Shown: positions 1-64,000 of the stretch, piece by piece
How positions within the stretch are numbered: position 1 is the first letter of the stretch
How the letters are laid out: the number at the start of each line of letters is the position of its first letter
NCBI GenBank assembly: GCA_965263035.1
Contig: OZ253580.1
Span: 3,712,001 to 3,776,000 of the forward strand
Source: Acidobacteriota bacterium
GTDB taxonomy: Bacteria > Acidobacteriota > UBA6911 > RPQK01 > JAJDTT01
DNA: 64,000 nt
Direction of reading: 5' to 3'
Position numbers and translations under genes: made by a program
The notes under the pieces: model-generated
What the model was told of the DNA's origin: nothing
What the model saw: only the letters and a program-made list of their open reading frames with translations
Database searches by the model: none

Positions 1-1008
1 TCGGCCCGTGACGAACCGCTCGATGTTGTCCCGGATCAGATTGGTGAGCCGCTCGCCCGACCGGTCGGAGCGGGTCGCCACGTGGGGCGTGATGATGACG
101 TTGTCCATCTTCCAGAGAGGATGGCCGGGGGGCAGGGGCTCCGGATCGGTGACGTCCAGGCCGGCGGCCCGGACCTTGCCCGACCGCAGGGCCGCCAGCA
201 GCGCTTCGGTCTGGATCACCTTTCCCCGGGACACGTTCACCACGTAGACGCCCTCCTTCATGGCAGCGAACTCCGCGGCCCCCAGCATTCCTTCCGAGGC
301 GGGCGTGTGGGGCACGCAGCTCACCACCACGTCGGCCTTGGGCAGGACTTTGTGCAACTGGTCCGGAACCACCACTTCCTCCACGTCCCGGCTCAGCGGA
401 ATGTCCTTGGGATCGACGCCCAGCACCCGCATGCCGAACGCCGCGGCGCGTTGGGCCACCTGGGAGCCGATGCCGCCGAGTCCGATGATCACCATGGTCT
501 TGTGACGGAGCTCGATCATGGGCAGCCGGCTCGCCCCGCGTTTCCAGGTTCCACGGTCCATTTCACGGTCGAACTGTTTCAGATTCCGGGTGAGCGTCAG
601 CAGCAGGGCAAAGACGTGGTCGGCGATCTCCGGTCCCATCATGATCTTGGCGTTGGTCACGGTGATATCGCTGTCCCTCAATTCGGGCAAGTGGACGATC
701 TTCTCCACTCCGGCGCTGGTGCTGTGGACCCATCTCAACTTCTTGCCCCGGCGCAGGATCTCCCGGCCCTGATCGCCGTAGGGCAGGCCGATGATGGCGT
801 CGCAGTCGCCGATGAGGCCGGCGATCTCGCCGCGGCCGGCCGCCACCAGCTCCAGGTTGGGCAGTCTCTTCTCCAGGTCCGCCATTTGTTGCTTCTGGCC
901 GGGCGAAACCAGGACCTTCACGGTCGAGGCCAGCCCCAGGATCTGGCTCGGGACCAGTATCCAGAGCAGGCACCAACCCATCGTCTGAAATCCGAAGAGG
1001 CGTTTCAT
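1..1008 (-). CDS. D-2-hydroxyacid dehydrogenase family protein with N-terminal signal-like peptide (3' end runs off window)
   Basis: Not in ORF track; manual minus-strand translation from ATG 1008 (GGAGA RBS upstream) gives MKRLFGFQTMGWCLLWILVP..., WVHSTSAGVE, Rossmann IIGLGGIG, VNVSRG, GLDVTDPEPLP and ITPHVA. Confidence 0.9.
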   Translation of the reverse strand, partial: MKRLFGFQTMGWCLLWILVPSQILGLASTVKVLVSPGQKQQMADLEKRLPNLELVAAGRGEIAGLIGDCDAIIGLPYGDQGREILRRGKKLRWVHSTSAGVEKIVHLPELRDSDITVTNAKIMMGPEIADHVFALLLTLTRNLKQFDREMDRGTWKRGASRLPMIELRHKTMVIIGLGGIGSQVAQRAAAFGMRVLGVDPKDIPLSRDVEEVVVPDQLHKVLPKADVVVSCVPHTPASEGMLGAAEFAAMKEGVYVVNVSRGKVIQTEALLAALRSGKVRAAGLDVTDPEPLPPGHPLWKMDNVIITPHVATRSDRSGERLTNLIRDNIERFVTGR

Positions 1009-1120
1009 AATTGTCTCCTAGGGTGGGATCAAGGTCGAAAACCGACATCGAGTCGGGACACTGGAGCCATTTTGCGACAAACTGTCCAGGAATCAAACCT
1101 GGATCGGAGGTGCAAGAACC

Positions 1121-2077
1121 ATGAGGAAGTGGACACTACTGCTGGTATTGACCCTGTTCCCCCATCTGGCCGGCTCCGGGATCGTCGCCTCGTCAGAGGC
1201 GGCCGAGCCCCCGAAGCGGATCAACAAGGCCATCGAGCTACTGGAGCGAGGGCAGCCCATCTACTACGCGGGAGCCCATGGCGGCTACGAAGAGGGCCGG
1301 AAGATGGCCCGGACCTGGGCCGACTACATCAACTACGAGATGGAGCATGGATCCTACGATGTGACTCTGCTCCGGAAGTTCATGCAGGGTCTGGCGGACG
1401 GCGGTCCCACCCCCAGCGGGCACCGGACACCGGCCGTCATCTGCACCTTGCCGGTGGGCGGGATCGATGAGGCCACCATGAAGGCCAATTACTGGATGGT
1501 GCAGCAGGTCCTGGCCACCGGGGTCCATGGGATCCTGCTCTGCCACGCCCGAACGCCCGGGGCGGTCCAGATCCTGGTGCAGGCCGCCCGCTATCCCTTT
1601 CACCGGCAGGGCGTGGGAACTGGCCTCGGCGAGGGTCTGCGAGGCAGCGGAGGCCAGGGTTTCGCCAGCGGGATCTGGGGTGTCGAAGTGGACCGTTATC
1701 TTGAGATCGCGGACCCCTGGCCTCTGAATCCCCAGGGGGAGATCCTCCTGGGACTCAAGGTGGAAGACCGCCACGCTCTGATCCACGCCGAGGCGAGCGT
1801 GCAGGTGCCGGGCGTCGGATTCGCCGAGTGGGGACCCAGCGACATGGGTTTTTCCTTGCGCTCCACGAAACTCCCGGGCGAGGAGCTGTCCACGCTGATG
1901 CGGACGGCCCGGCAACGGGTCTTTTCCGCCTGCAAGGCCGCCGGGGTCGCCTTCCTCAACGGGGTGCGTGCGGATACGGTGGAAGCCATGATCGACGAGG
2001 GGGTCATGATCGGGTCCGGGGGCCGCGAGGCCGCCGAGAAGGGCCGCAAGTACACCAAGCGGAAGATGCCGTGGTGA
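1121..2077 (+). CDS. HpcH/HpaI aldolase/citrate lyase family protein with signal peptide
   Basis: EMEHG, LATGVHGILLCHA, KVED and WGPSDMGFS motifs; hydrophobic N-terminus MRKWTLLLVLTLFP. Confidence 0.8.
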   Translation: MRKWTLLLVLTLFPHLAGSGIVASSEAAEPPKRINKAIELLERGQPIYYAGAHGGYEEGRKMARTWADYINYEMEHGSYDVTLLRKFMQGLADGGPTPSGHRTPAVICTLPVGGIDEATMKANYWMVQQVLATGVHGILLCHARTPGAVQILVQAARYPFHRQGVGTGLGEGLRGSGGQGFASGIWGVEVDRYLEIADPWPLNPQGEILLGLKVEDRHALIHAEASVQVPGVGFAEWGPSDMGFSLRSTKLPGEELSTLMRTARQRVFSACKAAGVAFLNGVRADTVEAMIDEGVMIGSGGREAAEKGRKYTKRKMPW

Positions 2078-2116
2078 GTCAGGATCCCGAGCAGTTGGAT
2101 CTTGACGCGAAGGACG

Positions 2117-4798
2117 TCAGGCGCCTGGCGGGCCGGCCACGATCCGTTTTGCCACAACTTCTTGGCCGGAACGCGCGGTGGCGATGACCGTCTCCCCGGG
2201 CTCGACGCCGATGAGCCCAGGGACGGGAAGCCTTCCGTCCGGAAGCGTTCGCGCGCCGCGCAGGGGCCTGCCATCGGTCCTTGACAGCAGGATGTCCGCG
2301 TCAGGTAGCAACCGGGTGGCGGGCAGGGAGCAGGTAGGGGTTCTCCCGGTGCGGGACGCCAATTCCTGGACCTGGCCCCCGCCGCGGGGCCGTTCGGCCG
2401 GCGGGTCCACCAGGTTGCGCACCCGCAGACCGATGGCCGGGTCTTCCCCTCTCGGGTCGAACTCCATTTCCAGGAAATTCCAGTAGAACGGACCGGCCAG
2501 CTTGCGCAGGTCCGGCGTGTCGTAGCTCTGATGGTAGAGTGCCTTGACGGCCACCTTCCGGCCGTCGAAGTCGGTCATGCGGGGCCCGAAACCCTCCTTG
2601 ACACCTCGGCCTCCGCTCCGGCCGATGGGTCCGAAGGAACACTCGAAGACGCGGTGCTCCAAATTCTGCAGGATCATGCCCGTATGCACGTCCCCGTAGA
2701 CGGTGGTCACGCCCGTGCGGGAGCCGAGCAGTTCCAGGACCCGGCTCGCTCCGGCCGCGACCCATCCGGCATAGTCGGCTGAGACGCGGTCGCGCTCGCC
2801 GAGACTGGTCTTGGCGTCGGCCCGCCGGCCGTCCCCGGTCCAGATGGTGTGAAGGCCGTTGATTCCGGTCAGGCAGATCAGAGGCGAGGAATCCGTGCGA
2901 ATCGTCTCGCGCAGCCAGGCGAACTGTTCCTCGCCCAGGAGGCTGCGGGTGACGTCGGTCCTCGGGTAGAGGTTCTCCTTGGCGCCCCAACCCTGGTCAT
3001 CCCAGATATTTGTGTCCTGGCTCGAGCGCCAGAGCCTGGAATCGAGGATGAGCAGGCTGAAATCACCCTTGGGCATCTTCCAGCGCCTCCATTTCTTGGG
3101 ATTCCCGGTCGCCGAAGGAGCCTCGTCTCCCGTCACCAGATGGTGGACGATCTGGAAGTTGCGCCGCATGTAGTCCCGGTCCTGACCGAGATCCTCGTGG
3201 GCTCGGATCGCGATCTGTTCCGGACCCTTCACGTCGTCCATGCCGTAGTCGTGGTCGCCGGGATTGATGGTGTTCCAGTGGCGCATCATCTGCCAGCGCG
3301 TCGTCGGCCCGCAGAGCGTGGTGGTGACGATCTTGTACGCGTCGTCGGGGGAGGGCGGGTACAGAAGGAGCTCCATGTACCAGACATCGTCCTCCCACAT
3401 CATGACCTGGAATCCGTAGTCGCCCAGGTGCCGGTAGGCGCCCGGCGTGGGCTGGTCGTGGACGAAGAAGCCTCCACCCGGTCCCGCGTCGGGCAGATTC
3501 GGTTGGCTCCCGCTGATGGCATGGCAGGAGAGGCCGCACAGCCGGTAGGGGGCCGAGAGCCTGGGGAGCCGGCCCACATAAGCGCCGCTGTTGGGCACGT
3601 CTCCGACTTGGCCGGTTCCGATGCCGACGGCGTCGCTGCCCAGCCTGGAATCCGCCGTCACATCGCGGCCGTCCTTCCAGACCGTGTAGTAGAGGTCCGT
3701 ATCCGCGGGGTTGCGCGGCAGCGTGGTGTCGATCACGGTCGTGTTGCGCCGGAAGTCGTTGTTGACGATGGACGCCTGTCCCGCCACCGGAACCAACTCC
3801 CAGCCGCCGGCCGGATCCGGCGTATCCGCGACTCGCACCACCGCCTTCGTCCCTTCACGGCGGAACAGGGCAATGAATCGCACGCGCCAGGCGTCGCCTG
3901 CTTGGCGCAGGGTGTCCCCCAGGGCGTAGCAGACGTGGCACTCGTTGATCCGCGGGTCCAGCGGGCTGTTCTCGCCGGGGTCGATGGTGAATTTGCCGAC
4001 CTCGAAGTCCAGGAGGCCACGCCCCGCGATCCCGGCGAAGCCCTGGAGGTGTCTTGCCCGGTTCAGGTTCTCGACCTGGATCTCGGCCATGCGGCCGCGT
4101 CCCTCGATGTCCAGCGATGCCGAAACGGTCCCCTTGTCGGCATCGTCCCCCGAGACGGCCACTACGATCCGGAAACGGTCCCCAGCCGATGGCCTCGGAA
4201 CCCGCTCGATGGCAATGACCGCGTCCGAACCGTGCTCCCGGATTCCGAAAGTGCCATCGTCGGTCCAGGCGGCGATCCACGCCGCCTTCCCGTCCGGGCC
4301 GGACATGCCGAAGGACTCGTACAGAGTCGACGAACCGAAGGAGAGGCCTATCAGGCCGTACCCCTCCTGGTACATCCGCCACTTCGGGTCGTCCTGCTCC
4401 GACGGACCGTGCGAAGGAGCGTGAACCCGTCCCGTCATTTCAAGCTTGTAGTTCCCGGTCAGACGCCAATGCCGGTGCCAGATCAACCCCGGCGGGAGGG
4501 TGGGGTCGTAGTCGACCGGCATGGTGTGGCTCCCCAGCCGATCTCCGTGAGTCTCGTAGTGATAGGGGAATCCGGTGTTGCGGGCGCGGTCGCCGACATT
4601 GTGAATTCGCCGTCGAAGGGCGTTGTTGCGGATGCTCCAATAGCCGGGATTCAGCGTCTCCCAGTCGTCCCCGTGGTGCAGGGAGTCAGGCCGCCGGAAG
4701 GAAACCGAATGCGCCCGAGTCGTCCCGGTGGAGACCGACGCCACCGCCGTAACTGTCGCTGCCTGCAAGAACGTCCTGCGATCGATGGCGTTATTCAT
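2117..4798 (-). CDS. Tat-exported PhoD-like metallophosphatase with long N-terminal extension
   Basis: DRRTFLQAA twin-arginine signal; PGDHDYG, LDSRLWRS, SLLGEEQFAWL and YGDVH PhoD-type motifs. Confidence 0.75.
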   Translation of the reverse strand: MNNAIDRRTFLQAATVTAVASVSTGTTRAHSVSFRRPDSLHHGDDWETLNPGYWSIRNNALRRRIHNVGDRARNTGFPYHYETHGDRLGSHTMPVDYDPTLPPGLIWHRHWRLTGNYKLEMTGRVHAPSHGPSEQDDPKWRMYQEGYGLIGLSFGSSTLYESFGMSGPDGKAAWIAAWTDDGTFGIREHGSDAVIAIERVPRPSAGDRFRIVVAVSGDDADKGTVSASLDIEGRGRMAEIQVENLNRARHLQGFAGIAGRGLLDFEVGKFTIDPGENSPLDPRINECHVCYALGDTLRQAGDAWRVRFIALFRREGTKAVVRVADTPDPAGGWELVPVAGQASIVNNDFRRNTTVIDTTLPRNPADTDLYYTVWKDGRDVTADSRLGSDAVGIGTGQVGDVPNSGAYVGRLPRLSAPYRLCGLSCHAISGSQPNLPDAGPGGGFFVHDQPTPGAYRHLGDYGFQVMMWEDDVWYMELLLYPPSPDDAYKIVTTTLCGPTTRWQMMRHWNTINPGDHDYGMDDVKGPEQIAIRAHEDLGQDRDYMRRNFQIVHHLVTGDEAPSATGNPKKWRRWKMPKGDFSLLILDSRLWRSSQDTNIWDDQGWGAKENLYPRTDVTRSLLGEEQFAWLRETIRTDSSPLICLTGINGLHTIWTGDGRRADAKTSLGERDRVSADYAGWVAAGASRVLELLGSRTGVTTVYGDVHTGMILQNLEHRVFECSFGPIGRSGGRGVKEGFGPRMTDFDGRKVAVKALYHQSYDTPDLRKLAGPFYWNFLEMEFDPRGEDPAIGLRVRNLVDPPAERPRGGGQVQELASRTGRTPTCSLPATRLLPDADILLSRTDGRPLRGARTLPDGRLPVPGLIGVEPGETVIATARSGQEVVAKRIVAGPPGA

Positions 4799-4891
4799 CT
4801 TGTGCCTATCCTACCAAGGGGGCCGCGAAGGGGTCCGGGGGATGGGACGGATTCATCGCCGGCCGCAACCCTGGCCAGCTCTGGGACCGTT

Positions 4892-5446
4892 TCAGTTATG
4901 GCACAGCTTGCAGGCCTGCTCTCGGCTCACGATCAGATGGTCCGCCGCGGTGGAGCCATGGGCGTTGTGGCATTGCCCACAATTCCGCAGGACGTGGGGC
5001 GCGTGCTGGTGGGTCTCGACGAAAGAGGCCTTGCCGTGACAGGAGAAGCAGCTTCTCTTGGAGCGGAAACGTCCCCGCCGGCTCACCGTGTGACATTGTT
5101 GGCAGTCGATGGCGAACGGGGGATGCAGGCGGAAGGAAGCGAAGCCCTCGGGCGCTCCCTCTCCCACGAAAAAGCGGATCTCACGGCGTCCGCCCTCCCA
5201 GACCAGCGCCAGCGAGTGCTCACCGGGAGCCGGAGTCAACTTGGCATGGAAAACGTTGGGAAAGGGTTCCTGGGCGGGAAGGACCTGGCCGTCCAGTTCC
5301 AGCCGGCCCCCGGGGCCGGTGGCCGCGATGCTGATCTCTCCCTCGGGCAGGATCGACTGGTCGGACGGCCGGACGATCTTTCCCTCCTGACCGGCGGAGG
5401 CCGGGGAGAGCAGACCGAGAATTGCGGCGGCAACCAGGGTTCTCAC
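4892..5446 (-). CDS. Periplasmic tetraheme c-type cytochrome (cytochrome c3-like)
   Basis: Four CxxCH motifs (CQQCH, CFSCH, CGQCH, CKLCH); signal peptide; GTG start overlaps the upstream stop. Confidence 0.85.
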   Translation of the reverse strand: MRTLVAAAILGLLSPASAGQEGKIVRPSDQSILPEGEISIAATGPGGRLELDGQVLPAQEPFPNVFHAKLTPAPGEHSLALVWEGGRREIRFFVGEGAPEGFASFRLHPPFAIDCQQCHTVSRRGRFRSKRSCFSCHGKASFVETHQHAPHVLRNCGQCHNAHGSTAADHLIVSREQACKLCHN

Positions 5447-6210
5447 AGGTGGAGCCGGCAGATGTAACCCGAGTATCGGCTCTTCGTATCGACCCCGCCG
5501 GGACCGATGCCGGCGTCCGTGTAGTAGAAGACCCCCTGGTGGAGGGTCATCCCATGGGGATCGGGGTCGGACCGGCTCAACTGGATGGCCTCCATGATGC
5601 GGCCGTCTTTGGCGTCCAGCCGGTGGATCACGTAGTCATTGGAGAACATGCACCAGATGGAGCCGTCGTCCCACGCCAGGCCGTGGGCCCGCCCCAGGGT
5701 CACCGGGACGGAGTGACGGATGCGGAAATCGGGATCCACCTGGGTCAGGCTCTCGCTGCTCAGGGTGGTGATCCAGAGGGTGTTCTCGGCCCAGGTGAGG
5801 CCGTGCACGCCTCCGCCGCCGGGGATCGGATGCCGTGCCAGCGTCTTGCCCGTTTCCGGATCGACCTTCAGCACCCGGCCGGTCTTGGCGTCGGTGGGTC
5901 TGGGCTCCCTTCTCAGAGCGGGTCCGTTGGCCGCCATCCAGAGGTAACCGCCGCCGTAGGCCATGCCGCTGGTGTTGGTGGACTCGGTAGGGACCTCCCG
6001 CAACGGCTTGCCCGTCTTCCAGTCCAGGAGATAGGCCTTGTTGGTGAGCTGCTCGCCGACCCAGAGGCCGTCGCCGGTGGCCTCCAAGGCGTTGGGATAG
6101 CGGTCGGGAGAGGGCCAAAGGGGCTCCACCCTGGGCTTGCGGACCGGATAATCCCTGGGCCCCAGTGCGGCTGCCGCCAACAGTTCCAGAAATTCTCTGC
6201 GATAGAACAT
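5443..6210 (-). CDS. Tat-exported beta-propeller protein (glutaminyl cyclase/Vgb-like)
   Basis: True start is probably ATG 6210 (MFYRREFLELLAAAA), overlapping the upstream TGA; repeats SGMAYGGGYLW, HGLTWAENTLW, HGLAWDDGSIW. The longer 594-aa track ORF extension is spurious. Confidence 0.7.
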   Translation of the reverse strand: MFYRREFLELLAAAALGPRDYPVRKPRVEPLWPSPDRYPNALEATGDGLWVGEQLTNKAYLLDWKTGKPLREVPTESTNTSGMAYGGGYLWMAANGPALRREPRPTDAKTGRVLKVDPETGKTLARHPIPGGGGVHGLTWAENTLWITTLSSESLTQVDPDFRIRHSVPVTLGRAHGLAWDDGSIWCMFSNDYVIHRLDAKDGRIMEAIQLSRSDPDPHGMTLHQGVFYYTDAGIGPGGVDTKSRYSGYICRLHL

Positions 6211-7415
6211 CAGATACTCCGAATCCGAACCAGGGACTTGTCGATGTCGGCAATTCCAGCGACGCCGGCCATCCCCATATCCAGCGCCAGCTCTACCCGG
6301 AGCAGTTCCAGTACCCGGGAGACTCCCCGGTGGCCGAAGCAGGTCAGCCCCCAGAGATAGGGACGAGCCACACCCACCGCCGTAGCTCCCAGAGCTAGGG
6401 CCTTCAGAATGTCGCCGCCGCGTCGAAACCCTCCATCCACCAGTACGGGCAGGCGGCCTTTGGCCGCGGCGACGCACTCGGGCAGAGCCTCGATGGTGCC
6501 GCCCACGTGATCCAGTTGCCGGGCCCCGTGGTTGGAGACGACGACCGCCGCCACGCCCCGCTCCGCGCACTTGGCGGTGTCCTCGGCCGTCATGACGCCC
6601 TTGATCATGAGCGGCAGATCCGTCATCTCCATCAGCCGGTCGATCGTCTCCCAGGTCGGAGTGGGAAAGGGCCGCTCGGGATAGACGCCGGTCCGCCAAG
6701 GGCGGTCCTGGGGCTGGTAGATCAGATTGCCGTCGGCGTCCCTGGGGATTCCGGTTTCGCACCAGCGGCGCACGAATCGGTGGTAGATGCTCCGTTCCCG
6801 GTAGGAGACATGCATGTTGTCGACGGTGAAGCAGATGCCGCCGGCCCCCAGATCCTCCAGCCGCTCCACGAAGTCCAGCATGGTGTCTTCGGTTCTGAAC
6901 TCTCCGCCGGTGGTGTACTGCCACCATGGCTCGGGTCCCTCGCCCGACTCCAGGAATTCGTCGATGCCGCCGTTGGTGACGAACATGGCTCCGGAAGCCG
7001 CCGCGCCGCGGGCGGCCTCCTCTTCTCCCCCCGGAAAGAAGCAGTTCTTGCCGCCGGCCGGACAGACGAAGATGGGATAGTCCAGTTTCCGTCCCAGGAA
7101 ATCGACCGAGGTGTCGATCTTGTGGACGTCGGTCAGGATCTTGGGCCGGAGGATGATCCGCTCGAAGGCCCTCCGGTTGTCGCGGAGGGACACTTCGTCC
7201 TGGGAGCCTTCGGCCATGTAGTCCCACGCCACCGGGTCCAGTTTGGACTGGGCCAACTTGGCGAAGTCGAACACGTTGACCAGATCCAGAAGCTGCTTCT
7301 GGTTTTCCGGGGACGAAAGCGCGGATTCGAGCAGGCCGGACCGTCCCGCCAGAAGTGGTGAAGAGATCAGGAACTGGGCAAAGGCTGCTAGGGCGTGACG
7401 TCGAGTGAGCATCAA
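6210..7415 (-). CDS. FMN-dependent alpha-hydroxy acid dehydrogenase/oxidase (LldD/glycolate oxidase family) with Tat signal
   Basis: TRRHALAAF Tat motif; AWDYMAEGS, IKGVMTAED, catalytic SNHGARQLD and DGGFRRGGDILKALALGA. Confidence 0.9.
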   Translation of the reverse strand: MMLTRRHALAAFAQFLISSPLLAGRSGLLESALSSPENQKQLLDLVNVFDFAKLAQSKLDPVAWDYMAEGSQDEVSLRDNRRAFERIILRPKILTDVHKIDTSVDFLGRKLDYPIFVCPAGGKNCFFPGGEEEAARGAAASGAMFVTNGGIDEFLESGEGPEPWWQYTTGGEFRTEDTMLDFVERLEDLGAGGICFTVDNMHVSYRERSIYHRFVRRWCETGIPRDADGNLIYQPQDRPWRTGVYPERPFPTPTWETIDRLMEMTDLPLMIKGVMTAEDTAKCAERGVAAVVVSNHGARQLDHVGGTIEALPECVAAAKGRLPVLVDGGFRRGGDILKALALGATAVGVARPYLWGLTCFGHRGVSRVLELLRVELALDMGMAGVAGIADIDKSLVRIRSI

Positions 7416-7450
7416 GGACGATCGGTTTTTCGGCAGACCCGCTTCGGGTT

Positions 7451-7460
7451 CAGTCTAGCA
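7451..7460 (-). promoter_or_regulatory. Putative extended -10 promoter (TGcTAGACT) upstream of the hydroxy-acid dehydrogenase operon
   Basis: Minus strand reads ACTGCTAGACTG about 35 nt upstream of the start; the same TGcTAGACT motif precedes yjjX. Confidence 0.4.
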
Positions 7461-7576
7461 GTTGCCGGACTGCCCCGAAACCCGGCACCTACGCCAAAGG
7501 GGTGAACCGTAGCCTCGGCGCTTGGTCGCGGCCGGAGCGCTTGTGGAATAATTGCCGCCCAACCGGGAGGGGTGCC

Positions 7577-8569
7577 ATGGAGTTGACCTGGGAGCCGACG
7601 GACGCGGACCGGGAGTTGTTCGACAGGGAGTTGGACAGCTTCGTCCCGGACCGGATCTACGACGTCCACGCCCACCTGTACGAGCTGTGGCAATGGAAGA
7701 AGCCGACGATCCTGGAGGGAGGGCCCGAGAAGCTGCCCCTGGAGCGGTACCAGGAAGAGATCAAGTGGATCACTCCGGGACGGGAGACCCACGCCCTGTT
7801 CTTCGGCGGCGGGCTCCACGAGGAGACTTTCCGGGCCTCCAACGAGTACGTGGCGGCCCAAGTGGCCAAGGACCCGGCCTCACGGTCGCTTCTCATCGTC
7901 TCCCCGCACATGGATCCGGAGGAGGTGCGCCAGGAGGTCCGGCGGCTTTCCATGGCGGGTTTGAAGGTGTACCAGCATTTCGCTCCGGGCGAGGAGACTT
8001 GGGAAGCGGAAATCGAGGAGTTCCTGACCGAAGAGCATGTAAGGGTGGCGCATGAAGAAGAACTGGTCATCATGCTCCACATGGTCAAGAGCCGGGCTCT
8101 GGCGGACCCGGTCAACCAGGCTACCATTCGACACTACTGCGAAGCCTATCCCAGGATGCGGCTGGTCCTGGCGCACTCAGGCACCGCCTTCAATCCCCAT
8201 CACACCGCCGCAGGCATCCACTCCCTGGCGGGCCTCGACAACGTCTGGTTCGATACCTCCGCCATGACCGAGACGGGCGCCTTCGAACCCATCGTCCGGC
8301 AGTTCGGCCACACTCGCCTGATGTGGGGGTCCGACTATCCCATCAGCCATCTGCGGGGGCGTTGTGTCGCCATCGGCGACAATCACATCTGGCTGTACGA
8401 GAACAACGTGGACTGGGACACCATCTCCTACCGGAATATCCGGCCCGTCTACCTGGGCCTGGAATCACTGCGGGCGCTCAAGGTGGCGGCCTGGAACCTG
8501 CGCCTGTCGGACTCCCAGATCGAGGACGTCTTCTGGACCAACGCCCGCAAGCTGTTGCGACTGGAGTAG
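7577..8569 (+). CDS. Amidohydrolase_2 family metal-dependent hydrolase
   Basis: DVHAH, GLKVY, LAHSG, WFDTSA and MWGSDYP motifs; GGAGG RBS before ATG 7577. Confidence 0.85.
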   Translation: MELTWEPTDADRELFDRELDSFVPDRIYDVHAHLYELWQWKKPTILEGGPEKLPLERYQEEIKWITPGRETHALFFGGGLHEETFRASNEYVAAQVAKDPASRSLLIVSPHMDPEEVRQEVRRLSMAGLKVYQHFAPGEETWEAEIEEFLTEEHVRVAHEEELVIMLHMVKSRALADPVNQATIRHYCEAYPRMRLVLAHSGTAFNPHHTAAGIHSLAGLDNVWFDTSAMTETGAFEPIVRQFGHTRLMWGSDYPISHLRGRCVAIGDNHIWLYENNVDWDTISYRNIRPVYLGLESLRALKVAAWNLRLSDSQIEDVFWTNARKLLRLE

Positions 8570-8617
8570 CCCCCCGGGCCGATGCGGCGCTGCTTGCTCC
8601 GGCGGTCCGGCGCCCGG

Positions 8618-8800
8618 CTACTTGTCCCGAATCTGGACCAGCAACAGGGTGACGGCGAAGGCCAGGAAGCCGACGGCCCCTCTCCAATAGACCACCGCCT
8701 CGTATCCCAGCAGATTCCCCCCTGACAGGAAGCGGGACAGAGTCCCCGAGACGAAAGCCAGGGCGGCCAAGAGGATCAGGGCGTTGATCAGTCGATTCAT
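8618..8800 (-). CDS. Small 60-aa two-TM membrane protein (copy 1, intact)
   Basis: MNRLINALILLAALAF...VQIRDK; GGGGAG RBS; paralog at 12603-12818. Confidence 0.7.
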   Translation of the reverse strand: MNRLINALILLAALAFVSGTLSRFLSGGNLLGYEAVVYWRGAVGFLAFAVTLLLVQIRDK

Positions 8801-8908
8801 GGAAGCTCCCCTTCTTGCCCGGTCAAGCACGGAGTGGCCAAGCGTTCTGCTGCTCGACGAAAATACGGGCCGGAATCAATCTCGGATAATCGTGTGGATC
8901 ATCGCCCA

Positions 8909-9349
8909 TCACCTTCTGTGAGGAGGCGGGTGTCGCGACTGGTATTGAGAGACCTGCAATGCGACCTCCTCGGTCGCTCGAATGAGCGCCTCGACCAAAG
9001 GCTCGTTGACGTCGATATCGCCTTCGTATTCGGACAGGTTCCGTTTTCGATGGGCTTGGTCCAGCACGCGCCATTTTTGGTTCGGAAAATCCAGCGTTTG
9101 GCGGAGTCATTGAAACACGATGTAGCGGTTTCTGGCCCGATACCCGGCGATCCGCAACGCCGCCAACGATAACGCGTGCGCCGCGTTATACGCCAAGTCG
9201 AAACGGGACTCGATACTCAGATCGCTGTTTTTCGCGTCTTTCAGTCGCGCCAATCCCGATCGGATCAGGCCGGCGACTTCTCCGGTCGCCGGCGTTTCCT
9301 CCTTGAGAACGCCGATCCTTACGAGATTGTCGAGTCCTTCATGCGGCAT
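8909..9349 (-). pseudogene. HEPN-domain toxin (MNT-associated) interrupted by in-frame TGA at 9107-9109
   Basis: Frame continues past the TGA: ...RYIVFQ*LRQTLDFPNQKWRVLDQAHRKRNLSEYEGDIDV... to TGA at 8909; Rx4Y-type HEPN motif lies after the stop; gene overlaps the MNT gene end. Confidence 0.75.
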
Positions 9350-9998
9350 CGACGGAACCTATGAGTAGGATGTGTGGGCCTTGGAGGACGCTGCTCAGAA
9401 TCCCGGCCTCGGTCGCTCGACGACGCCGGAACTCACTCGACGTGTATAGAGTCGGGCTCACGCGCCGACCAAGCCTCTTTTCGACAGGGGCCAGGGCAGC
9501 GTAGGTCGCTTCCAACGTCAGTTCATCGGAGACCAGAAGAAGATCGATGTCGCTCGCTGCCGTGTCCGCTTGTTTTGCGACCGATCCATAGAGCAGGGCC
9601 AGTTTGAGTTTGTCCGCGAGCGGCTGGAGCGCGGCGCGAACCGGTTCCTTTAGGCCCACGGTCTTTCTGATGATGCTGCACAGCTCGTGGAACAGAGGCG
9701 AGTCGCGATTTGCCTGGTAGTGTTTCTGGTTGCCGATCCTGGAAACCGTCGCCAAACCGCTCTCGGCGAGGCGGCGCAGTTCGCGTTGAACAGCGCCACG
9801 CCCCGAGCCTGCCAAGGCGATGATCTCGGTGACGAAGAAACTGCGGTCCGGCTGACCGAACAGCAGAGCGAACACGCGCTTTTGCGTCGTCGTGAACAGC
9901 GCATCGGTCAGCGAGGAACCGACAAGTCCGTCGTTCCGCCGCTTCGATGCGAGAGGATACGGGGTGGTTTCCGGGGAGTCCGAATCGTTCATACCCAT
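9339..9998 (-). CDS. Winged-HTH plus minimal nucleotidyltransferase (MNT) antitoxin
   Basis: N-terminal ArsR-like HTH (GRGAVQRELRRLAESGL); polymerase-beta motif LYGSVAK...SDIDLLLV. Confidence 0.85.
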   Translation of the reverse strand: MGMNDSDSPETTPYPLASKRRNDGLVGSSLTDALFTTTQKRVFALLFGQPDRSFFVTEIIALAGSGRGAVQRELRRLAESGLATVSRIGNQKHYQANRDSPLFHELCSIIRKTVGLKEPVRAALQPLADKLKLALLYGSVAKQADTAASDIDLLLVSDELTLEATYAALAPVEKRLGRRVSPTLYTSSEFRRRRATEAGILSSVLQGPHILLIGSVDAA

Positions 9999-10028
9999 TT
10001 CGGGGATAATAGTACCTGAAATGGGTAT
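9991..10028. promoter_or_regulatory. Inverted-repeat operator overlapping the MNT-HEPN promoter/start
   Basis: Perfect 11-bp inverted repeat ATACCCATTTC (9991-10001) / GAAATGGGTAT (10018-10028) around a TACTATTAT -10-like element on the minus strand. Confidence 0.65.
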
Positions 10029-10154
10029 TTCAAGCCGTACACCATACGGACTGGGCCGGTGGATGGCCCCAGTCGTCGCCTATCTCCAGTGCAGCGTCCT
10101 CGACGGTGGATTCAGTGATCAAGACGTGGGCTTGATCGCCGCTTGGCAAATCGT

Positions 10155-10781
10155 TCATGCCGTCGTCTCGATAATAGCGTCGCGGAATCTTGCAAAGCTC
10201 GTCGACCGGTTTCGGATTGGGTCGACGTATACGGCGATTGCGCGAGCCGCTTTCACCTTCCTTAACCCTCCCCTGAAGTAACCGCAACTCTTCATGACTC
10301 TCTCGAACGCCTTCCATGTACCGCCGCGGATCGCGTCGGGATTGCGGTAGGAAGCTCGGTTGGGAATGCCCGGCGACACTCGCGTATAGGCTCTGCATAC
10401 GGCTTTCCAATCGCCGAAATACCACGCCTCCAATTCCTCGATTGCGATGCGGTTGACCACTTGCCACGGACCGCCCCCGGCCCGTGATCGTGAAAGTAGA
10501 CCCGCCTCGGCTGCCATGGTTTCAAGTTGATCCTTCAGCATCCGGCAATCATCGTTATCGCGATCGACCACCACTACAATTCTGTAGTTCTCCGGAATCC
10601 AGTTGGCATAGCCACGCAGGCGATCTCGCAATTTTCTCAGCAGATCTCTCTTGCCCCGAAAAGAATGGATCGAAAACGTAGGACCCGCGGGCAGCAGGGT
10701 CATCAATACCGTCTGCAGAAACGCCTCCATCGACGGCTCCTCAGTCAGTACTTCCAAGTGGTGCGCCCTCGTCTTTCGCAT
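10155..10781 (-). CDS. DUF4276/RloB-like TOPRIM-family protein
   Basis: LTEEPSME (TOPRIM Glu), VVVDRD (DxD), EELEAWYFGD and NRSTSF; lies directly downstream of the AAA ATPase. Confidence 0.8.
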   Translation of the reverse strand: MRKTRAHHLEVLTEEPSMEAFLQTVLMTLLPAGPTFSIHSFRGKRDLLRKLRDRLRGYANWIPENYRIVVVVDRDNDDCRMLKDQLETMAAEAGLLSRSRAGGGPWQVVNRIAIEELEAWYFGDWKAVCRAYTRVSPGIPNRASYRNPDAIRGGTWKAFERVMKSCGYFRGGLRKVKAARAIAVYVDPIRNRSTSFARFRDAIIETTA

Positions 10782-10783
10782 CC

Positions 10784-12013
10784 CTATAGATCCAACTTCG
10801 GCGCACCCTCTTCTACTAGTGGATCGCCCACACGGAACTGGCCCTCCATCCACAAGTCACCGAGTTGCGCGCCAGCTTCCACGAACTCGCGCACGCCGCG
10901 AACCTGATCGACGCAACGCGCCTGCGTGTGACCGTCCTCATCGCGCCACAGAATGCGGACTTCCTTGGGCCGTAGCGCATCGAGAAAAAACGGTGAATGA
11001 GTGGTGACGAGCAATTGGGTGCGCTCGCCGGCCGCACGGCACTCCTCGCACAGTTCGTAGAGCAGCCTCGGGTGCAAAAAGTTTTCCGGCTCCTCGATTC
11101 CGATGAAGGGCGGTGGTTTCGGGTCGTACAGCAGCACGAGATAGGCCAGCATCTTCAAGGTGCCGTCGGAGGCGAAACGGGCTAGCACCGGCCGCATGAA
11201 CGGGGCGTCCTTGATCTGGAGCAATAGCCGGCCGTCCGGCATCGTTTCGGTCAGAACACGCTCGATGCGCGGCACGCGCTTGCGCAGAGTGTGGAAGATG
11301 CGCTCAAGTCGAGATGGATGTCGCTCGCCCAGATACTGGATGACATTGGCGAGATTGTCGCCGGTTCTGGTCAGCCGTTCATGCGGCCCCGCTTCTGGTT
11401 GGCCGCGGGTACTTTCTGCGGAAAGATAGGACACGTACCAACCCATGATGAAATCGCGCAATGCTGCCACGCGCGGGTGTTCCTGAAACTGTCCCAGCGC
11501 ATTGACGGCGATTAGATCGGGTGATTTAAGCGGGATCGGCACCCTTTTGTCTTCCACGTCCGGAGCTTCGCCGCTTGCGGCCCAACCTTCACCATTCCAA
11601 TACGTAACAAATTGAAATGGCGCTCCGTAGCTGCCTCGTTTCCACGCCAGCCATTCGCGGACAACTACTGGCCCGCCGTCCTGCTCATCGATGTCCAGAT
11701 GGTAGGTCATCAGAGGCGTTCCCGGGCGCTCGCGGTATTTGATCTCGATGGTCACTGCTTCCTCGGCGCCACGAGTCTTGAGTTCCTTGGCTCTACCGCG
11801 ACGATCCCAAGCGCGTCGCAAGCCAGCTTCGAAACACTCTGCAAGGAAAGCGAACACGTCGAACACCGTAGACTTGCCGCTTCCGTTGGGGCCAAGCAGC
11901 ACCGTTAACGGTGTCAAGCCCACGAATTCCACCTCTCGTAACGCGCGGAAGTTCCGTACCTTCAGGGACTCGATTCTCGGTGGCGTCGCGTACTGTGAGA
12001 CCGCCTGTTTCAT
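10784..12013 (-). CDS. AAA_21/AAA_15-type ABC ATPase
   Basis: VRNFRAL, Walker A GPNGSGKS, signature ASDGTLK, Walker [12 protein letters not shown] and H-loop TTHSP. Confidence 0.9.
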
Positions 12014-12602
12014 CCCGTTACCTCCGCGCATTTCGAGCCATTCTTGGCCGATGAATCCCGGAAATGAGTCTTCGGTAGCGGCATGTACCGCAGGCCTGAG
12101 ACGGTGCGGGATTCTTCTTCCAATTGGCCCCCACAAGCGAAGAACATTCCTGCCTGTCTTCCCAATTGTTCAACGATCGAAGCACGGGGAATCGTTTGCC
12201 TCATTCCATCGCCCGAGCGGATGCGCCATTCGGCCCACCGCGTTTCGAAACCGTATTCCTGAAGAATCGTGGCAATCTTCGCCGACGTTCAAACAGATCT
12301 CACACACAGAGATAAGGTCCGAATCAAGGTCATCAAACTCCGTCTCGTAGCCGTTCACAACGACCCACATGTTTCGCGGAAAGTTCTGCAATATCCGTAT
12401 CAACCCTCAGACGGTCACGATTTCCCTTCTTCAAGCACTATCCCGTTCGTCCTGACCCCTGTATGTTTCCGGTGAGGCAATTTTACCGGACTGATTAAGG
12501 CATTGCTTCCGATTCCACGTCGGCCCTTACTCCATGAGGCCCTCTGCCGGGATTCCAGCTTCGACGTCGTTGCCTGTGGAGTCCTCTCGGAGATCTGTTA
12601 CC

Positions 12603-12818
12603 CTACGGAAACCTCTTCGATGGAAAGTCCACACAGCCGCGAGAACGGGGATGCCCGTCGGTGACCATGACGGCGAAAGACAGGAAGCCGATAGACCCCC
12701 TCCGGTAGACGACCGCCTCGTTGCCCAACAGATTCCCTCCGCCCAGGAAACGGGCCACAGTCCCCACGATGAAGGCCAGCGCGGCCAGGAATACCAGGAG
12801 GTTGACCAGACGATTCAT
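12603..12818 (-). pseudogene. Small membrane protein (copy 2) with disrupted 3' end
   Basis: 36 of the first 50 aa are identical to copy 1 and the upstream GGGGAGCTTC is shared; homology breaks at about 12668 and an unrelated tail follows. Confidence 0.65.
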
Positions 12819-12937
12819 TGAAGCTCCCCTTTTTCCAGGGTGGCGCCGGAGCCCTTACGGCTACGGTACCGGGACGAACAGATGTTCATTGGCATGACTC
12901 CACGGGCCAGCCTGGCTCTCCCGGACACGATTCCGCG

Positions 12938-12966
12938 TTGCATTTGCTTCTGCTCCGTATGATAAT
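12938..12966 (+). promoter_or_regulatory. Sigma70-type promoter of dinJ-yafQ
   Basis: TTGCAT (12938-12943), 17-nt spacer, GATAAT (12961-12966); AAGGAG RBS follows. Confidence 0.65.
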
Positions 12967-12996
12967 GTCATGCACAATATCAAAGGAGAATCAGTC

Positions 12997-13260
12997 ATGG
13001 CTGCAAATCAACTCGTCCAGGCCCGCATCGACGGGGCCGTCAAGGAAGAGGCGGCCGCCGTGCTGGCCGCGATAGGCTTGACGGTTTCCGATGCGGTGCG
13101 GCTGCTGTTGACCAAGGTTGCACAGGAAAAGAGACTGCCGTTCGCGCCGCTGATTCCAAACGAAGCCACCATCGAGGCAATGAAGGAAGCCCGAAAGGGC
13201 GGTCTTCCTCAGTTCGACAACGTGCAGGCCCTGATGGACGACCTGCATGCGCAAGATTGA
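12997..13260 (+). CDS. dinJ: RelB/DinJ family antitoxin
   Basis: VQARID...GLTVSDAVRLLL...LPF...PNEATIEAM; overlaps the toxin start. Confidence 0.9.
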   Translation: MAANQLVQARIDGAVKEEAAAVLAAIGLTVSDAVRLLLTKVAQEKRLPFAPLIPNEATIEAMKEARKGGLPQFDNVQALMDDLHAQD

Positions 13261-13528
13261 GCGCACCAGCCAGTTCAAGCGCGATTACAAACGCGAGGCC
13301 AAGGGCCGGCATCGGGCGTCACTGGACGCTGCGTTGGTGCCCCTCCTGGTGGCCTTGGCCGCTGACCGGCCATTGGAACCCAGGCACCACGACCATTCGT
13401 TGAGCGGCAACTGGAAGGATCACCGCGATTGCCATGTGAAGCCCGATTTGGTGCTGATTTACCTGAAACCCGGCACCGGCACGTTGCGGCTGGTTCGCCT
13501 CGGGTCCCATTCGGAACTCGGGCTTTGA
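13247..13528 (+). CDS. yafQ: YafQ family mRNA interferase toxin
   Basis: TSQFKRDYK, DHSLSGNW, RDCHVKPDLVLIY and RLGSHSEL. Confidence 0.92.
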   Translation: MRKIERTSQFKRDYKREAKGRHRASLDAALVPLLVALAADRPLEPRHHDHSLSGNWKDHRDCHVKPDLVLIYLKPGTGTLRLVRLGSHSELGL

Positions 13529-13586
13529 CTAGCTCCGTGCGATCATCCCGCCCCGGGTAAGAAATGCGGACTGTTAAGGAGACACA

Positions 13587-15083
13587 ATGATCAGATCAAG
13601 TTGCCGCCGGGGCTGCGGGGGCCGGTCTCGGGCCGGGAGTCCGGGCATCTTTCTCCCGATCCTGATGTTCCTCGTTTCACAACCGCACAATGCGGCCGGT
13701 GAACCGGTCCGGGACATCGGCTCCCGGTTGGAGCTTTTCCTTGACGACTACGTGATCGACCGCCTGCAAGGCGCCCGCCTCAAGCTTCACAGCCCCCGGT
13801 CCAAGGGCATCGTGCTGCGTTTCGATCAGCCTTGGGAAGGAGAGTTTTCCGGATTTCCCAGGATCGTCGGCGACGCCGGCGTCTACCGCATGTACTACCG
13901 GGGTCTCCCGCCCTGGAAGAAAGGGGAACCGCTGGTGGAATCCACCTGCGTGGCCGTGAGCCGTGACGGCATTCACTGGGAGAAGCCCAACGTGGGACGG
14001 ATCGAACTCCTGGGCTCGACCCGGAACAACGCCATCTTCGTGGGGAGCGGGTTCGCTCCCTTTCTGGATACCCGTCCCGGGGTGCCCCATTCCCAGCGCC
14101 TCAAGGCGCTCAAGGCGCCCCCCCGGTTGAAGACCGAGATCGGCGTCAGGGCCTACGTCTCCCCCGACGGGGTCCATTGGGAGGAGATGCACGATGCCTA
14201 TCCCGGGGACCGGTTGGGAAGCGTCTTTTGGAGCCCGGTGGAAGATCGCTACGTCCAGTACGTCCGGTCCGACGACGAGAGGAGCGGAGAGCTGATCCGT
14301 TCCGTCAGCCGGGCCACCTCCTCGGATTTCATGACCTGGGGGGAGTTCTCCTTCATGGACTTCGGTTCGAACGGCCCGACCCGGGAGGAGCAGCTTTACA
14401 CAGTCGGCGTCCGTCCCTATTTTCGGGCGCCCCACATCTACCTGGCGCTGGCCGCCCGTTTTCTGCCCAACAAGAGGTCTCTTACCGACGAAGAGTGCCG
14501 AGAATTGGGACGGCATCCGTTGGGAGGCGGTTGCAGCAGCATCGCCGAGGGCGTTTTGCTGAGCATCCGCGCCTCCGAGCCCAACCGGATTCGGTGGACG
14601 TTCCCGGAAGCCTTCGTCCGGCCGGGGCTGGAAGCCAGCAGTTGGAGCGCCAGGACCAACTACCCGGGGAAGGGCTTCATCGCCACCTCGGAGGAGGAGA
14701 TCTCCTTCTACGTCCAGCGGGACTACGGATTCAAGACCAATGGTCTGGAACGCTTCGTGGTGCGGACCGACGGTTTCACCTCGGTTCGGGCGCCTTACGG
14801 CGGCGGCGAATTCCTGACCCGGCCCCTGCGATTCTCGGGAAACGAGCTGGTCCTGAACTACGCGACATCGGCGGCGGGCGGGATTCGCATCGAGGTCCAG
14901 GACCGAAAAGGTCAGCCGATCCCGGGACGGACCCTCGACGACTGCCCGGAGATCATCGGCGACGAGATCGAGCGGGTGGTGCGTTGGAAAGAGGGGGCCG
15001 GTCTGGGCCGGCTCCAGGGGACGGTCGTCCGTTTGCGCTTCGTGATGAAGGACGCCGATCTCTATTCGATCCGATTCCGCTGA
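13587..15083 (+). CDS. Exported five-bladed beta-propeller glycoside hydrolase-like protein
   Basis: ELFLDDY, YRMYY, Asp-box-like SRDGIHW/SPDGVHW/SSDFMTW and C-terminal LRFVMKDADLYSIRF beta-sandwich. Confidence 0.6.
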   Translation: MIRSSCRRGCGGRSRAGSPGIFLPILMFLVSQPHNAAGEPVRDIGSRLELFLDDYVIDRLQGARLKLHSPRSKGIVLRFDQPWEGEFSGFPRIVGDAGVYRMYYRGLPPWKKGEPLVESTCVAVSRDGIHWEKPNVGRIELLGSTRNNAIFVGSGFAPFLDTRPGVPHSQRLKALKAPPRLKTEIGVRAYVSPDGVHWEEMHDAYPGDRLGSVFWSPVEDRYVQYVRSDDERSGELIRSVSRATSSDFMTWGEFSFMDFGSNGPTREEQLYTVGVRPYFRAPHIYLALAARFLPNKRSLTDEECRELGRHPLGGGCSSIAEGVLLSIRASEPNRIRWTFPEAFVRPGLEASSWSARTNYPGKGFIATSEEEISFYVQRDYGFKTNGLERFVVRTDGFTSVRAPYGGGEFLTRPLRFSGNELVLNYATSAAGGIRIEVQDRKGQPIPGRTLDDCPEIIGDEIERVVRWKEGAGLGRLQGTVVRLRFVMKDADLYSIRFR

Positions 15084-15089
15084 ATCGCC

Positions 15090-16658
15090 ATGGGTTTCAC
15101 CAGAAAATCTGAATTGGATCGACGCAGCTTTCTGGCCGGTTCCACCGCGGCCCTGGCGGCGGGGCGGGGACTGCTGGGCCGGGAACGCACCTCTCAGGAG
15201 CGGAAGCCGGGTTACCGCATCGTCTACAACGACGATTCCAATGCTCCGATCCTGATGTCCGAGAGCCTGGAGCACTTCCTGGAGCTGGCCGTCGATCGTT
15301 TTCGGGATACCCAGGTGGACGCCCTCTTCTGGAACGTCATCTCCAGCGACGTGCTCCACTATCCCTCGGAAGTGGCCGAGATGGTGGGCGCTCACCTGGA
15401 ACGATTCGAATCGGCTGGCTACTTCCAGTGGTATCAGCGCCTGATGAAGATCATCGACGAGCGGCCCGACTATCTCCAGGCCATGGCCGACCGGGCCCGG
15501 GCCAGGGGCCTGGAGTTCTTCGCCTCGCTGCGGATGAACGATTGTCACGAAAGCCCGGTCTGGAAGGCGATGGACACATACAGCCGGTACCGGAAAGAGC
15601 ATCCTCAGTTTCTGCTGGGAGACTCGGTCCACCCCGGCTTCAGCACCGGATTCGATTTTGCACATGAAGAGGTCCGTGAGCGCCGCTACCGGATCATCGA
15701 GGAACTGGCTACTCGATATCGGCTCGACGGCATCGAGCTGGACTTCTTGCGGCATCCGGCCTATTTCAAACCGGACGAGGCCTACCGGAACCGGCATCTC
15801 ATCACCGGCCTGGTCCGCCGGGTTCGGGAACTGCTGGATCGGCATCAGGAGGAGACGGGCCGCCGGGTCCGGCTTGCGGTCCGGGTCGCCACGCCGATGG
15901 AGATCTCGAAACGCATGGGCCTCGACGTGGAGACCTGGATCCGGGAAGGACTGCCCGACCTGGTCATCGCCGCCACGCCCCGAGGCTTCGAGCTGAGCCT
16001 TCCCCTGGAAAAGTATGTGGAAGCGGTTCGAGACCGCCCCATCACCCTGCTGGCTCAGTTGGGCTGGCACCAGCCGCTGAAGGAAGCCCGCGGCGCGGCC
16101 TTGAACTTCTGGGACCAGGGGGCCGACGGGATCTATCTCTTCAACTGGTACTCGCGGAAGGACCGGCGTCACGAATCGTTGGGGGAAATCGGCGATCCCG
16201 GCCTTTTGCGGCGGCGGGACAAGGTCTATCCGGTCCATTCCCAGGAGGGAGATCTGTGGGCCGGCACCCACCCTCCCGCCCAACTTCCCTTGAGCTTGTC
16301 CCTCGCTCCTCCGGAGGGCGGGGTTGAAATCCAGCTCAGGATCGGGGACGACGTGACCGCTGAGGTTGCAGCCGGACGCCTCAGGAGTGCCCGGCTACGG
16401 ATGCGGTTCGAGGAGATTCATTCCGCGGACAGGGTGGAAGTGTTGCTGAACGGAGTCGCCCTGGCGCCTGAGACCGGCAAGCTCAGGATCGACGACGCTC
16501 ACATGTACATCTGGAAGTACTGGATCGAGTATGAGTTGCCGGTTCCTCCGCTGCGGGCTGGAATCAACCGTTTTCAAATCCGGCTCGCTCACCGGAACCC
16601 CCGACTGGACGGGCCGGTAGCCCTGGTGGAGTTGAAGGTAGAGATGGATTACCGGTAG
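15090..16658 (+). CDS. Tat-exported TIM-barrel glycoside hydrolase-like protein (GHL10-like), paralog 1
   Basis: DRRSFLAG signal; YNDD, SLRMNDCH, DGIELDFLR and GADGIYLFN. Confidence 0.65.
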   Translation: MGFTRKSELDRRSFLAGSTAALAAGRGLLGRERTSQERKPGYRIVYNDDSNAPILMSESLEHFLELAVDRFRDTQVDALFWNVISSDVLHYPSEVAEMVGAHLERFESAGYFQWYQRLMKIIDERPDYLQAMADRARARGLEFFASLRMNDCHESPVWKAMDTYSRYRKEHPQFLLGDSVHPGFSTGFDFAHEEVRERRYRIIEELATRYRLDGIELDFLRHPAYFKPDEAYRNRHLITGLVRRVRELLDRHQEETGRRVRLAVRVATPMEISKRMGLDVETWIREGLPDLVIAATPRGFELSLPLEKYVEAVRDRPITLLAQLGWHQPLKEARGAALNFWDQGADGIYLFNWYSRKDRRHESLGEIGDPGLLRRRDKVYPVHSQEGDLWAGTHPPAQLPLSLSLAPPEGGVEIQLRIGDDVTAEVAAGRLRSARLRMRFEEIHSADRVEVLLNGVALAPETGKLRIDDAHMYIWKYWIEYELPVPPLRAGINRFQIRLAHRNPRLDGPVALVELKVEMDYR

Positions 16659-16751
16659 CCAGGAAAGAGGAAAGAGGGGGTTGGTGGCGGGGCAGTTTGC
16701 CGTGGGTTGTCTTCAGTTGCAGTATGTAAGCAAGGGAAAAGGAGATTGATC

Positions 16752-17972
16752 ATGATCCGACGGGATTTTCTGAAGACCGCGGCGGGGACGGCAGCCGCAT
16801 TGGGCACGGGGTCCTCCGCCGCGTCTGCGGCCGAGACGGCAGGAACGACCTATCGAGCCGGCGTCATCGGCCTGGGTTGGACCGGAGTCCTCTACGATCT
16901 GGCCGGTCGGGGTGGTGAACACCGGCAGGGAACCCATTGGGACCCGGCCTACGACCTGGAGGGAGACCGTCCCACGCCCGGCGAGATCGACGTTCACCGG
17001 AAGTTCTACCACCACGATCACCCGGGCAACGAGGGACTTCCCATTTCCTACTCGGAAGCGCTTCACTCCCGTCCCGAAGTGGAGCTGGTGGCGGGAGCGG
17101 AACGGGACCGGAAACGGCTGGCGATCTTCGGGGAGCGCTATGGAATCGAGGCACTCTATACCGACGCCATCGAGATGCTGCGCCATGAACGGCTGGACAT
17201 CGTCGCGGTCTGCACCAACGTCAAGGGCCGGTCCTTCCTGACCTGCGCCGCGGTGGAGCACGGGGCCAAGGCGGTGATCACGGAGAAGCCCATGGTCTTC
17301 ACCCTGGAGGAGGCGGACCGGATGGTCCAAGCCTGTGCCGACCGGGGCGTTCCCCTGGTAGCTGGAGCTATCAGCACGGTCCATCCCTCCTTTGAGAAGG
17401 CCAAGCAATTGGTACGGGACGGGACCATCGGAGAGGTGGTTTCCATCGAGGCCGGCTTCTACCTCTCCCAGCATCAGAACTGGACCTACTTCATCGACAG
17501 TCCGCCCGCCTGGGTGAGCGGCACCGGGGATCTTCCCCGCCTGGAGAACGGCAGCGACGAGTTCAGGGGCCAGGGAATGATGGTGACGCGGAAGGGGCAG
17601 GTGGTCCACTACCGGCCCGGCGGTCCCATGCTCCGGGTCAGCGGGTCGAAGGGGGAGATCACATTCGACCGCATTGAAGGAGGATGGAGGATCTGGCGGG
17701 GCGTGGAGTCTCTGACCGGCCGGACGCGGCGAGTCGAAGTCCCCTGGCCCGATCCCAAGTTCGTGGGTTCCTATGGAGCCGTGAACTGCCTCGACGACGC
17801 CCTGCGGTGCCTGGCCGGAGACCTGGACGAACCCAAGAACTCGGGCCGCCGCGTGGCTCAGGCCATCGAGGTGGAGATTGCCCTCAAGCTTTCCTCGGAT
17901 CGTGGCGGCGAGCGGGTGGAACTGCCCCTGGCCGACCGGTCGCTGGGCCTGAAATACGCTTGGTTCCGTTGA
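16752..17972 (+). CDS. Gfo/Idh/MocA family oxidoreductase with Tat signal
   Basis: IRRDFLKTAA; GVIGLGWTG Rossmann motif; TEKPM; AAGGAG RBS. Confidence 0.85.
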   Translation: MIRRDFLKTAAGTAAALGTGSSAASAAETAGTTYRAGVIGLGWTGVLYDLAGRGGEHRQGTHWDPAYDLEGDRPTPGEIDVHRKFYHHDHPGNEGLPISYSEALHSRPEVELVAGAERDRKRLAIFGERYGIEALYTDAIEMLRHERLDIVAVCTNVKGRSFLTCAAVEHGAKAVITEKPMVFTLEEADRMVQACADRGVPLVAGAISTVHPSFEKAKQLVRDGTIGEVVSIEAGFYLSQHQNWTYFIDSPPAWVSGTGDLPRLENGSDEFRGQGMMVTRKGQVVHYRPGGPMLRVSGSKGEITFDRIEGGWRIWRGVESLTGRTRRVEVPWPDPKFVGSYGAVNCLDDALRCLAGDLDEPKNSGRRVAQAIEVEIALKLSSDRGGERVELPLADRSLGLKYAWFR

Positions 17973-17997
17973 GAAATAGAGAGTTGGACGACCAAGT

Positions 17998-19701
17998 ATG
18001 AAACGTAGGCGCTTCTTTCTGACCGCCCTGACCGCTGGACTCTCCTCGCGCCTGACCAAGGCTCGCGGCGAGACGGCTCGCAAGAGCCGGAGCCCGTCGG
18101 GCTCTCCGATACCCCGGATCATGTTCACCCACGACAGTCGCCACCCGGCCGTCTACATGTACGAACCCCCCATGGAGCGGGAGGAGTTCGAGGCGGCGGT
18201 GGACGAGCTGGCGGGGACCCCCGTGGACGCCCTGATGTTCGGGCTGGCCGACGGCCGGACCTTCTTTCACGACACCAAGGTGGGTGAGACCTGGGGAGAC
18301 CCGGTGCGGAAGTGGCCCCACCTGATCTTTCGGCGGGCGCGCCAGAACGTCAAGATGATGTTGGCTCGGGGCCAGGACCCGCTCCGCATCGTCTGCGAAC
18401 GGGCCCGGGCCAAGGGAATGCTCCTGTACCCGACCCTGTTGGTCAATCAGGGAATGACGGGAACGACTCCGGAAGACGACGTGAGGGCTTCCAGCTTCCG
18501 CTGGGAGAACCGCCACCTCGAAATCGGCGCCGCCGGGGACCTGGAAGAATTTCCGGGGAAGACCCACCTGGATTTCAAGCATGAAGCGGTCCGGAGGGAG
18601 CGGTTGGCCGTGATTCGGGAGGTGTTGAACAACTACCCCGTCGATGGATTCGAGTTCCAGCTCAATTACGCTGGACCCTACTTTTTTCACCCTGATCAGG
18701 TCGCTGCCGGCCGCGACATCATGTCGTCCTGGGTGGCTCAGGTCCACGAGGCGGTGAAGGCCAGCGGTGAGGATCGGCATTTGGTGATCACGGTCCCCGT
18801 CGACTTGGACCGGGCCTACAGCCGGGGGTTGCACGTGCTCCGGTGGATCCGCGACGGAAGCGTCGATGTCCTGGTGGGAGCGTCCCACAACTCCATGGAT
18901 CATGTGGCCGACTTCCGGCCTCTGGTCAAGGCGGCCCGGGGCTCCTCTTGCCGGGTTTACGCGGCTCTCAACGGACAGGTCTACTCGGACCGGCTCCAGA
19001 ACGCCGACACTACTCTCACGCGTGCAGGGGCCTGCAACTACTGGGCCCAAGGCGTAGACGGGCTCTACCTGGATCAGTGGTTTGCCCGCTGGCCCTACCA
19101 GGCCTCCTTCTATGAGCAACTCCGGGAGATGCCCCACCCGGACGTGATGGCCGCCAAGGACAAGTTCTACTACGTGCCGACCCGGGCCGGGACCCGGCTC
19201 CGCTCCCACGAGCCGGAATTACCCCTTCCCCGGAAGCTGGAGACGGAAAGGCCGGTCGCGGTCGATTTGGAGATCGCGGACGACCTGCCCCGCTGGGATC
19301 GGGTCGGCCGCGTCCACGAAGTGCTGCTTCGCCTCCGGATCACGGGGACGACCGAACTGGACCGGTTGGGGTTCAGGCTCAACGGCCAGGTCCTGCCCCG
19401 GGAGCAGATGAGGAAGATCAACCAGATCTACACCATGAGGGCTCCGAGGCGACAGAGGGTCGTCGGTTACTGGTTCGTCTTTCGTCCGGACCGGGAACGG
19501 TGGCCACGGCAGGGAAGGAATCGGATCGAAGTGACCCTCTTGGAACGGGACCCGGAGGTGACACCGCCCATCGAGCTCCGGGACGTCGAGTTGGAGATCC
19601 GGTACCTGCGGGGGAAAAATGCCGGGAGGGGACGGGACCCGGACGATCTGGGCAAAAACGAAACCACCGTCCGCTTGGGGCCGGGGTCTCATCTGGTCTG
19701 A
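17998..19701 (+). CDS. Tat-exported TIM-barrel glycoside hydrolase-like protein, paralog 2
   Basis: KRRRFFL signal; FTHDSRH, DFKHEAVR, DGFEFQL and WAQGVDGLYL. Confidence 0.6.
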   Translation: MKRRRFFLTALTAGLSSRLTKARGETARKSRSPSGSPIPRIMFTHDSRHPAVYMYEPPMEREEFEAAVDELAGTPVDALMFGLADGRTFFHDTKVGETWGDPVRKWPHLIFRRARQNVKMMLARGQDPLRIVCERARAKGMLLYPTLLVNQGMTGTTPEDDVRASSFRWENRHLEIGAAGDLEEFPGKTHLDFKHEAVRRERLAVIREVLNNYPVDGFEFQLNYAGPYFFHPDQVAAGRDIMSSWVAQVHEAVKASGEDRHLVITVPVDLDRAYSRGLHVLRWIRDGSVDVLVGASHNSMDHVADFRPLVKAARGSSCRVYAALNGQVYSDRLQNADTTLTRAGACNYWAQGVDGLYLDQWFARWPYQASFYEQLREMPHPDVMAAKDKFYYVPTRAGTRLRSHEPELPLPRKLETERPVAVDLEIADDLPRWDRVGRVHEVLLRLRITGTTELDRLGFRLNGQVLPREQMRKINQIYTMRAPRRQRVVGYWFVFRPDRERWPRQGRNRIEVTLLERDPEVTPPIELRDVELEIRYLRGKNAGRGRDPDDLGKNETTVRLGPGSHLV

Positions 19702-19705
19702 GCTT

Positions 19706-19866
19706 GGAGTCTGCGCGGTAGAAATGATCGTTGCGAGAAATCGGGGAATCGAGGCCAGATTTTCTCGATTTGGAGGTGCATAGTTGTTCTATTCGCCGAG
19801 AAATCGGGGAAATATGGACCGATTCTACCGCTTTCGCAGTAGATCAATTTCTGCCGCGCAGGCTCC
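19706..19866 (+). mobile_element. Palindromic MITE-like repeat family A, copy A1 (161 bp)
   Basis: Terminal inverted repeats GGAGTCTGCGCGGTAGAAAT.../...ATTTCTGCCGCGCAGGCTCC; whole element is an imperfect hairpin with ATAG-TTGTT-CTAT apex; near-identical copies at 43303 and 45065. Confidence 0.85.
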
Positions 19867-19905
19867 TAGTGACAGTATGACCATGTTGGATTGGGAGAAG
19901 AGAGC

Positions 19906-21804
19906 ATGAGGAATTCACGTTACGGGAAATGTTGTGGGTTTGCGGCGGCCGCAACGGTGCTGGTCCTGCTGGCCGCCGGCTGTCAGTTGGGGGAACCCTG
20001 GCGCGAAGACAATGCCCGGGTGATCCAAGAGAATGGAGTCCAGGGGAGGGAGCGAGAGCTTCCCGATCTGGACGTCCGCTCCAACCTGGATTGGGACAAG
20101 GTCTATCCCCATGAGACGCTTCCCAATCTGGAGTTGGCTCCCGGGGTCGCGGCCAGGGCCGCTTGGGGTCAGGGCACCCTCTACGAATACGTCACCTTGG
20201 CGCCGGGAGCCGTCTATCCTGAAGAGACACTGGCCGTGGAAGTGATCACCAAGGTCCGGGCCGGCGGCGTCACCCTGCGGGTGGAGGACACGGACCACAC
20301 ACTGGCTCGAAACGAAGTGATCTATCTGGCCGAGGGGACCCGCCGCCGAATGGAGGCGGGCGCCGAGGGCGCGGAGCTGGTCGAGGTCTTTTCTCCTCTC
20401 AGAACCGACCATCTGGAGTTGGCCGGTGTCGAGGTGGACCCCGCCGAGATGCCGGATCAGGGGGTGATGCCCTCGTTGAAAGCGGGCAAGGTCTACAATA
20501 TGGGGCAAATTCAACTCACGCCCCTGATCCCGCCCGACAAGAATCTTCCCTACCCACGCAGCAGGGCGTATTCCCGCCTCATCTGGGGCAGGAACGCCAT
20601 GCTCAGCTTCATCACCCTGGATCCTTCGGCGTCCTTTCCCTTGCACATCCATCCCGAGGACCAGCTGATGATCGTGCTTCGAGGGGGGGTGTTGCAGACC
20701 ATGGTGGATCTCAAGCTGCCGGTGGACGGACAGGCCCGGCATGCCCTCTTCGTTCCGGGAGGGATGGTGCATGCCGGGGACTCGGGGGAGTTCGGAGCGG
20801 ATGTCCTGGATGCCTTCTGGCCGGTGAGACCCGACTATCTGGAGGCGGCCTCCCGGCAGAGCACCCGTTTTCAGGAGGTGATCGCCGCCGGAACCGAGCC
20901 GGAGCGGGTGGCGACCGGCTTTACGTTCCTGGAGGGTCCCACCTGGCTGGACGGGCGCCTCTACTTCTCCGATATGTACTTCAAGGATCCGGCCAACGGT
21001 GACTGGACCGGAGATCCCAAGCAGAGCCGCCTGATCCGTATGGATCCGAACGGTGAGACCAAGGTGCTCTCCCGGGGCCGGCAGACCAATGGAACCATTG
21101 CCTCCCGGCGCGGCAACCTCATCGTCTGCGACATGTTCGGACACCGCGTCGTGGAGGTCCATCCCCGGTCCGGACGGGTGGTCCGCAACCTGCTCAGACG
21201 GGTCGACGGCAAGGCGGTGGACGGCCCCAACGACCTGGTCATGGACGCCAAAGGGGGCATCTACGTCACCGATCCCCAGTTCACGCTGGAGGCGAAGAAG
21301 AGCCAGCCCGGCGCCCAGGTCTACTACGTCCCGCGGAGAGGTCGCGCCCGCGTGGTGGTGCCCGCCGGGGAATTCGCCATGCCCAACGGCGTGGAGATCT
21401 CACCGGACGGGAAGACGCTCTACCTGAACAACACCTGGAAGAGCCCGGGCGAGAACTTCATTTGGGCCTACGACATCCAGGAGAACGGATCGCTCACGAA
21501 CAAGCGCAAGTTCGCCATGCTCAATCTGACGCCCGAAGTGATGGATGCCGCTGACCCCGAAGACCGGGTGAATACCCAGGCCGACGGGATGGCGGTGGAC
21601 ATGGAGGGCCGAATCTATGTCGGGACCCTCTCCGGAGTACAGATCTTCGATAAGACCGGTCTTTACGTCGGGACCATCGCACCCCCGGAACTTCCAGTGG
21701 TGAGCTGCACCTTCGGAGGCGAGAATTACGACGAGCTCTACATGGTCAGTCCCAATTCCGTCTGGAGGATACCGACGAGGGTTCAAGGCTTCCGGCATCC
21801 GTAG
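19906..21804 (+). CDS. Lipoprotein: tandem cupin domains fused to SMP-30/gluconolactonase
   Basis: Lipobox LLAAGC; cupin HIHPEDQ...GMVHAG; GFTFLEGPTW, GPNDLV, PNGVEISPDG and ADGMAVD. Confidence 0.8.
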   Translation: MRNSRYGKCCGFAAAATVLVLLAAGCQLGEPWREDNARVIQENGVQGRERELPDLDVRSNLDWDKVYPHETLPNLELAPGVAARAAWGQGTLYEYVTLAPGAVYPEETLAVEVITKVRAGGVTLRVEDTDHTLARNEVIYLAEGTRRRMEAGAEGAELVEVFSPLRTDHLELAGVEVDPAEMPDQGVMPSLKAGKVYNMGQIQLTPLIPPDKNLPYPRSRAYSRLIWGRNAMLSFITLDPSASFPLHIHPEDQLMIVLRGGVLQTMVDLKLPVDGQARHALFVPGGMVHAGDSGEFGADVLDAFWPVRPDYLEAASRQSTRFQEVIAAGTEPERVATGFTFLEGPTWLDGRLYFSDMYFKDPANGDWTGDPKQSRLIRMDPNGETKVLSRGRQTNGTIASRRGNLIVCDMFGHRVVEVHPRSGRVVRNLLRRVDGKAVDGPNDLVMDAKGGIYVTDPQFTLEAKKSQPGAQVYYVPRRGRARVVVPAGEFAMPNGVEISPDGKTLYLNNTWKSPGENFIWAYDIQENGSLTNKRKFAMLNLTPEVMDAADPEDRVNTQADGMAVDMEGRIYVGTLSGVQIFDKTGLYVGTIAPPELPVVSCTFGGENYDELYMVSPNSVWRIPTRVQGFRHP

Positions 21805-21826
21805 CGTCCGGGCCACAAGGCACAAC

Positions 21827-23413
21827 ATGAAGAAGCCGCGCATCTACTTTTACAACGACGGCCGCCATCCGTTGATCTACATGTACGAGCCTCCCATGCA
21901 GAAGGAGGAGTACGAAGCGGCCGTGGACGAGGTGTTGGGAACTCCCGTCGAAGCCCTGGTCTTCGCCCTGGGCGAGGGGCGCACCATGCTCCACGACACC
22001 AAGGCCGGCGAGCTCTGGGGGCACAACGTGGACAAGTGGCCCCACTTGATCTGGCGGCGCGCCCATCAGAACGCTCGCATGATGATCGATGCCGGAGATG
22101 ATCCGTTGCGAGTCGTCGCCGACCGGGCCCGTAGCGAGAACATCCAGTTCTATCCCTCCCTAAACGTTCAATGGGCGGCCGTCGAACGGGGCGAGGGGAC
22201 CGTTTGGGTTCGAGTCTCCGACTTCCGTTGGGACAACAAACACTTGGAAATCGGCGCCGAGGGGGACGTGGACCCCGAGTATCCCGGCTTCGGGTGTCTG
22301 GATTTTCGACATCGGGAAGCACGGGACGAACGCTTCGCCATCGTGGAGGAGACGGTCCGGCGATACCCGGTGGACGGCTTCGAGCTCAACCTGAACGGTT
22401 ACCCCTATTTCTTCGCTCCTCACCGCATAGAAGAGGGGCGTCCCGTCCTTACCGAGTGGGTGAAGCGCGTCTCGGAGACGGTCCGAGGCAGCGGCGCCGG
22501 CCGCGAGCTGCTGGTGCGGGTGGCCACCAACCTGGCCGGCAGCTACTCGCTGGGAATGGACGTTGTGGAGTGGATTCGCCAGGGCCTGGTGGATGTCCTG
22601 GTGGTTCAGGACCGGCCGGGCGTGGTCAACCAAATGGCTGATTTCCGTTCCCTGGTAAAGGCGGCTCGAGGAACAGGTACGCGGATCGTAGCGGCGATCC
22701 AGAGCATGGTCAGGACAGACCGGCTGGATGTGGAAACCATCGAGATGCTCCGGGCTACCGCCTGCAACTACTGGGCTCAGGGCATCGACGGGATGTTCCT
22801 GGATCGGGGCTGGTTTCTGGACTGGCCCTACGAAGCCCCTTTCTACCAGAAGCTCCGGGAGTTGCCCTATCCACGCGTGATGGAGACCCGGGACAAGCAT
22901 TACCATCTGTTGACCCAGCCGGGCCCGGGGGTCGAAGACACGGTCCTTCAGACGCGGGCCCCGCTTCCGGCCAAACTGGAGGTGGGCCGGCCGGTCCACC
23001 TAGATTTCACCATCAGCGACGATCTGCCCCGCTGGGATTCGGTGGGACGGGTTCATCGGGTCCTGCTGAGGATTCGGGTGAGGCAGACGACGGAGTTGGA
23101 TCGCTTGCGGTTTCGACTCAACGGGCGGGAGCTTCCTGAAGATTCGCTCCGGAAGATCAATCATATGTACAAGATGCACGCCCCGCGCAAACGGATCTCA
23201 GGCTATTGGTTCGTCTACACGCTGGAGCGCGAGCATTGGCCCCGGCGGGGCGCCAACCGGATGGAGATCACTCTGCTGGAGCGGGACCCGGAGGTGACAA
23301 AACCGATCACCGTTCGCGATTTGGAGTTGGAGACACGGTACCTGATGGGACAGAACTTCCACCGGGAATACGTGGATCCGGACCTGGGGCCTTACGAATT
23401 CTCTACCGCCTGA
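21827..23413 (+). CDS. TIM-barrel glycoside hydrolase-like protein, paralog 3 (no signal peptide)
   Basis: Close paralog of 17998-19701 (YMYEPPM, HDTKAGELWG, KWPHLIWRRA, DGFELNL, DDLPRWD). Confidence 0.6.
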   Translation: MKKPRIYFYNDGRHPLIYMYEPPMQKEEYEAAVDEVLGTPVEALVFALGEGRTMLHDTKAGELWGHNVDKWPHLIWRRAHQNARMMIDAGDDPLRVVADRARSENIQFYPSLNVQWAAVERGEGTVWVRVSDFRWDNKHLEIGAEGDVDPEYPGFGCLDFRHREARDERFAIVEETVRRYPVDGFELNLNGYPYFFAPHRIEEGRPVLTEWVKRVSETVRGSGAGRELLVRVATNLAGSYSLGMDVVEWIRQGLVDVLVVQDRPGVVNQMADFRSLVKAARGTGTRIVAAIQSMVRTDRLDVETIEMLRATACNYWAQGIDGMFLDRGWFLDWPYEAPFYQKLRELPYPRVMETRDKHYHLLTQPGPGVEDTVLQTRAPLPAKLEVGRPVHLDFTISDDLPRWDSVGRVHRVLLRIRVRQTTELDRLRFRLNGRELPEDSLRKINHMYKMHAPRKRISGYWFVYTLEREHWPRRGANRMEITLLERDPEVTKPITVRDLELETRYLMGQNFHREYVDPDLGPYEFSTA

Positions 23414-23430
23414 CGGGCGGGAGGGGACAT

Positions 23431-23533
23431 GGAGGGGCGACATCCTGGTCGCCCATTCTTTCTTTTCTCGGTTCTTTCCTGCCTCAGGTTTTTTGGGAGG
23501 TCGGCTACGGGGCGGCTGGAAACCGCCGCTCCT
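23431..23533. repeat. REP-doublet (REPIN-like) element, family C, empty copy
   Basis: GGAGGGGCGAC-ATCCTG-GTCGCCC followed by GGCGGCTGGAAACCGCCGCTCCT, two short hairpins in inverted orientation between convergent genes; same architecture flanks the intron at 31271-31984. Confidence 0.7.
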
Positions 23534-23551
23534 CGACCGGTGGGACAGCCT

Positions 23552-24439
23552 CTATTTTGTCTCTACCACGACCGTGTCCAACTTGTCCTTTTCCCGGGCG
23601 ACGCCGATGATCATCAGTTCCAGGGAAGAATCCCGGTCGCTGGCGATCGAATGGGCTTCGCCCAGAAGGACCGGAACGGCGTCTCCCCCGGATACTGGAG
23701 CGGTCTCTTCCCGGTCGCCCGCACCGAGGCGGAAGGTTCCCGACCCGTGCATCACGTAGAACACTTCCTCCACGCCCTGGTGCCGGTGTTTCCCCAGCGA
23801 GGTTCCCGGCGGAAGGAGCAGGTGGTCCACGTAGGCCCAATTGGTACGGAACACCTCCGGTGAGAGCGCCCGGCGGTAGCGGACGGTTCCGGTCCCGCCG
23901 TGGAGTCTTTCCGTGGACTTGAGCAGCCGGCGGTCCAGGCGCATGGTCATGAAAACGGGTACGCGGTCTTTGGGGACGTCGACCCGGTCGTCCCCCAGAT
24001 CGAAGGCGTCATACTTTCGCTTGACCGTGGAGACGGCGATGTTCATCCACTGCGTAGGCCGGTCCGATGGGTTGTAGATGCCGTGGGAGCTTCCCTGCCG
24101 GCAGGGCGCTCCGGCCGGACCCTGAACCGTGGAGGTCCTCCCGTCGATGGTGAACTCGGCCTCGTTGTCGAAGATGACGTACATCTCCTCCATCCGGTTG
24201 TGGAAATGGTGGCCGATGCCTCCCCCGGGATGCAGCACTCCCCGGTGGACGAACAGGAGGTTCGTGGTCAGGGCGTCCCGTCCCAGGAGGGTCGTGTAGG
24301 CCATCTCACCGGCGCCGCCATGGACGGCTTGAATCGTCCGCAAGGCCTCGGGCGTGGTGTGGCCGATCCGTTCCGCAAGGGGGTTTTTTTGGGCCGCGGC
24401 CGGAGTGAAGAACAGAAACAGTAGGGGAAGTACTCTCAT
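23552..24439 (-). CDS. Exported bicupin protein
   Basis: Signal peptide; two cupin motifs [12 protein letters not shown] and [13 protein letters not shown]. Confidence 0.8.
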
Positions 24440-24545
24440 AGGGAGATCCTGTCGAATGGATGCAGGCTGCTGAATTCGGCTTCAGCACGCCGAATCTCAT
24501 GCGGGACATTGATCGCCGGAACGCCCACCGGAGAATCCGGCGGCA

Positions 24546-25052
24546 TCACCAGCCGCGGCGGTTTCCCTCCAGGACGATTCGCCGGTAGACGGCGGGGGGC
24601 AACTGAAAGTCGTGGAACACCTTCAGCTTGTAGCGATCGTTCAAGAGATTCTTGAGCCGGAGGTTCCGTTTCAGGTTCCTTCCCGGCGGCCGGGTCCGGT
24701 CGGCCTCGTCCCGGGCCCTCTGCTCAGCCTTCTTCCAGGCCGCGTAAATGTCTCGGCGAACCGAGCTGTCCTGGGGAAGCTCCGCGACGAAAGCGACGGG
24801 CCGCGCCACCGACTTGTGGACATAGCGGGTCGCCGCGGAGAAGAGATGGATGGCGTACCAGTTGCCCTTTTCGTCCTCCAACTGGAAGACGTCGTTTCGA
24901 GCCGCCTTGGCTACGATTCCGGCGCCCCGGCGGGGTGCGTTGCGGATGTTGGCCACCCGGGTTCTGATCTCGACGTAGTGGGCTGCGCTCAGCAGCGGAC
25001 CGCTCAGGAGGAGAAGGATCAATCCCAGGCAAACCGACGGCATCGGTCTCAT
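24546..25052 (-). CDS. Exported SH3b-domain protein
   Basis: Signal peptide; ANIRNAP...GNWYAI...YVHKS SH3b pattern. Confidence 0.7.
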   Translation of the reverse strand: MRPMPSVCLGLILLLLSGPLLSAAHYVEIRTRVANIRNAPRRGAGIVAKAARNDVFQLEDEKGNWYAIHLFSAATRYVHKSVARPVAFVAELPQDSSVRRDIYAAWKKAEQRARDEADRTRPPGRNLKRNLRLKNLLNDRYKLKVFHDFQLPPAVYRRIVLEGNRRGW

Positions 25053-25059
25053 TTGCCCG

Positions 25060-25380
25060 TTACTCTCTGGACCGGGAGTTGGTGTCGGCGGCGGCGGATT
25101 CCGTCTCTTGGGACTCGGCGGACGGCTTTCTGATTCGAGGTCTCAGATGGGTCCCGGACCCCGGCGCCATCGGCTTCAGGTTCCGCACCTCGTGAAATTG
25201 AAATCCCATGGCCTCAGTCTCGTCCTCCTCAAAATCCGCGCCTTCGGGGTAGTCGTAGTGGTCTACGGGAGCCAGCCCCTTGCTCCGTTCCATACGGCGC
25301 TGGCGCTTCAGGCTGGCCTTCTCCATTCTGCGTAACTCTTTCTGCCGTTTGAGGTAGGACTGTCGAGACTTCCTGGCCAT
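25060..25380 (-). CDS. Small hypothetical protein, basic N-terminus and acidic middle
   Basis: GGAGG RBS before ATG 25380; MARKSRQSYLKRQKELRRMEKA. Confidence 0.55.
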   Translation of the reverse strand: MARKSRQSYLKRQKELRRMEKASLKRQRRMERSKGLAPVDHYDYPEGADFEEDETEAMGFQFHEVRNLKPMAPGSGTHLRPRIRKPSAESQETESAAADTNSRSRE

Positions 25381-25715
25381 ACGGAGGACCTCCGGGAGAT
25401 GGGACAAGAAAAGTTACGGGAATCTCGCCCGGAAAGATCCAACTCTACATGGAACCCGGAGAATTTTCCAGCGGGCGACATCGACCGCCGGCGGAGTTCC
25501 GGGGAGCATCCCCTGGGTCTTTCCGGAGATCGGTCCGACCTCCGCAGAGACGCACATGGAGCCACGTCATTCCGTACCTGGCCGCCCTTTTCGTAGAGAT
25601 CCTTCCCGAGGACCGCCAAGTGTGGTAGTCACATCATGACGTCAGACATCCGGCAACATCTCCCGGCCACCAGCACCTTGATGGCCGTGAGCTCTGCCGG
25701 AGAAGGGACAGGAGA

Positions 25716-27911
25716 TTGACGCATTCTCGTTTCGTCCGAGTCAGCAGTGGCCTTGGACCATTGAACCGGGGGTGGGCCTGCTTGCCTCTCTTGTTGCTCG
25801 TCCTGGTGTTTTCGCGATTCTCCCAGGCTCAGGAACGAAGTGTTCCGGAACGTGGATACAGGGACTGGCGGGTGTACGGGGGAACCTCCGAAAGCATTCG
25901 CTACTCGGCTTTGACCCAGATCCACCGTGAGAACGTTCAACGGCTCCAGCTGGCCTGGAAGCACGACACCGGCGATGCCTACGAAGACTCGGAGATGCCC
26001 TGCAATCCCATTGTCATCGGCGATGTCCTCTATGCCGTGACGCCGACGCTGCGGATCTTTGCGCTGGAGGCGGCCACCGGAAAGTCGCTCTGGCGGGCCG
26101 AACTTCCAGGAGAATTCACCCGCGCGCAACGGCGCAGCCGCGGGGTCGTCTGGTGGGGAGATGAACGGGAAGAGCGTATCTTCGCCACCAAGGGGCCGTA
26201 CCTCTATGCCTTGGACGCTCGCAACGGCCGGCTGATTCCGGGCTTCGGCGACTCTGGGCGAGTCGACCTCAGAGTCGGCTTGGGCCGTCCGCCCGAGACC
26301 CTTCGGATCTGGGCCAGGACGCCCGGTGTGATCTACCGGGACCTCCTGATCCAGGGCAGCGTCATGAGCGAGGGCCTGCCTGCTCCGCCCGGCGACGTGC
26401 GCGCCTACGACGTGCGTTCCGGCGAGCTCCGGTGGTCTTTTCACACGATTCCGCGTCCCGGAGAGACGGGTTACGAGACTTGGCCGGCGGAGGCCTGGAA
26501 ATACGCCGGAGCCGCCAACAGCTGGGCGGGCCTGAGCGTGGACCTGCAGCGGGGACTGGTCTTCATACCCACGGGGTCCGCCTCCTTCGACTTCTATGGA
26601 GCCAACCGCCACGGCGATAATCTCTTTGCCAATTCTCTGATTGCGCTCCGGGCCGCCACCGGGGAGCGCGTCTGGCATTTTCAGTTGGTCCGCCACGATC
26701 TCTGGGATCGGGATCTCCCGGCACAGCCATCCCTGGTCACGGTGAAGCGGGACGGGCGGCTGGTGGACGCGGTGGCCCAGACCACCAAGTCGGGTCACGT
26801 CTTCGTATTCGACCGGGATCGGGGAACTCCCCTGTTCCCCATCGAGTACCGGCCGACGCCGGAAACCGACGTCGAAGGTGAACGGGTCGTCTCCAGCCAG
26901 CCGTTCCCCCTGAAGCCGCCCCCGTTTGCCCGGCAACGGCTGACGGAAGAGATCGTCACCCGCCGCACTCCGGAGGCGCGCAAGGCGGTCCTGGAGCGAC
27001 TCAGGAGTCTCCGCAACGAAGGACCCTTCACGCCTCCCAGCCTTCAGGGAACGGTGATCTTTCCCGGGTTCGACGGTGGAGCGAATTGGGGCGGAGCCGC
27101 CTTCGATCCCGAGACCGGACTGCTCTACGTCAATGCCAACGAAATGGCCTGGATCCTGCGGTTGGTGGAGACGTCCCGTCCCGATCAACCGTTCGGCGGC
27201 CGGCAGTTGTATCTGGATCGTTGCTCCGGGTGTCACCGGGAAGATCTCCGGGGGACTCCGCCCGAGTTCCCGTCTCTCGTCCACTTGAGGAACCGCTCGA
27301 CTGAGGCGGAGGTCGTCCGCATGATCCGTGAGGGCGGAGGCCGGATGCCAGGTTTTCATCAGTTGGAGCAGGATGAGCTTCGGGCGGTGGCGCTCTATCT
27401 CTTGAAGGGCGAGGATACTCCTCTGAGCAGAAAGGGCCGGAAAGCCCGGGACCCGATCCTCCGTTACCGGCACGACGGATACATCAAGTTGTTGGACCCG
27501 GACGGATATCCGGGTGTCCAGCCCCCTTGGGGCACTCTGACGGCCATCGATCTGGACCAGGGGGAAATCGCATGGCAGATCCCCTTCGGAGAGTTTCCCG
27601 AGTTGGCCGCCCAGGGGCTTCGGAACACGGGGACCGAGAACTACGGCGGCCCGGTGGTCACCGCCGGAGGCCTCGTCTTCATCGGGGCCACCAACCATGA
27701 CAGCAAGTTTCGCGCCTTCGACAAGGCCACGGGCCGGCTGTTGTGGGAGACGGGTCTTCCGGCGGGAGGGAATGCCACTCCTGCCGTGTATCAGGCCGGC
27801 GGACGCCAGTTCGTGGTCATTGCCGCCGGGGGCGGCAAATCGGGGGCGCCGTCGGGGGGCAGCTATTTGGCGTTTGCCTTGCCGGACGGTGAAATCGAGA
27901 ATGCCCCCTGA
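25716..27911 (+). CDS. PQQ-dependent dehydrogenase (glucose/quinate type) with inserted cytochrome c domain
   Basis: [30 protein letters not shown] and heme motif CSGCH. Confidence 0.9.
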
Positions 27912-28040
27912 CGCGTCTGGTGACCCGCTTCGGATCGATTTCCGATCTGAGCCGATTCGCACACGGTGCGGGGGCGGTCGAGGAGGAATCGAAACGGACC
28001 AGAGGTGAGTGGCCGTCACCAGCGGTTGTCCAGCATTCTC

Positions 28041-29210
28041 ATGTGGGTATTGAAAACAATCCTCCCATCGGCACTCCTCCTGACCTGTTCTCAGTTGATG
28101 GCGGCGGAACTCACCCGTTATCCCGTCGGCGGCAGTGGCATTCCCGGTGCGGTCCGCGTCGGAAGAGCGGGTCTGGCGCACACTGAAATGCTCCTTGGAG
28201 CCCCGGCTGGACAAGGGGCGTCCGGTCTCTCTGAAATCGCCACGCAGCTCGAGGCCATCGCCCGGCACTACGGATCGAGGCTTGAAGACGTGGCCAAGTT
28301 GAATCTCTATGTCGCGGAACCCAGTTCCGCCCTGATCGACCGGATCGGAACCGAAATCGAGCAGGAATGGCCACGCGGCGCCTGCCCCGCTCTCACGCTG
28401 ATTCCGTCGCCGATCCCGGGAGGCGCCTCCGCCGTCGCTGCGGACGCCGTCATCGCCGTACCCGTGAACGACGATGCGGTGACTCGGTTCGCCGACCGGG
28501 CCTCCGTGATGCCTGCCGGGCGCGACATCCTTTATGTTTCCGGCCGTGCGGCTTCCGGTGCGCTCGCAGAGGCCACGGCGGAGACGATGAATCAACTCTT
28601 CGAAGTGCTGGCCCACCTGGGGAGCACCCCGGCCGACGTGGTGCAGGTCAAGGCATTCATTCAACCCATGTCCCAGTGGGAGACCGTCCAACACGAAATC
28701 GACCGGTCGTTTGGCGCCGCCGCCACGCCGCCGGTGGTCCATGTTGCATGGACGTCCCCCTCGCGAGCTACGGAAATCGAGTTGATCGCGGCGGCGCCCG
28801 AGCGGGAGGAAACGGGAGAAACCGTCAGCTACTTCACTCCTCCCGGCGACGAGGCATCTCCGGTCTACAGCCGCGTGGCTCGGGTTCACTCGGACGAAGT
28901 GATCTACATTGGAGGTGTCAGCGCTTCGAATGCCGCCACGCCGCAACAGGAAGTTCGGTCGGTTTTGGAACAGATGAGGCGTCTTGCCGAAGCCGCCGGG
29001 TCGAACCTGAATCACTTGGCGAAAGCGACCTATTACGTTTCCGGCAGGCCGGTGTCGGCGATGCTGAACAAACTGCGGCCCGAGTACTATCTGCCGACGC
29101 GACCGCCGGCCGCATCCAAGATCTCCGTGGCCACCATCGGCGTCAGAGACCGCACCCTGTTGGTGGACATGGTCGCGGCGCCGGCGGGTCTGTTGTCGCC
29201 GGGGCGCTGA
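28041..29210 (+). CDS. Exported multi-domain RidA/YjgF family protein
   Basis: Repeated YjgF-like units (DVAKLNLYV, DVVQVKAFI, HLAKATYYV...RPPAAS); hydrophobic N-terminus. Confidence 0.7.
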   Translation: MWVLKTILPSALLLTCSQLMAAELTRYPVGGSGIPGAVRVGRAGLAHTEMLLGAPAGQGASGLSEIATQLEAIARHYGSRLEDVAKLNLYVAEPSSALIDRIGTEIEQEWPRGACPALTLIPSPIPGGASAVAADAVIAVPVNDDAVTRFADRASVMPAGRDILYVSGRAASGALAEATAETMNQLFEVLAHLGSTPADVVQVKAFIQPMSQWETVQHEIDRSFGAAATPPVVHVAWTSPSRATEIELIAAAPEREETGETVSYFTPPGDEASPVYSRVARVHSDEVIYIGGVSASNAATPQQEVRSVLEQMRRLAEAAGSNLNHLAKATYYVSGRPVSAMLNKLRPEYYLPTRPPAASKISVATIGVRDRTLLVDMVAAPAGLLSPGR

Positions 29211-29427
29211 CGTGTCGGGGGGACAAACGGCACCGATCCAGCCTGAATGATTCCGTGGAGGTTGGGTGCAGCGCCTCCGACTGACACGTACTCGACCCGG
29301 TGCGCCTCAAGCTCTCGGAAAAGCTGTAGAAAACGGTCGAAACTCAGGAATTATCTGCGAAAAGAGTAGCCTGACCCGGCTGTGGTAACCTGAGGTTCTC
29401 TCGGCTCATACTTCCGGCAGGGTTCCG

Positions 29428-31077
29428 TTGTTGCGAAAGAAAAGGTTTCAGGTCGATCGCCGGCGATTCCTGGTGGGGACGGCGGGCGCCATGGGACCGG
29501 CCTTCTTCGGACGCCTGCCGCTCCCGCTGCTGGCGAGTCAAGGTGCCCCGTCCCCGGTTCCAGCTTGGGATGCCGGCCGCGTGCGGCATCTCCTGCCTAC
29601 CGTCAGCGATTCCCGAGTGCTGATCAAGGCCTCCTTCGACCGGCCGTTGGCGGCCTCACCCAGACTTCGGATCGGAGCTGCCGAGATAGCGGGCCGGATG
29701 AACGACACGGCGGGCGTTTTCTGGCAGTTCTACGCCACCGGCCTGGAGCCGGATAAACGATATTCCCTGTCCCTGTCGGGCGGCGACGGACGAGCCTTGT
29801 GTGAACCGTGGACGCTTTCAACCTTTCCGGCCCCCGATGCCCGTCCCGAACGGTTCCGGCTGCTCTTTTTCACCTGTGCGGGCGGTCCGGGCGGGACCTA
29901 TTCAGGGATCGGTAAACGGAGCAGCTTCCTCCCCGCCGCCATCCGCAATCGGCTCCTCCGGCGCGCGCTGTCGTTCCGGCCGGATGCCGCCGTGGCCAAC
30001 GGTGACCACATGTATTGGGATCTCCACACCTGGTTGGGAGACAGCGTCGGCGAACTCAGTCCCGGCGGGCGGGACTCCGACTTCGATTTTTCGGCTTCTC
30101 CGTTCGGCGGCAGCAACGAAGCGGCACTGAAGGCGGCGGCCGGGCCGCAGATCGTACCGGTGTACGGCTCGGACTTCAGATCGACGCCGGTGTTCTTCCT
30201 GCAGGACGACCACGACCACTGGGAGAACGACGCCGCCAGCGACGAAATCGTCAACTTTCCCATCCCCTGGTTCCAGCTGCAGTTGGCCCGGGCGACCCAG
30301 CAGCTCTACTATCCGGAGTTTCTTCCCGACGTCCGGCGGCCGGCGGGATTGCCCTGGTCCGGCGCTGGGGACCGGGGCGGCCTGTCCGAGAGCTTCGGGA
30401 CCATCCGTTACGGGGGGCTCGCGGAGGTTCTGCTCTACGACGTGCGCCGCACGCTGAGCCTGGCGGGACCCACCGCGGTCTTCGTCGATGGACAGGTCGA
30501 GAAGTGGTTGCTGGAGCGCACCCGCTCGACCGAGGTGCGGCACTTGGTCCACGCTCCCTCGAACCCGTTCGGGTGGAGCGCGGGGAAGTGGGGCGAATGG
30601 TATCCGGACGTGCTGGATTGGGAGGCGGGCGCCCTTACGACGGCTGTTCCGAAGCCGTACTGGCAATCGGGATGGCTCAAGCAACACGATCGGCTGGTGC
30701 AGGCGATTGCCGCCCAGCCCAGCCGCGTCCCGCTGGTGGTCAGCGGAGACCTTCATGCCATCGGCGTGGGGCGGATGCATCGCGCGGGGAAGCTCGACCT
30801 GAAGGCCAACCCGTTGACCACGGTGCTGAGCGGCCCCATCGGCACCTCGATCCGGGGATTTCCGTCGGTGGTCCGCGGTATCGGCGCAACGCCGCCGGCG
30901 CACCTGGACCTGGAGGAGACGGTTCCGCCGGTCGAGCAACACGGATTCACCCTGGCGGACTTTCTGGCCGACCGGATCGTGTTGCGGCAGTACAAATGGG
31001 ACGTGAACAGTCAGCCGCTGGAGGCCATCGACAACCTGGAGCCGTTCCAAACGACGGAGCTGGGAGCCGGTAGCTGA
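29428..31077 (+). CDS. Tat-exported PhoD-like metallophosphatase
   Basis: DRRRFLVG; NGDHMYWD, QDDHDHWEND and SGDLH. Confidence 0.75.
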   Translation: MLRKKRFQVDRRRFLVGTAGAMGPAFFGRLPLPLLASQGAPSPVPAWDAGRVRHLLPTVSDSRVLIKASFDRPLAASPRLRIGAAEIAGRMNDTAGVFWQFYATGLEPDKRYSLSLSGGDGRALCEPWTLSTFPAPDARPERFRLLFFTCAGGPGGTYSGIGKRSSFLPAAIRNRLLRRALSFRPDAAVANGDHMYWDLHTWLGDSVGELSPGGRDSDFDFSASPFGGSNEAALKAAAGPQIVPVYGSDFRSTPVFFLQDDHDHWENDAASDEIVNFPIPWFQLQLARATQQLYYPEFLPDVRRPAGLPWSGAGDRGGLSESFGTIRYGGLAEVLLYDVRRTLSLAGPTAVFVDGQVEKWLLERTRSTEVRHLVHAPSNPFGWSAGKWGEWYPDVLDWEAGALTTAVPKPYWQSGWLKQHDRLVQAIAAQPSRVPLVVSGDLHAIGVGRMHRAGKLDLKANPLTTVLSGPIGTSIRGFPSVVRGIGATPPAHLDLEETVPPVEQHGFTLADFLADRIVLRQYKWDVNSQPLEAIDNLEPFQTTELGAGS

Positions 31078-31270
31078 CGCACACCGGCGAGGAAGTCGTC
31101 CCGCGAACCCGGCTTCCAGGGAAGAGAGGAAAAGCAGGAAAGAGGAAAGAGTGAAGAAAGGCGGGTAGTTTACGCGTCGCGGGGCGCCGTCGGCGGGGAA
31201 GCTTCAAAAAATCAGATCGTCCCCGGTTTCGCTTACAGACCTCTTCTCTCTTTCCTCTTCTAAGAAACAA

Positions 31271-31984
31271 GGAGGGGCGACTGTGCGCCAGGCTAACTGG
31301 CACAAGATAGGCGGTGAAAGTCCGCTGAAACGAAAGGACTAACCATCCACGTTTCTCCGCGAGCCGTGCGTGGGCGTCCGTGAGGGCGTCGGCGAAGCGT
31401 CGGTAGCGGTGCGTATGGGCAGGCTATTGAGCATCGAAAGCTCCTTGATCGGAAGTGCCGAGGCTGTAGTCGCGGTCGAAGGCAACACTGGCTGGACCGC
31501 CAAGGTGAGGGACGGCCGGGCTCCGCGGTGTCAAAGAACCCATGCACGTACGTACATCTGGTGTCGGGACCTGGGAGGGCTTGGTCTCTCCCCGGCGAGA
31601 GCCGGGGCCTCGTGGGAAAGGAGAAAGCCGTAACCCATGAGGGGAAAGAGCAAGCAATCGGATACATCCATAGTAGTGATGAAGCGGGCGAACAAGGAGG
31701 GGGAACTCTCTGCGGAGTCGGTGGAGCGAAGGGGTGGAACCAAGGGGAATTCGGCTCACCAAAGTACGGACCGGACTCAGAGCCGGGCTACCGTGACACA
31801 GGCGGGGGTCGGATACGGCGGGCGTCGCGACCTGCCGTCATTACCTGAGGTAGGAGCCGTGTGCCTTAACGGGCACGCACGGATCTGCGCGGGGGGCGCT
31901 GGGCAACCGGTGTCCCTACCGCGACTCCAGTCGCCCATTCCTCCATGCTCCACCGGAGTTCGGCGGTTGGAAACCGGCGCTCCT
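31271..31984. repeat. REP-doublet family C copy interrupted by the group II intron
   Basis: Removing 31283-31925 restores GGAGGGGCGACT|TCCAGTCGCCC...GGCGGTTGGAAACCGGCGCTCCT. Confidence 0.75.
31283..31925 (+). mobile_element. ORF-less group II intron (IIB-like, resembles bacterial class E), 643 nt
   Basis: 5' GTGCG; domain V GAGCCGTGTGCCTTAACGGGCACGCACGGATC; domain VI ending CCCTACCGCGAC; EBS1 AGTCGC (31468-31473) pairs with IBS1 GCGACT (31277-31282); EBS2 CTCCTTG (31441-31447) pairs with CAAGGAG (31268-31274); no RT ORF. Confidence 0.9.
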
Positions 31985-32052
31985 ACCCTTTTTCTACCGG
32001 GCGTCCGCCGGACCGGGCCGGTGGGGGAGCTTTTCTCCTTTCCTCTCCGACC

Positions 32053-33084
32053 CTACCAGTGGACCCGGAACTTGAGGATCTGGTGTCCCGCCTGGATGAA
32101 GACCAGCCCCTCGTCCGTCCGGCTGACGGCCACGGCGTGGTGCCGCCCTCCCGCGTGGTCGAACAACCCTTCGGCGTCGTCCGACGTGATCGTGACCAGG
32201 AGGTCTCCGTCCTTGCTCAGAATCCACAAGAATCGATGCTGAGGACCGACGGGGACCACCGGGCCGATTCCGGCGATGTCGGGCGGACAGTGGAAGCCGG
32301 CGGCGTAGATGTTCTCCCGGCTGTCGACGCAGATTTGGCGAGGTTGAAAAATCACGCCGTCGCCGACGGACCTCCGGTAGTTGCCGTGGAGGTCGAACAC
32401 CTGGATGCGGTTGTTCTCGGTGTCGGAGACGTACAGATGGCTGCTGACGGGGCCCACGGCCAAGCCGTACGGACCCTCGGGAGAGGTCGCGCCGCGGCCG
32501 ATCTCGTGGCCATAGCGGCCCCGCAGCGGTGACCTGCCGCCAAATCGGCCGGGACCCTCGCCATGCCCCCCGAACGCCGTCAGGAAACGGCCGCGGTGAT
32601 CGAATTTCTGAACCCGGTTGTTTCCGCCCAGATAGGTGTGGGTGTCGCTGACGTAGATGTGGCCGTCGGCGTCGAAGGCCAGACCGTTGGGACCCGCGCC
32701 GCCGAACTGACCGGGCCCGTTGCCGTAGCTGCCGAACATCATCCGGAAGGAACCGCTGGAATCGAATTTCTGAACCCGATTGTTCCAGGAGTCGCCGACG
32801 AAGAGGTTGTCGTCCGGATCGACCCCGATGCCCCGGAACATGAAGAATTGCCCGGGTGCGGTGCCGTGACGCGGCCGCCCGTCCGCTCCGACGGCCCCCA
32901 GCGACCACAACGGCTCCCCGTCGGGGCTGATCCTCTGGACCCGGTGGTTAGTCTCGTCGGCGACCAGGATGCGGCCGCGGCCGTCGGACGCGAGGCCCTC
33001 GGGATTGTGAAACTGTCCCGGCAGACGGCCCCCCTGCTTGGGACCGAAAGCGCTCAGAAGCTCGATTCCGGGACCCGTCACCAT
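32053..33084 (-). CDS. NHL-repeat beta-propeller protein
   Basis: Repeats of PxGxA/VD...DxxNxRVQKF (VADETNHRVQ, DSWNNRVQKF, SDTENNRIQVF). Confidence 0.85.
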   Translation of the reverse strand: MVTGPGIELLSAFGPKQGGRLPGQFHNPEGLASDGRGRILVADETNHRVQRISPDGEPLWSLGAVGADGRPRHGTAPGQFFMFRGIGVDPDDNLFVGDSWNNRVQKFDSSGSFRMMFGSYGNGPGQFGGAGPNGLAFDADGHIYVSDTHTYLGGNNRVQKFDHRGRFLTAFGGHGEGPGRFGGRSPLRGRYGHEIGRGATSPEGPYGLAVGPVSSHLYVSDTENNRIQVFDLHGNYRRSVGDGVIFQPRQICVDSRENIYAAGFHCPPDIAGIGPVVPVGPQHRFLWILSKDGDLLVTITSDDAEGLFDHAGGRHHAVAVSRTDEGLVFIQAGHQILKFRVHW

Positions 33085-34208
33085 TCCACCCGGTAGCTGA
33101 AGATCAGATGATCGCCCTGCACGTAGGCGATGCTCTCGTCCAACCGGTTCAGGGCGAGGCCGTATCCATGTGCGTGAAGGCCCGCACCGTACCGGTGCCG
33201 CATCAGATCATGGGTCGCGGTAAGTCCGATCTTGCCCAGAAGGGACCCGGCGGCCGAGAAGACCCATACCCAGCGGGCTTCGGCCTCCAACCTCCACTTG
33301 CCGGGCCGATTCAGGTTTTGGACCGCCATAGGCGGCTCGTGCATGTGGACTCCTGATACGTAGATTCGCCCATTGCCGTCGACCGCCACTTGGCGCGGGC
33401 GAAAGATCTCTCCGGCGCCGATATGGACGGGAGGGACGGACCGCCCCCGGAAGCCGATCACTCGATCGTTGTCGCAGTCGGCGACGTAGACGGTGCCGCC
33501 GCGGAGGTGCTCCTCCGCAAGGTGTCCGGCTTGTGTGTTGACGGCGATGCCGGCCGGCCCGATGGGACCCGGACCGATTCCGGGCCCGTGATCGAAGCCG
33601 TACTGGCGAATGGGAGCAGCCCCGCCGAACTGCCGGGGCCCGGTGCCATAGCTTCCGAAGTGCTCCAGGTAATCGCCGCCGGGAGTGAACAGTTGGACCC
33701 TGTGGTTGCCGCCGTCTGCAGTGTGGCTGTCGCTGACCAGCACCCGTCCCTGCTCGTCGACGGCGATCCCCAGTGGTCCGTCTCCGCCGAATTGCCCGGG
33801 AGCGTTTCCCCAGCTCCCGAAAAGAGTCAGCAGGTCGCCCTCCGGTGAGAATTTCTGGACCCGGCAGTTCCGGCTGTCGGCGGCGTAGACGTTGTTCCGG
33901 GGGTCCACGGCGATGGCCTGGGGACTGTCGAACTCCGACTGGGCGGTGCCGCGTCGGGGTCTCCCGGCCGAGTCCTGGGTGCCGACGGCCCAGAGCCGGC
34001 GGCCGTCCCGGTCCGGCTTCACGATTCGGTGATTGCCGGTGTCGGCGACCAGGAGGTTTCCCTCATAGTCCGATGCCAGGGCCGACGGATTACGATACGC
34101 GGACTCGCCATGACCACCCTCAAAGACACCCCAAGTCGCCAGAAGACTGACCTTTGGCCCGCCCACGCCGATTCCTCCAATCCGCATTTCTCGACGGGGG
34201 CATAGCAT
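33078..34208 (-). CDS. NHL-repeat beta-propeller protein (tandem paralog)
   Basis: ADTGNHRIVK, ADSRNCRVQKF, GGNHRVQLF; overlaps the downstream paralog start. Confidence 0.85.
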   Translation of the reverse strand: MLCPRREMRIGGIGVGGPKVSLLATWGVFEGGHGESAYRNPSALASDYEGNLLVADTGNHRIVKPDRDGRRLWAVGTQDSAGRPRRGTAQSEFDSPQAIAVDPRNNVYAADSRNCRVQKFSPEGDLLTLFGSWGNAPGQFGGDGPLGIAVDEQGRVLVSDSHTADGGNHRVQLFTPGGDYLEHFGSYGTGPRQFGGAAPIRQYGFDHGPGIGPGPIGPAGIAVNTQAGHLAEEHLRGGTVYVADCDNDRVIGFRGRSVPPVHIGAGEIFRPRQVAVDGNGRIYVSGVHMHEPPMAVQNLNRPGKWRLEAEARWVWVFSAAGSLLGKIGLTATHDLMRHRYGAGLHAHGYGLALNRLDESIAYVQGDHLIFSYRVEW

Positions 34209-34387
34209 AGCGAAAGAAGAGCCCCACGCAACAGCATTTCAGGGGCGAAGAGTCGTCTGCCGCGTAAGGGACGGCTTTCGAAAGGGAGGGTGTCGAGTGG
34301 ACGGAGTGGGATTTCCCTGTACTATACAAAACGGTTTCCTACATCGGAATACAGCCTCTGGAGGTGGACGCCGCATCACGATATCCA

Positions 34388-34427
34388 GGAGTCTGCGCGG
34401 TAGATTAATTTCTGCGGCGCAGGCTCC
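34388..34427 (+). mobile_element. Family A MITE, internally deleted 40-bp copy (A4)
   Basis: GGAGTCTGCGCGGTAGA joined directly to TTAATTTCTGCGGCGCAGGCTCC, followed by TAG. Confidence 0.75.
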
Positions 34428-34467
34428 TAGGGTGAGAGTTTCGCGTGGCGGGAACTGGAGAAACGAA

Positions 34468-35652
34468 ATGCGCAACGTAATTTGCATCCTCGCCGTCTTG
34501 CTGGTGCCGTTTTCGGCCGTTGCCTCGAACCACAACGTCCTCACGCCCGAAGAGGTCGCGGCCGGATGGATCCTGCTCTGGGACGGCAAGACCGAATACG
34601 GCTGGGAGTGGCACGGGGACGCGCGCTGGAAGGTGGACGACGGAGTGCTGCGATCCGACGGCGGCGGGTACGGGTGGCTCGGCACCACCAGCAGGTTCGG
34701 GGACTTCGAGCTCAAGTTGGAGTTTCGCACCGCGGAGGAAGGGAACAGCGGCATCTTTCTGCGCTCAGCCCGGAGGGGTCCGCCCCACGAGACCGGGTAC
34801 GAACTTCAGATCTACAACCGGCAGCCGCAGGGCTACAACACGGGCAGCCTGGTCTTCTACGTCCAAGCCGAACCCGCCCGGTTCGAGGGCGACCAGTGGA
34901 ACCAATACGAAGTTCGGGCCGTGGGAAGCCGCTTCGTCGTGAAACTCAATGGGAAGCCGGTCCTCGACGCCAATGACTCCTCGCATACCGTGGGTGTGAT
35001 CGGGCTGCAATACAACGTGGACAAACCCATCGAGTTCCGCAACCTCAAGCTCAAGCCTCTGGGGTTGAGCCCGCTGTTCAACGGACAGGATCTGAGCGGT
35101 TGGCGGAAGGTCGATCGCCCCAACCGGGACGACGTGCATGAATGGTCGGTGCGGGACGGCATTCTCCACGTCGAGAAGGGAGCCGGCCAGTTGGAGACCG
35201 AGAAGGAGTTCAAGAATCTCGTGCTGCAACTGGCGATCCGCACCAACCCGCCCCACGCCGGGCACCATCCCAACAGCGGAGTCTTCTTCCGGGGGGAGAA
35301 GGGGGTCTTCTGGAGCGGGTACGAGTCCCAGATCCGCAACGAGTTCCGCAACGGCGACCGCAGGCAGCCCCATGACTTCGGCACCGGGGGCCTCTACTTC
35401 TACGTCCCGGCCCGCCGAGTCATCCCCGAAGATGGAAAGTTCTTTTACAAGACGGTCATCGCCCACGGCCGCCATCTTGCGGTCTGGGTCAACGGCGTCC
35501 AGACCAGCGACTGGGAAGACCCGCGGCCGCCCGGGAACTATGCAAGGCGCCAAGCCCGCCTGGTTCCTGGTGTCGTCAGCCTTCAGGCCCACGATCCCAC
35601 GACCAATCTGGACTTCAAGAACATCCGTGCCGTGGAGTTGCCGGAGCGTTAA
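34468..35652 (+). CDS. Tandem DUF1080 (3-keto-disaccharide hydrolase-like) exported protein
   Basis: Two domains each with LWDG/LFNG, NSGIF/NSGVF, YELQI/YESQI and FRNLK/FKNIR; signal peptide. Confidence 0.85.
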   Translation: MRNVICILAVLLVPFSAVASNHNVLTPEEVAAGWILLWDGKTEYGWEWHGDARWKVDDGVLRSDGGGYGWLGTTSRFGDFELKLEFRTAEEGNSGIFLRSARRGPPHETGYELQIYNRQPQGYNTGSLVFYVQAEPARFEGDQWNQYEVRAVGSRFVVKLNGKPVLDANDSSHTVGVIGLQYNVDKPIEFRNLKLKPLGLSPLFNGQDLSGWRKVDRPNRDDVHEWSVRDGILHVEKGAGQLETEKEFKNLVLQLAIRTNPPHAGHHPNSGVFFRGEKGVFWSGYESQIRNEFRNGDRRQPHDFGTGGLYFYVPARRVIPEDGKFFYKTVIAHGRHLAVWVNGVQTSDWEDPRPPGNYARRQARLVPGVVSLQAHDPTTNLDFKNIRAVELPER

Positions 35653-35812
35653 CAGCCCGTGGCAAAAGTCGTCACGGCATTCGACCGTCCCTGCATCGTG
35701 CGCGGACTGCGTTGCTATCGGCTCACATACTCCCGGTATGCTCCCTCCGTTGCGCCTGGTCCGGCGGGCGCAGGAACGGTCTCGGTGCTCGCGGGACTTT
35801 CACCACGGACTG
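35653..35812 (+). mobile_element. Palindromic MITE-like repeat family B, copy B1 (160 bp)
   Basis: Terminal inverted repeats CAGCCCGTGGCAAAAGTC / GACTTTCACCACGGACTG; CATAC-TCCCG-GTATG apex; flanked by TTAA on both sides. Confidence 0.85.
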
Positions 35813-35882
35813 TTAACGGTCCAAGTCGGATATCGCGACCGAGTCGGCGGTGGGCCTCGCCAGGAATCCTGTATCTGCAGTC

Positions 35883-36674
35883 TCAGGTCCCTGGTCCCTT
35901 TCCGGCGTTGATGCCGAGCTGTCGCCGATATGCCTCGAGCGAGAGCAGGTCCTCCGGCATCACATTCCCCACGTTCACCTCGGGCCCGAATCGATCCACC
36001 AGATCGCGCCGCATCCGATGGATAAGGTGGGACTGAACATCGGGGATCCAGGGTCCCGGCAGTTCGAACATGACTCGATCGAGACCGACGGCCACGACCG
36101 TTTCGTCGACCTCGCGCCGGGTCGCGGCGTCGGCGTGGACCAATTCCGCGGCCTCCACCAGAATGATGCTGGCGCCGGCATCGAGGCAGGCCCTGGCGTC
36201 CTCGGCGAAGCTGGGACCGTGTGAGAACCCCTCCTTCTTACCGACTTCCCCCAGGACGCCCATTCCGAATACGGTCACGGCCTCCTCGATGACCTCGACC
36301 TTCCATTCCAGAGGAACATCGGCGACGTTGTCGGAAACCTCGATCCAGCGGTATCCGGCCCGTTGGCAGGCCGGAAGGTAGAGATCGGCCTTCCCGTGGA
36401 TGTGGGCGTACTCCAGATACTGCCCTCCGGGGAAAGGCTCGATCCGGTGGGCCCGGTAGGCGTCGATCTTCTCGGCCAGGACTTCGTCCGTGAGCAGTCG
36501 TGACAGGCCGACGGCGATCTTGGCGAAGTCGATATAAGGGGCCGCGGTGGCGGTCAGGTCATTCTGCCGACCGGGTCCCAGGCCCCAATCCACGACCATG
36601 GTCAGACCCGACGGCCGGGGCTTTCGGCTGCGGGGAGCGCCGTCCAGGCCGGCGAAAATGTGTCGTTCGTTCAT
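35883..36674 (-). CDS. comA: Phosphosulfolactate synthase (ComA) family protein
   Basis: RKPRPSGLTMVVDWGL, YIDFAK, PGGQYLE, IEVSD, EVGKK, MFE and VNVGNV. Confidence 0.75.
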   Translation of the reverse strand: MNERHIFAGLDGAPRSRKPRPSGLTMVVDWGLGPGRQNDLTATAAPYIDFAKIAVGLSRLLTDEVLAEKIDAYRAHRIEPFPGGQYLEYAHIHGKADLYLPACQRAGYRWIEVSDNVADVPLEWKVEVIEEAVTVFGMGVLGEVGKKEGFSHGPSFAEDARACLDAGASIILVEAAELVHADAATRREVDETVVAVGLDRVMFELPGPWIPDVQSHLIHRMRRDLVDRFGPEVNVGNVMPEDLLSLEAYRRQLGINAGKGPGT

Positions 36675-36702
36675 CCGGGATCAACCCACGAGTCGGCTGG
36701 TG

Positions 36703-39204
36703 TCATCCGGTGAGTTTTCGGTTGCCGGGGTCGTAGCGGGGAAGGGACACTACCGTTGCGCTCTGGGGCTCCTCGAAATAATCGATCTCCAGACGGGTTC
36801 CCGGCTGCGAGACCTCCGTCGGGAGATAGCTGAACGCCAGGCTCTCCTGGACCGTGTAGCCGTAATCCGCACTGGTAACGTAACCTACCCGATTACCGCC
36901 GAAGCGGACCGGCTCGGCACCCATGAGCACCGTATGGGGGTCCTCCAGCCGGAGGCAGCACCATTTCCGGCTCACACCCTCAGCCGCGACCCTTTGCAGC
37001 GCGGCGCGCCCCAGGAAGTTCTCCTTGTCCATGCATACGGCGAAACCGAGACCCGCTTCCAGCGGATTGTATTCCGTATGAACGTCGGCCCCCCAGAGCC
37101 GGTAGCCCTTCTCCAGCCTCAGGCTCTCGAAGGCTCCTCCTCCGGCCGCCGCCACGCCCAAGGGACGACCCGCCTCCCAGAGAGTGTCCCAAAGATGCAA
37201 GCCGTATTCCGTCGGGGCGTAGAGCTCCCAACCCAGTTCCCCCACATAGGAGATGCGAAGAGCCAGCACCGGCACGTGGCGCACGTAGATCCGCCGGGCG
37301 GTCAGGTAGGGAAAGGCCTGGTCCGACAGGTCGTTCTCGCTGACGGATTGAACCAGCTCGCGGGCGGCAGGACCCCAGACTCCAAGACAGCAATAGGCCG
37401 ACGTCAGGTCCCGGATCTGTACAGCGCTTTCCCGGTCAAGATGAAAGCGGAGCCAAGCCAGGTCGCGCTTGCCCGTCGCGGCTCCCGTGATCACCCAGAA
37501 GCGCTCCTCCTCCCAACGGGTGACCGTGAGATCGGCCTCCATCCCTCCCCGGCGGTTCAGCAGGGAGGTGTAGGTGATTCGGCCGGGAGGCCGGTCCATC
37601 TGGTTGGCGGCCAGGTGCTGGAGAAAGGAGAGCGAACCTGGCCCCGCGACCTCCAGCTTGGTGAAGGGGGTCAGATCGAAGAGGCAGACCCGCTCCCGGG
37701 CGGCACGATGCTCGGAACCGACCAAGGGGGACCAGAAACGAGCGCTCCAGCCCTGCCGGTCGTGTCCCCCTTCGGGACCCGGGAGGCGCTCGCTGGCGGC
37801 GAACCAGTGGGGCCGTTCCCAGCCCGAGCTCTCGAACATCTCCCCGCCCAATTCCTCCAGGCGCGGGTGAAAGGGGCTCAGGCGCAACCGGCGCGGACGC
37901 TCGATCTGCTGGCGGGGATGGATGATGTCGTAGACTTCCCGGTATTGACGCCTTCCCCGAGCCAAGACGTAGGGTCGGCTGTGGACATGGGCGTGGAAGC
38001 GATTGCAGTCCAGGTCCCGCAGGTCCAACGGGGGAAGACCTTCCACCATGTACTGGGCGATGGCCCGGCCCACGCCGCCGCCGTGAGTGAGCCACACCCC
38101 CTCCGCCAGCCAGAGACCCTCCAGATGAGCGGATCGTCCCAGCAGCGACTGGCCGTCGGGGGTAAAGGCAAAGATCCCGTTGATCAGGAAGGGAAACGAT
38201 GTCCCCCGCAGGCACGGAAACAGCTCCATGGAGTCGGCCAAGGCGTTCTCGAAGTGGTGGGATGGGAACGGACGGAGCGCCGATTGGGGAGCCCCGGTTC
38301 GGTCCAGTCCCAGCGACTCGACGGCTACCGGTAAAGGATCGTGACGGTAGGAGCCCACGCCATAGCGGTCGAAGTCCTGCCGGAAATACATGGAGCGGTC
38401 CTGATGCCGGAGGATCGGCTGTGTCACTTCCTCACTCGCTCCCGCCAGCACGGACAGTGGATCCGTCCGGGCGTAGAGATGCTGCATGGGCTGCATGGGG
38501 ACGGGAACTCCCGCCAACCTGCCGACGCTGGGACCCCAGATTCCCGCGCAGAGGAGAACCGTCTCGGCTTCGATACGGCCCTGGCTGCAGACCACTGCCG
38601 TCACCCTGGAATCGCGGGTCTCGATGGCGGTGACTCTGGCGTCGGGCACGAATAGCGCGCCCCGGCTCCCGGCCTTCCGGGCCAGCGCCTTCAAGATGCT
38701 GACGCCCTTTCCCAGGCCGTCGGAGGGGACGTGGTACCCGCTGTAGACTCGCCGTATATCGATATGGGGGATGAGGGACCCGACCTCTTCCGGGGTCAGG
38801 ATCCCCGCCGGCAACTGCCAGGATCGGGCCAGCCCGACGCGCCGCTTCAGTTCCTGGTGCCGTTCTCGGCTGCAGGCAACCTCGATACTTCCCACTGGGT
38901 AGAAACAGGGACCTTCCGATGCGGTTCCCAACTCGCGATAGAGCTGAACGGTCCACTGAGCCAGCCGGCAGACGGTCCGGGAAGGATTGGTTTGGAAGAC
39001 CAGACCGGGAGCATGTGAGGTGGACCCCAGAACCTGGAACAGAGGCCCCTGGTCCAGGACGACCACGTCATCCCAGCCGTAGCGGGTCAGGTAGTAGGCC
39101 GCGCTGGAGCCCACCACGCCGGCGCCGATGATGACGACCCGGGCACGCCGGGGAAGTCTGAGGGGATCCATGGATGCGAGCGTCTTTGGGGGCGAAGCCT
39201 CCAT
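36703..39204 (-). CDS. GcvT-family FAD/folate-dependent amine oxidoreductase (dimethylglycine oxidase/dehydrogenase-like)
   Basis: IIGAGVVG, GSTSHAPG, FTPDG, WERPHWF, SYVGELGWELY and SLRLEKGYRLWG. Confidence 0.9.
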   Translation of the reverse strand: MEASPPKTLASMDPLRLPRRARVVIIGAGVVGSSAAYYLTRYGWDDVVVLDQGPLFQVLGSTSHAPGLVFQTNPSRTVCRLAQWTVQLYRELGTASEGPCFYPVGSIEVACSRERHQELKRRVGLARSWQLPAGILTPEEVGSLIPHIDIRRVYSGYHVPSDGLGKGVSILKALARKAGSRGALFVPDARVTAIETRDSRVTAVVCSQGRIEAETVLLCAGIWGPSVGRLAGVPVPMQPMQHLYARTDPLSVLAGASEEVTQPILRHQDRSMYFRQDFDRYGVGSYRHDPLPVAVESLGLDRTGAPQSALRPFPSHHFENALADSMELFPCLRGTSFPFLINGIFAFTPDGQSLLGRSAHLEGLWLAEGVWLTHGGGVGRAIAQYMVEGLPPLDLRDLDCNRFHAHVHSRPYVLARGRRQYREVYDIIHPRQQIERPRRLRLSPFHPRLEELGGEMFESSGWERPHWFAASERLPGPEGGHDRQGWSARFWSPLVGSEHRAARERVCLFDLTPFTKLEVAGPGSLSFLQHLAANQMDRPPGRITYTSLLNRRGGMEADLTVTRWEEERFWVITGAATGKRDLAWLRFHLDRESAVQIRDLTSAYCCLGVWGPAARELVQSVSENDLSDQAFPYLTARRIYVRHVPVLALRISYVGELGWELYAPTEYGLHLWDTLWEAGRPLGVAAAGGGAFESLRLEKGYRLWGADVHTEYNPLEAGLGFAVCMDKENFLGRAALQRVAAEGVSRKWCCLRLEDPHTVLMGAEPVRFGGNRVGYVTSADYGYTVQESLAFSYLPTEVSQPGTRLEIDYFEEPQSATVVSLPRYDPGNRKLTG

Positions 39205-39371
39205 CCGGCCCGGATTCTATCGCCGTAGGGGTCGCCGGAACAACTCTCGCAAGGGGTTCTCCGGCATCGTCAGTCATGACCGTCGGCCGGATTGAAGCCC
39301 CGGTCGAGTGCCGTAGCCACTTTCAGTCGCTGCTGTTAGAGTTGCCCCTTCTGCTACGGGAACCGAATCGC

Positions 39372-40883
39372 ATGATCCTCTCCTTCGTCCTCTATTTGGT
39401 GATCCTGCTGGGGCTGGGCCTCTACGCGTCCCGCTTCATCAAGAGCCTGAAGGGATTCCTGCTGGCCGACCGCTCCATGGGACCCTTCGTCACCGCACTG
39501 TCCGCCGAGGCCTCCGCCATGAGCGGCTGGCTGCTGATCGCGGTCCCCGCACGTGCTTTCACCTACGGACTCTCCGCCATCTGGGTGGGAATGGCCTGTG
39601 TCATGGGGGACGCGGTGAGTTGGTTGTTCGTCTCCAAGCGGTTGCGGCGGCAGACGGAGCGGCTCCGGGCCCTGACCCTGCCCGAGTACCTGGAGAAGAG
39701 ATTCCCCAAGAAAGGCGGCTACGCCGTACAGCTGGTTGCGACCTCGGGAATCATGGTCTTCATGCTCATTTACCTCTGGGCGCAGTTCGTGGCTGCGGGA
39801 AAGGCCATGTCGGCCATTCTGGACTACGTCGACTACTCGGAAGCCACACTGCTGGCTGCCGTCATCATCATCGCCTACACCCTCCTGGGAGGATTCCGAG
39901 CCGTCGCCTGGACCGACTTCCTTCAAGGTTTCATGATGCTGTTCGCCCTGACGGCACTGCCCCTGATCTGCCTGGCGAACGTGGGTGGCTGGAGCGCGCT
40001 CATGGGACACCTTTCCCAGGTTTCCTCCGAGATGCCGGGGACTGCCAGCGCCAACCTGGATCACTGGTTCGCCGGGCTGACGGGACTGGTGTTGTTCACC
40101 TTTCTTTTCGAGGACGCCGGAGTGGGGGTCGGCTACGTGGGTCAACCTCACCTCTGCTCCCGCTACATGGCGATCCGGAAGGTCTCCCAACTGAAGACGG
40201 CCTTCGTGGTGTCCGTCTTCTGGAATCTCCTGGCGGTTTCGGGAGCCGTGCTTCTGGGGCTGACCGCCCATCACTGGTATCGATTCGCGTCCGGGGCCGG
40301 CGGAACGGTGGAGTCCAGGCTGGATTCCGCCCTGGTCTTCCACGTGGAGCAGGTGCTGCCCATGATGGCTCGCCAGGTTCTGGATCCTTGGGTCGCCGGA
40401 ATTCTGGTCTCGGCCATGCTGGCGGCCATCATGTCCTCAGCCGACAGCTTTCTGCTTTCCGCCGCCAGCTCCATGACCCGGGACGTCTACCAGCGCATCT
40501 TCCGGCAACAGGCCTCGGAACGGGAACTGCTCAAGATGTCGAGAGTGGTGATCATCGTGCTGGGAACGGGAGCTTTGCTGCTGGCCCTCTCGACCGATCC
40601 CTGGGATCCTGAAGCCACCGTTTATCAGCTCGTCCTGTACGCTTGGGGCGGACTCTCCGCTTGCTTTACCGCCCCCCTCGTAATGGCCCTCTTCTACCGG
40701 AAAATGACGCGAGCCGGATGCCTGGCGGGGATCCTGATCGGCGCCGGCACCAGCTTGGTCTGGCGCAATGTCGAGGTCCTCTCCTCCGTCGCCTACGAGT
40801 TGATCCCGTCAGTGATCATCTCGGGCTGCTCCGTATGGCTGGTCTCACGGTTGACCTGGAACGGAAACGCCGAGAAGCACTGA
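39372..40883 (+). CDS. putP: Sodium:solute (proline-type) symporter
   Basis: ALSAEASAMSGWLL, GGFRAVAWTDFLQG, GQPH, AAIMSSADS and YAWGGL. Confidence 0.8.
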   Translation: MILSFVLYLVILLGLGLYASRFIKSLKGFLLADRSMGPFVTALSAEASAMSGWLLIAVPARAFTYGLSAIWVGMACVMGDAVSWLFVSKRLRRQTERLRALTLPEYLEKRFPKKGGYAVQLVATSGIMVFMLIYLWAQFVAAGKAMSAILDYVDYSEATLLAAVIIIAYTLLGGFRAVAWTDFLQGFMMLFALTALPLICLANVGGWSALMGHLSQVSSEMPGTASANLDHWFAGLTGLVLFTFLFEDAGVGVGYVGQPHLCSRYMAIRKVSQLKTAFVVSVFWNLLAVSGAVLLGLTAHHWYRFASGAGGTVESRLDSALVFHVEQVLPMMARQVLDPWVAGILVSAMLAAIMSSADSFLLSAASSMTRDVYQRIFRQQASERELLKMSRVVIIVLGTGALLLALSTDPWDPEATVYQLVLYAWGGLSACFTAPLVMALFYRKMTRAGCLAGILIGAGTSLVWRNVEVLSSVAYELIPSVIISGCSVWLVSRLTWNGNAEKH

Positions 40884-40889
40884 ATAAGA

Positions 40890-41807
40890 CTACGCTGATC
40901 CTTCGACCCGGGCGCCGTGGGTGTCCAGATCCAGGACCCGGAATTGGGCGCGGGTCCCGGCCGCCGCCAGAGTCCGGACCATCCAGGCGCCGATCTCCGC
41001 TTCCCGGCCGGCGGCCAGTGCGATCACGGTGGAACCCGAACCGCTGATGAAGGTGCCCAAGAACGAGGCGCTCCAGGCGCGGTCCGGAGAAGGTCCCGAA
41101 AGCACCTTCTCCAATCCCGGCACCAAGCTCGCCCGGTAGGACTGGTGGAGCCGGTCCAGCGTCGCTTCCCTCAGGAGCCGGGCCTCGCCCGTGTGAAGCG
41201 CATGCACCAGCAGAGAGGAGCGCTGGATGTTGAACACGGCAGCGGCCAGATCATAGGATCGCGGCAGGATGGCGCGGGCTTCGGGCGTGGAAATGGTCTG
41301 GTCCGGCACGGCCACGACGAAACGGCAGCCCAGGGCGGAACGCAGCCGCAGGGAGCGGACCCGGGATCCGGACGTCCAGGAAAGGACCCATCCGCCCAGC
41401 AGGCTGGCGGCCAGATTGTCGGGATGGCCTTCCAGGGGATAGGCGATCCGGAGGAGGTCGTCGTTGGAAAAGCGCTCACCGGTGATCTTTTCGGCGATCT
41501 TGATCCCCGCGATAATGGCGGCGCCGCTGCTGCCCAGCCCGCGGGTGAGGGGGATGGGGTTGTCGATGCTGAGGCGAATACCGGGTACCTCGACGCCCAA
41601 GGCGGAGAAGGCGACCCGCAGGGACCGGTCCAGGACGTTCTCCTCCAGGGGCAGGCTCCAATCTGGAGGCCACTCCAGTCCGGCGCCCTCGATGGACTCC
41701 ACTCCGATGGTCAGGTAAAGGCTCAGGGCTGCCGAGAGAGTATCGAACCCGGGTCCCAGATTACTGGTGCTGGCCGGGACGCGGACCTGGAATGGCTTCC
41801 AGCTCAT
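40890..41807 (-). CDS. thrB: Homoserine kinase
   Basis: VPASTSNLGPGFD, PLTRGLGSSGAA, EGHPDN and ISGSGST. Confidence 0.93.
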   Translation of the reverse strand: MSWKPFQVRVPASTSNLGPGFDTLSAALSLYLTIGVESIEGAGLEWPPDWSLPLEENVLDRSLRVAFSALGVEVPGIRLSIDNPIPLTRGLGSSGAAIIAGIKIAEKITGERFSNDDLLRIAYPLEGHPDNLAASLLGGWVLSWTSGSRVRSLRLRSALGCRFVVAVPDQTISTPEARAILPRSYDLAAAVFNIQRSSLLVHALHTGEARLLREATLDRLHQSYRASLVPGLEKVLSGPSPDRAWSASFLGTFISGSGSTVIALAAGREAEIGAWMVRTLAAAGTRAQFRVLDLDTHGARVEGSA

Positions 41808-43267
41808 CCGACTCTAGCCAGATCCTGCGGGTGGCTTCGGACCAGTTCCAGCATGGCGTCCCGGTTCGGCTCCCGGCCCGTCCAGGTCGAGAACTGGAGC
41901 GCCGCCTGCTCTACGAACATCTCCATTCCCGAGATGGTTCCGATGCCCTGTCCAGCCGCCAACTTCAAGAGCTTCGTCTCCTCCGGCTGGTAGACCAAAT
42001 CGTAGACCCATTCGAAACGCAGGTCCGGCTCTGCCAGCAGCGAGGCGTCCACGTCGGGGGACTGGCCCACCGGAGTAGTGTTGACGCAGAGAAAAGCGGA
42101 ATCGGGAAGTTCCGGGAGCAAGGTATGGGCACAGCCGTATCGGCGTGCGAACCGTGCGACCCGCTCCGCACTGCGTCCGGCCACCGTCACCCGCGCTCCG
42201 TGGCCGATCAAAGCCTCCATCACCGTGTGGGCGACGCCGCCGTTTCCCAGGACCAGAGCGTCCTTTCCTCGAATGGGGGTCCTGGAGAGAAGTGGCTGCA
42301 GGAACCCGCGATAGTCCGTGTTCAATCCCTCCCACCGGCCGTCTTTGCGCACCAGCGTGTTGATGGCGGGCGCCGCAGCAGTGTCTCGGGAAACCAGGGC
42401 GGCGGCGTCCTGCTTGAACGGCAGCGTCACACTGAACCCCTTGAAGGACAGACGGCTGCCCTCCAGGTAGTGGAACCACGGCTCCAGCTCGTCCAGCCGG
42501 ATCGGGAGATAGAGCTGGCGGTCGAGATCGTGTCGCCTGAAAAGCTGATTATGGATCCAGGGAGACCTGGAGTGAGCCACCGGATTCCCCAGAACGGCGT
42601 ACAGATCGGGAGCCTGATTCCAGGAATCGAGCCGGTAGAGATCCACTGCGGTTTCCAGGCTGAATTGACCTGGGGCGGTTCCCTCGCCCTCTTCCTCCGC
42701 CACGAAAGTCCAGGCGTTCCCCAGGAAGGCACCCAAGGCCCGGGAGGGCTGGCCGAAGTCCCCCATCCCCAGCAGGACGTATGCTGCCCCCTGGGGGACC
42801 GATTCCATCCAGCTCAACAGGGTCACCAACTCCCGGGTGGAAGAGACCATCACGGCGATCTTGACCACATCGCCCTTCAAGGCGTCGAGTCTGGCGTAGA
42901 GGCGGTTCAGATCTCCGGGAAAGGTGTCGAAGGAGTGGAAAGAACGGATCAGTCGTGTCGTGTCGGGGAAGGGCGGGAGTTCCTGGACGTCATGTTCGAC
43001 GTCCACCCAATGGAATCCGCTCCTCGCGGCCTCCAGGAGCAGGTTCAATCGATCCGCTTCCGGACCGGTATAATTCCCCCCCTCGCGCGGGGGGCGGCAA
43101 GTTGCGATGAACTCGGTCCGGGTCCCGGCCGGCAGGGGTGGGACTTGAGGTGTGGAAAGACTATCCAGGCGGCATTCGATGAGGGCCACCCGGCCCGCAT
43201 ATCGATGAACCTTTTCCAGCAGGCGTGACGGCGATTCCTCGCCCAGGGCGAGACAGAGTCTGGGCAT
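41804..43267 (-). CDS. aroE: Bifunctional type I 3-dehydroquinate dehydratase / shikimate dehydrogenase (AroD-AroE fusion)
   Basis: N-terminal ECRLD, IATCR, KIAV, TAPGQ; C-terminal HSRSPWIHN, SVTLPFK, NTDY and DLVYQP. Confidence 0.9.
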   Translation of the reverse strand: MPRLCLALGEESPSRLLEKVHRYAGRVALIECRLDSLSTPQVPPLPAGTRTEFIATCRPPREGGNYTGPEADRLNLLLEAARSGFHWVDVEHDVQELPPFPDTTRLIRSFHSFDTFPGDLNRLYARLDALKGDVVKIAVMVSSTRELVTLLSWMESVPQGAAYVLLGMGDFGQPSRALGAFLGNAWTFVAEEEGEGTAPGQFSLETAVDLYRLDSWNQAPDLYAVLGNPVAHSRSPWIHNQLFRRHDLDRQLYLPIRLDELEPWFHYLEGSRLSFKGFSVTLPFKQDAAALVSRDTAAAPAINTLVRKDGRWEGLNTDYRGFLQPLLSRTPIRGKDALVLGNGGVAHTVMEALIGHGARVTVAGRSAERVARFARRYGCAHTLLPELPDSAFLCVNTTPVGQSPDVDASLLAEPDLRFEWVYDLVYQPEETKLLKLAAGQGIGTISGMEMFVEQAALQFSTWTGREPNRDAMLELVRSHPQDLARVG

Positions 43268-43277
43268 GGGCGTCTAA

Positions 43278-43600
43278 CAGTCCGTGGTGAAAGTCCCGCG
43301 TAGGAGTCTGCGCGGTAGAAATGATCGTAGCGAGAAAGTGGGGAATCGAGGCCAGATTTTCTCGATTTGGAGGTGCATAGTTGTTCTATTCGCCGAGAAA
43401 TCGAGGAAATATGGACCGATTCTACCGCTTTCGCAGCAGATCAATTTCTGCGGCGCAGGCTCCTAGCACCGAGACCGGGGCTGCGCCCGCCGGACAAGGC
43501 GCGGTGAGGGAGCGTATTCGACCATATGTGACCGAGTCGCAACGCAGTCCGCCGGGATGCAGACCCGGTCGAATGTCGCGACGACTCTTGCCACGGGCTG
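43278..43600 (-). mobile_element. Family B MITE copy B2, interrupted by family A copy A2
   Basis: B ends at 43278 and 43600; 323 bp is consistent with a ~160-bp B element plus the 161-bp A element and its TA flank. Confidence 0.8.
43303..43463 (+). mobile_element. Family A MITE copy A2 (nested in B2)
   Basis: Near-identical to 19706-19866; TA on both sides (43301-43302, 43464-43465). Confidence 0.85.
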
Positions 43601-43606
43601 TCAGGT

Positions 43607-44173
43607 TCACCCGTTCACGACCGAACCAGGGTCGCCGCCGCCGCCGATTCGGCCCCAGAACCTGCGGAAGTATTCGACCATGGAAGCGCAGGCCAGAAAC
43701 ACGACTACCCACAACAGGATTTCTCCGGCGCTCGCCAGCCAGGCGGAACCCCGCTGTCCCAGGATCAGGCAGCTCACGCACAGGACCTGGGTCGCCATCT
43801 TGGCCTTCCCCAACCGGGAAGCGTCGATGGTGACTCCCTGGGCCGAGGCAATGCTTCTGAGTCCGGTTACGGCAAGCTCGCGGCCGATGACCAGGATCAC
43901 CATCCAGGCGGAAGCCACTCCCCACTCCACCAGTGCGACCAGGGCCGCCGATATGAGCACTTTGTCCGCCACCGGATCCAGGAGCTTGCCCAGCGTGGTC
44001 ACCTGCAGCCGTTTACGTGCAAGGTAGCCGTCGAAATAGTCGGTTGCCGAGGCGGCAAGGAACACGATGAATCCCCACAATTCCCGATCCTTGAATTTCC
44101 CCGTCAGCAGCACCACCAGGAGCAGGGGCACCAGGAAAATTCGCAAAATCGTAAGGGCGTTCGGCAGGTTCAT
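43607..44173 (-). CDS. pgsA: CDP-diacylglycerol--glycerol-3-phosphate 3-phosphatidyltransferase
   Basis: MNLPNALTILRI and TDYFDGYLARK...GKLLDPVADK. Confidence 0.95.
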   Translation of the reverse strand: MNLPNALTILRIFLVPLLLVVLLTGKFKDRELWGFIVFLAASATDYFDGYLARKRLQVTTLGKLLDPVADKVLISAALVALVEWGVASAWMVILVIGRELAVTGLRSIASAQGVTIDASRLGKAKMATQVLCVSCLILGQRGSAWLASAGEILLWVVVFLACASMVEYFRRFWGRIGGGGDPGSVVNG

Positions 44174-44247
44174 GGGGGCTTAAAGTAACACAATCTCCGA
44201 AAGAGTCACAAACGATTCCAAGGGGGTCTGAGCCCACTTGCCCCCAG

Positions 44248-44407
44248 CAGTCCGTGGTGAAAGTCCCGCGAGCACGGAGACCGTTCCTGCGCCCGCCGGA
44301 CCAGGCGCGATGAGGGAGCATACCGGGAGATATGTGACCGAGTCGCAACGCAGTCCGCGCACGATGCAGGGACGGTCGGATGCCGTGACGACTTTTGCCA
44401 CGGACTG
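44248..44407 (-). mobile_element. Family B MITE copy B3
   Basis: Reverse-complement match to 35653-35812. Confidence 0.85.
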
Positions 44408-44594
44408 CCAGGTTCGACGATTCGCACGGGCCAATGGCGGGTCTGGACCGCCGGCACAGCCCGAGTAAGCTAAACTTGCGTCAAATGTGAAACTTTTCCG
44501 GATTATCCGGAATCTGATTTTGGTCTGAAGGGATTGACAAAGATCGCAGGAATCGCTCCAATGGGCGGTTCGGACTTGGAGAGAGGTTCCGACA

Positions 44595-45065
44595 ATGACT
44601 CGAGTTGGAAAAGTTGTCCTTATTATGTTCGGGACACTGGCGCTTAGCGCCTCCGCCGGGATCGGTCTGCTCTTGGATCCCAACCTGGGGGCGCTGCTCG
44701 GAGGTTTCCGGCCGGATTCGGCGTCCCTAGAGCGGTTCATTGGACCGCGGGATTCCGGATATCGCGTCTTTGTCGCCACAGCCTACTGCCTCAAGGGGGT
44801 TACCCGTTCCGGCGTGCAGGTCAAACGGGGCATCGTGGCGGCCGATCCGTCCAGAATTCCTCTGGGATCGGTCATCCAGGTGAGGGCCGGCACCTACAGT
44901 GGGATCTACAGGGTTCTCGACACCGGTTCCGCGATCAAGGGCAGAGTCATCGACATCTACGTTCCCGACTACAACGAGGCCATGCGGTTCGGCAGACAAC
45001 GGGTTCAGGTCCGTGTTCTGCGCCACGGCTGGGATCGGGAAATTCCCACCGATACGCTGAGCTAG
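44595..45065 (+). CDS. 3D-domain (MltA-like lytic transglycosylase) protein
   Basis: ATAYC, VAADP..IPLGS and DTGSAIKGRVIDIY. Confidence 0.88.
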   Translation: MTRVGKVVLIMFGTLALSASAGIGLLLDPNLGALLGGFRPDSASLERFIGPRDSGYRVFVATAYCLKGVTRSGVQVKRGIVAADPSRIPLGSVIQVRAGTYSGIYRVLDTGSAIKGRVIDIYVPDYNEAMRFGRQRVQVRVLRHGWDREIPTDTLS

Positions 45066-45225
45066 GAGCCTGCGCCGCAGAAATTGATCTACTGCGAAAG
45101 CGGTAGAATCGGTCCATATTTCCCCGATTTCTCGGCGAATAGAACAACTATGCACCTCCAAATCGAGAAAATCTGGCCTCGATTCCCCACTTTCTCGCTA
45201 CGATCATTTCTACCGCGCAGACTCC
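45065..45225 (-). mobile_element. Family A MITE copy A3
   Basis: Reverse-complement match to A1; its first G completes the TAG stop of the 3D gene. Confidence 0.85.
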
Positions 45226-45228
45226 TGG

Positions 45229-45285
45229 CAGCCCGTGGCAAAAGTCGTCACGGCATTCGACCGTCCCTGCATCGTGCGCGGACTG
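45229..45285 (+). mobile_element. Family B MITE, internally deleted copy B4
   Basis: First 57 bp of B, ending at the internal CGGACTG that equals the right terminus. Confidence 0.75.
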
Positions 45286-45324
45286 CTAGCGATCCTCTCA
45301 ACAACCGGGTCCTTCCCCGCCGGT

Positions 45325-45333
45325 TGCTATAAT
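45325..45333 (+). promoter_or_regulatory. Extended -10 promoter (TGcTATAAT) of uvrC, probably leaderless
   Basis: TATAAT at 45328-45333, 8 nt before ATG 45342; no SD sequence. Confidence 0.6.
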
Positions 45334-45341
45334 TCCGCTCG

Positions 45342-47162
45342 ATGAGTGAGGAGGTTCTGGAGGCCCGGCTCGGCCACCTTCCCGACAAGTGCGGCGTCTA
45401 CCTGTTCCGGGACGCCGAGCAGCGCATCATTTACATCGGCAAGGGCAAGAGCCTCAGGCACCGGGTGCGCTCCTACTTCCAAGCCAGCCGGTCCTGGGAC
45501 CAGAAGACGGAGGTTCTGAAGCGTCAGATTCGGGATCTTGAGTTCATCGTCACCGATACCGAAGTGGAAGCTCTCATCCTGGAGAGCAACCTGGTCCGCA
45601 AACACAAGCCCAAGTTCAACGTGAACTTGAAGGACGATAAATCCTTCCTGCTGGTGAAGCTGACGGTGAACGAGGACTTCCCCAGGGTCCTGCTCACCCG
45701 GCGCAAGCTGCGAGACGGAGCCCTCTACTTCGGGCCTTTCCTGCCGGCCTCTCTGGCCCGCAACACCATCAAGATCATCAACCGCCATTTTCTGCTCCGA
45801 ACCTGCGACATGGAGATCGACGGAGGTCTGGATCGACCCTGTCTCGAGTACTACATCAAACGCTGCCTGGGTCCGTGCGTGGCGGGTCTCTGTTCCCAGT
45901 CCCAGTACACCGCGTCGGTCAGGGACGTGATCCTGTTGCTCGAGGGAAAGAACGAGGAATTGCTCCGGAATCTGACTCGCCGGATGCTCGCCGCCTCCGA
46001 GAAGCTGCAGTACGAGACGGCGGCCTTCTACCGGGATCGAATCCGCATGGTCCGGGAACTCAAAGAGAAGCAGAAGATGATTCTGCGTGGGCCGTCAGAC
46101 GTGGACATCTTCGCCTACTACCGGGAGGGGTCCCGACTGGCCCTCCAACTCTTCACCATGCGGAACGCCAGGATCGTCGGGAAACGGGAGTTCTATTGGG
46201 AGGACCTGGAGTATTTCCATCCCGCCCGTTTCCTGAGGGATGCTCTCCAGCAATACTACCTGAACTCCGGATTCGTTCCCGGGGAGATCTATCTTCCCGC
46301 CGAGGCCGAGGACCGGGAGCTGATCCGGACTTGGCTCGACGGACGGCGAACCATCGGACAACGGCGGCAGGTACGCATCCTGGTGCCCCGGAGGGGGGAC
46401 AAGCACGACCTCCTGCTGTTGGTCGAACGCAACGCCAAGGTGGCTTTCGAGCGCCGTTTCAAAGTCTTGAGGACGGCCCGATTGAAGGTCTTGGAGGAGT
46501 TCCAGAGGCTTCTGGACCTGGAGGAGACTCCCGCTCGCATCGAGGCCTTCGACGTCTCCAACATCCAGGGAGAGGAGACGGTCGCTTCCATGGTGGTCTG
46601 TCTGGACGGACGCATGGAGCATGGCGAGTACCGGAAATACCGGATCAGGACGGTGTCCGGCCCCGACGACTATTCGGCCATGCGGGAAGCCGTCGGCCGG
46701 AGATACCGGCGTCTGCGGGAAAAAAAACAGACCCTTCCCCATTTGATTCTCATCGACGGAGGCAAGGGGCAACTGCACAGCGCGTATCAGGCGCTATCCG
46801 AGTTGGGGATCGAAGACACGCCCCTGATCAGCCTGGCAAAGCGGGAGGAGCACATCTTCGTCAAAGGGAGGGAGGATGCCCTCGTCCTGGACCGGGGCTC
46901 GCCCCTGTTGCATCTGGTCCAGGAGATCCGGGACGAAGCGCATCGTTTCGCGGTCAGCTACCATCGAAAGCGCCGCTCGATTCGGGATTTCGGTTCCGAG
47001 CTGGACCGTATCCGCGGCATCGGCGAGAAACGCAAGAAGCGGCTGTTGCGCAACTTCGGCAGCGTCAACCGAATCCGGCGAGCCACCACCGAAGAGTTGG
47101 TCCCCTTCCTGGGAGAAAAGCTGGCCATCCGCGTCAAGGAGGGCCTGTCCGGACCACGCTGA
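45342..47162 (+). CDS. uvrC: Excinuclease ABC subunit C
   Basis: GVYLF...YIGKGKSLRHRVRSYF GIY-YIG domain, RIEAFDVSN, LIDGGKGQL and RDEAHRFA. Confidence 0.97.
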   Translation: MSEEVLEARLGHLPDKCGVYLFRDAEQRIIYIGKGKSLRHRVRSYFQASRSWDQKTEVLKRQIRDLEFIVTDTEVEALILESNLVRKHKPKFNVNLKDDKSFLLVKLTVNEDFPRVLLTRRKLRDGALYFGPFLPASLARNTIKIINRHFLLRTCDMEIDGGLDRPCLEYYIKRCLGPCVAGLCSQSQYTASVRDVILLLEGKNEELLRNLTRRMLAASEKLQYETAAFYRDRIRMVRELKEKQKMILRGPSDVDIFAYYREGSRLALQLFTMRNARIVGKREFYWEDLEYFHPARFLRDALQQYYLNSGFVPGEIYLPAEAEDRELIRTWLDGRRTIGQRRQVRILVPRRGDKHDLLLLVERNAKVAFERRFKVLRTARLKVLEEFQRLLDLEETPARIEAFDVSNIQGEETVASMVVCLDGRMEHGEYRKYRIRTVSGPDDYSAMREAVGRRYRRLREKKQTLPHLILIDGGKGQLHSAYQALSELGIEDTPLISLAKREEHIFVKGREDALVLDRGSPLLHLVQEIRDEAHRFAVSYHRKRRSIRDFGSELDRIRGIGEKRKKRLLRNFGSVNRIRRATTEELVPFLGEKLAIRVKEGLSGPR

Positions 47163-47283
47163 GGGAGCGATGGCATTCCTGCCGCCGAACGCCAGAGTAA
47201 CGGCCAGGTGATGCGGGAGCGGGCGAAGAAGGGACGCCCAATGGAAGGTGGAGAAAGAGTGGGGGACAGGGATGTCCCCTCTC

Positions 47284-47859
47284 CTACCCGTACACGTGGG
47301 TGTTGTAGAAGGGGGCGAAAGCCGCGGTGAGAGCCAAGGCGTAGGACTGGTTCCGGTTGAGGAGCTCCTGGCTCAGGAGCATCCAGCCTTCCTGTCCGGA
47401 TTGCAGCTGCCGAGTTCGGCAAAACCGGTCGATGACGATCTCCAGCTCGATGCCTCGATCGATCACCGGATCGGCAATTTGAGATGGAACCGATATCCCG
47501 TTGCCGTGGCCGAAATAGCCGTTGAGACCGTCGGACACGTAGACCCAACTCTCCAGGACGACCTGCCGCCGAGCCCCCGAGGAAGCGATCACGTTGAATC
47601 CTTCCTCCATCCCGACGTAGAAGTCGGCTTCGCTCCGCTCCCGCTTCAGCTGCATGATGAGATGGTCCACACGACTCAGCACGTTCCAGGACAGGTCCGC
47701 CGAGGTCGTGGGGATCTTCGGAGCGTCGGTGGAAACGTCGTAACAGAGAAAATCGACGCCTTCATCGATCCCACGAGGCATCCTGTCCGCGAGCTCTTCC
47801 CAGATCTGCTTTACGGCATTCACCTTGGCGGGCCGAGTGCTCCCAACGGCGACTCTCAT
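47284..47859 (-). CDS. yjjX: Inosine/xanthosine triphosphatase (YjjX/DUF84 family)
   Basis: VAVGSTRPAKVNAV, FYVGMEEG and LTAAFAPF. Confidence 0.8.
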   Translation of the reverse strand: MRVAVGSTRPAKVNAVKQIWEELADRMPRGIDEGVDFLCYDVSTDAPKIPTTSADLSWNVLSRVDHLIMQLKRERSEADFYVGMEEGFNVIASSGARRQVVLESWVYVSDGLNGYFGHGNGISVPSQIADPVIDRGIELEIVIDRFCRTRQLQSGQEGWMLLSQELLNRNQSYALALTAAFAPFYNTHVYG

Positions 47860-47922
47860 CTCAATTCAGTCTAGCAGCCCATGGCGACCTTTTTCGATGC
47901 CGCATTCGATCCGTTTCATACC

Positions 47923-48729
47923 TCACCGGCCTCTCTCACTCCTCTTCTTCGGTGATTCGGATTGCAGCATTTCGACCAAGTCATGGTGAATCCGGCCATT
48001 GCTGGCCAGGACCGTCCGTTCCTCCAATTGGAACGGCGAACCGTCCAGATTGCTGACGCTTCCTTCGGCCTCCTCCACCACCAACCAGCCGGCCGCCATG
48101 TCCCAGGGACTCAGGCTCAACTCCCAGTAACCGTCAAAACGCCCACAGGCGACGTAGCAGAGATCGAGCGCAGCCGAGCCATCCCGACGCACGGCCTGGA
48201 CCTTGCGGGACACCTGTGCGAACAGTTCCAGGTTCATCTCCATCTCCCGGTAATCGTAGGAGAAACCCGTGGCGAGAAAGCCGTGGCGAAGATCCGCTTG
48301 TTCGGACACGCGGATGGGATTGCCGTTGAGTTGTGCTCCGCCCCCCAAGGTCGCCGAAAAGAGCTCTTCCGCCACCGGATCGTAGACGACTCCCAGCTGG
48401 ATCCGGCCTTCGACCCGATAGGCCAGGGAAACGCTGAAAAAGGGGTACCGGTGGGAGTAGTTGGTGGTGCCGTCCAAGGGATCGATCACCCATTGCCGCT
48501 CGCTCGCTCCATGAACGCCTGATTCTTCGGCCAGGATGGAATCGTGGGGGAAATGGCGTCTGATGGTCTCGATGATGGTCCTCTCGGCGGCGAGATCGGC
48601 CTCCGTCACCAGGTTTCTGGGACCCTTGGCGGATACCTCCAGGTCGGAGTCCATGAATTCCAGCAGGACTCGGCCACCCTCCAGTGCGGCGTCCCTGGCC
48701 ACCGCCATGATTGCGCTCGTTCCCGTCAC
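47923..48729 (-). CDS. suhB: Inositol monophosphatase family protein
   Basis: LVTEAD, WVIDPLDGTTNY, GSAALDLCYVACG and WDMAAG. Confidence 0.9.
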   Translation of the reverse strand: MTGTSAIMAVARDAALEGGRVLLEFMDSDLEVSAKGPRNLVTEADLAAERTIIETIRRHFPHDSILAEESGVHGASERQWVIDPLDGTTNYSHRYPFFSVSLAYRVEGRIQLGVVYDPVAEELFSATLGGGAQLNGNPIRVSEQADLRHGFLATGFSYDYREMEMNLELFAQVSRKVQAVRRDGSAALDLCYVACGRFDGYWELSLSPWDMAAGWLVVEEAEGSVSNLDGSPFQLEERTVLASNGRIHHDLVEMLQSESPKKRSERGR

Positions 48730-49223
48730 GTGTCCCCGCCGGTCTGGACCAGCAGGACGACCGACTGAACGGCAATTCCCTCGCGGCGGCCGATCGTGCC
48801 GCAGCCTTCCATAGTGGTCGCCTTGAGGCCGATCCGTCCCGGCTCCACCGACAGCAGCCTCGCCAGATTCGCCTTCATGGCCTCCACGTAGGGCTGGATC
48901 CGGGGGACTTCCGCCAGCACGGTGATGTCCAGGTTGACGACGGCGAACCCCCTGTCCCGTACCAGCTCATACGCCTTCTCCAAAAGCATCAGACTGGAGC
49001 TGTCGCGGTAAGCCGGATCGGTGTCGGGAAACCAGGTGCCGATGTCCCTCAGTCCGGCGGCGCCCAGAAGGGCGTCGGTCACCGCATGGAGCAGAGCGTC
49101 GGCGTCCGAGTGCCCCTGCAACCCCAGGGGGTGTGGGATCCGGACTCCACCCAGCAAGAGGCGCCGATCCCGGCCAAAAGGGTGAAAGTCGAATCCCAGG
49201 CCGACACGAAATCCGTCCGTCAT
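48726..49223 (-). CDS. ispF: 2-C-methyl-D-erythritol 2,4-cyclodiphosphate synthase
   Basis: RVGLGFDFH, GHSDADALLHA, DIGTWFPD and KATT; start ATG 49223. Confidence 0.95.
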   Translation of the reverse strand: MTDGFRVGLGFDFHPFGRDRRLLLGGVRIPHPLGLQGHSDADALLHAVTDALLGAAGLRDIGTWFPDTDPAYRDSSSLMLLEKAYELVRDRGFAVVNLDITVLAEVPRIQPYVEAMKANLARLLSVEPGRIGLKATTMEGCGTIGRREGIAVQSVVLLVQTGGDT

Positions 49224-49287
49224 GTCTGCACTCCGTACCCTCGAACCCCTGGAAACGTTTCCGAAGCGCCGGCCACCGTGCGGGATC

Positions 49288-49968
49288 TCACAGGTCCCCC
49301 TCGAATGTGACCTTGAGGTTCCTGGGGTCTCCCTCCACTGCCTGAACCTCCATTCCAATGCGCTCCACCAGGGAGGCTTCGTCGGTTCCGTAGAAGTGGT
49401 CCTGCCCGGCTTGCCGGAGGGCCTCCTTGAGGACTTCGGCCGGAAATCCCTGCGGCGTCTGGGCCAGGCCCAGGCGCTCACGCTCCAGGGTTCGCTCCAC
49501 CCTGCCCGAAACCACCTCCTTCACCGTGTCCCGAATCTTCAGGATGGGAACCGCGGCGCTCCCTCGGCGGACCGTCCGGATCACCCGGGCGATCAGCGGG
49601 GCATCAACGAAAGGCCGGGCCGCATCGTGGACCAGGACGACCTCCACGGGGGGAGAGAGCAGTTGGAGACCCCTGGACACGGTATCCTGACGGTGGCGCC
49701 CACCTGGAACCACCTGCAACTTCTTGTCCCGGGAAGCCCCTCCCGACAACTCTTGCCGGACCATCTCGATCCAGTCGTCCGGCACCAGTATCACCGCCTC
49801 GTCCAGGAAAGGAAGGAAGGGATCAAGGGCCAGCCGATACAGGCGCTCGCCCCCCATCCTCAAGAACTGCTTTGGAATCTGGGAGCCGAATCGGGAGCCG
49901 CTGCCGGCAGCCGCCAGAATCAGTCCGGTCAAGGTCCGATTCCCGGGAGCGCGATCGCTTCGAGGCAC
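49288..49968 (-). CDS. ispD: 2-C-methyl-D-erythritol 4-phosphate cytidylyltransferase
   Basis: LAAAGSGSRFG, PKQF, VHDAARP, AQTPQGF and NLKVT; true start may be TTG near 49932. Confidence 0.93.
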   Translation of the reverse strand: MPRSDRAPGNRTLTGLILAAAGSGSRFGSQIPKQFLRMGGERLYRLALDPFLPFLDEAVILVPDDWIEMVRQELSGGASRDKKLQVVPGGRHRQDTVSRGLQLLSPPVEVVLVHDAARPFVDAPLIARVIRTVRRGSAAVPILKIRDTVKEVVSGRVERTLERERLGLAQTPQGFPAEVLKEALRQAGQDHFYGTDEASLVERIGMEVQAVEGDPRNLKVTFEGDL

Positions 49969-51296
49969 TCGCCGACCGTGGCCACCCCCTGCAAAGAGAC
50001 CCCGCGAACCGGTTCATTCAGGGGCAGGCTGTTGGCGGGCAGAATCAGGTTTCGAAAGCCCATCATTGACGCTTCCTTGACCCGGTTTTGCGGGAAGCTG
50101 ACGGCCCGGATCTCACCTGCGAGGCCGACTTCTCCGAAGACGACCGTCGACTCGGGAAGAGGGCGGTTTCCCAGGCTCGACACGATGGCTGCAACGATGG
50201 CCAGGTCCACTCCCGGCTCGGTCAAGGAGAAGCCGCCGGCGACGTTGATGTAGACGTCGCTACCCAGAAGATCCAGCCCGAGACGTTTCTCCAGCATGGC
50301 CAAGAGCAGTGCCACCCGGTTGGCGTCGACTCCGTCCGTCATCCGCCTGGCGGAGCTGAAACCACTCTGGCTGACCAGAGCCTGGACTTCCACGAGCATC
50401 GGCCTCGAACCCTCGATGGTGCAGGTGACGGCGGATCCCGAAACCCGCTCGCTGCGCTGGGACAGGAATAGCCTGGACGGATTCTCGACACAGCGAAGTC
50501 CCCGGCTGGACATTTCGAAGATGCCCAGCTCGTTGGACGGACCGAATCGGTTCTTGACCGCCCGGACGATCTTTTCGTTCCGGTGACGAGTCCCCTCGAA
50601 GTAGAGCACCACGTCCACGATGTGCTCCAGCGCCTTGGGTCCGGCCAGAGCCCCGTCTTTGGTGATGTGTCCGATGAGAAGGACCGGAATGCCTTCCCGC
50701 TTGGCAAAGACCAGCAGCTCGGCGGCGCAGTCCCGTATCTGGCTGATGCTGCCCGGGATGGAATCGGAGGCCTCGCTGAACATGGTCTGGATCGAGTCCA
50801 CGATCACCACCGACGGCCGGAGACTCCCGATCTGGTCCAGAATCCGCTCCAGACAGGTCTCCCCCAACAGGTAGAGCCGCGTTCCCTTGACCTGCAACCG
50901 GTCACCGCGAAGGCGAATCTGCTCGACGGACTCCTCTCCCGCCACGTAGAGCACGGGACGGCCCTGGTTCGAGAGGCTCTCGGCCACCTGAAGCAAGAGG
51001 GTCGACTTGCCGATTCCCGGCTCTCCTCCCAACAGAATCAGGGAACCGGGCACGATCCCGCCACCCAGGGTCCGGTCGACCTCCGAGTTGCCGGTAGTCA
51101 TTCGTTGAACCCCGCTGCTCTGAATCTCCGCATAGGCGTGCGCCGTTACGGCCGGTCTGGATTTGCCCGAAGTGGAAACCTTTTCCTCCACCAGGGCGTT
51201 CCAGTCACCGCAAGAGGGGCAACGGCCGAACCACTTGGGACTCTGGAAGCCGCACTCGCTGCAGACGTGCAAGTGCTTGAGGGGGGCTGCAACCAT
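49929..51296 (-). CDS. radA: DNA repair protein RadA/Sms
   Basis: CSECG...CPSC zinc finger, GEPGIGKSTLLLQ and KNRFG. Confidence 0.97.
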   Translation of the reverse strand: MVAAPLKHLHVCSECGFQSPKWFGRCPSCGDWNALVEEKVSTSGKSRPAVTAHAYAEIQSSGVQRMTTGNSEVDRTLGGGIVPGSLILLGGEPGIGKSTLLLQVAESLSNQGRPVLYVAGEESVEQIRLRGDRLQVKGTRLYLLGETCLERILDQIGSLRPSVVIVDSIQTMFSEASDSIPGSISQIRDCAAELLVFAKREGIPVLLIGHITKDGALAGPKALEHIVDVVLYFEGTRHRNEKIVRAVKNRFGPSNELGIFEMSSRGLRCVENPSRLFLSQRSERVSGSAVTCTIEGSRPMLVEVQALVSQSGFSSARRMTDGVDANRVALLLAMLEKRLGLDLLGSDVYINVAGGFSLTEPGVDLAIVAAIVSSLGNRPLPESTVVFGEVGLAGEIRAVSFPQNRVKEASMMGFRNLILPANSLPLNEPVRGVSLQGVATVGECLEAIALPGIGP

Positions 51297-51310
51297 TGCG
51301 GGAATTCTAT

Positions 51311-51470
51311 CAGCCCGTAGTAAAAGTCGTCACGGCATTCGACCGTCCCTGCATCGTGCGCGGAATGCGTTGCTATCGGCTCACATACTCCCGGTATGCT
51401 CCCTCCGTTGCGCCTTGTCCGGCGGGCGCAGGAACGGTCTCGGTGCTCGCGGGACTTTCACCACGGACTG
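51311..51470 (+). mobile_element. Family B MITE copy B5 (followed by a degenerate B-start fragment at about 51478-51500)
   Basis: Matches B1 end to end; TAT/ATA flanks. Confidence 0.85.
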
Positions 51471-51534
51471 ATATTAGCCGCCCGTGGCAGAAAGTCGTCG
51501 CTTCCGGTCCGGCAGAGGCTGCGCCGTCTCCGGG

Positions 51535-52884
51535 CTACGCGGGGTTCTCGAAACGGGTCCACTCATCCACGAATGCCAGCTTCACCCGACCCGTGGGACC
51601 GTTTCGCTGTTTGCCGATGATGATCTGAGCGTAGCGGTCCTCGTCGTCCAGGTCCTCCTCTTTTTTGTAGAAGGACTCTCGAAAGATGAAGAGGACCACG
51701 TCGGCGTCCTGCTCGATGGAACCGGACTCGCGCAGATCCGATAACAGGGGCTCGTGGTTCCCGCGTCTCTGCTCCGGCGCCCGGCTCAGTTGGGAGATAG
51801 CGATCAGAGGCACGTTCAGCTCCTTGGCAAGAGCCTTCAGCGAACGGCTGATGGTGGAAATCTCCTGCTGCCGGTTCTCCTGCCGCCGTCGCCCGGAGAC
51901 CTCTCCCGACATCAGCTGGAGATAATCTACGATGAGCAGATCCAGTCCCTGTTCCGAGGCCAGGCGACGAGTCTTGGAACGCATCTCCAACAGGGAGATG
52001 CCGGGAGTGTCGTCGATGAAGAGCTGAGCCTGTGAGAGGCGGCTCAGAGCCCCGGCCATCAAGGTCCAGTCCTGCTTGGAAAGGAATCCGGAGCGCATTT
52101 TGTGGCTGTCTACGCGAGCCTCGGAGCAGAGTAGCCGCAGGGCCAGTTGCTGGGAGGACATCTCCAGGCTGAATACACCCACCACCTTCTGCTGCTTCAC
52201 CGTCACGTGCTGGGCAATGTTCAGCGCCATACTGGTCTTTCCCAGACCGGGCCGCGCCGCGATGATGATGAGATCGGAGTCCTGTAGACCCGACATCATC
52301 TGATCCAGCTGGGTGAAGCCCGTGGCGACCCCGGTGACCACCCCCTTGTGCTCGTGGAGGTGCTCCATGTGCCTGTAGGCCGAGGCAAGGAGTTCCTGCA
52401 GGGGGGCGAATCCGGTGCGGGATCTCTCTTGGCCGATCTGGAAGATGGCCTTCTCCGCCTCCTCCAGGAGGAGGCCGGGATCCTCCTCGTCGGAAAAACT
52501 GCGATTCAGAATGTCGTTGGCGGAGTGGACCAGCTTTCGAAGGAGGGACTTTTCCTTGACGATACCGGCATAGTGCTCGATGTTGGCGATACGGGGAACG
52601 CCGTCCACGAGGGAGGCGATATAGGATACGCCTCCGACCGCGTCCAAGTCGGTCCTCCGCGCCAATTCTTCCCGCAGGGTCAGGATGTCGATGGCCCTGG
52701 ACGCTCCGGCCAGGGAGACGATGGTGTCGAAGATGCGGCGGTGGCTTTCCAGATAGAAGTCTTCGCTGACCAGCAACTGGGCCGCCTGGTCGAACACCCG
52801 ATTGTCCAGCAGCACCGCCCCCAGGACGGCTCGTTCCGCTTCGGCGCTGTGGGGGAGTGTCTTCTCCAGGGAGGGGGAATTCAT
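51535..52884 (-). CDS. dnaB: Replicative DNA helicase (no intein)
   Basis: AARPGLGKT, FSLEMS, VDYLQLM, SDLRESGSIEQDAD and KQRNGPTG. Confidence 0.98.
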   Translation of the reverse strand: MNSPSLEKTLPHSAEAERAVLGAVLLDNRVFDQAAQLLVSEDFYLESHRRIFDTIVSLAGASRAIDILTLREELARRTDLDAVGGVSYIASLVDGVPRIANIEHYAGIVKEKSLLRKLVHSANDILNRSFSDEEDPGLLLEEAEKAIFQIGQERSRTGFAPLQELLASAYRHMEHLHEHKGVVTGVATGFTQLDQMMSGLQDSDLIIIAARPGLGKTSMALNIAQHVTVKQQKVVGVFSLEMSSQQLALRLLCSEARVDSHKMRSGFLSKQDWTLMAGALSRLSQAQLFIDDTPGISLLEMRSKTRRLASEQGLDLLIVDYLQLMSGEVSGRRRQENRQQEISTISRSLKALAKELNVPLIAISQLSRAPEQRRGNHEPLLSDLRESGSIEQDADVVLFIFRESFYKKEEDLDDEDRYAQIIIGKQRNGPTGRVKLAFVDEWTRFENPA

Positions 52885-52979
52885 GTGCCCCGCTTATATT
52901 GGGGTTGGGGCTGCATGCGGAAGCCGAATAACGAGCCGCGGGCCATGGTCACGGCTCTGTTCATCCAGGACGTCTCCCG

Positions 52980-53549
52980 TTAGCCGGAATCCGAATCGGG
53001 AGTTTCGATTCCGGCCGCCTTGTTCTCATCGACCAGGAACTCCAACTCGGCCACCAATCGGTTGGACTCGTCATCCTGCTGTTTCAGCTGCTGCACCGGA
53101 GCCTCTTCCTCGGGAACGATGGAGACCAGAAGTTGGGCCGTGACCTCGCCGTGACACCGGATGTCCAACCGGTAGTTGCCGATGCTCTTGATGGGGTGCT
53201 CCAGCGTGATCTTGCGGCGATCCACTTCGATCCCGTTTGCGGAGAGCAGGTCGGAGACGTCCCTCGACGTCACCGAGCCGAACAGCAGTCCCGTTTCTCC
53301 CGCCCTTCGACTCAGCACTGCGTGCCGGCGCGTCAATTCTTCGGCCAGAAGCTCGGCCTCTCCCTTGTGTTTCGCCTCCCGCCGGGCCTGGGCCAGCCTC
53401 TGCGATGCCACCAGCTTCAGGTTGGCCGGAGTCGAGAGCAGCGCCAGTCCCTTGGGCAGCAGGTAGTTTCGTCCATAGCCATTGGCCACGCGAACCGCAT
53501 CGCCGCGCCGCCCGAGATGCTCGACGTCACCCACCAGAATCAGTTCCAT
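52980..53549 (-). CDS. rplI: 50S ribosomal protein L9
   Basis: LGRRGDAVRVANGYGRNYLLP and LFGSVT; acidic C-terminal extension. Confidence 0.95.
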   Translation of the reverse strand: MELILVGDVEHLGRRGDAVRVANGYGRNYLLPKGLALLSTPANLKLVASQRLAQARREAKHKGEAELLAEELTRRHAVLSRRAGETGLLFGSVTSRDVSDLLSANGIEVDRRKITLEHPIKSIGNYRLDIRCHGEVTAQLLVSIVPEEEAPVQQLKQQDDESNRLVAELEFLVDENKAAGIETPDSDSG

Positions 53550-53585
53550 GGTCGTGCCCCTCAGTGGAAAAACAGTGGTCGGAGA

Positions 53586-53798
53586 TCAGTCCGAGACGTA
53601 GGGAAGGAGGGCCAGATGGCGAGCCCGCTTCAAGGCTCGCTTCAGCTTGCGCTGGTGGGGCGCACAGACGCCGCTGAGCCTGCGAGGCGAAATCTTGGCC
53701 CGCTCCGGCACGTACTGATTCAGCATCCTCACATCTTTGAAGTCGATGTATTCGATCTTGTCGGCGCAGAACTTGCAAAACCTGCGTCTTCTAGGCAT
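53586..53798 (-). CDS. rpsR: 30S ribosomal protein S18 (Zn-binding C+ form)
   Basis: [22 protein letters not shown] and ARHLALLPY; start ATG 53798. Confidence 0.95.
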
Positions 53799-54189
53799 GG
53801 CTCGCTTCCCGGGACGCGGAACCCACTGCCGGCGCGGGTGTTTCCGGCTCGGTCCTGCGTCGTTCTTTTTTCCTCTTTTTGCCTTCGGCGCGCTTGCGCT
53901 CCAAGTCGACGCGAACGGTGAGGAAACGGATGATGGAGTCATTGACCTTGATCCGCCGCTCCAATTCAAGCACTGCGTCGTTGGAGTCCGCCAGCAAGGT
54001 GAAAATGACGTATTTCCCGTCGGTGTGTTTCTTGACCGGAAAGGCCAAGCGCCGGCGCCCCCACCTGTCCACGTTGGCCACCTCTGCCCCGCGTTCCTCG
54101 GCGGCCTGCCGGAGGCTGTCGATGATGGTCCGGGCCTGCTCCTCGTCCAGCGTTGGAGCCAGAATGAAAATCGCCTCGTATTCCCTCAT
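53791..54189 (-). CDS. rpsF: 30S ribosomal protein S6
   Basis: [20 protein letters not shown] and IIRFLTV; start ATG 54189. Confidence 0.95.
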
Positions 54190-54199
54190 TCGATTGCTC

Positions 54200-54247
54200 G
54201 ATCCTCTGTGGTTCGAACCACACTTTCGGAAGTTGCTCAGTGTAGCA
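54200..54247 (-). promoter_or_regulatory. Internal promoter (TGcTACACT) and putative S6:S18 autoregulatory leader
   Basis: Minus strand: TGCTACACT, then TTCCG, perfect hairpin TGTGGTTCGAACCACA (54207-54222) and GAGG SD. Confidence 0.5.
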
Positions 54248-54304
54248 CAGCCCCCGTCTCTGCTGACAGCGTGGAGCCGCATTCACCGAGGCCGGCCATG
54301 CCGG

Positions 54305-56344
54305 CTACACCAACAACGGCGCGATCACCAGCGCGACGATGGACATGAGCTTGACCAGGATGTTCATGGACGGACCGCTCGTGTCCTTGAACGGGTCCCC
54401 CACGGTGTCACCCACCACGGCCGCCTTGTGGGCCTCCGAGCCCTTGCCTCCCAGAATGCCCTCCTCGATCATCTTCTTGGCATTGTCCCAGGCGCCTCCT
54501 GAGTTGGACATGAAGAGCGCCAACAGCACGCCCACCAGCATCGACCCGGCCAGCATTCCCCCCAGAGAATGGGGTCCCAGCACGAAACCGACGATGACCG
54601 GGGCCGCCACGGCGGTGATACCGGGAGCCACCATCTCCTTCAGAGCCGCCCGGGTGGAGATATCGATGCACCGAGTCGTGTCCGGTTCGGCCTCGCCCTC
54701 CATGAGCCCCGGGATCTCCCTGAACTGGCGCCGGACCTCCTCCACCATCTTGAAGGCCGCACGTCCCACCGAGGACATGGTGAGGTTCCCGATGAAGAAG
54801 GGGAGGGCTCCCCCGATGAAGAAGCCGACAACGACCCGGGGATCGATGAGATCCAGCTGAAGCTGTTTGCCGGGCAGACTCTGGGCCACGGTCTGGGCAT
54901 AGGCCGAAAACAGGGCCAGAGCGGTGAGCGCCGCCGAGCCGATGGCGAAACCCTTGCCGATGGCGGCGGTGGTATTGCCCAGGGAATCCAGGCTGTCGGT
55001 GATCTTCCGGACGTCGGGCCCCAAGCCGCTCATCTCGGAGATCCCGCCGGCATTGTCTGCTATGGGGCCGTAGGCGTCGACCGACATGGTCACACCCACC
55101 GTCGCCAGCATGCCCACCGCGGCGATCCCGATTCCGTAGAGGCCTGCGAAGTTGTAGGCGACAAGGATGGTTCCGGCGATGGTCAGTATGGGGAGAGCCG
55201 TCGACTCCATCCCCACGGCCAGACCCGAGATGATGTTGGTGGCGGCGCCGGTCTTGCAGGATTCGGCAATGCGACGGACCGGCTTGCCCGAGGTATACCA
55301 CTCGGTAAGCAATCCAATGAGGACTCCTGCGACGGCCCCGACCAAGACCGCATAGAAGACGCCCGACTCGAGTTCCAGCGCACGGACCGCGACCCAGGTC
55401 CCCGCCAGCAGGAGCAGGGCGCTCACATACGTGGCATTGCGGAGCACCGCAGCCGGACTGAGATTGCGGAGCACGCGAATGGAAACCACACCGATGAGCG
55501 AAGCGATCAGGCCGATGGCGATGACCACCAGGGGAAACAGCATGTAACGGCTCTTCTCAGCGTCCCCGATCATGAGTATCTGACTGGTCCCGGCCGCCGC
55601 GATGGCAATAGTGGCGATCACCGAGCCGACGTAACTCTCGAAAATGTCCGCTCCCATACCGGCCGTGTCTCCGACACAATCGCCCACGTTGTCGGCGATG
55701 GTGGCCGGGTTTCTCGGGTCATCCTCGGGAATTCCCGCTTCCACCTTGCCTACCAGATCGGCGCCCACGTCCGCCGTCTTGGTATAGATTCCGCCGCCCA
55801 CTCTGGCGAAAAGTGCGATGGAGCTGGCGCCCATGGCAAAACCGTTGATGTCGCGCGCGGAAATGAAGCCGTTGCTGTAGAGCAGGAAGGCGATGCAGAT
55901 GCCCAACATGCCCAAGCTGGCAACCGAGAGCCCCATCACGGCTCCTCCGGAGAAGGCCACGTTAAGGGCGTCGCCGATACCGGAGGCTGAGGCGGCCTGT
56001 GTGGTTCGGACGTTGGCGCGGGTCGCCGCCTTCAAGCCGAAAAAACCGGCAATCATGGACAGGACCGCTCCGGCCAGAAAGGCCATTCCGGTTCCCGCCG
56101 AAAGACTCCACCAGAGCAGTAGGAAGACCACCACGACGAAGATGGCCAGAATCCCGTACTCGCGGCGCAGAAACACCATGGCTCCGTCATGGATCGTGTC
56201 GGAGATGCGGCGCATCGTCTCGTTCTGAATGTCTATCTTGGTGATGAACCGGTAGATCAGGCCGGCTGCAAGGAGTCCGGCCAAGGCCACCACGCCCACC
56301 GCGGGAACCAGTTCTCCAGGAGAAAGAAAGTTCGCAAAGACCAT
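54305..56344 (-). CDS. hppA: Membrane-bound cation-translocating pyrophosphatase (K+-dependent type, probably Na+-PPase)
   Basis: [38 protein letters not shown] (Ala at the K+ determinant) and [14 protein letters not shown]. Confidence 0.93.
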
Positions 56345-56370
56345 CGAAAACCCACCTTTCAGTTCAGTGG

Positions 56371-56949
56371 TCAGAGATCTTCGTATCTCCAACCATTGAC
56401 CAGGTCCATGGCCCGCAAACAGCCCTGGGTCAAAATCGTATCGACACCCAGGACCGCACGGTCCAATACGGAGTCCAGTACCAGACGCTCATCTCCGGAG
56501 AAGGGGGAAAGCAGATAGTCGGTCAGATCGCCTTTCACCGAGTCGCCGCCCACTCCGATTCGCAACCGGGGAATCTGTTTCGTTCCCACCATTCGAATGA
56601 TCGATTCCATGCCCTTCTGTCCACCCGAACTGCCGGAACGCCGGACTCGCAATCGTCCCAACGGCAGCTGAACCTCGTCGTAGACCACCAGGAACTCCTC
56701 AGGATCGACGCCATATTGAACAAGGAGCGAGCGAACCGCCACCCCACTGAGATTCATGTAGGTCTGCGGTTTTGCCAGAATCAGGGGTCCGCTCTCGCGC
56801 TCGACCCGGCAGACTCGAGACTGGCCGGCGGCGGGACCGAACCGGGCGGCGCTCAAATCCGCCAAGCGGTCGACCAGCATGAACCCCGCGTTGTGTCGGG
56901 TCGCTGCGTACCGGCGGCCCGGGTTGCCCAACCCAACGACCAGAAACAC
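56371..56949 (-). CDS. pth: Peptidyl-tRNA hydrolase
   Basis: GLGNPG..Y..TRHNAGF and [10 protein letters not shown]. Confidence 0.96.
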
Positions 56950-56954
56950 CAGAG

Positions 56955-57611
56955 CTACTCCGCGGGTTGGCTTCCTTCCAACTGACCTTCTCCCGCGATC
57001 TCCGGTTCAGCGGTTTCGTCTTCCGGCATGATCTCATCGTCAGCCGTCTCGACCGATGGAGCCGCTATTGTCAGGACGGTCAGGTCCGGATCGGAGAGGA
57101 TCTTCACCTTGTCCGAATCCACGTCCAGTTGTTCCACCCGTACCGAGTCTCCAATCTCCAGGTCGGTCACATCGACTCGAATGTGATCGGGCAAGCTCCC
57201 CGGAAGACATTCCAGCTGGATCTGGCGCACTACCAAGTCCAGAATGCCCCCATCCAACCTTACGCCGGCGGCCGTGCCCATGATCTCCACGGGTACGTCG
57301 AAGACCATGGTCCGGTCCATGGATATGGCCATGAAATCGGCATGGATCAGCTCCTCCCCCACCGGATCACGCTGGTGCTCTCGAATCAGGACATTTCTCT
57401 GCTGGTCCTGGTACTTCAACGTGAAAATCGTGTTATGGCCCGTATTGGAGATCAGGATCCGATCCAGATCTTTGGGATCGACGGAGACGGCAACCGCCTC
57501 CACATTGCGACCGTAGACGACTCCAGGCATCCGTCCCGCGGCCCGGAGCCGCCGGTTGGCGTTCTTCCCGAACTCTTGTCGTATCTGCGAATCCACCGTC
57601 AATCGAGGCAT
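56955..57611 (-). CDS. rplY: 50S ribosomal protein L25/Ctc
   Basis: GKNANRRLR...PGVVYG, HADF and C-terminal TL5 domain. Confidence 0.94.
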   Translation of the reverse strand: MPRLTVDSQIRQEFGKNANRRLRAAGRMPGVVYGRNVEAVAVSVDPKDLDRILISNTGHNTIFTLKYQDQQRNVLIREHQRDPVGEELIHADFMAISMDRTMVFDVPVEIMGTAAGVRLDGGILDLVVRQIQLECLPGSLPDHIRVDVTDLEIGDSVRVEQLDVDSDKVKILSDPDLTVLTIAAPSVETADDEIMPEDETAEPEIAGEGQLEGSQPAE

Positions 57612-57691
57612 TTACTCCAACTCCTCATTCCTTTGCTCGAGCTGCCCCGAGAAAACGGGCAACTCGCACAACTTGGTTTCCGCATCCAGGA

Positions 57692-58633
57692 TCAGCTGAC
57701 AAACAGCCGGCTCACCGAGGTTTCCTCGTGGATCGACCGGATCGCCTCGCCCAACAGGCCGGCGACGCTCAAAGTGTGAATCTTGGGAATCCGCTTTTCC
57801 GGACTGATCCACACTGTATTAGTGACGATAATTCCTTCGAAATGAGAATCGCGAAGGCGTTTCACGGCCGGCCCCGACAGGACGGCGTGGGTGGCGGCGG
57901 CGAAGAGCCTCCGGGCTCCCCGTTTCCTCAAGGCGTCCGTCGCCTGCACCAGGGTCCCCGCCGTGTCGACCATGTCGTCGATGATGACCACGTCCCGACC
58001 GTCTACATCGCCCACGATGCGCATGACCTCAGCCGTGTTCACCCCGACCCGGCGTTTGTCGATGACAGCCAGATTGGCACTCATTCTCCGGGCGTAAAAC
58101 CGGGCCCGTTCCACACCTCCCGCGTCCGGCGAGACTACCGTGGGACGAACCAAAGACATCTTGTTCTTCAAATGGGAGAGGATGACCGGAGTGGCGAAGA
58201 GGTGGTCCACTGGGATGTTGAAAAACCCCTGGATCTGTCCCACGTGCAGGTCCATGGAAAGGAGTCGATGGGTCCCGGCCGCCGTCAGGAGATCCGCCAC
58301 CAGCTTGGCCGAGATGGGCACTCGGGGTTTGTCCTTTCGGTCCTGACGGGCGTAGCCGTAATAGGGAACCACGGCCGTGACTCGCCGTGCCGATGAACGC
58401 CGAAAGGCATCCAGCATGATCAGGAGCTCCATCAGGTTTTCGCCCACCGGCGGACAGGTGGGCTGAACCACGAAGACGTCCTTCCCTCTCACGTTCTCGA
58501 GAATCTGGAAATTGACCTCGCCGTCGCTGAATCGGGTCAGGTTCGCCCGACCCAGAGGCTCTCCCAAATGGTGGCAAATCTCCTCCGTGAGAGGGGCATT
58601 GGCGCTGCCTGTAAAGATCTTCAAACTGGACAT
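57692..58633 (-). CDS. prs: Ribose-phosphate pyrophosphokinase
   Basis: FSDGEV, PYYGYARQDRK, VSPDAGG and IIDDMVDTAGT. Confidence 0.97.
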   Translation of the reverse strand: MSSLKIFTGSANAPLTEEICHHLGEPLGRANLTRFSDGEVNFQILENVRGKDVFVVQPTCPPVGENLMELLIMLDAFRRSSARRVTAVVPYYGYARQDRKDKPRVPISAKLVADLLTAAGTHRLLSMDLHVGQIQGFFNIPVDHLFATPVILSHLKNKMSLVRPTVVSPDAGGVERARFYARRMSANLAVIDKRRVGVNTAEVMRIVGDVDGRDVVIIDDMVDTAGTLVQATDALRKRGARRLFAAATHAVLSGPAVKRLRDSHFEGIIVTNTVWISPEKRIPKIHTLSVAGLLGEAIRSIHEETSVSRLFVS

Positions 58634-58689
58634 GGAATCAATCCCGCGCCGACACGATTCCGGACCCGATACGATCGGAACCGAAGTGG

Positions 58690-59625
58690 TCAGACCAGAA
58701 CGTCGAGGCCCGATTCTCTAAGTAGTTTCCTATACCGTCTTCTGGAAAGAGTGGAGCAGAATAACAGTTCTCCGCCTTCCTGACAGGCGGATGGGTTTCC
58801 CCCCCACTGGCGCCGGTCCCGGCACCCCAAGCCCATGAGCGTCGAGCCGCTCCCACAAACCATGACTCTCTCGCAACCCAAGGCGATGAGGGCTTTTCTC
58901 GCCTCTTCGAGAAAGCCGTAGCGCTGGAACAGCAGCGTTTCGAAGTCGTTCTCCAGATGGGCCCAATGCAGGCCGACTCTGAAGCGTGAGAAGCGATGGA
59001 TTGTATTCTTCGTCCAGGACCTTGTCAACTTTTCGCCGCCCTCCCAGACGCCCCAATTCCGCATGGAATATACCGCCTTCGTGGAAAGACCGCGGCCCGG
59101 ATAAAGGAGCACGACGTCCACGGAGCGCCTGAGGTCCGGCAAAGGAGTGATGAGTTCTCCCTTACCTTCTCCCAGGGCGGACCCGCCGCAAAGGAAGAAT
59201 GCGACGTCGGAGCCCAGCTCTGCCGCCAACGCAGTCAGGCCGGAGAGACTGAATCCGCAACCCCACAGCTGGTTCAGTCCCAGGAGGGTCACCGCCGCAT
59301 TCCCCGAACCGCCTCCGAGACCGGCCCCCAGAGGAATTCTCTTGGTCAGGGTCAATTCCGCTCCGGAGGACACGCCCGCCTTCCGCTTCAGCAGCCGCGC
59401 GGCGCGGTACACCAGGTTCTCGGGTCCCTCCGGCGCGGCGTGGCCACGAACCTGAATTCGAATTTCCGGATCCGCCGTGACCCGCAGGATCAGCTCGTCT
59501 TTCAGGTCCAGCATCTGGAAGACGGTTCGCAACTCATGAAACCCGTCCTCCCGAAGACCCAGAATCTTCAGTATCCAGTTGGTTTTGGCAAAGGAGGGGA
59601 GAGCAAGTGAAGACAACGCAACCAA
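58690..59625 (-). CDS. ispE: 4-diphosphocytidyl-2-C-methyl-D-erythritol kinase
   Basis: AKTNW.L, GFHEL.TVFQ, KRIPLGAGLGGGS, LGSDVAFF and NDFE. Confidence 0.93.
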   Translation of the reverse strand: MVALSSLALPSFAKTNWILKILGLREDGFHELRTVFQMLDLKDELILRVTADPEIRIQVRGHAAPEGPENLVYRAARLLKRKAGVSSGAELTLTKRIPLGAGLGGGSGNAAVTLLGLNQLWGCGFSLSGLTALAAELGSDVAFFLCGGSALGEGKGELITPLPDLRRSVDVVLLYPGRGLSTKAVYSMRNWGVWEGGEKLTRSWTKNTIHRFSRFRVGLHWAHLENDFETLLFQRYGFLEEARKALIALGCERVMVCGSGSTLMGLGCRDRRQWGGNPSACQEGGELLFCSTLSRRRYRKLLRESGLDVLV

Positions 59626-59678
59626 TCAGACCATGGAATGAGCGCGCCTGGTGGATTTCCCGCAACGGCCGCCGCAGA

Positions 59679-61667
59679 TCAGGGGGCTTTTGACGAGAGG
59701 CGCTGCTTCAGTTCAGCCACCTTTCGTTGAAGTCTTTGGAATTCCTCGTCGGTGGCCACGCGCACGCCCCGCTCGTAATACTGAAGTGCGGTCTCGAGTT
59801 GACCGAGCTCGATGTACAGATCTCCCAGATGATCGAAAATCGTCGGGTCCTCGATCAGCCGAGCCGCCCGTTTCAGATTGACCTCGGCCTCATCGAGGCG
59901 ATCCAGCTTGAAGTAGACCCATCCCAGGCTGTCCAGATAGGCTCCGTTGTACGGATCCATTTCCGTCGCTTTCCTGATGTAGGTCAACGCTTCGTGGAGA
60001 CGGATTCCCCGGTCCGCCCACATGTAGCCCAGATAGTTGAGGACGCCGGCGTGGTCCGGGTTGGACTCCAGAATCCTCTTGAATTCGGCTTCGGCATCGG
60101 GAAGTTTCTCCTGTCTTTCGTAGACGGACGCCAGCCGAAACTTGAGGGGTTGACTGTCCGGCTTGAGACCGAGTCCTTCCTTGATGGCTATTTCGGCTTT
60201 CCCGTAATTCTTGTGATCCATGTAGAGTTGGCTGATGATGCGGTAATACGTCTCGGGGTCCTGCTCATGGCTCAGCCTGCTTTGCACGAGTTGCACCCCT
60301 TCCGACAGCCGGTCGTTTTCCGAGAGCATCTGGGCCAGCGCCGCGAGGGCTTCCGGATCGCGCGGATGGTCCTGGAGCAACTCCCCCGCCAGGGAAAGTG
60401 CCTCATCCAGCTTTCCCGCATCCTTCAAGGTGTAGATGAGCATGGCCTTGTGACGGGGATCGCCGGGACGACCCGCCAGCAACTCACGAAAAAGCCGGAG
60501 GGCATCCTCGTATTGGCGTGATTCCTGGTAGACGTGGGCCAGAGTGGTCTGAACCTGTTCTCGAAACTCCCACTCTTCCTGCGAACTCGGGTTGTCCAGA
60601 TCGGCAAGAAGGAGCTGCAACCGCCCGATGGCGCTGTCCCGCTCACCTCGAACGGCCTCGAGTCGAGCCAACTCCAGGTTCGCCTGCATCTGCTTCGGAT
60701 TGTTTTCCAGGATCCTGCTGAACAACTCCGTGGCCTCTTCGTACTTGCGGGCCCGCATGAGTGCCCGGCCCAATTCAACCACCAACGCCGGATCCTGCGG
60801 ATTCTGCACCGTTCCCTTCCGCAGCAGATCGACAGCTTGGCCGTGACGGCCCTGTTGTCCCAAGAGCCTTCCAGTTTTTATCTGGAGTTCGGGGTCCGCC
60901 ACGAGCTGGGGGGCCGACAGATAAATCTCCACGGCCCGGTCCGGCCGTCCGGTCCGTTCGTACAGGTCTCCCAAGTCGCGAATGACTTCGTAATGATCCT
61001 TCTGGACGTTCAGCGCTTTTTCCAACGCCTGGATGGCCCCAACCGGGTCACCCAGCCGCTTCAGGGCCTGGGCATGTTGCAAGTAGGCCTCCACCAGACC
61101 CGGCCGCAACTCGACCAGACGCGCCAGGACGGCCGCCGCCTTCCGGTGCTCGCGCCGCCGCAAATGGAGATTCCCCAGCTGATAGAGAGCCTCGGCATGA
61201 TCTGGATCCAGCTCGATGACTCTGTTCAGTTCCACGATTGCCTTCTCCGACAGCCTGTTTTGACCGCCGTGGTAGTTGGAATAGAGCTGGCCCAGGAAGT
61301 AGTGGGCAGCGACGCTGTTCGGATCCTTCTCGATGGCCTGCTCGATCTCGCTGACGGCTCGGGAGACCTCGCCTGACCTGACCAGGGTGTGGGCGAATTC
61401 AATCCGGAGCTGGATGCTGTCCGGATCGAGTTCCAGCGCCTTCTCGAACTCGGTGATGGAGAGGCCGTAGTCCTTGTTGCCCGAGTGGAGCATACCCAGG
61501 GCGAAGTGATAGTAGGCTTGAGCCTGCCGGTTCGGCGGCGTCGGGACAGGTTCGACGGCCAAGACGGTTCCGAGAATGACTCCGAATACCAATCCGGTCA
61601 TAACGACTCGAGGGCTATTGGGAAGACAATTCAGGCCGATAGTACCCAACTCCGTGCGGGACGACAA
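59679..61667 (-). CDS. Tetratricopeptide repeat protein (envelope-associated)
   Basis: Many TPRs; C-terminal LNYLGY...YLDSLGWVYFK...HLGD typical of the TPR protein found upstream of ispE. Confidence 0.88.
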   Translation of the reverse strand: MSSRTELGTIGLNCLPNSPRVVMTGLVFGVILGTVLAVEPVPTPPNRQAQAYYHFALGMLHSGNKDYGLSITEFEKALELDPDSIQLRIEFAHTLVRSGEVSRAVSEIEQAIEKDPNSVAAHYFLGQLYSNYHGGQNRLSEKAIVELNRVIELDPDHAEALYQLGNLHLRRREHRKAAAVLARLVELRPGLVEAYLQHAQALKRLGDPVGAIQALEKALNVQKDHYEVIRDLGDLYERTGRPDRAVEIYLSAPQLVADPELQIKTGRLLGQQGRHGQAVDLLRKGTVQNPQDPALVVELGRALMRARKYEEATELFSRILENNPKQMQANLELARLEAVRGERDSAIGRLQLLLADLDNPSSQEEWEFREQVQTTLAHVYQESRQYEDALRLFRELLAGRPGDPRHKAMLIYTLKDAGKLDEALSLAGELLQDHPRDPEALAALAQMLSENDRLSEGVQLVQSRLSHEQDPETYYRIISQLYMDHKNYGKAEIAIKEGLGLKPDSQPLKFRLASVYERQEKLPDAEAEFKRILESNPDHAGVLNYLGYMWADRGIRLHEALTYIRKATEMDPYNGAYLDSLGWVYFKLDRLDEAEVNLKRAARLIEDPTIFDHLGDLYIELGQLETALQYYERGVRVATDEEFQRLQRKVAELKQRLSSKAP

Positions 61668-61736
61668 CCGTACGGGAGAGAAGTGAGAGCGAAGAGTGGA
61701 GAAGAAAGAATCGTAATCTGGGAAACTGTTTGGACG

Positions 61737-64000
61737 TCAATCGATGACCTGCGGAGGGATGATCGATATCTTTTCTAAATCTTCCGTAAAGATGAGCTCC
61801 ATCACCACGATCGGTTGGTCGGACGACACGGCGATGGAGCCGCCGATGGTCGCCGGAAGACCGGGAAAGATCTCGTGAGCCATCCCGATTTGGCGGTGGC
61901 CGTTGGCCAAGGTCAGGGTCCTTTCCTCTACCAACGGGTTTCCACCAGTGGAGCGGACCGTCAGCTTCACTGTTGCCGTCGGGCCGGGTCCGGGATAGAG
62001 AAACGCCAGACCGGTCCTGTACTTCTCGACTCCTCCGTGGGCAAGGTAGGGTAGAAGATAATCCTTGGCCGGCGCCGGCACGGCCGGGGTGCTGAGCATG
62101 CCCTTTCCGGAAAAGAGTTGCAATTCGGCGCTGCCCACCAGCCCTGGTTGTGAGCCGTCGATCCGAATCCAGCCGGACACCAGACCTCCCGTGTCCACGA
62201 GGTTCGGAAAGACGGAGGCCATTTCCATGCGCAGGCCCTCTCCGGGAGCCAGCTCCAGCACCGGCGAAACCTCCACCGATTCCCCTTCGTTGTCCATCAG
62301 GGTGAGTTGGACCGTCATCTCTTCAGTGCCCTGGTGCACCAGGTTGACGTGGGTCTGGCTGCCTCCGAAGGTCACCGCCTGCGGCAGGTAGAGAGTCTCG
62401 GCCAGGACGACTCCTGGGGCTTCCACCACCAATCCGTCCGCCATGGCCATGCGCTCCTCATCGTACCAACGCTGGTAGGCCATGATCCCCTGCTCGCTCT
62501 CCACCGTGATGTAGGAGCCGTCGTAGCCGTTACTGGCCAAGGGCCGGCAGGTCGCCTGTTCAGGGTCTTCACAAGCGGCCAGACTGTCATCGGCGCATGG
62601 CTGCCCGTTGTCCGAGCAGGTCCCGCGCTGACAGAAGAAGTCGTCCAAGAAGATCCCGCCGGTGGTAAAGCATTCGAAGGCGAGTCCTTGAAAGAAACCG
62701 ATCTCTTCTCCCAGAGGTCCCCGCACCACCAGGCCCCCGAGTGTGTCCCGAGTCTCTTCGAGAACCAGGTCTCCCTCGGCCGTGTAGAGCCCCACGGAGA
62801 TCTCCGTGTTGTTGGAGTTGGGATTGAGAACGTAGAGTTCCGTAGTGAAGCCGTCCTTGACCCTGACTTCGGGAAGGACGACTTTTTGCGCCGTCGTGGA
62901 GTACAAGGAGCCTGCATCCAGACGGCGCTGTTCCCCGCGATCCCCGACCCTGAGGAACCCCTGGGCCCGGGCTTGGTCATCGTCCAGCAGCATCCACCCT
63001 TCCATGAACTGATTGCGGTCGGCGCTGACCACTTCCCGAACCGTGGTGGCCAACTGTCCCCCGGGAACGATGGTCAGATTGGTGGGATTCTCTCCAAACT
63101 CCACGATGTCTTCCGTATCGTTCAAATCCTGAAATCGGATCCCCCCCACGTTGACTCCCCGGGCCATGATGTCGCTGGTCCGGGAAGAGAGGTTGGTCAG
63201 GTGCACCGCGGTAAACCATTCCTGGGAGCTCAACAGGTAGGGAAGGAACAGCCGGCGGCTGGGGCGCAACAGTTCGATGGTGCCGAGGTTGAAGTTCACC
63301 GCGGTGATGGCTTCTCCGTCGGGACTCACGGCCACGTCCAAAGGCGCCCCGGGAACTTGCGGCCGGAGGTCCTCGCTGGCGCCCCGCAACTTCTGTCCCA
63401 CCAATATGGGTTGCAGGAGCTCACCCGTATTCAGCTTGAATTGCAGGAGGACGTCGTCCATGGGAGCGCCCAGCATCATGGTGTTTCCGTCCAGGAAGAC
63501 CGGACGGCCGGAGTCGCGAAAATCGGAGGTCCGGGGCTGGAAGGTGACGACTTCCAGGGCGTCCGCATCGATGGACCCGCTCTCATCGGGGACGGGTATC
63601 GGGACCAGTTCCACGTTCAGATTGCTCAGCACCAGGAACCACTTGCCATCCGGCGTCGGCACGATTTCCACGGGAACGCCGCCCACGTCGAAAATCTTCA
63701 CCACCTGTCCCGTCTGGATGTCGAACAGCGTGGCCCGATCCGTGCCCAACGCGGAGAGGGTCTGCAGGGCCCCCAGTTGCCGGTCCGCCACCAGCCCGTA
63801 CCGGCCGTCCCGAGAGATGGCGGCTCCCGCACCCACCTCGAAATCATGGGGGGGCGCTACCTGTTCCGGATCCGGAATGATGGTCGCCACCGGAGAGAAG
63901 GAAGCGGTGTCCACAATGGTAATGGCGTCCCTTTCTTCCGCGGGCATCAGCAGGGTCGACCCGACCGTGATGACGAAGAACCGGCTCCCATCGGGAGTCA
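61737..64000 (-). CDS. Large surface/exported protein: YVTN/YncE-like beta-propeller plus repeated beta-sandwich domains (5' end outside window)
   Basis: Frame appears open to the window edge; propeller repeats (ISRDGRY, TPDGKW, SPDGEA); repeats of T.L.x.N...G.W patterns. Confidence 0.7.
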   Translation of the reverse strand, partial: TPDGSRFFVITVGSTLLMPAEERDAITIVDTASFSPVATIIPDPEQVAPPHDFEVGAGAAISRDGRYGLVADRQLGALQTLSALGTDRATLFDIQTGQVVKIFDVGGVPVEIVPTPDGKWFLVLSNLNVELVPIPVPDESGSIDADALEVVTFQPRTSDFRDSGRPVFLDGNTMMLGAPMDDVLLQFKLNTGELLQPILVGQKLRGASEDLRPQVPGAPLDVAVSPDGEAITAVNFNLGTIELLRPSRRLFLPYLLSSQEWFTAVHLTNLSSRTSDIMARGVNVGGIRFQDLNDTEDIVEFGENPTNLTIVPGGQLATTVREVVSADRNQFMEGWMLLDDDQARAQGFLRVGDRGEQRRLDAGSLYSTTAQKVVLPEVRVKDGFTTELYVLNPNSNNTEISVGLYTAEGDLVLEETRDTLGGLVVRGPLGEEIGFFQGLAFECFTTGGIFLDDFFCQRGTCSDNGQPCADDSLAACEDPEQATCRPLASNGYDGSYITVESEQGIMAYQRWYDEERMAMADGLVVEAPGVVLAETLYLPQAVTFGGSQTHVNLVHQGTEEMTVQLTLMDNEGESVEVSPVLELAPGEGLRMEMASVFPNLVDTGGLVSGWIRIDGSQPGLVGSAELQLFSGKGMLSTPAVPAPAKDYLLPYLAHGGVEKYRTGLAFLYPGPGPTATVKLTVRSTGGNPLVEERTLTLANGHRQIGMAHEIFPGLPATIGGSIAVSSDQPIVVMELIFTEDLEKISIIPPQVID

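What the first reader, a model, noticed from the sequence alone, without database searches (positions are those of the whole stretch)
31268..31984. ORF-less group II intron programmed to home into a REP/REPIN hairpin
Seen: a 643-nt element with GTGCG start, canonical domain V and a domain VI ending in AC. It has no reverse-transcriptase ORF; only about 60 nt (31793-31850) remain where domain IV would carry it. It sits in the loop of a hairpin (GGGGCGACT|TCCAGTCGCCC) belonging to a two-hairpin repeat that recurs empty at 23431-23533. EBS1 AGTCGC and EBS2 CTCCTTG are perfect complements of the 5' exon (GCGACT and CAAGGAG), so the ribozyme's target is the repeat itself. Known: group II introns recognise targets by EBS/IBS pairing; IIC introns target terminators or attC sites; ORF-less introns can be mobilised in trans. 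Inference: a non-autonomous retroelement using a multicopy REP family as neutral safe-harbour sites, served by an intron-encoded protein elsewhere. This would be a layered parasite system (REP mobiliser, REP, intron, trans RT).
Basis: partly seen in the sequence, partly recalled or inferred. Interest (0 to 1): 0.88.

Follow-up and report, generated by a model that had tools for sequence, protein, structure and literature searches.

The report
ORF-less group II intron homing into REPs
This is a real self-splicing-type group II intron that has lost its reverse-transcriptase gene and, like its relatives in sister genomes, inserts by base pairing into one half of a short repeated palindrome (REP), so one genomic parasite uses another as its landing pad.

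Summary
Window 31283-31925 is a 643-nt group II intron: Rfam D1-D4 model 164.5 bits, domain V/VI, 5' GTGCG, 3' AC, no RT gene. The genome (a 6.2-Mb Acidobacteriota MAG) has 7 full copies. All 7 lie after tag(GGAG or GTAG)-NN-six nt, at the stem/loop border of REP-like hairpins.

Across 45 copies in six congeneric genomes, EBS1 (7 variants), EBS2 (3) and EBS3 (3) change together with the flanking exons. So the ribozyme itself reads the REP tag, the 5' arm and the first loop base.

The ORF-less copies share one 1274-nt deletion and form one clade. Full-length siblings (1912-1917 nt, En-less RT/maturase) exist in four congeners but not here; the best RT in this genome is 31-37% identical.

Copies point with replication in four genomes (44-46 of 46 places), as expected for En-less introns using the lagging-strand template.

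Better empty sites exist: 12 near-identical copies of the 154-nt host repeat. Splicing was not shown.

Verdict: a new variant of a known kind. A second, IIC-type ORF-less intron family targets the other side of the same REPs.

The parts
31241..31282 (+). Left half of the 154-nt host repeat (REPIN-like doublet). It ends in the REP1 tag and 5' arm.
   Evidence: blastn against the genome: 12 other copies in which this half is directly joined to the right half.
31268..31274 (+). IBS2 (CAAGGAG). Its last four bases, 31271-31274, are the conserved GGAG tag of the REP.
   Evidence: Complement of EBS2. GGAG/CTCC, GTAG/CTAC and TGCAT/ATGCA change together across copies.
31277..31282 (+). IBS1 (GCGACT). 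This is the last 6 nt of the 8-nt 5' arm of the REP1 hairpin (31275-31282).
   Evidence: Complement of EBS1. Seven EBS1 variants each match their own 5' exon.
31283..31925 (+). ORF-less group II intron, 643 nt (GTGCG...AC).
   Evidence: There are 7 full copies in the genome at 91-100% identity.
31317..31540 (+). Core of domain I (match to Rfam group-II-D1D4-6).
   Evidence: 164.5 bits against gathering 49. RNAalifold on 16 copies gives 93 pairs, 7 with compensatory changes.
31441..31447 (+). EBS2 (CTCCTTG).
31468..31473 (+). EBS1 (AGTCGC), in the terminal loop of a domain I hairpin.
31533..31533 (+). EBS3 (A). It pairs with the first 3'-exon base, T31926.
   Evidence: A with T, G with C, and T with A across lineages. 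The column is unpaired in the consensus fold.
31637..31830 (+). Remnant of the IEP gene: ATG plus about 64 codons of the N-terminus, inside the domain IV remnant (about 31626-31850). The deletion junction is at about 31830/31831.
   Evidence: tblastn with the sibling IEP: residues 1-56 at 70% identity. The junction is shared by all 9 ORF-less copies examined.
31854..31885 (+). Domain V.
   Evidence: RF00029 36.9 bits; fold.
31888..31923 (+). Domain VI, with bulged A at 31918 (candidate branch point).
   Evidence: Fold, z -4.13 for DV plus DVI.
31926..31936 (+). IBS3 (T31926), the loop TCC and the 3' arm AGTCGCCC of REP1.
   Evidence: Hairpin test.
31959..31983 (+). REP2 of the doublet, in inverted orientation: an imperfect hairpin followed by CTCC.
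   Evidence: This is the kind of site that the IIC-type introns of this genome occupy.
31926..32037 (+). Right half of the 154-nt host repeat.
   Evidence: 14 further genomic matches that begin at its first base and cover at least 112 of its 115 nt, at 95-100% identity.
23431..23533 (+). Related but diverged REP doublet without an intron. It is not a perfect target, because IBS1 would end in A.

Best explanation
The element is an ORF-deleted, non-autonomous member of an endonuclease-less, IIB-like group II intron lineage (Rfam D1D4-6 type). This lineage is specialised on REP elements.

Target choice is made by the ribozyme:
- EBS2 pairs with the conserved GGAG (or GTAG) tag 5' of the REP.
- EBS1 pairs with the last six bases of the 5' arm of the hairpin.
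- EBS3 pairs with the first loop base.
The intron therefore lands at the stem/loop border.

Insertion is into the strand that is the lagging-strand template, as for other En-less introns that borrow a replication primer. Reverse transcription needs the RT/maturase of a full-length sibling supplied in trans. The ORF-less form kept the start of domain IV, where such proteins usually bind (inference).

One 1274-nt deletion produced the ORF-less lineage. It then spread and re-targeted among REP subfamilies in several species, like a SINE living on a LINE.

In this genome no sibling RT is present. Its seven copies, two of them identical, are most likely recently stranded.

Shown: anatomy, copy sites, covariation, shared deletion, orientation. 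Inferred: trans-mobilisation, use of the replication fork, present inactivity.
For: - Identity as a group II intron.
- Sites in this genome: 7 of 7 full copies, and the 68-nt fragment, lie after tag-NN-IBS1 in REP-like hairpins with otherwise unrelated flanks.
- Movement of the intron alone: the two identical copies c1 and c2 sit in different REP types.
- Covariation over 45 copies in 6 genomes:
  - EBS1/IBS1: AGTCGC/GCGACT, AATCGC/GCGATT, AGTCCC/GGGACT, AACCCC/GGGGTT, GGGTGC/GCACCC, GGTCGC/GCGACC, GGATGC/GCATCT.
  - EBS2/IBS2: CTCC/GGAG, CTAC/GTAG, ATGCA/TGCAT.
  - EBS3/IBS3: A/T, G/C, T/A.
- Hairpin test: 32 of 45 against 194 of 20000 random junctions.
- Empty sites: 12 copies of the host repeat in the same genome. 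The orthologous locus in the 4 of 5 relatives whose fetched locus spans it lacks repeat and intron.
- Siblings: full-length copies of 1912-1917 nt, with an IEP scoring 350 bits on TIGR04416 and no HNH domain, lie in REP sites in G002, G005 and G007.
- Single origin: all 9 ORF-less copies examined share one junction. The 23 ORF-less copies in the tree form one clade apart from the 22 full-length ones.
- Orientation: sense strand equals leading-strand polarity for 8 of 8 places here. In G002, G005 and G007 the strand flips at dnaA. Overall 44 of 46 places are clear and 2 lie near the unknown terminus. P is about 5e-5 even if 72% of targets point that way.
Against: - No cognate RT in this genome: the best tblastn identity is 31-37%, to IEPs of other ribozyme classes.
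- Only 7 sites are occupied while 118 perfect empty targets exist.
- In this genome alone the orientation bias is not significant against the bias of the targets themselves (P 0.07-0.13).
- The terminus positions of the other genomes were assumed, not measured.
- Copies in related genomes are not fully independent.
- Domain V scores just under Rfam's threshold, and the G of its AGC faces an A rather than a U.
- IBS1 is buried in the REP stem whenever the hairpin is folded.
- No splicing, lariat or new insertion was observed. The one exon-exon joint in an RNA library is explained by empty paralogues.
- 4 of 45 copies (G004 x3 at one repeated site, and G007 L102) are not in hairpins.
Confidence: 0.75

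Rival explanations
1. The copies are still mobile in this organism. They would be served by an RT not visible here: a plasmid or other replicon missing from the one-contig assembly, a co-resident relative, or cross-service by one of the unrelated intron RTs of the genome.
For: - c1 and c2 are 643 of 643 identical, and c4-c6 differ by 1-2 bases.
- The host repeat plus intron is absent from the orthologous locus in the 4 of 5 relatives whose fetched locus spans it, so the insertion is recent.
- A contig carrying the 3' end of the full-length form occurs in one RNA library that also holds this locus (loose end at 31848).
- Five intact intron RT genes of other classes exist here.
Against: - Those RTs are only 31-37% identical and belong to D1D4-4 and IIC-type ribozymes. 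Intron RTs are normally specific for their own RNA (established knowledge).
- Occupancy is low: 7 sites against 118 perfect empty targets.
- The contig in the RNA library cannot be assigned to this organism.
Confidence: 0.2
2. The intron did not move as RNA. It was copied passively at the DNA level, as a passenger of REP/REPIN transposition by the RAYT-like transposase or by recombination between repeats.
For: - The host repeat is itself mobile, with 13 near-identical copies.
- One intron copy (c3) lies in the first REP next to a RAYT-like gene.
Against: - Only 1 of 13 copies of the host repeat carries the intron.
- Identical introns lie in REPs that differ on both sides of the junction, so the moved unit is exactly the intron.
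- EBS/IBS covariation at three sites is unexplained by DNA-level copying.
Confidence: 0.04
3. The copies are retained for a host function, for example structured RNAs at 3' ends or regulated REP disruption, and are no longer selfish elements.
For: - Ribozyme helices are kept by compensatory changes after ORF loss: 7 of 93 pairs.
- The lineage has persisted in at least four species.
Against: - Positions are not conserved between species.
- Copy number varies from 0 to at least 12.
- Fragments and copies broken by an IS and by a MITE-like insert exist.
- Conservation of structure is equally expected for an element that must splice and reverse-splice.
Confidence: 0.03

Closest known systems
En-less IIB-like bacterial group II introns (classes D/E/F; model element RmInt1 of Sinorhizobium meliloti)
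   Same: - RT/maturase without an endonuclease domain.
- Target read by EBS1, EBS2 and EBS3.
- Small ribozyme.
- Orientation consistent with priming at the replication fork. En-less introns use fork primers according to the review PMC4424553 (passages read).
   Different: - The target here is a multicopy REP, not an insertion sequence or a unique site.
- EBS sets have diversified in step with REP subfamilies.
- The class (D, E or F) was not resolved here.
- The IEP is 53-59% identical to ltrA genes on many proteobacterial plasmids.
Group IIC introns (terminator and attC specialists)
   Same: They home to intergenic hairpins, lack En, and have many copies per genome.
   Different: - IIC introns recognise a folded stem-loop lying upstream, use a 3-4-nt IBS1 and have no EBS2 (PMC12584367 introduction; PMC4424553 passages).
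- This intron pairs with the tag and with the arm itself, inserts inside the hairpin, and has EBS2 and EBS3.
- A true IIC-type family in the same genome inserts after the hairpin on the other strand.
ORF-less group II introns served in trans (cyanobacteria), and the lone C.te.I1 of Clostridium tetani
   Same: - ORF-deleted derivatives that depend on a sibling's protein.
- The review PMC4424553 (passages read) says such introns are rare in bacteria and nearly always share a genome with a related IEP.
   Different: - Here the ORF-less lineage is old, monophyletic, multi-species and re-targeted.
- This genome holds 7 copies with no related IEP. In that review (passages read), C.te.I1 is the only case listed without one.
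Insertion sequences that target REPs (Tobes and Pareja 2006, PMC1525189)
   Same: REPs serve as preferred landing sites for other mobile DNA. Their table lists a Pseudomonas putida group II intron with 2 of 9 copies REP-associated.
   Different: - Those are mostly DNA transposons using proteins to find the site.
- No RNA-guided reading of the REP tag and arm, and no lineage-wide specialisation, is described in the passages I saw.
REP/RAYT and REPIN systems (GTAG-tagged palindromes, PMC3733652; REPINs, PMC3116915 seen in search listing only)
   Same: - Short GC-rich palindromes with a 5' tetranucleotide tag.
- Hundreds of copies, doublets in inverted orientation, and RAYT-like genes flanked by them.
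   Different: - The tag is mostly GGAG rather than GTAG.
- The RAYT-like proteins score just under NCBIfam's cut-off: 73.6 here and 69-79 in relatives, against 80.

Membership tests
Group II intron ribozyme | 5' GUGYG and 3' AY termini | tested here: met
   GTGCG at 31283 and AC at 31924-31925. One diverged copy has GTGTG.
Group II intron ribozyme | Domain I-IV fold recognised by a curated covariance model | tested here: met
   RF02005 164.5 bits against 49, full model length. 93 consensus pairs, 7 with compensatory changes, in 16 copies.
Group II intron ribozyme | Domain V (AGC, 2-nt bulge) and domain VI with bulged A | tested here: inconclusive
   RF00029 36.9 bits, E 1.9e-5, below gathering 40. 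The fold shows AGC, the bulge and A31918, z -4.13. The sibling in G004 scores 41.0. A G-A pair replaces the usual G-U.
Group II intron ribozyme | EBS-IBS pairing with flanking exons | tested here: met
   7 EBS1, 3 EBS2 and 3 EBS3 variants each match their exons.
Group II intron ribozyme | Splicing (lariat or hydrolytic) and ligated exons | not testable with these tools
   Only assembled contigs of RNA libraries were available. The single exon-exon joint is explained by empty paralogues.
IIB-like structural type | EBS2 present, and EBS3 separate from EBS1 in domain I | tested here: met
Bacterial IEP class D, E or F | Placement of the IEP in the class phylogeny; class-specific RNA features | not tested
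   No reference set with class labels was available. Pfam and NCBIfam show RT plus maturase and no En. The DV loop folds as 4 nt closed by U-G, not clearly the 5-nt loop described for IIE/IIF in PMC3753933.
Group IIC intron | No EBS2, short IBS1, insertion downstream of a stem-loop | tested here: not met
   EBS2 and a 6-nt EBS1 are present, and insertion is inside the hairpin. The Rfam type is D1D4-6, whereas the genome's IIC-type introns hit D1D4-3/-1.
Non-autonomous retroelement served in trans | Internal deletion of the protein gene with the ribozyme kept | tested here: met
   1274 nt missing relative to the 1917-nt siblings; remnants of IEP residues 1-56 and 491-519.
Non-autonomous retroelement served in trans | Spread after the deletion | tested here: met
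   Shared junction, one clade, different sites, identical pairs.
Non-autonomous retroelement served in trans | Cognate protein source in the same cell | tested here: not met
   None in this genome's single contig. Present in G002, G004, G005 and G007.
REP (repetitive extragenic palindrome) | Short GC-rich palindrome in high copy number | tested here: met
   465 tagged perfect hairpins fall in 15 recurrent stem families. One core occurs 42 times against 0.5 expected.
REP (repetitive extragenic palindrome) | Conserved tetranucleotide tag at one end | tested here: met
   GGAG, less often GTAG, 0-3 nt before the stem.
REP (repetitive extragenic palindrome) | Extragenic location | tested here: inconclusive
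   166 of 465 lie outside long open frames, which leave only 11.5% of the genome uncovered. Other tagged hairpins: 54 of 430. This is a crude proxy in a 62% GC genome. The window copy lies between convergent genes.
REP (repetitive extragenic palindrome) | Associated RAYT gene flanked by REPs | tested here: inconclusive
   Two Y1 transposase-like genes (PF01797 36-39 bits, above cut-off 23). One has best NCBIfam hit REP_Tyr_transpos at 73.6 against 80; the other was not scanned against NCBIfam, has an internal stop and is flanked by REPs on both sides.
REPIN (REP doublet) | Two REPs in inverted orientation with a spacer, repeated as a unit | tested here: met
   154-nt unit with tag-hairpin ... 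hairpin-tag, in 13 copies at 95-100% identity.

The most novel reading that the evidence does not exclude
REPs in this acidobacterial genus are the shared habitat of a nested community: RAYT-like transposases, REP/REPIN repeats, and two unrelated group II intron lineages. The IIB-like lineage reads the tag and 5' arm by base pairing and re-tunes EBS1/2/3 to follow REP subfamilies. The IIC-type lineage uses the same hairpins from the opposite strand. Each lineage has spawned a long-lived, SINE-like ORF-less sublineage. The IIB-like sublineage survives even in genomes that have lost the protein donor. It would splice on its own and restore an intact REP hairpin in the RNA, which would make it a nearly cost-free parasite of a parasite.
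Probability: 0.4. Interest if true: 0.8.

Novelty: new variant of a known kind. Interest (0 to 1): 0.68.

Why it matters
- **Target choice.** Specialised target choice is known for IIC introns (terminators, attC) and for a IIB1 clade at start and stop codons. A lineage that homes by full EBS1/2/3 pairing into REP elements did not turn up in my six paper searches. The nearest item is a 2006 table entry of 2 of 9 REP-associated copies.
- **Natural retargeting data.** At least seven EBS1 sets are matched to REP subfamilies, with built-in empty-site controls. This also shows how a retroelement can reach many safe sites without an endonuclease.
- **ORF-less introns.** A 2015 review calls ORF-less introns rare in bacteria. 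Here they are abundant, old and multi-species, and they occur in a genome without the cognate protein. This bears on how splicing-only introns arise.
- **Practical use.** The family could give compact ribozymes whose targeting rules can be read straight from genomes.

Tried and rejected
- **RNA evidence for splicing.** One contig of RNA run X17 joins 31282 to 31926 exactly. However, 12 empty copies of the host repeat carry the same junction, and the match on the left side is only 28 nt. I do not count it. Depth in contig-based RNA libraries cannot show expression.
- **First EBS3 guess.** I first took the A/G in the stretch before the EBS2 stem as EBS3. I rejected it because it does not follow IBS3 and it pairs in a helix with compensatory change (columns 133-269).
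- **Orientation bias in this genome alone.** 7 of 7 or 8 of 8 is not significant once the bias of the targets is allowed for. Only the four genomes together are.
- **Class assignment (D/E/F).**
  - Passages of PMC3753933, PMC3552965 and PMC4424553 gave no decisive feature.
  - tblastn against plasmids gave only 53-59% identical, unnamed ltrA genes.
- **Paper search** was too loose to be useful.
- **The search for related loci** with the IEP found only the same genus, so spread beyond the genus is unknown.
- **RAYT-driven co-transposition** was considered and rejected (see rivals).
- **No structure or complex prediction was run.** Nothing here hinged on one.
Full report
**What is there**

Window 31283-31925 is a 643-nt element beginning GTGCG and ending AC.
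- Rfam's group-II-D1D4-6 model matches 31317-31540 over its whole length at 164.5 bits, against a gathering score of 49.
- The domain V/VI model matches 31852-31925 at 36.9 bits, E 1.9e-5. This is just under its threshold of 40. A full-length sibling reaches 41.0.
- Folding 31852-31925 gives a domain V with AGC and a 2-nt bulge, and a domain VI whose bulged A (31918) lies 8 nt from the 3' end. The z-score is -4.13.
- An RNAalifold run on 16 copies predicts 93 pairs in domains I-III. Seven of them keep pairing through changes on both sides.

There is no RT gene. Only the first 56 and last 29 residues of the sibling protein can be found by tblastn.

The domain IV remnant is about 225 nt, not 60. 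It holds the ATG at 31637 and about 64 codons, up to a deletion junction near 31830/31831.

**Where it sits**

The 5' exon ends GGAG-GGGCGACT and the 3' exon starts TCC-AGTCGCCC. This is an 8-bp hairpin with a 5' GGAG tag, and the intron lies exactly at the stem/loop border.

The hairpin is the first half of a 154-nt doublet (31241-31282 plus 31926-32037). Its second hairpin is inverted and followed by CTCC.

Twelve other copies of this doublet in the genome, 95-100% identical, have the two halves directly joined. They are exact empty sites.

In the fetched orthologous loci of G007, G006, G002 and G004, the two flanking genes are 35-50 nt apart, with neither doublet nor intron. The G005 locus matched only the upstream flank. 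So both the doublet and the intron arrived recently.

The neighbours are convergent. The upstream gene on the + strand ends at 31077 (codon-position GC 0.67/0.52/0.81). An NHL-repeat gene on the - strand ends at 32053. The intron points the same way as the upstream gene.

**The repeats are REP-like**

- The genome (one contig, 6.2 Mb, 62% GC; the related records are titled Acidobacteriota MAGs) holds 465 perfect hairpins with a GGAG or GTAG tag that fall into 15 recurrent stem families.
- 166 of these 465 lie outside long open frames, although only 11.5% of the genome does. Unrelated tagged hairpins show no such excess: 54 of 430. This is a crude proxy.
- Two Y1-transposase-like genes are present.
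  - One has REP_Tyr_transpos as its best NCBIfam hit, at 73.6 bits against a cut-off of 80. It is followed by a REP array whose first hairpin carries an intron copy.
  - The other has an internal stop and is flanked on both sides by tagged hairpins.
- All 5 relatives tested have such genes, scoring 69-79 bits.

**All copies use the same kind of site**

The genome has 7 full copies at 91-100% identity and one 68-nt fragment. All eight follow tag-NN-six bases in hairpins whose wider flanks are unrelated. Two copies are identical in all 643 positions yet lie in different REP types. What moved is therefore the intron alone.

In 40 relatives searched, the element occurs in 8 of 8 genomes of the same genus. 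Outside the genus there are only two weak domain V matches.

I fetched 45 copies with both ends from six genomes. 32 pass a strict hairpin test, against 194 of 20000 random junctions. Nine more are hairpins with one mismatch. Four are clearly not in hairpins: three copies of one repeated site in G004, and one copy in G007.

**The ribozyme reads the REP**

- EBS1 occurs in seven forms, each matched to its own 5' exon: AGTCGC/GCGACT, AATCGC/GCGATT, AGTCCC/GGGACT, AACCCC/GGGGTT, GGGTGC/GCACCC, GGTCGC/GCGACC, GGATGC/GCATCT.
- EBS2 occurs in three forms: CTCC/GGAG, CTAC/GTAG, ATGCA/TGCAT.
- EBS3 is a single unpaired base, A31533 here. It is A, G or T where the first 3'-exon base is T, C or A.

This is three-part, IIB-style recognition, confirmed by natural compensatory changes. 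IBS2 is the REP tag. IBS1 is the 5' arm. IBS3 is the first loop base.

Because IBS1 is half of the stem, the folded hairpin would hide it. I infer that the unpaired tag offers the first contact and that EBS1 then displaces the 3' arm. The 3' arm has the same sequence as EBS1. After splicing, the RNA regains an intact REP hairpin. These last points are inference.

**Non-autonomous lineage**

- G002 (at least 10 copies), G007 (10), G005 (1) and G004 (3) carry 1912-1917-nt siblings. Their 499-519-residue protein scores 350-364 bits on TIGR04416 (cut-off 300). It has an RT domain and no HNH or endonuclease match.
- All 9 ORF-less copies examined share the same junction, which removes 1274 nt.
- In a tree of the first 545 nt, the 23 ORF-less copies form one clade and the 22 full-length copies form another. 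I left out 7 rows that were interrupted or partial.
- The deletion therefore happened once. The ORF-less form then spread to new sites, changed its EBS sets several times, and is now found in G000, G005, G006 and G007.
- In this genome no cognate protein gene exists. The best tblastn matches are 31-37% identical, to proteins of D1D4-4-type and IIC-type introns.
- A 2015 review states that bacterial ORF-less introns are rare and nearly always share a genome with a related protein donor, with one exception (PMC4424553, passages read).

**Orientation**

GC skew puts the origin near 2.85 Mb and the terminus near 5.8 Mb. dnaA lies at 2.872 Mb. All 8 places here have the intron sense strand in leading-strand polarity, which means insertion into the lagging-strand template.

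In G002, G005 and G007 the strand of the copies flips exactly once around dnaA and once on the far side. Together, 44 of 46 places are clear, and 2 lie near termini that I could not measure.

The empty targets are themselves biased: 89 of 118 strict sites, and 76 of 105 hairpins of the three GCGAC-type stem families counted. So this genome alone is not significant (P 0.07-0.13). The pooled figure is about 5e-5 at a 72% baseline. Copies in related genomes are not fully independent.

The pattern fits what is established for En-less introns, which borrow a primer at the replication fork (PMC4424553, passages read).

**What was not shown**

Splicing, lariats and new insertions were not shown. The only exon-exon joint seen in an RNA library is explained by the empty paralogues. 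Only 7 sites are occupied against 118 perfect empty targets. This fits loss of the protein donor.

**Comparison and novelty**

- The element works like an En-less IIB-type intron of the RmInt1 kind. Its class (D, E or F) was not resolved.
- It is not a IIC intron.
- REPs are known targets of insertion sequences. One table lists a P. putida group II intron with 2 of 9 copies at REPs (PMC1525189, passage read).
- A recent introduction that lists specialised intron lineages names terminators, attC and start/stop codons, but not REPs (PMC12584367, introduction read).
- My six searches found no description of EBS-guided homing into REPs, or of EBS sets tracking REP subfamilies. Supplements were closed, and subscription journals are not covered.
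- I rate it a new variant of a known kind.

Noticed in passing
G000 genome, e.g. 37505, 88637, 312511, 4234178 (19 ORF-less copies) and 529400-531400, 2572795-2574686 (full-length): A second intron family, of IIC type (Rfam D1D4-3/-1, 515-aa RT), has 2 full-length and about 19 ORF-less copies of about 650 nt. By eye, 18 of the 19 sit right after a REP hairpin plus GCTC. That is on the strand opposite to the GGAG tag, so the same REPs are used from the other side. 16 of 19 are in leading-strand polarity.
   Followed up: partly
G000:C1 3066875-3070028 (copy c5 and its neighbour): An ORF-less copy of the studied intron lies 55 nt upstream of an IIC-type copy in the same REP cluster. That IIC-type copy is itself split by a 1.8-kb insertion.
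   Followed up: no
L095 (G007) and L126 (G006), intron positions 93-98: Two orthologous ORF-less copies carry a 112-nt insert (117 nt in place of 5) with long terminal inverted repeats (MITE-like) in a domain I hairpin loop.
   Followed up: partly
L123 (G002:C1:1402400-1406820): A full-length sibling is interrupted near intron nt 55-62 by a roughly 2-kb insertion encoding a 605-residue open frame (a transposase by its look; no family scan was run). The insert matches G000 at 1035143-1037022 with 86% identity.
   Followed up: partly
G000:C1 5841511-5843436 (L013): A D1D4-4-type intron with an intact 471-residue RT frame ends about 200 nt upstream of the start of a 23S rRNA gene.
   Followed up: no
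G000:C1 5053399-5056938: An RT gene of the D1D4-4-type intron family is split into two pieces by an insertion of about 2.2 kb.
   Followed up: no
G000:C1 1808601-1812359 (-): A 1253-residue open frame has a weak RT domain (30.7 bits) and a long C-terminal extension. It is not an intron protein. It may be a defence-type RT. It was not examined.
   Followed up: no
G000:C1 4424636-4424702: This fragment holds the first 68 nt of the intron after a proper REP 5' arm and is then cut off. Similar 54-68-nt fragments occur in G006 and G008.
   Followed up: no
window 31848 (loose end in RNA run X17): A contig in one RNA library joins the end of the full-length intron's protein gene to domain V. So the full-length form is present in that community, in an organism that cannot be named from this.
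   Followed up: no
window 31095-31240: Besides the doublet, G000 has about 145 nt of extra purine-rich and partly duplicated sequence at this intergenic site compared with four relatives. Its origin was not worked out.
   Followed up: no
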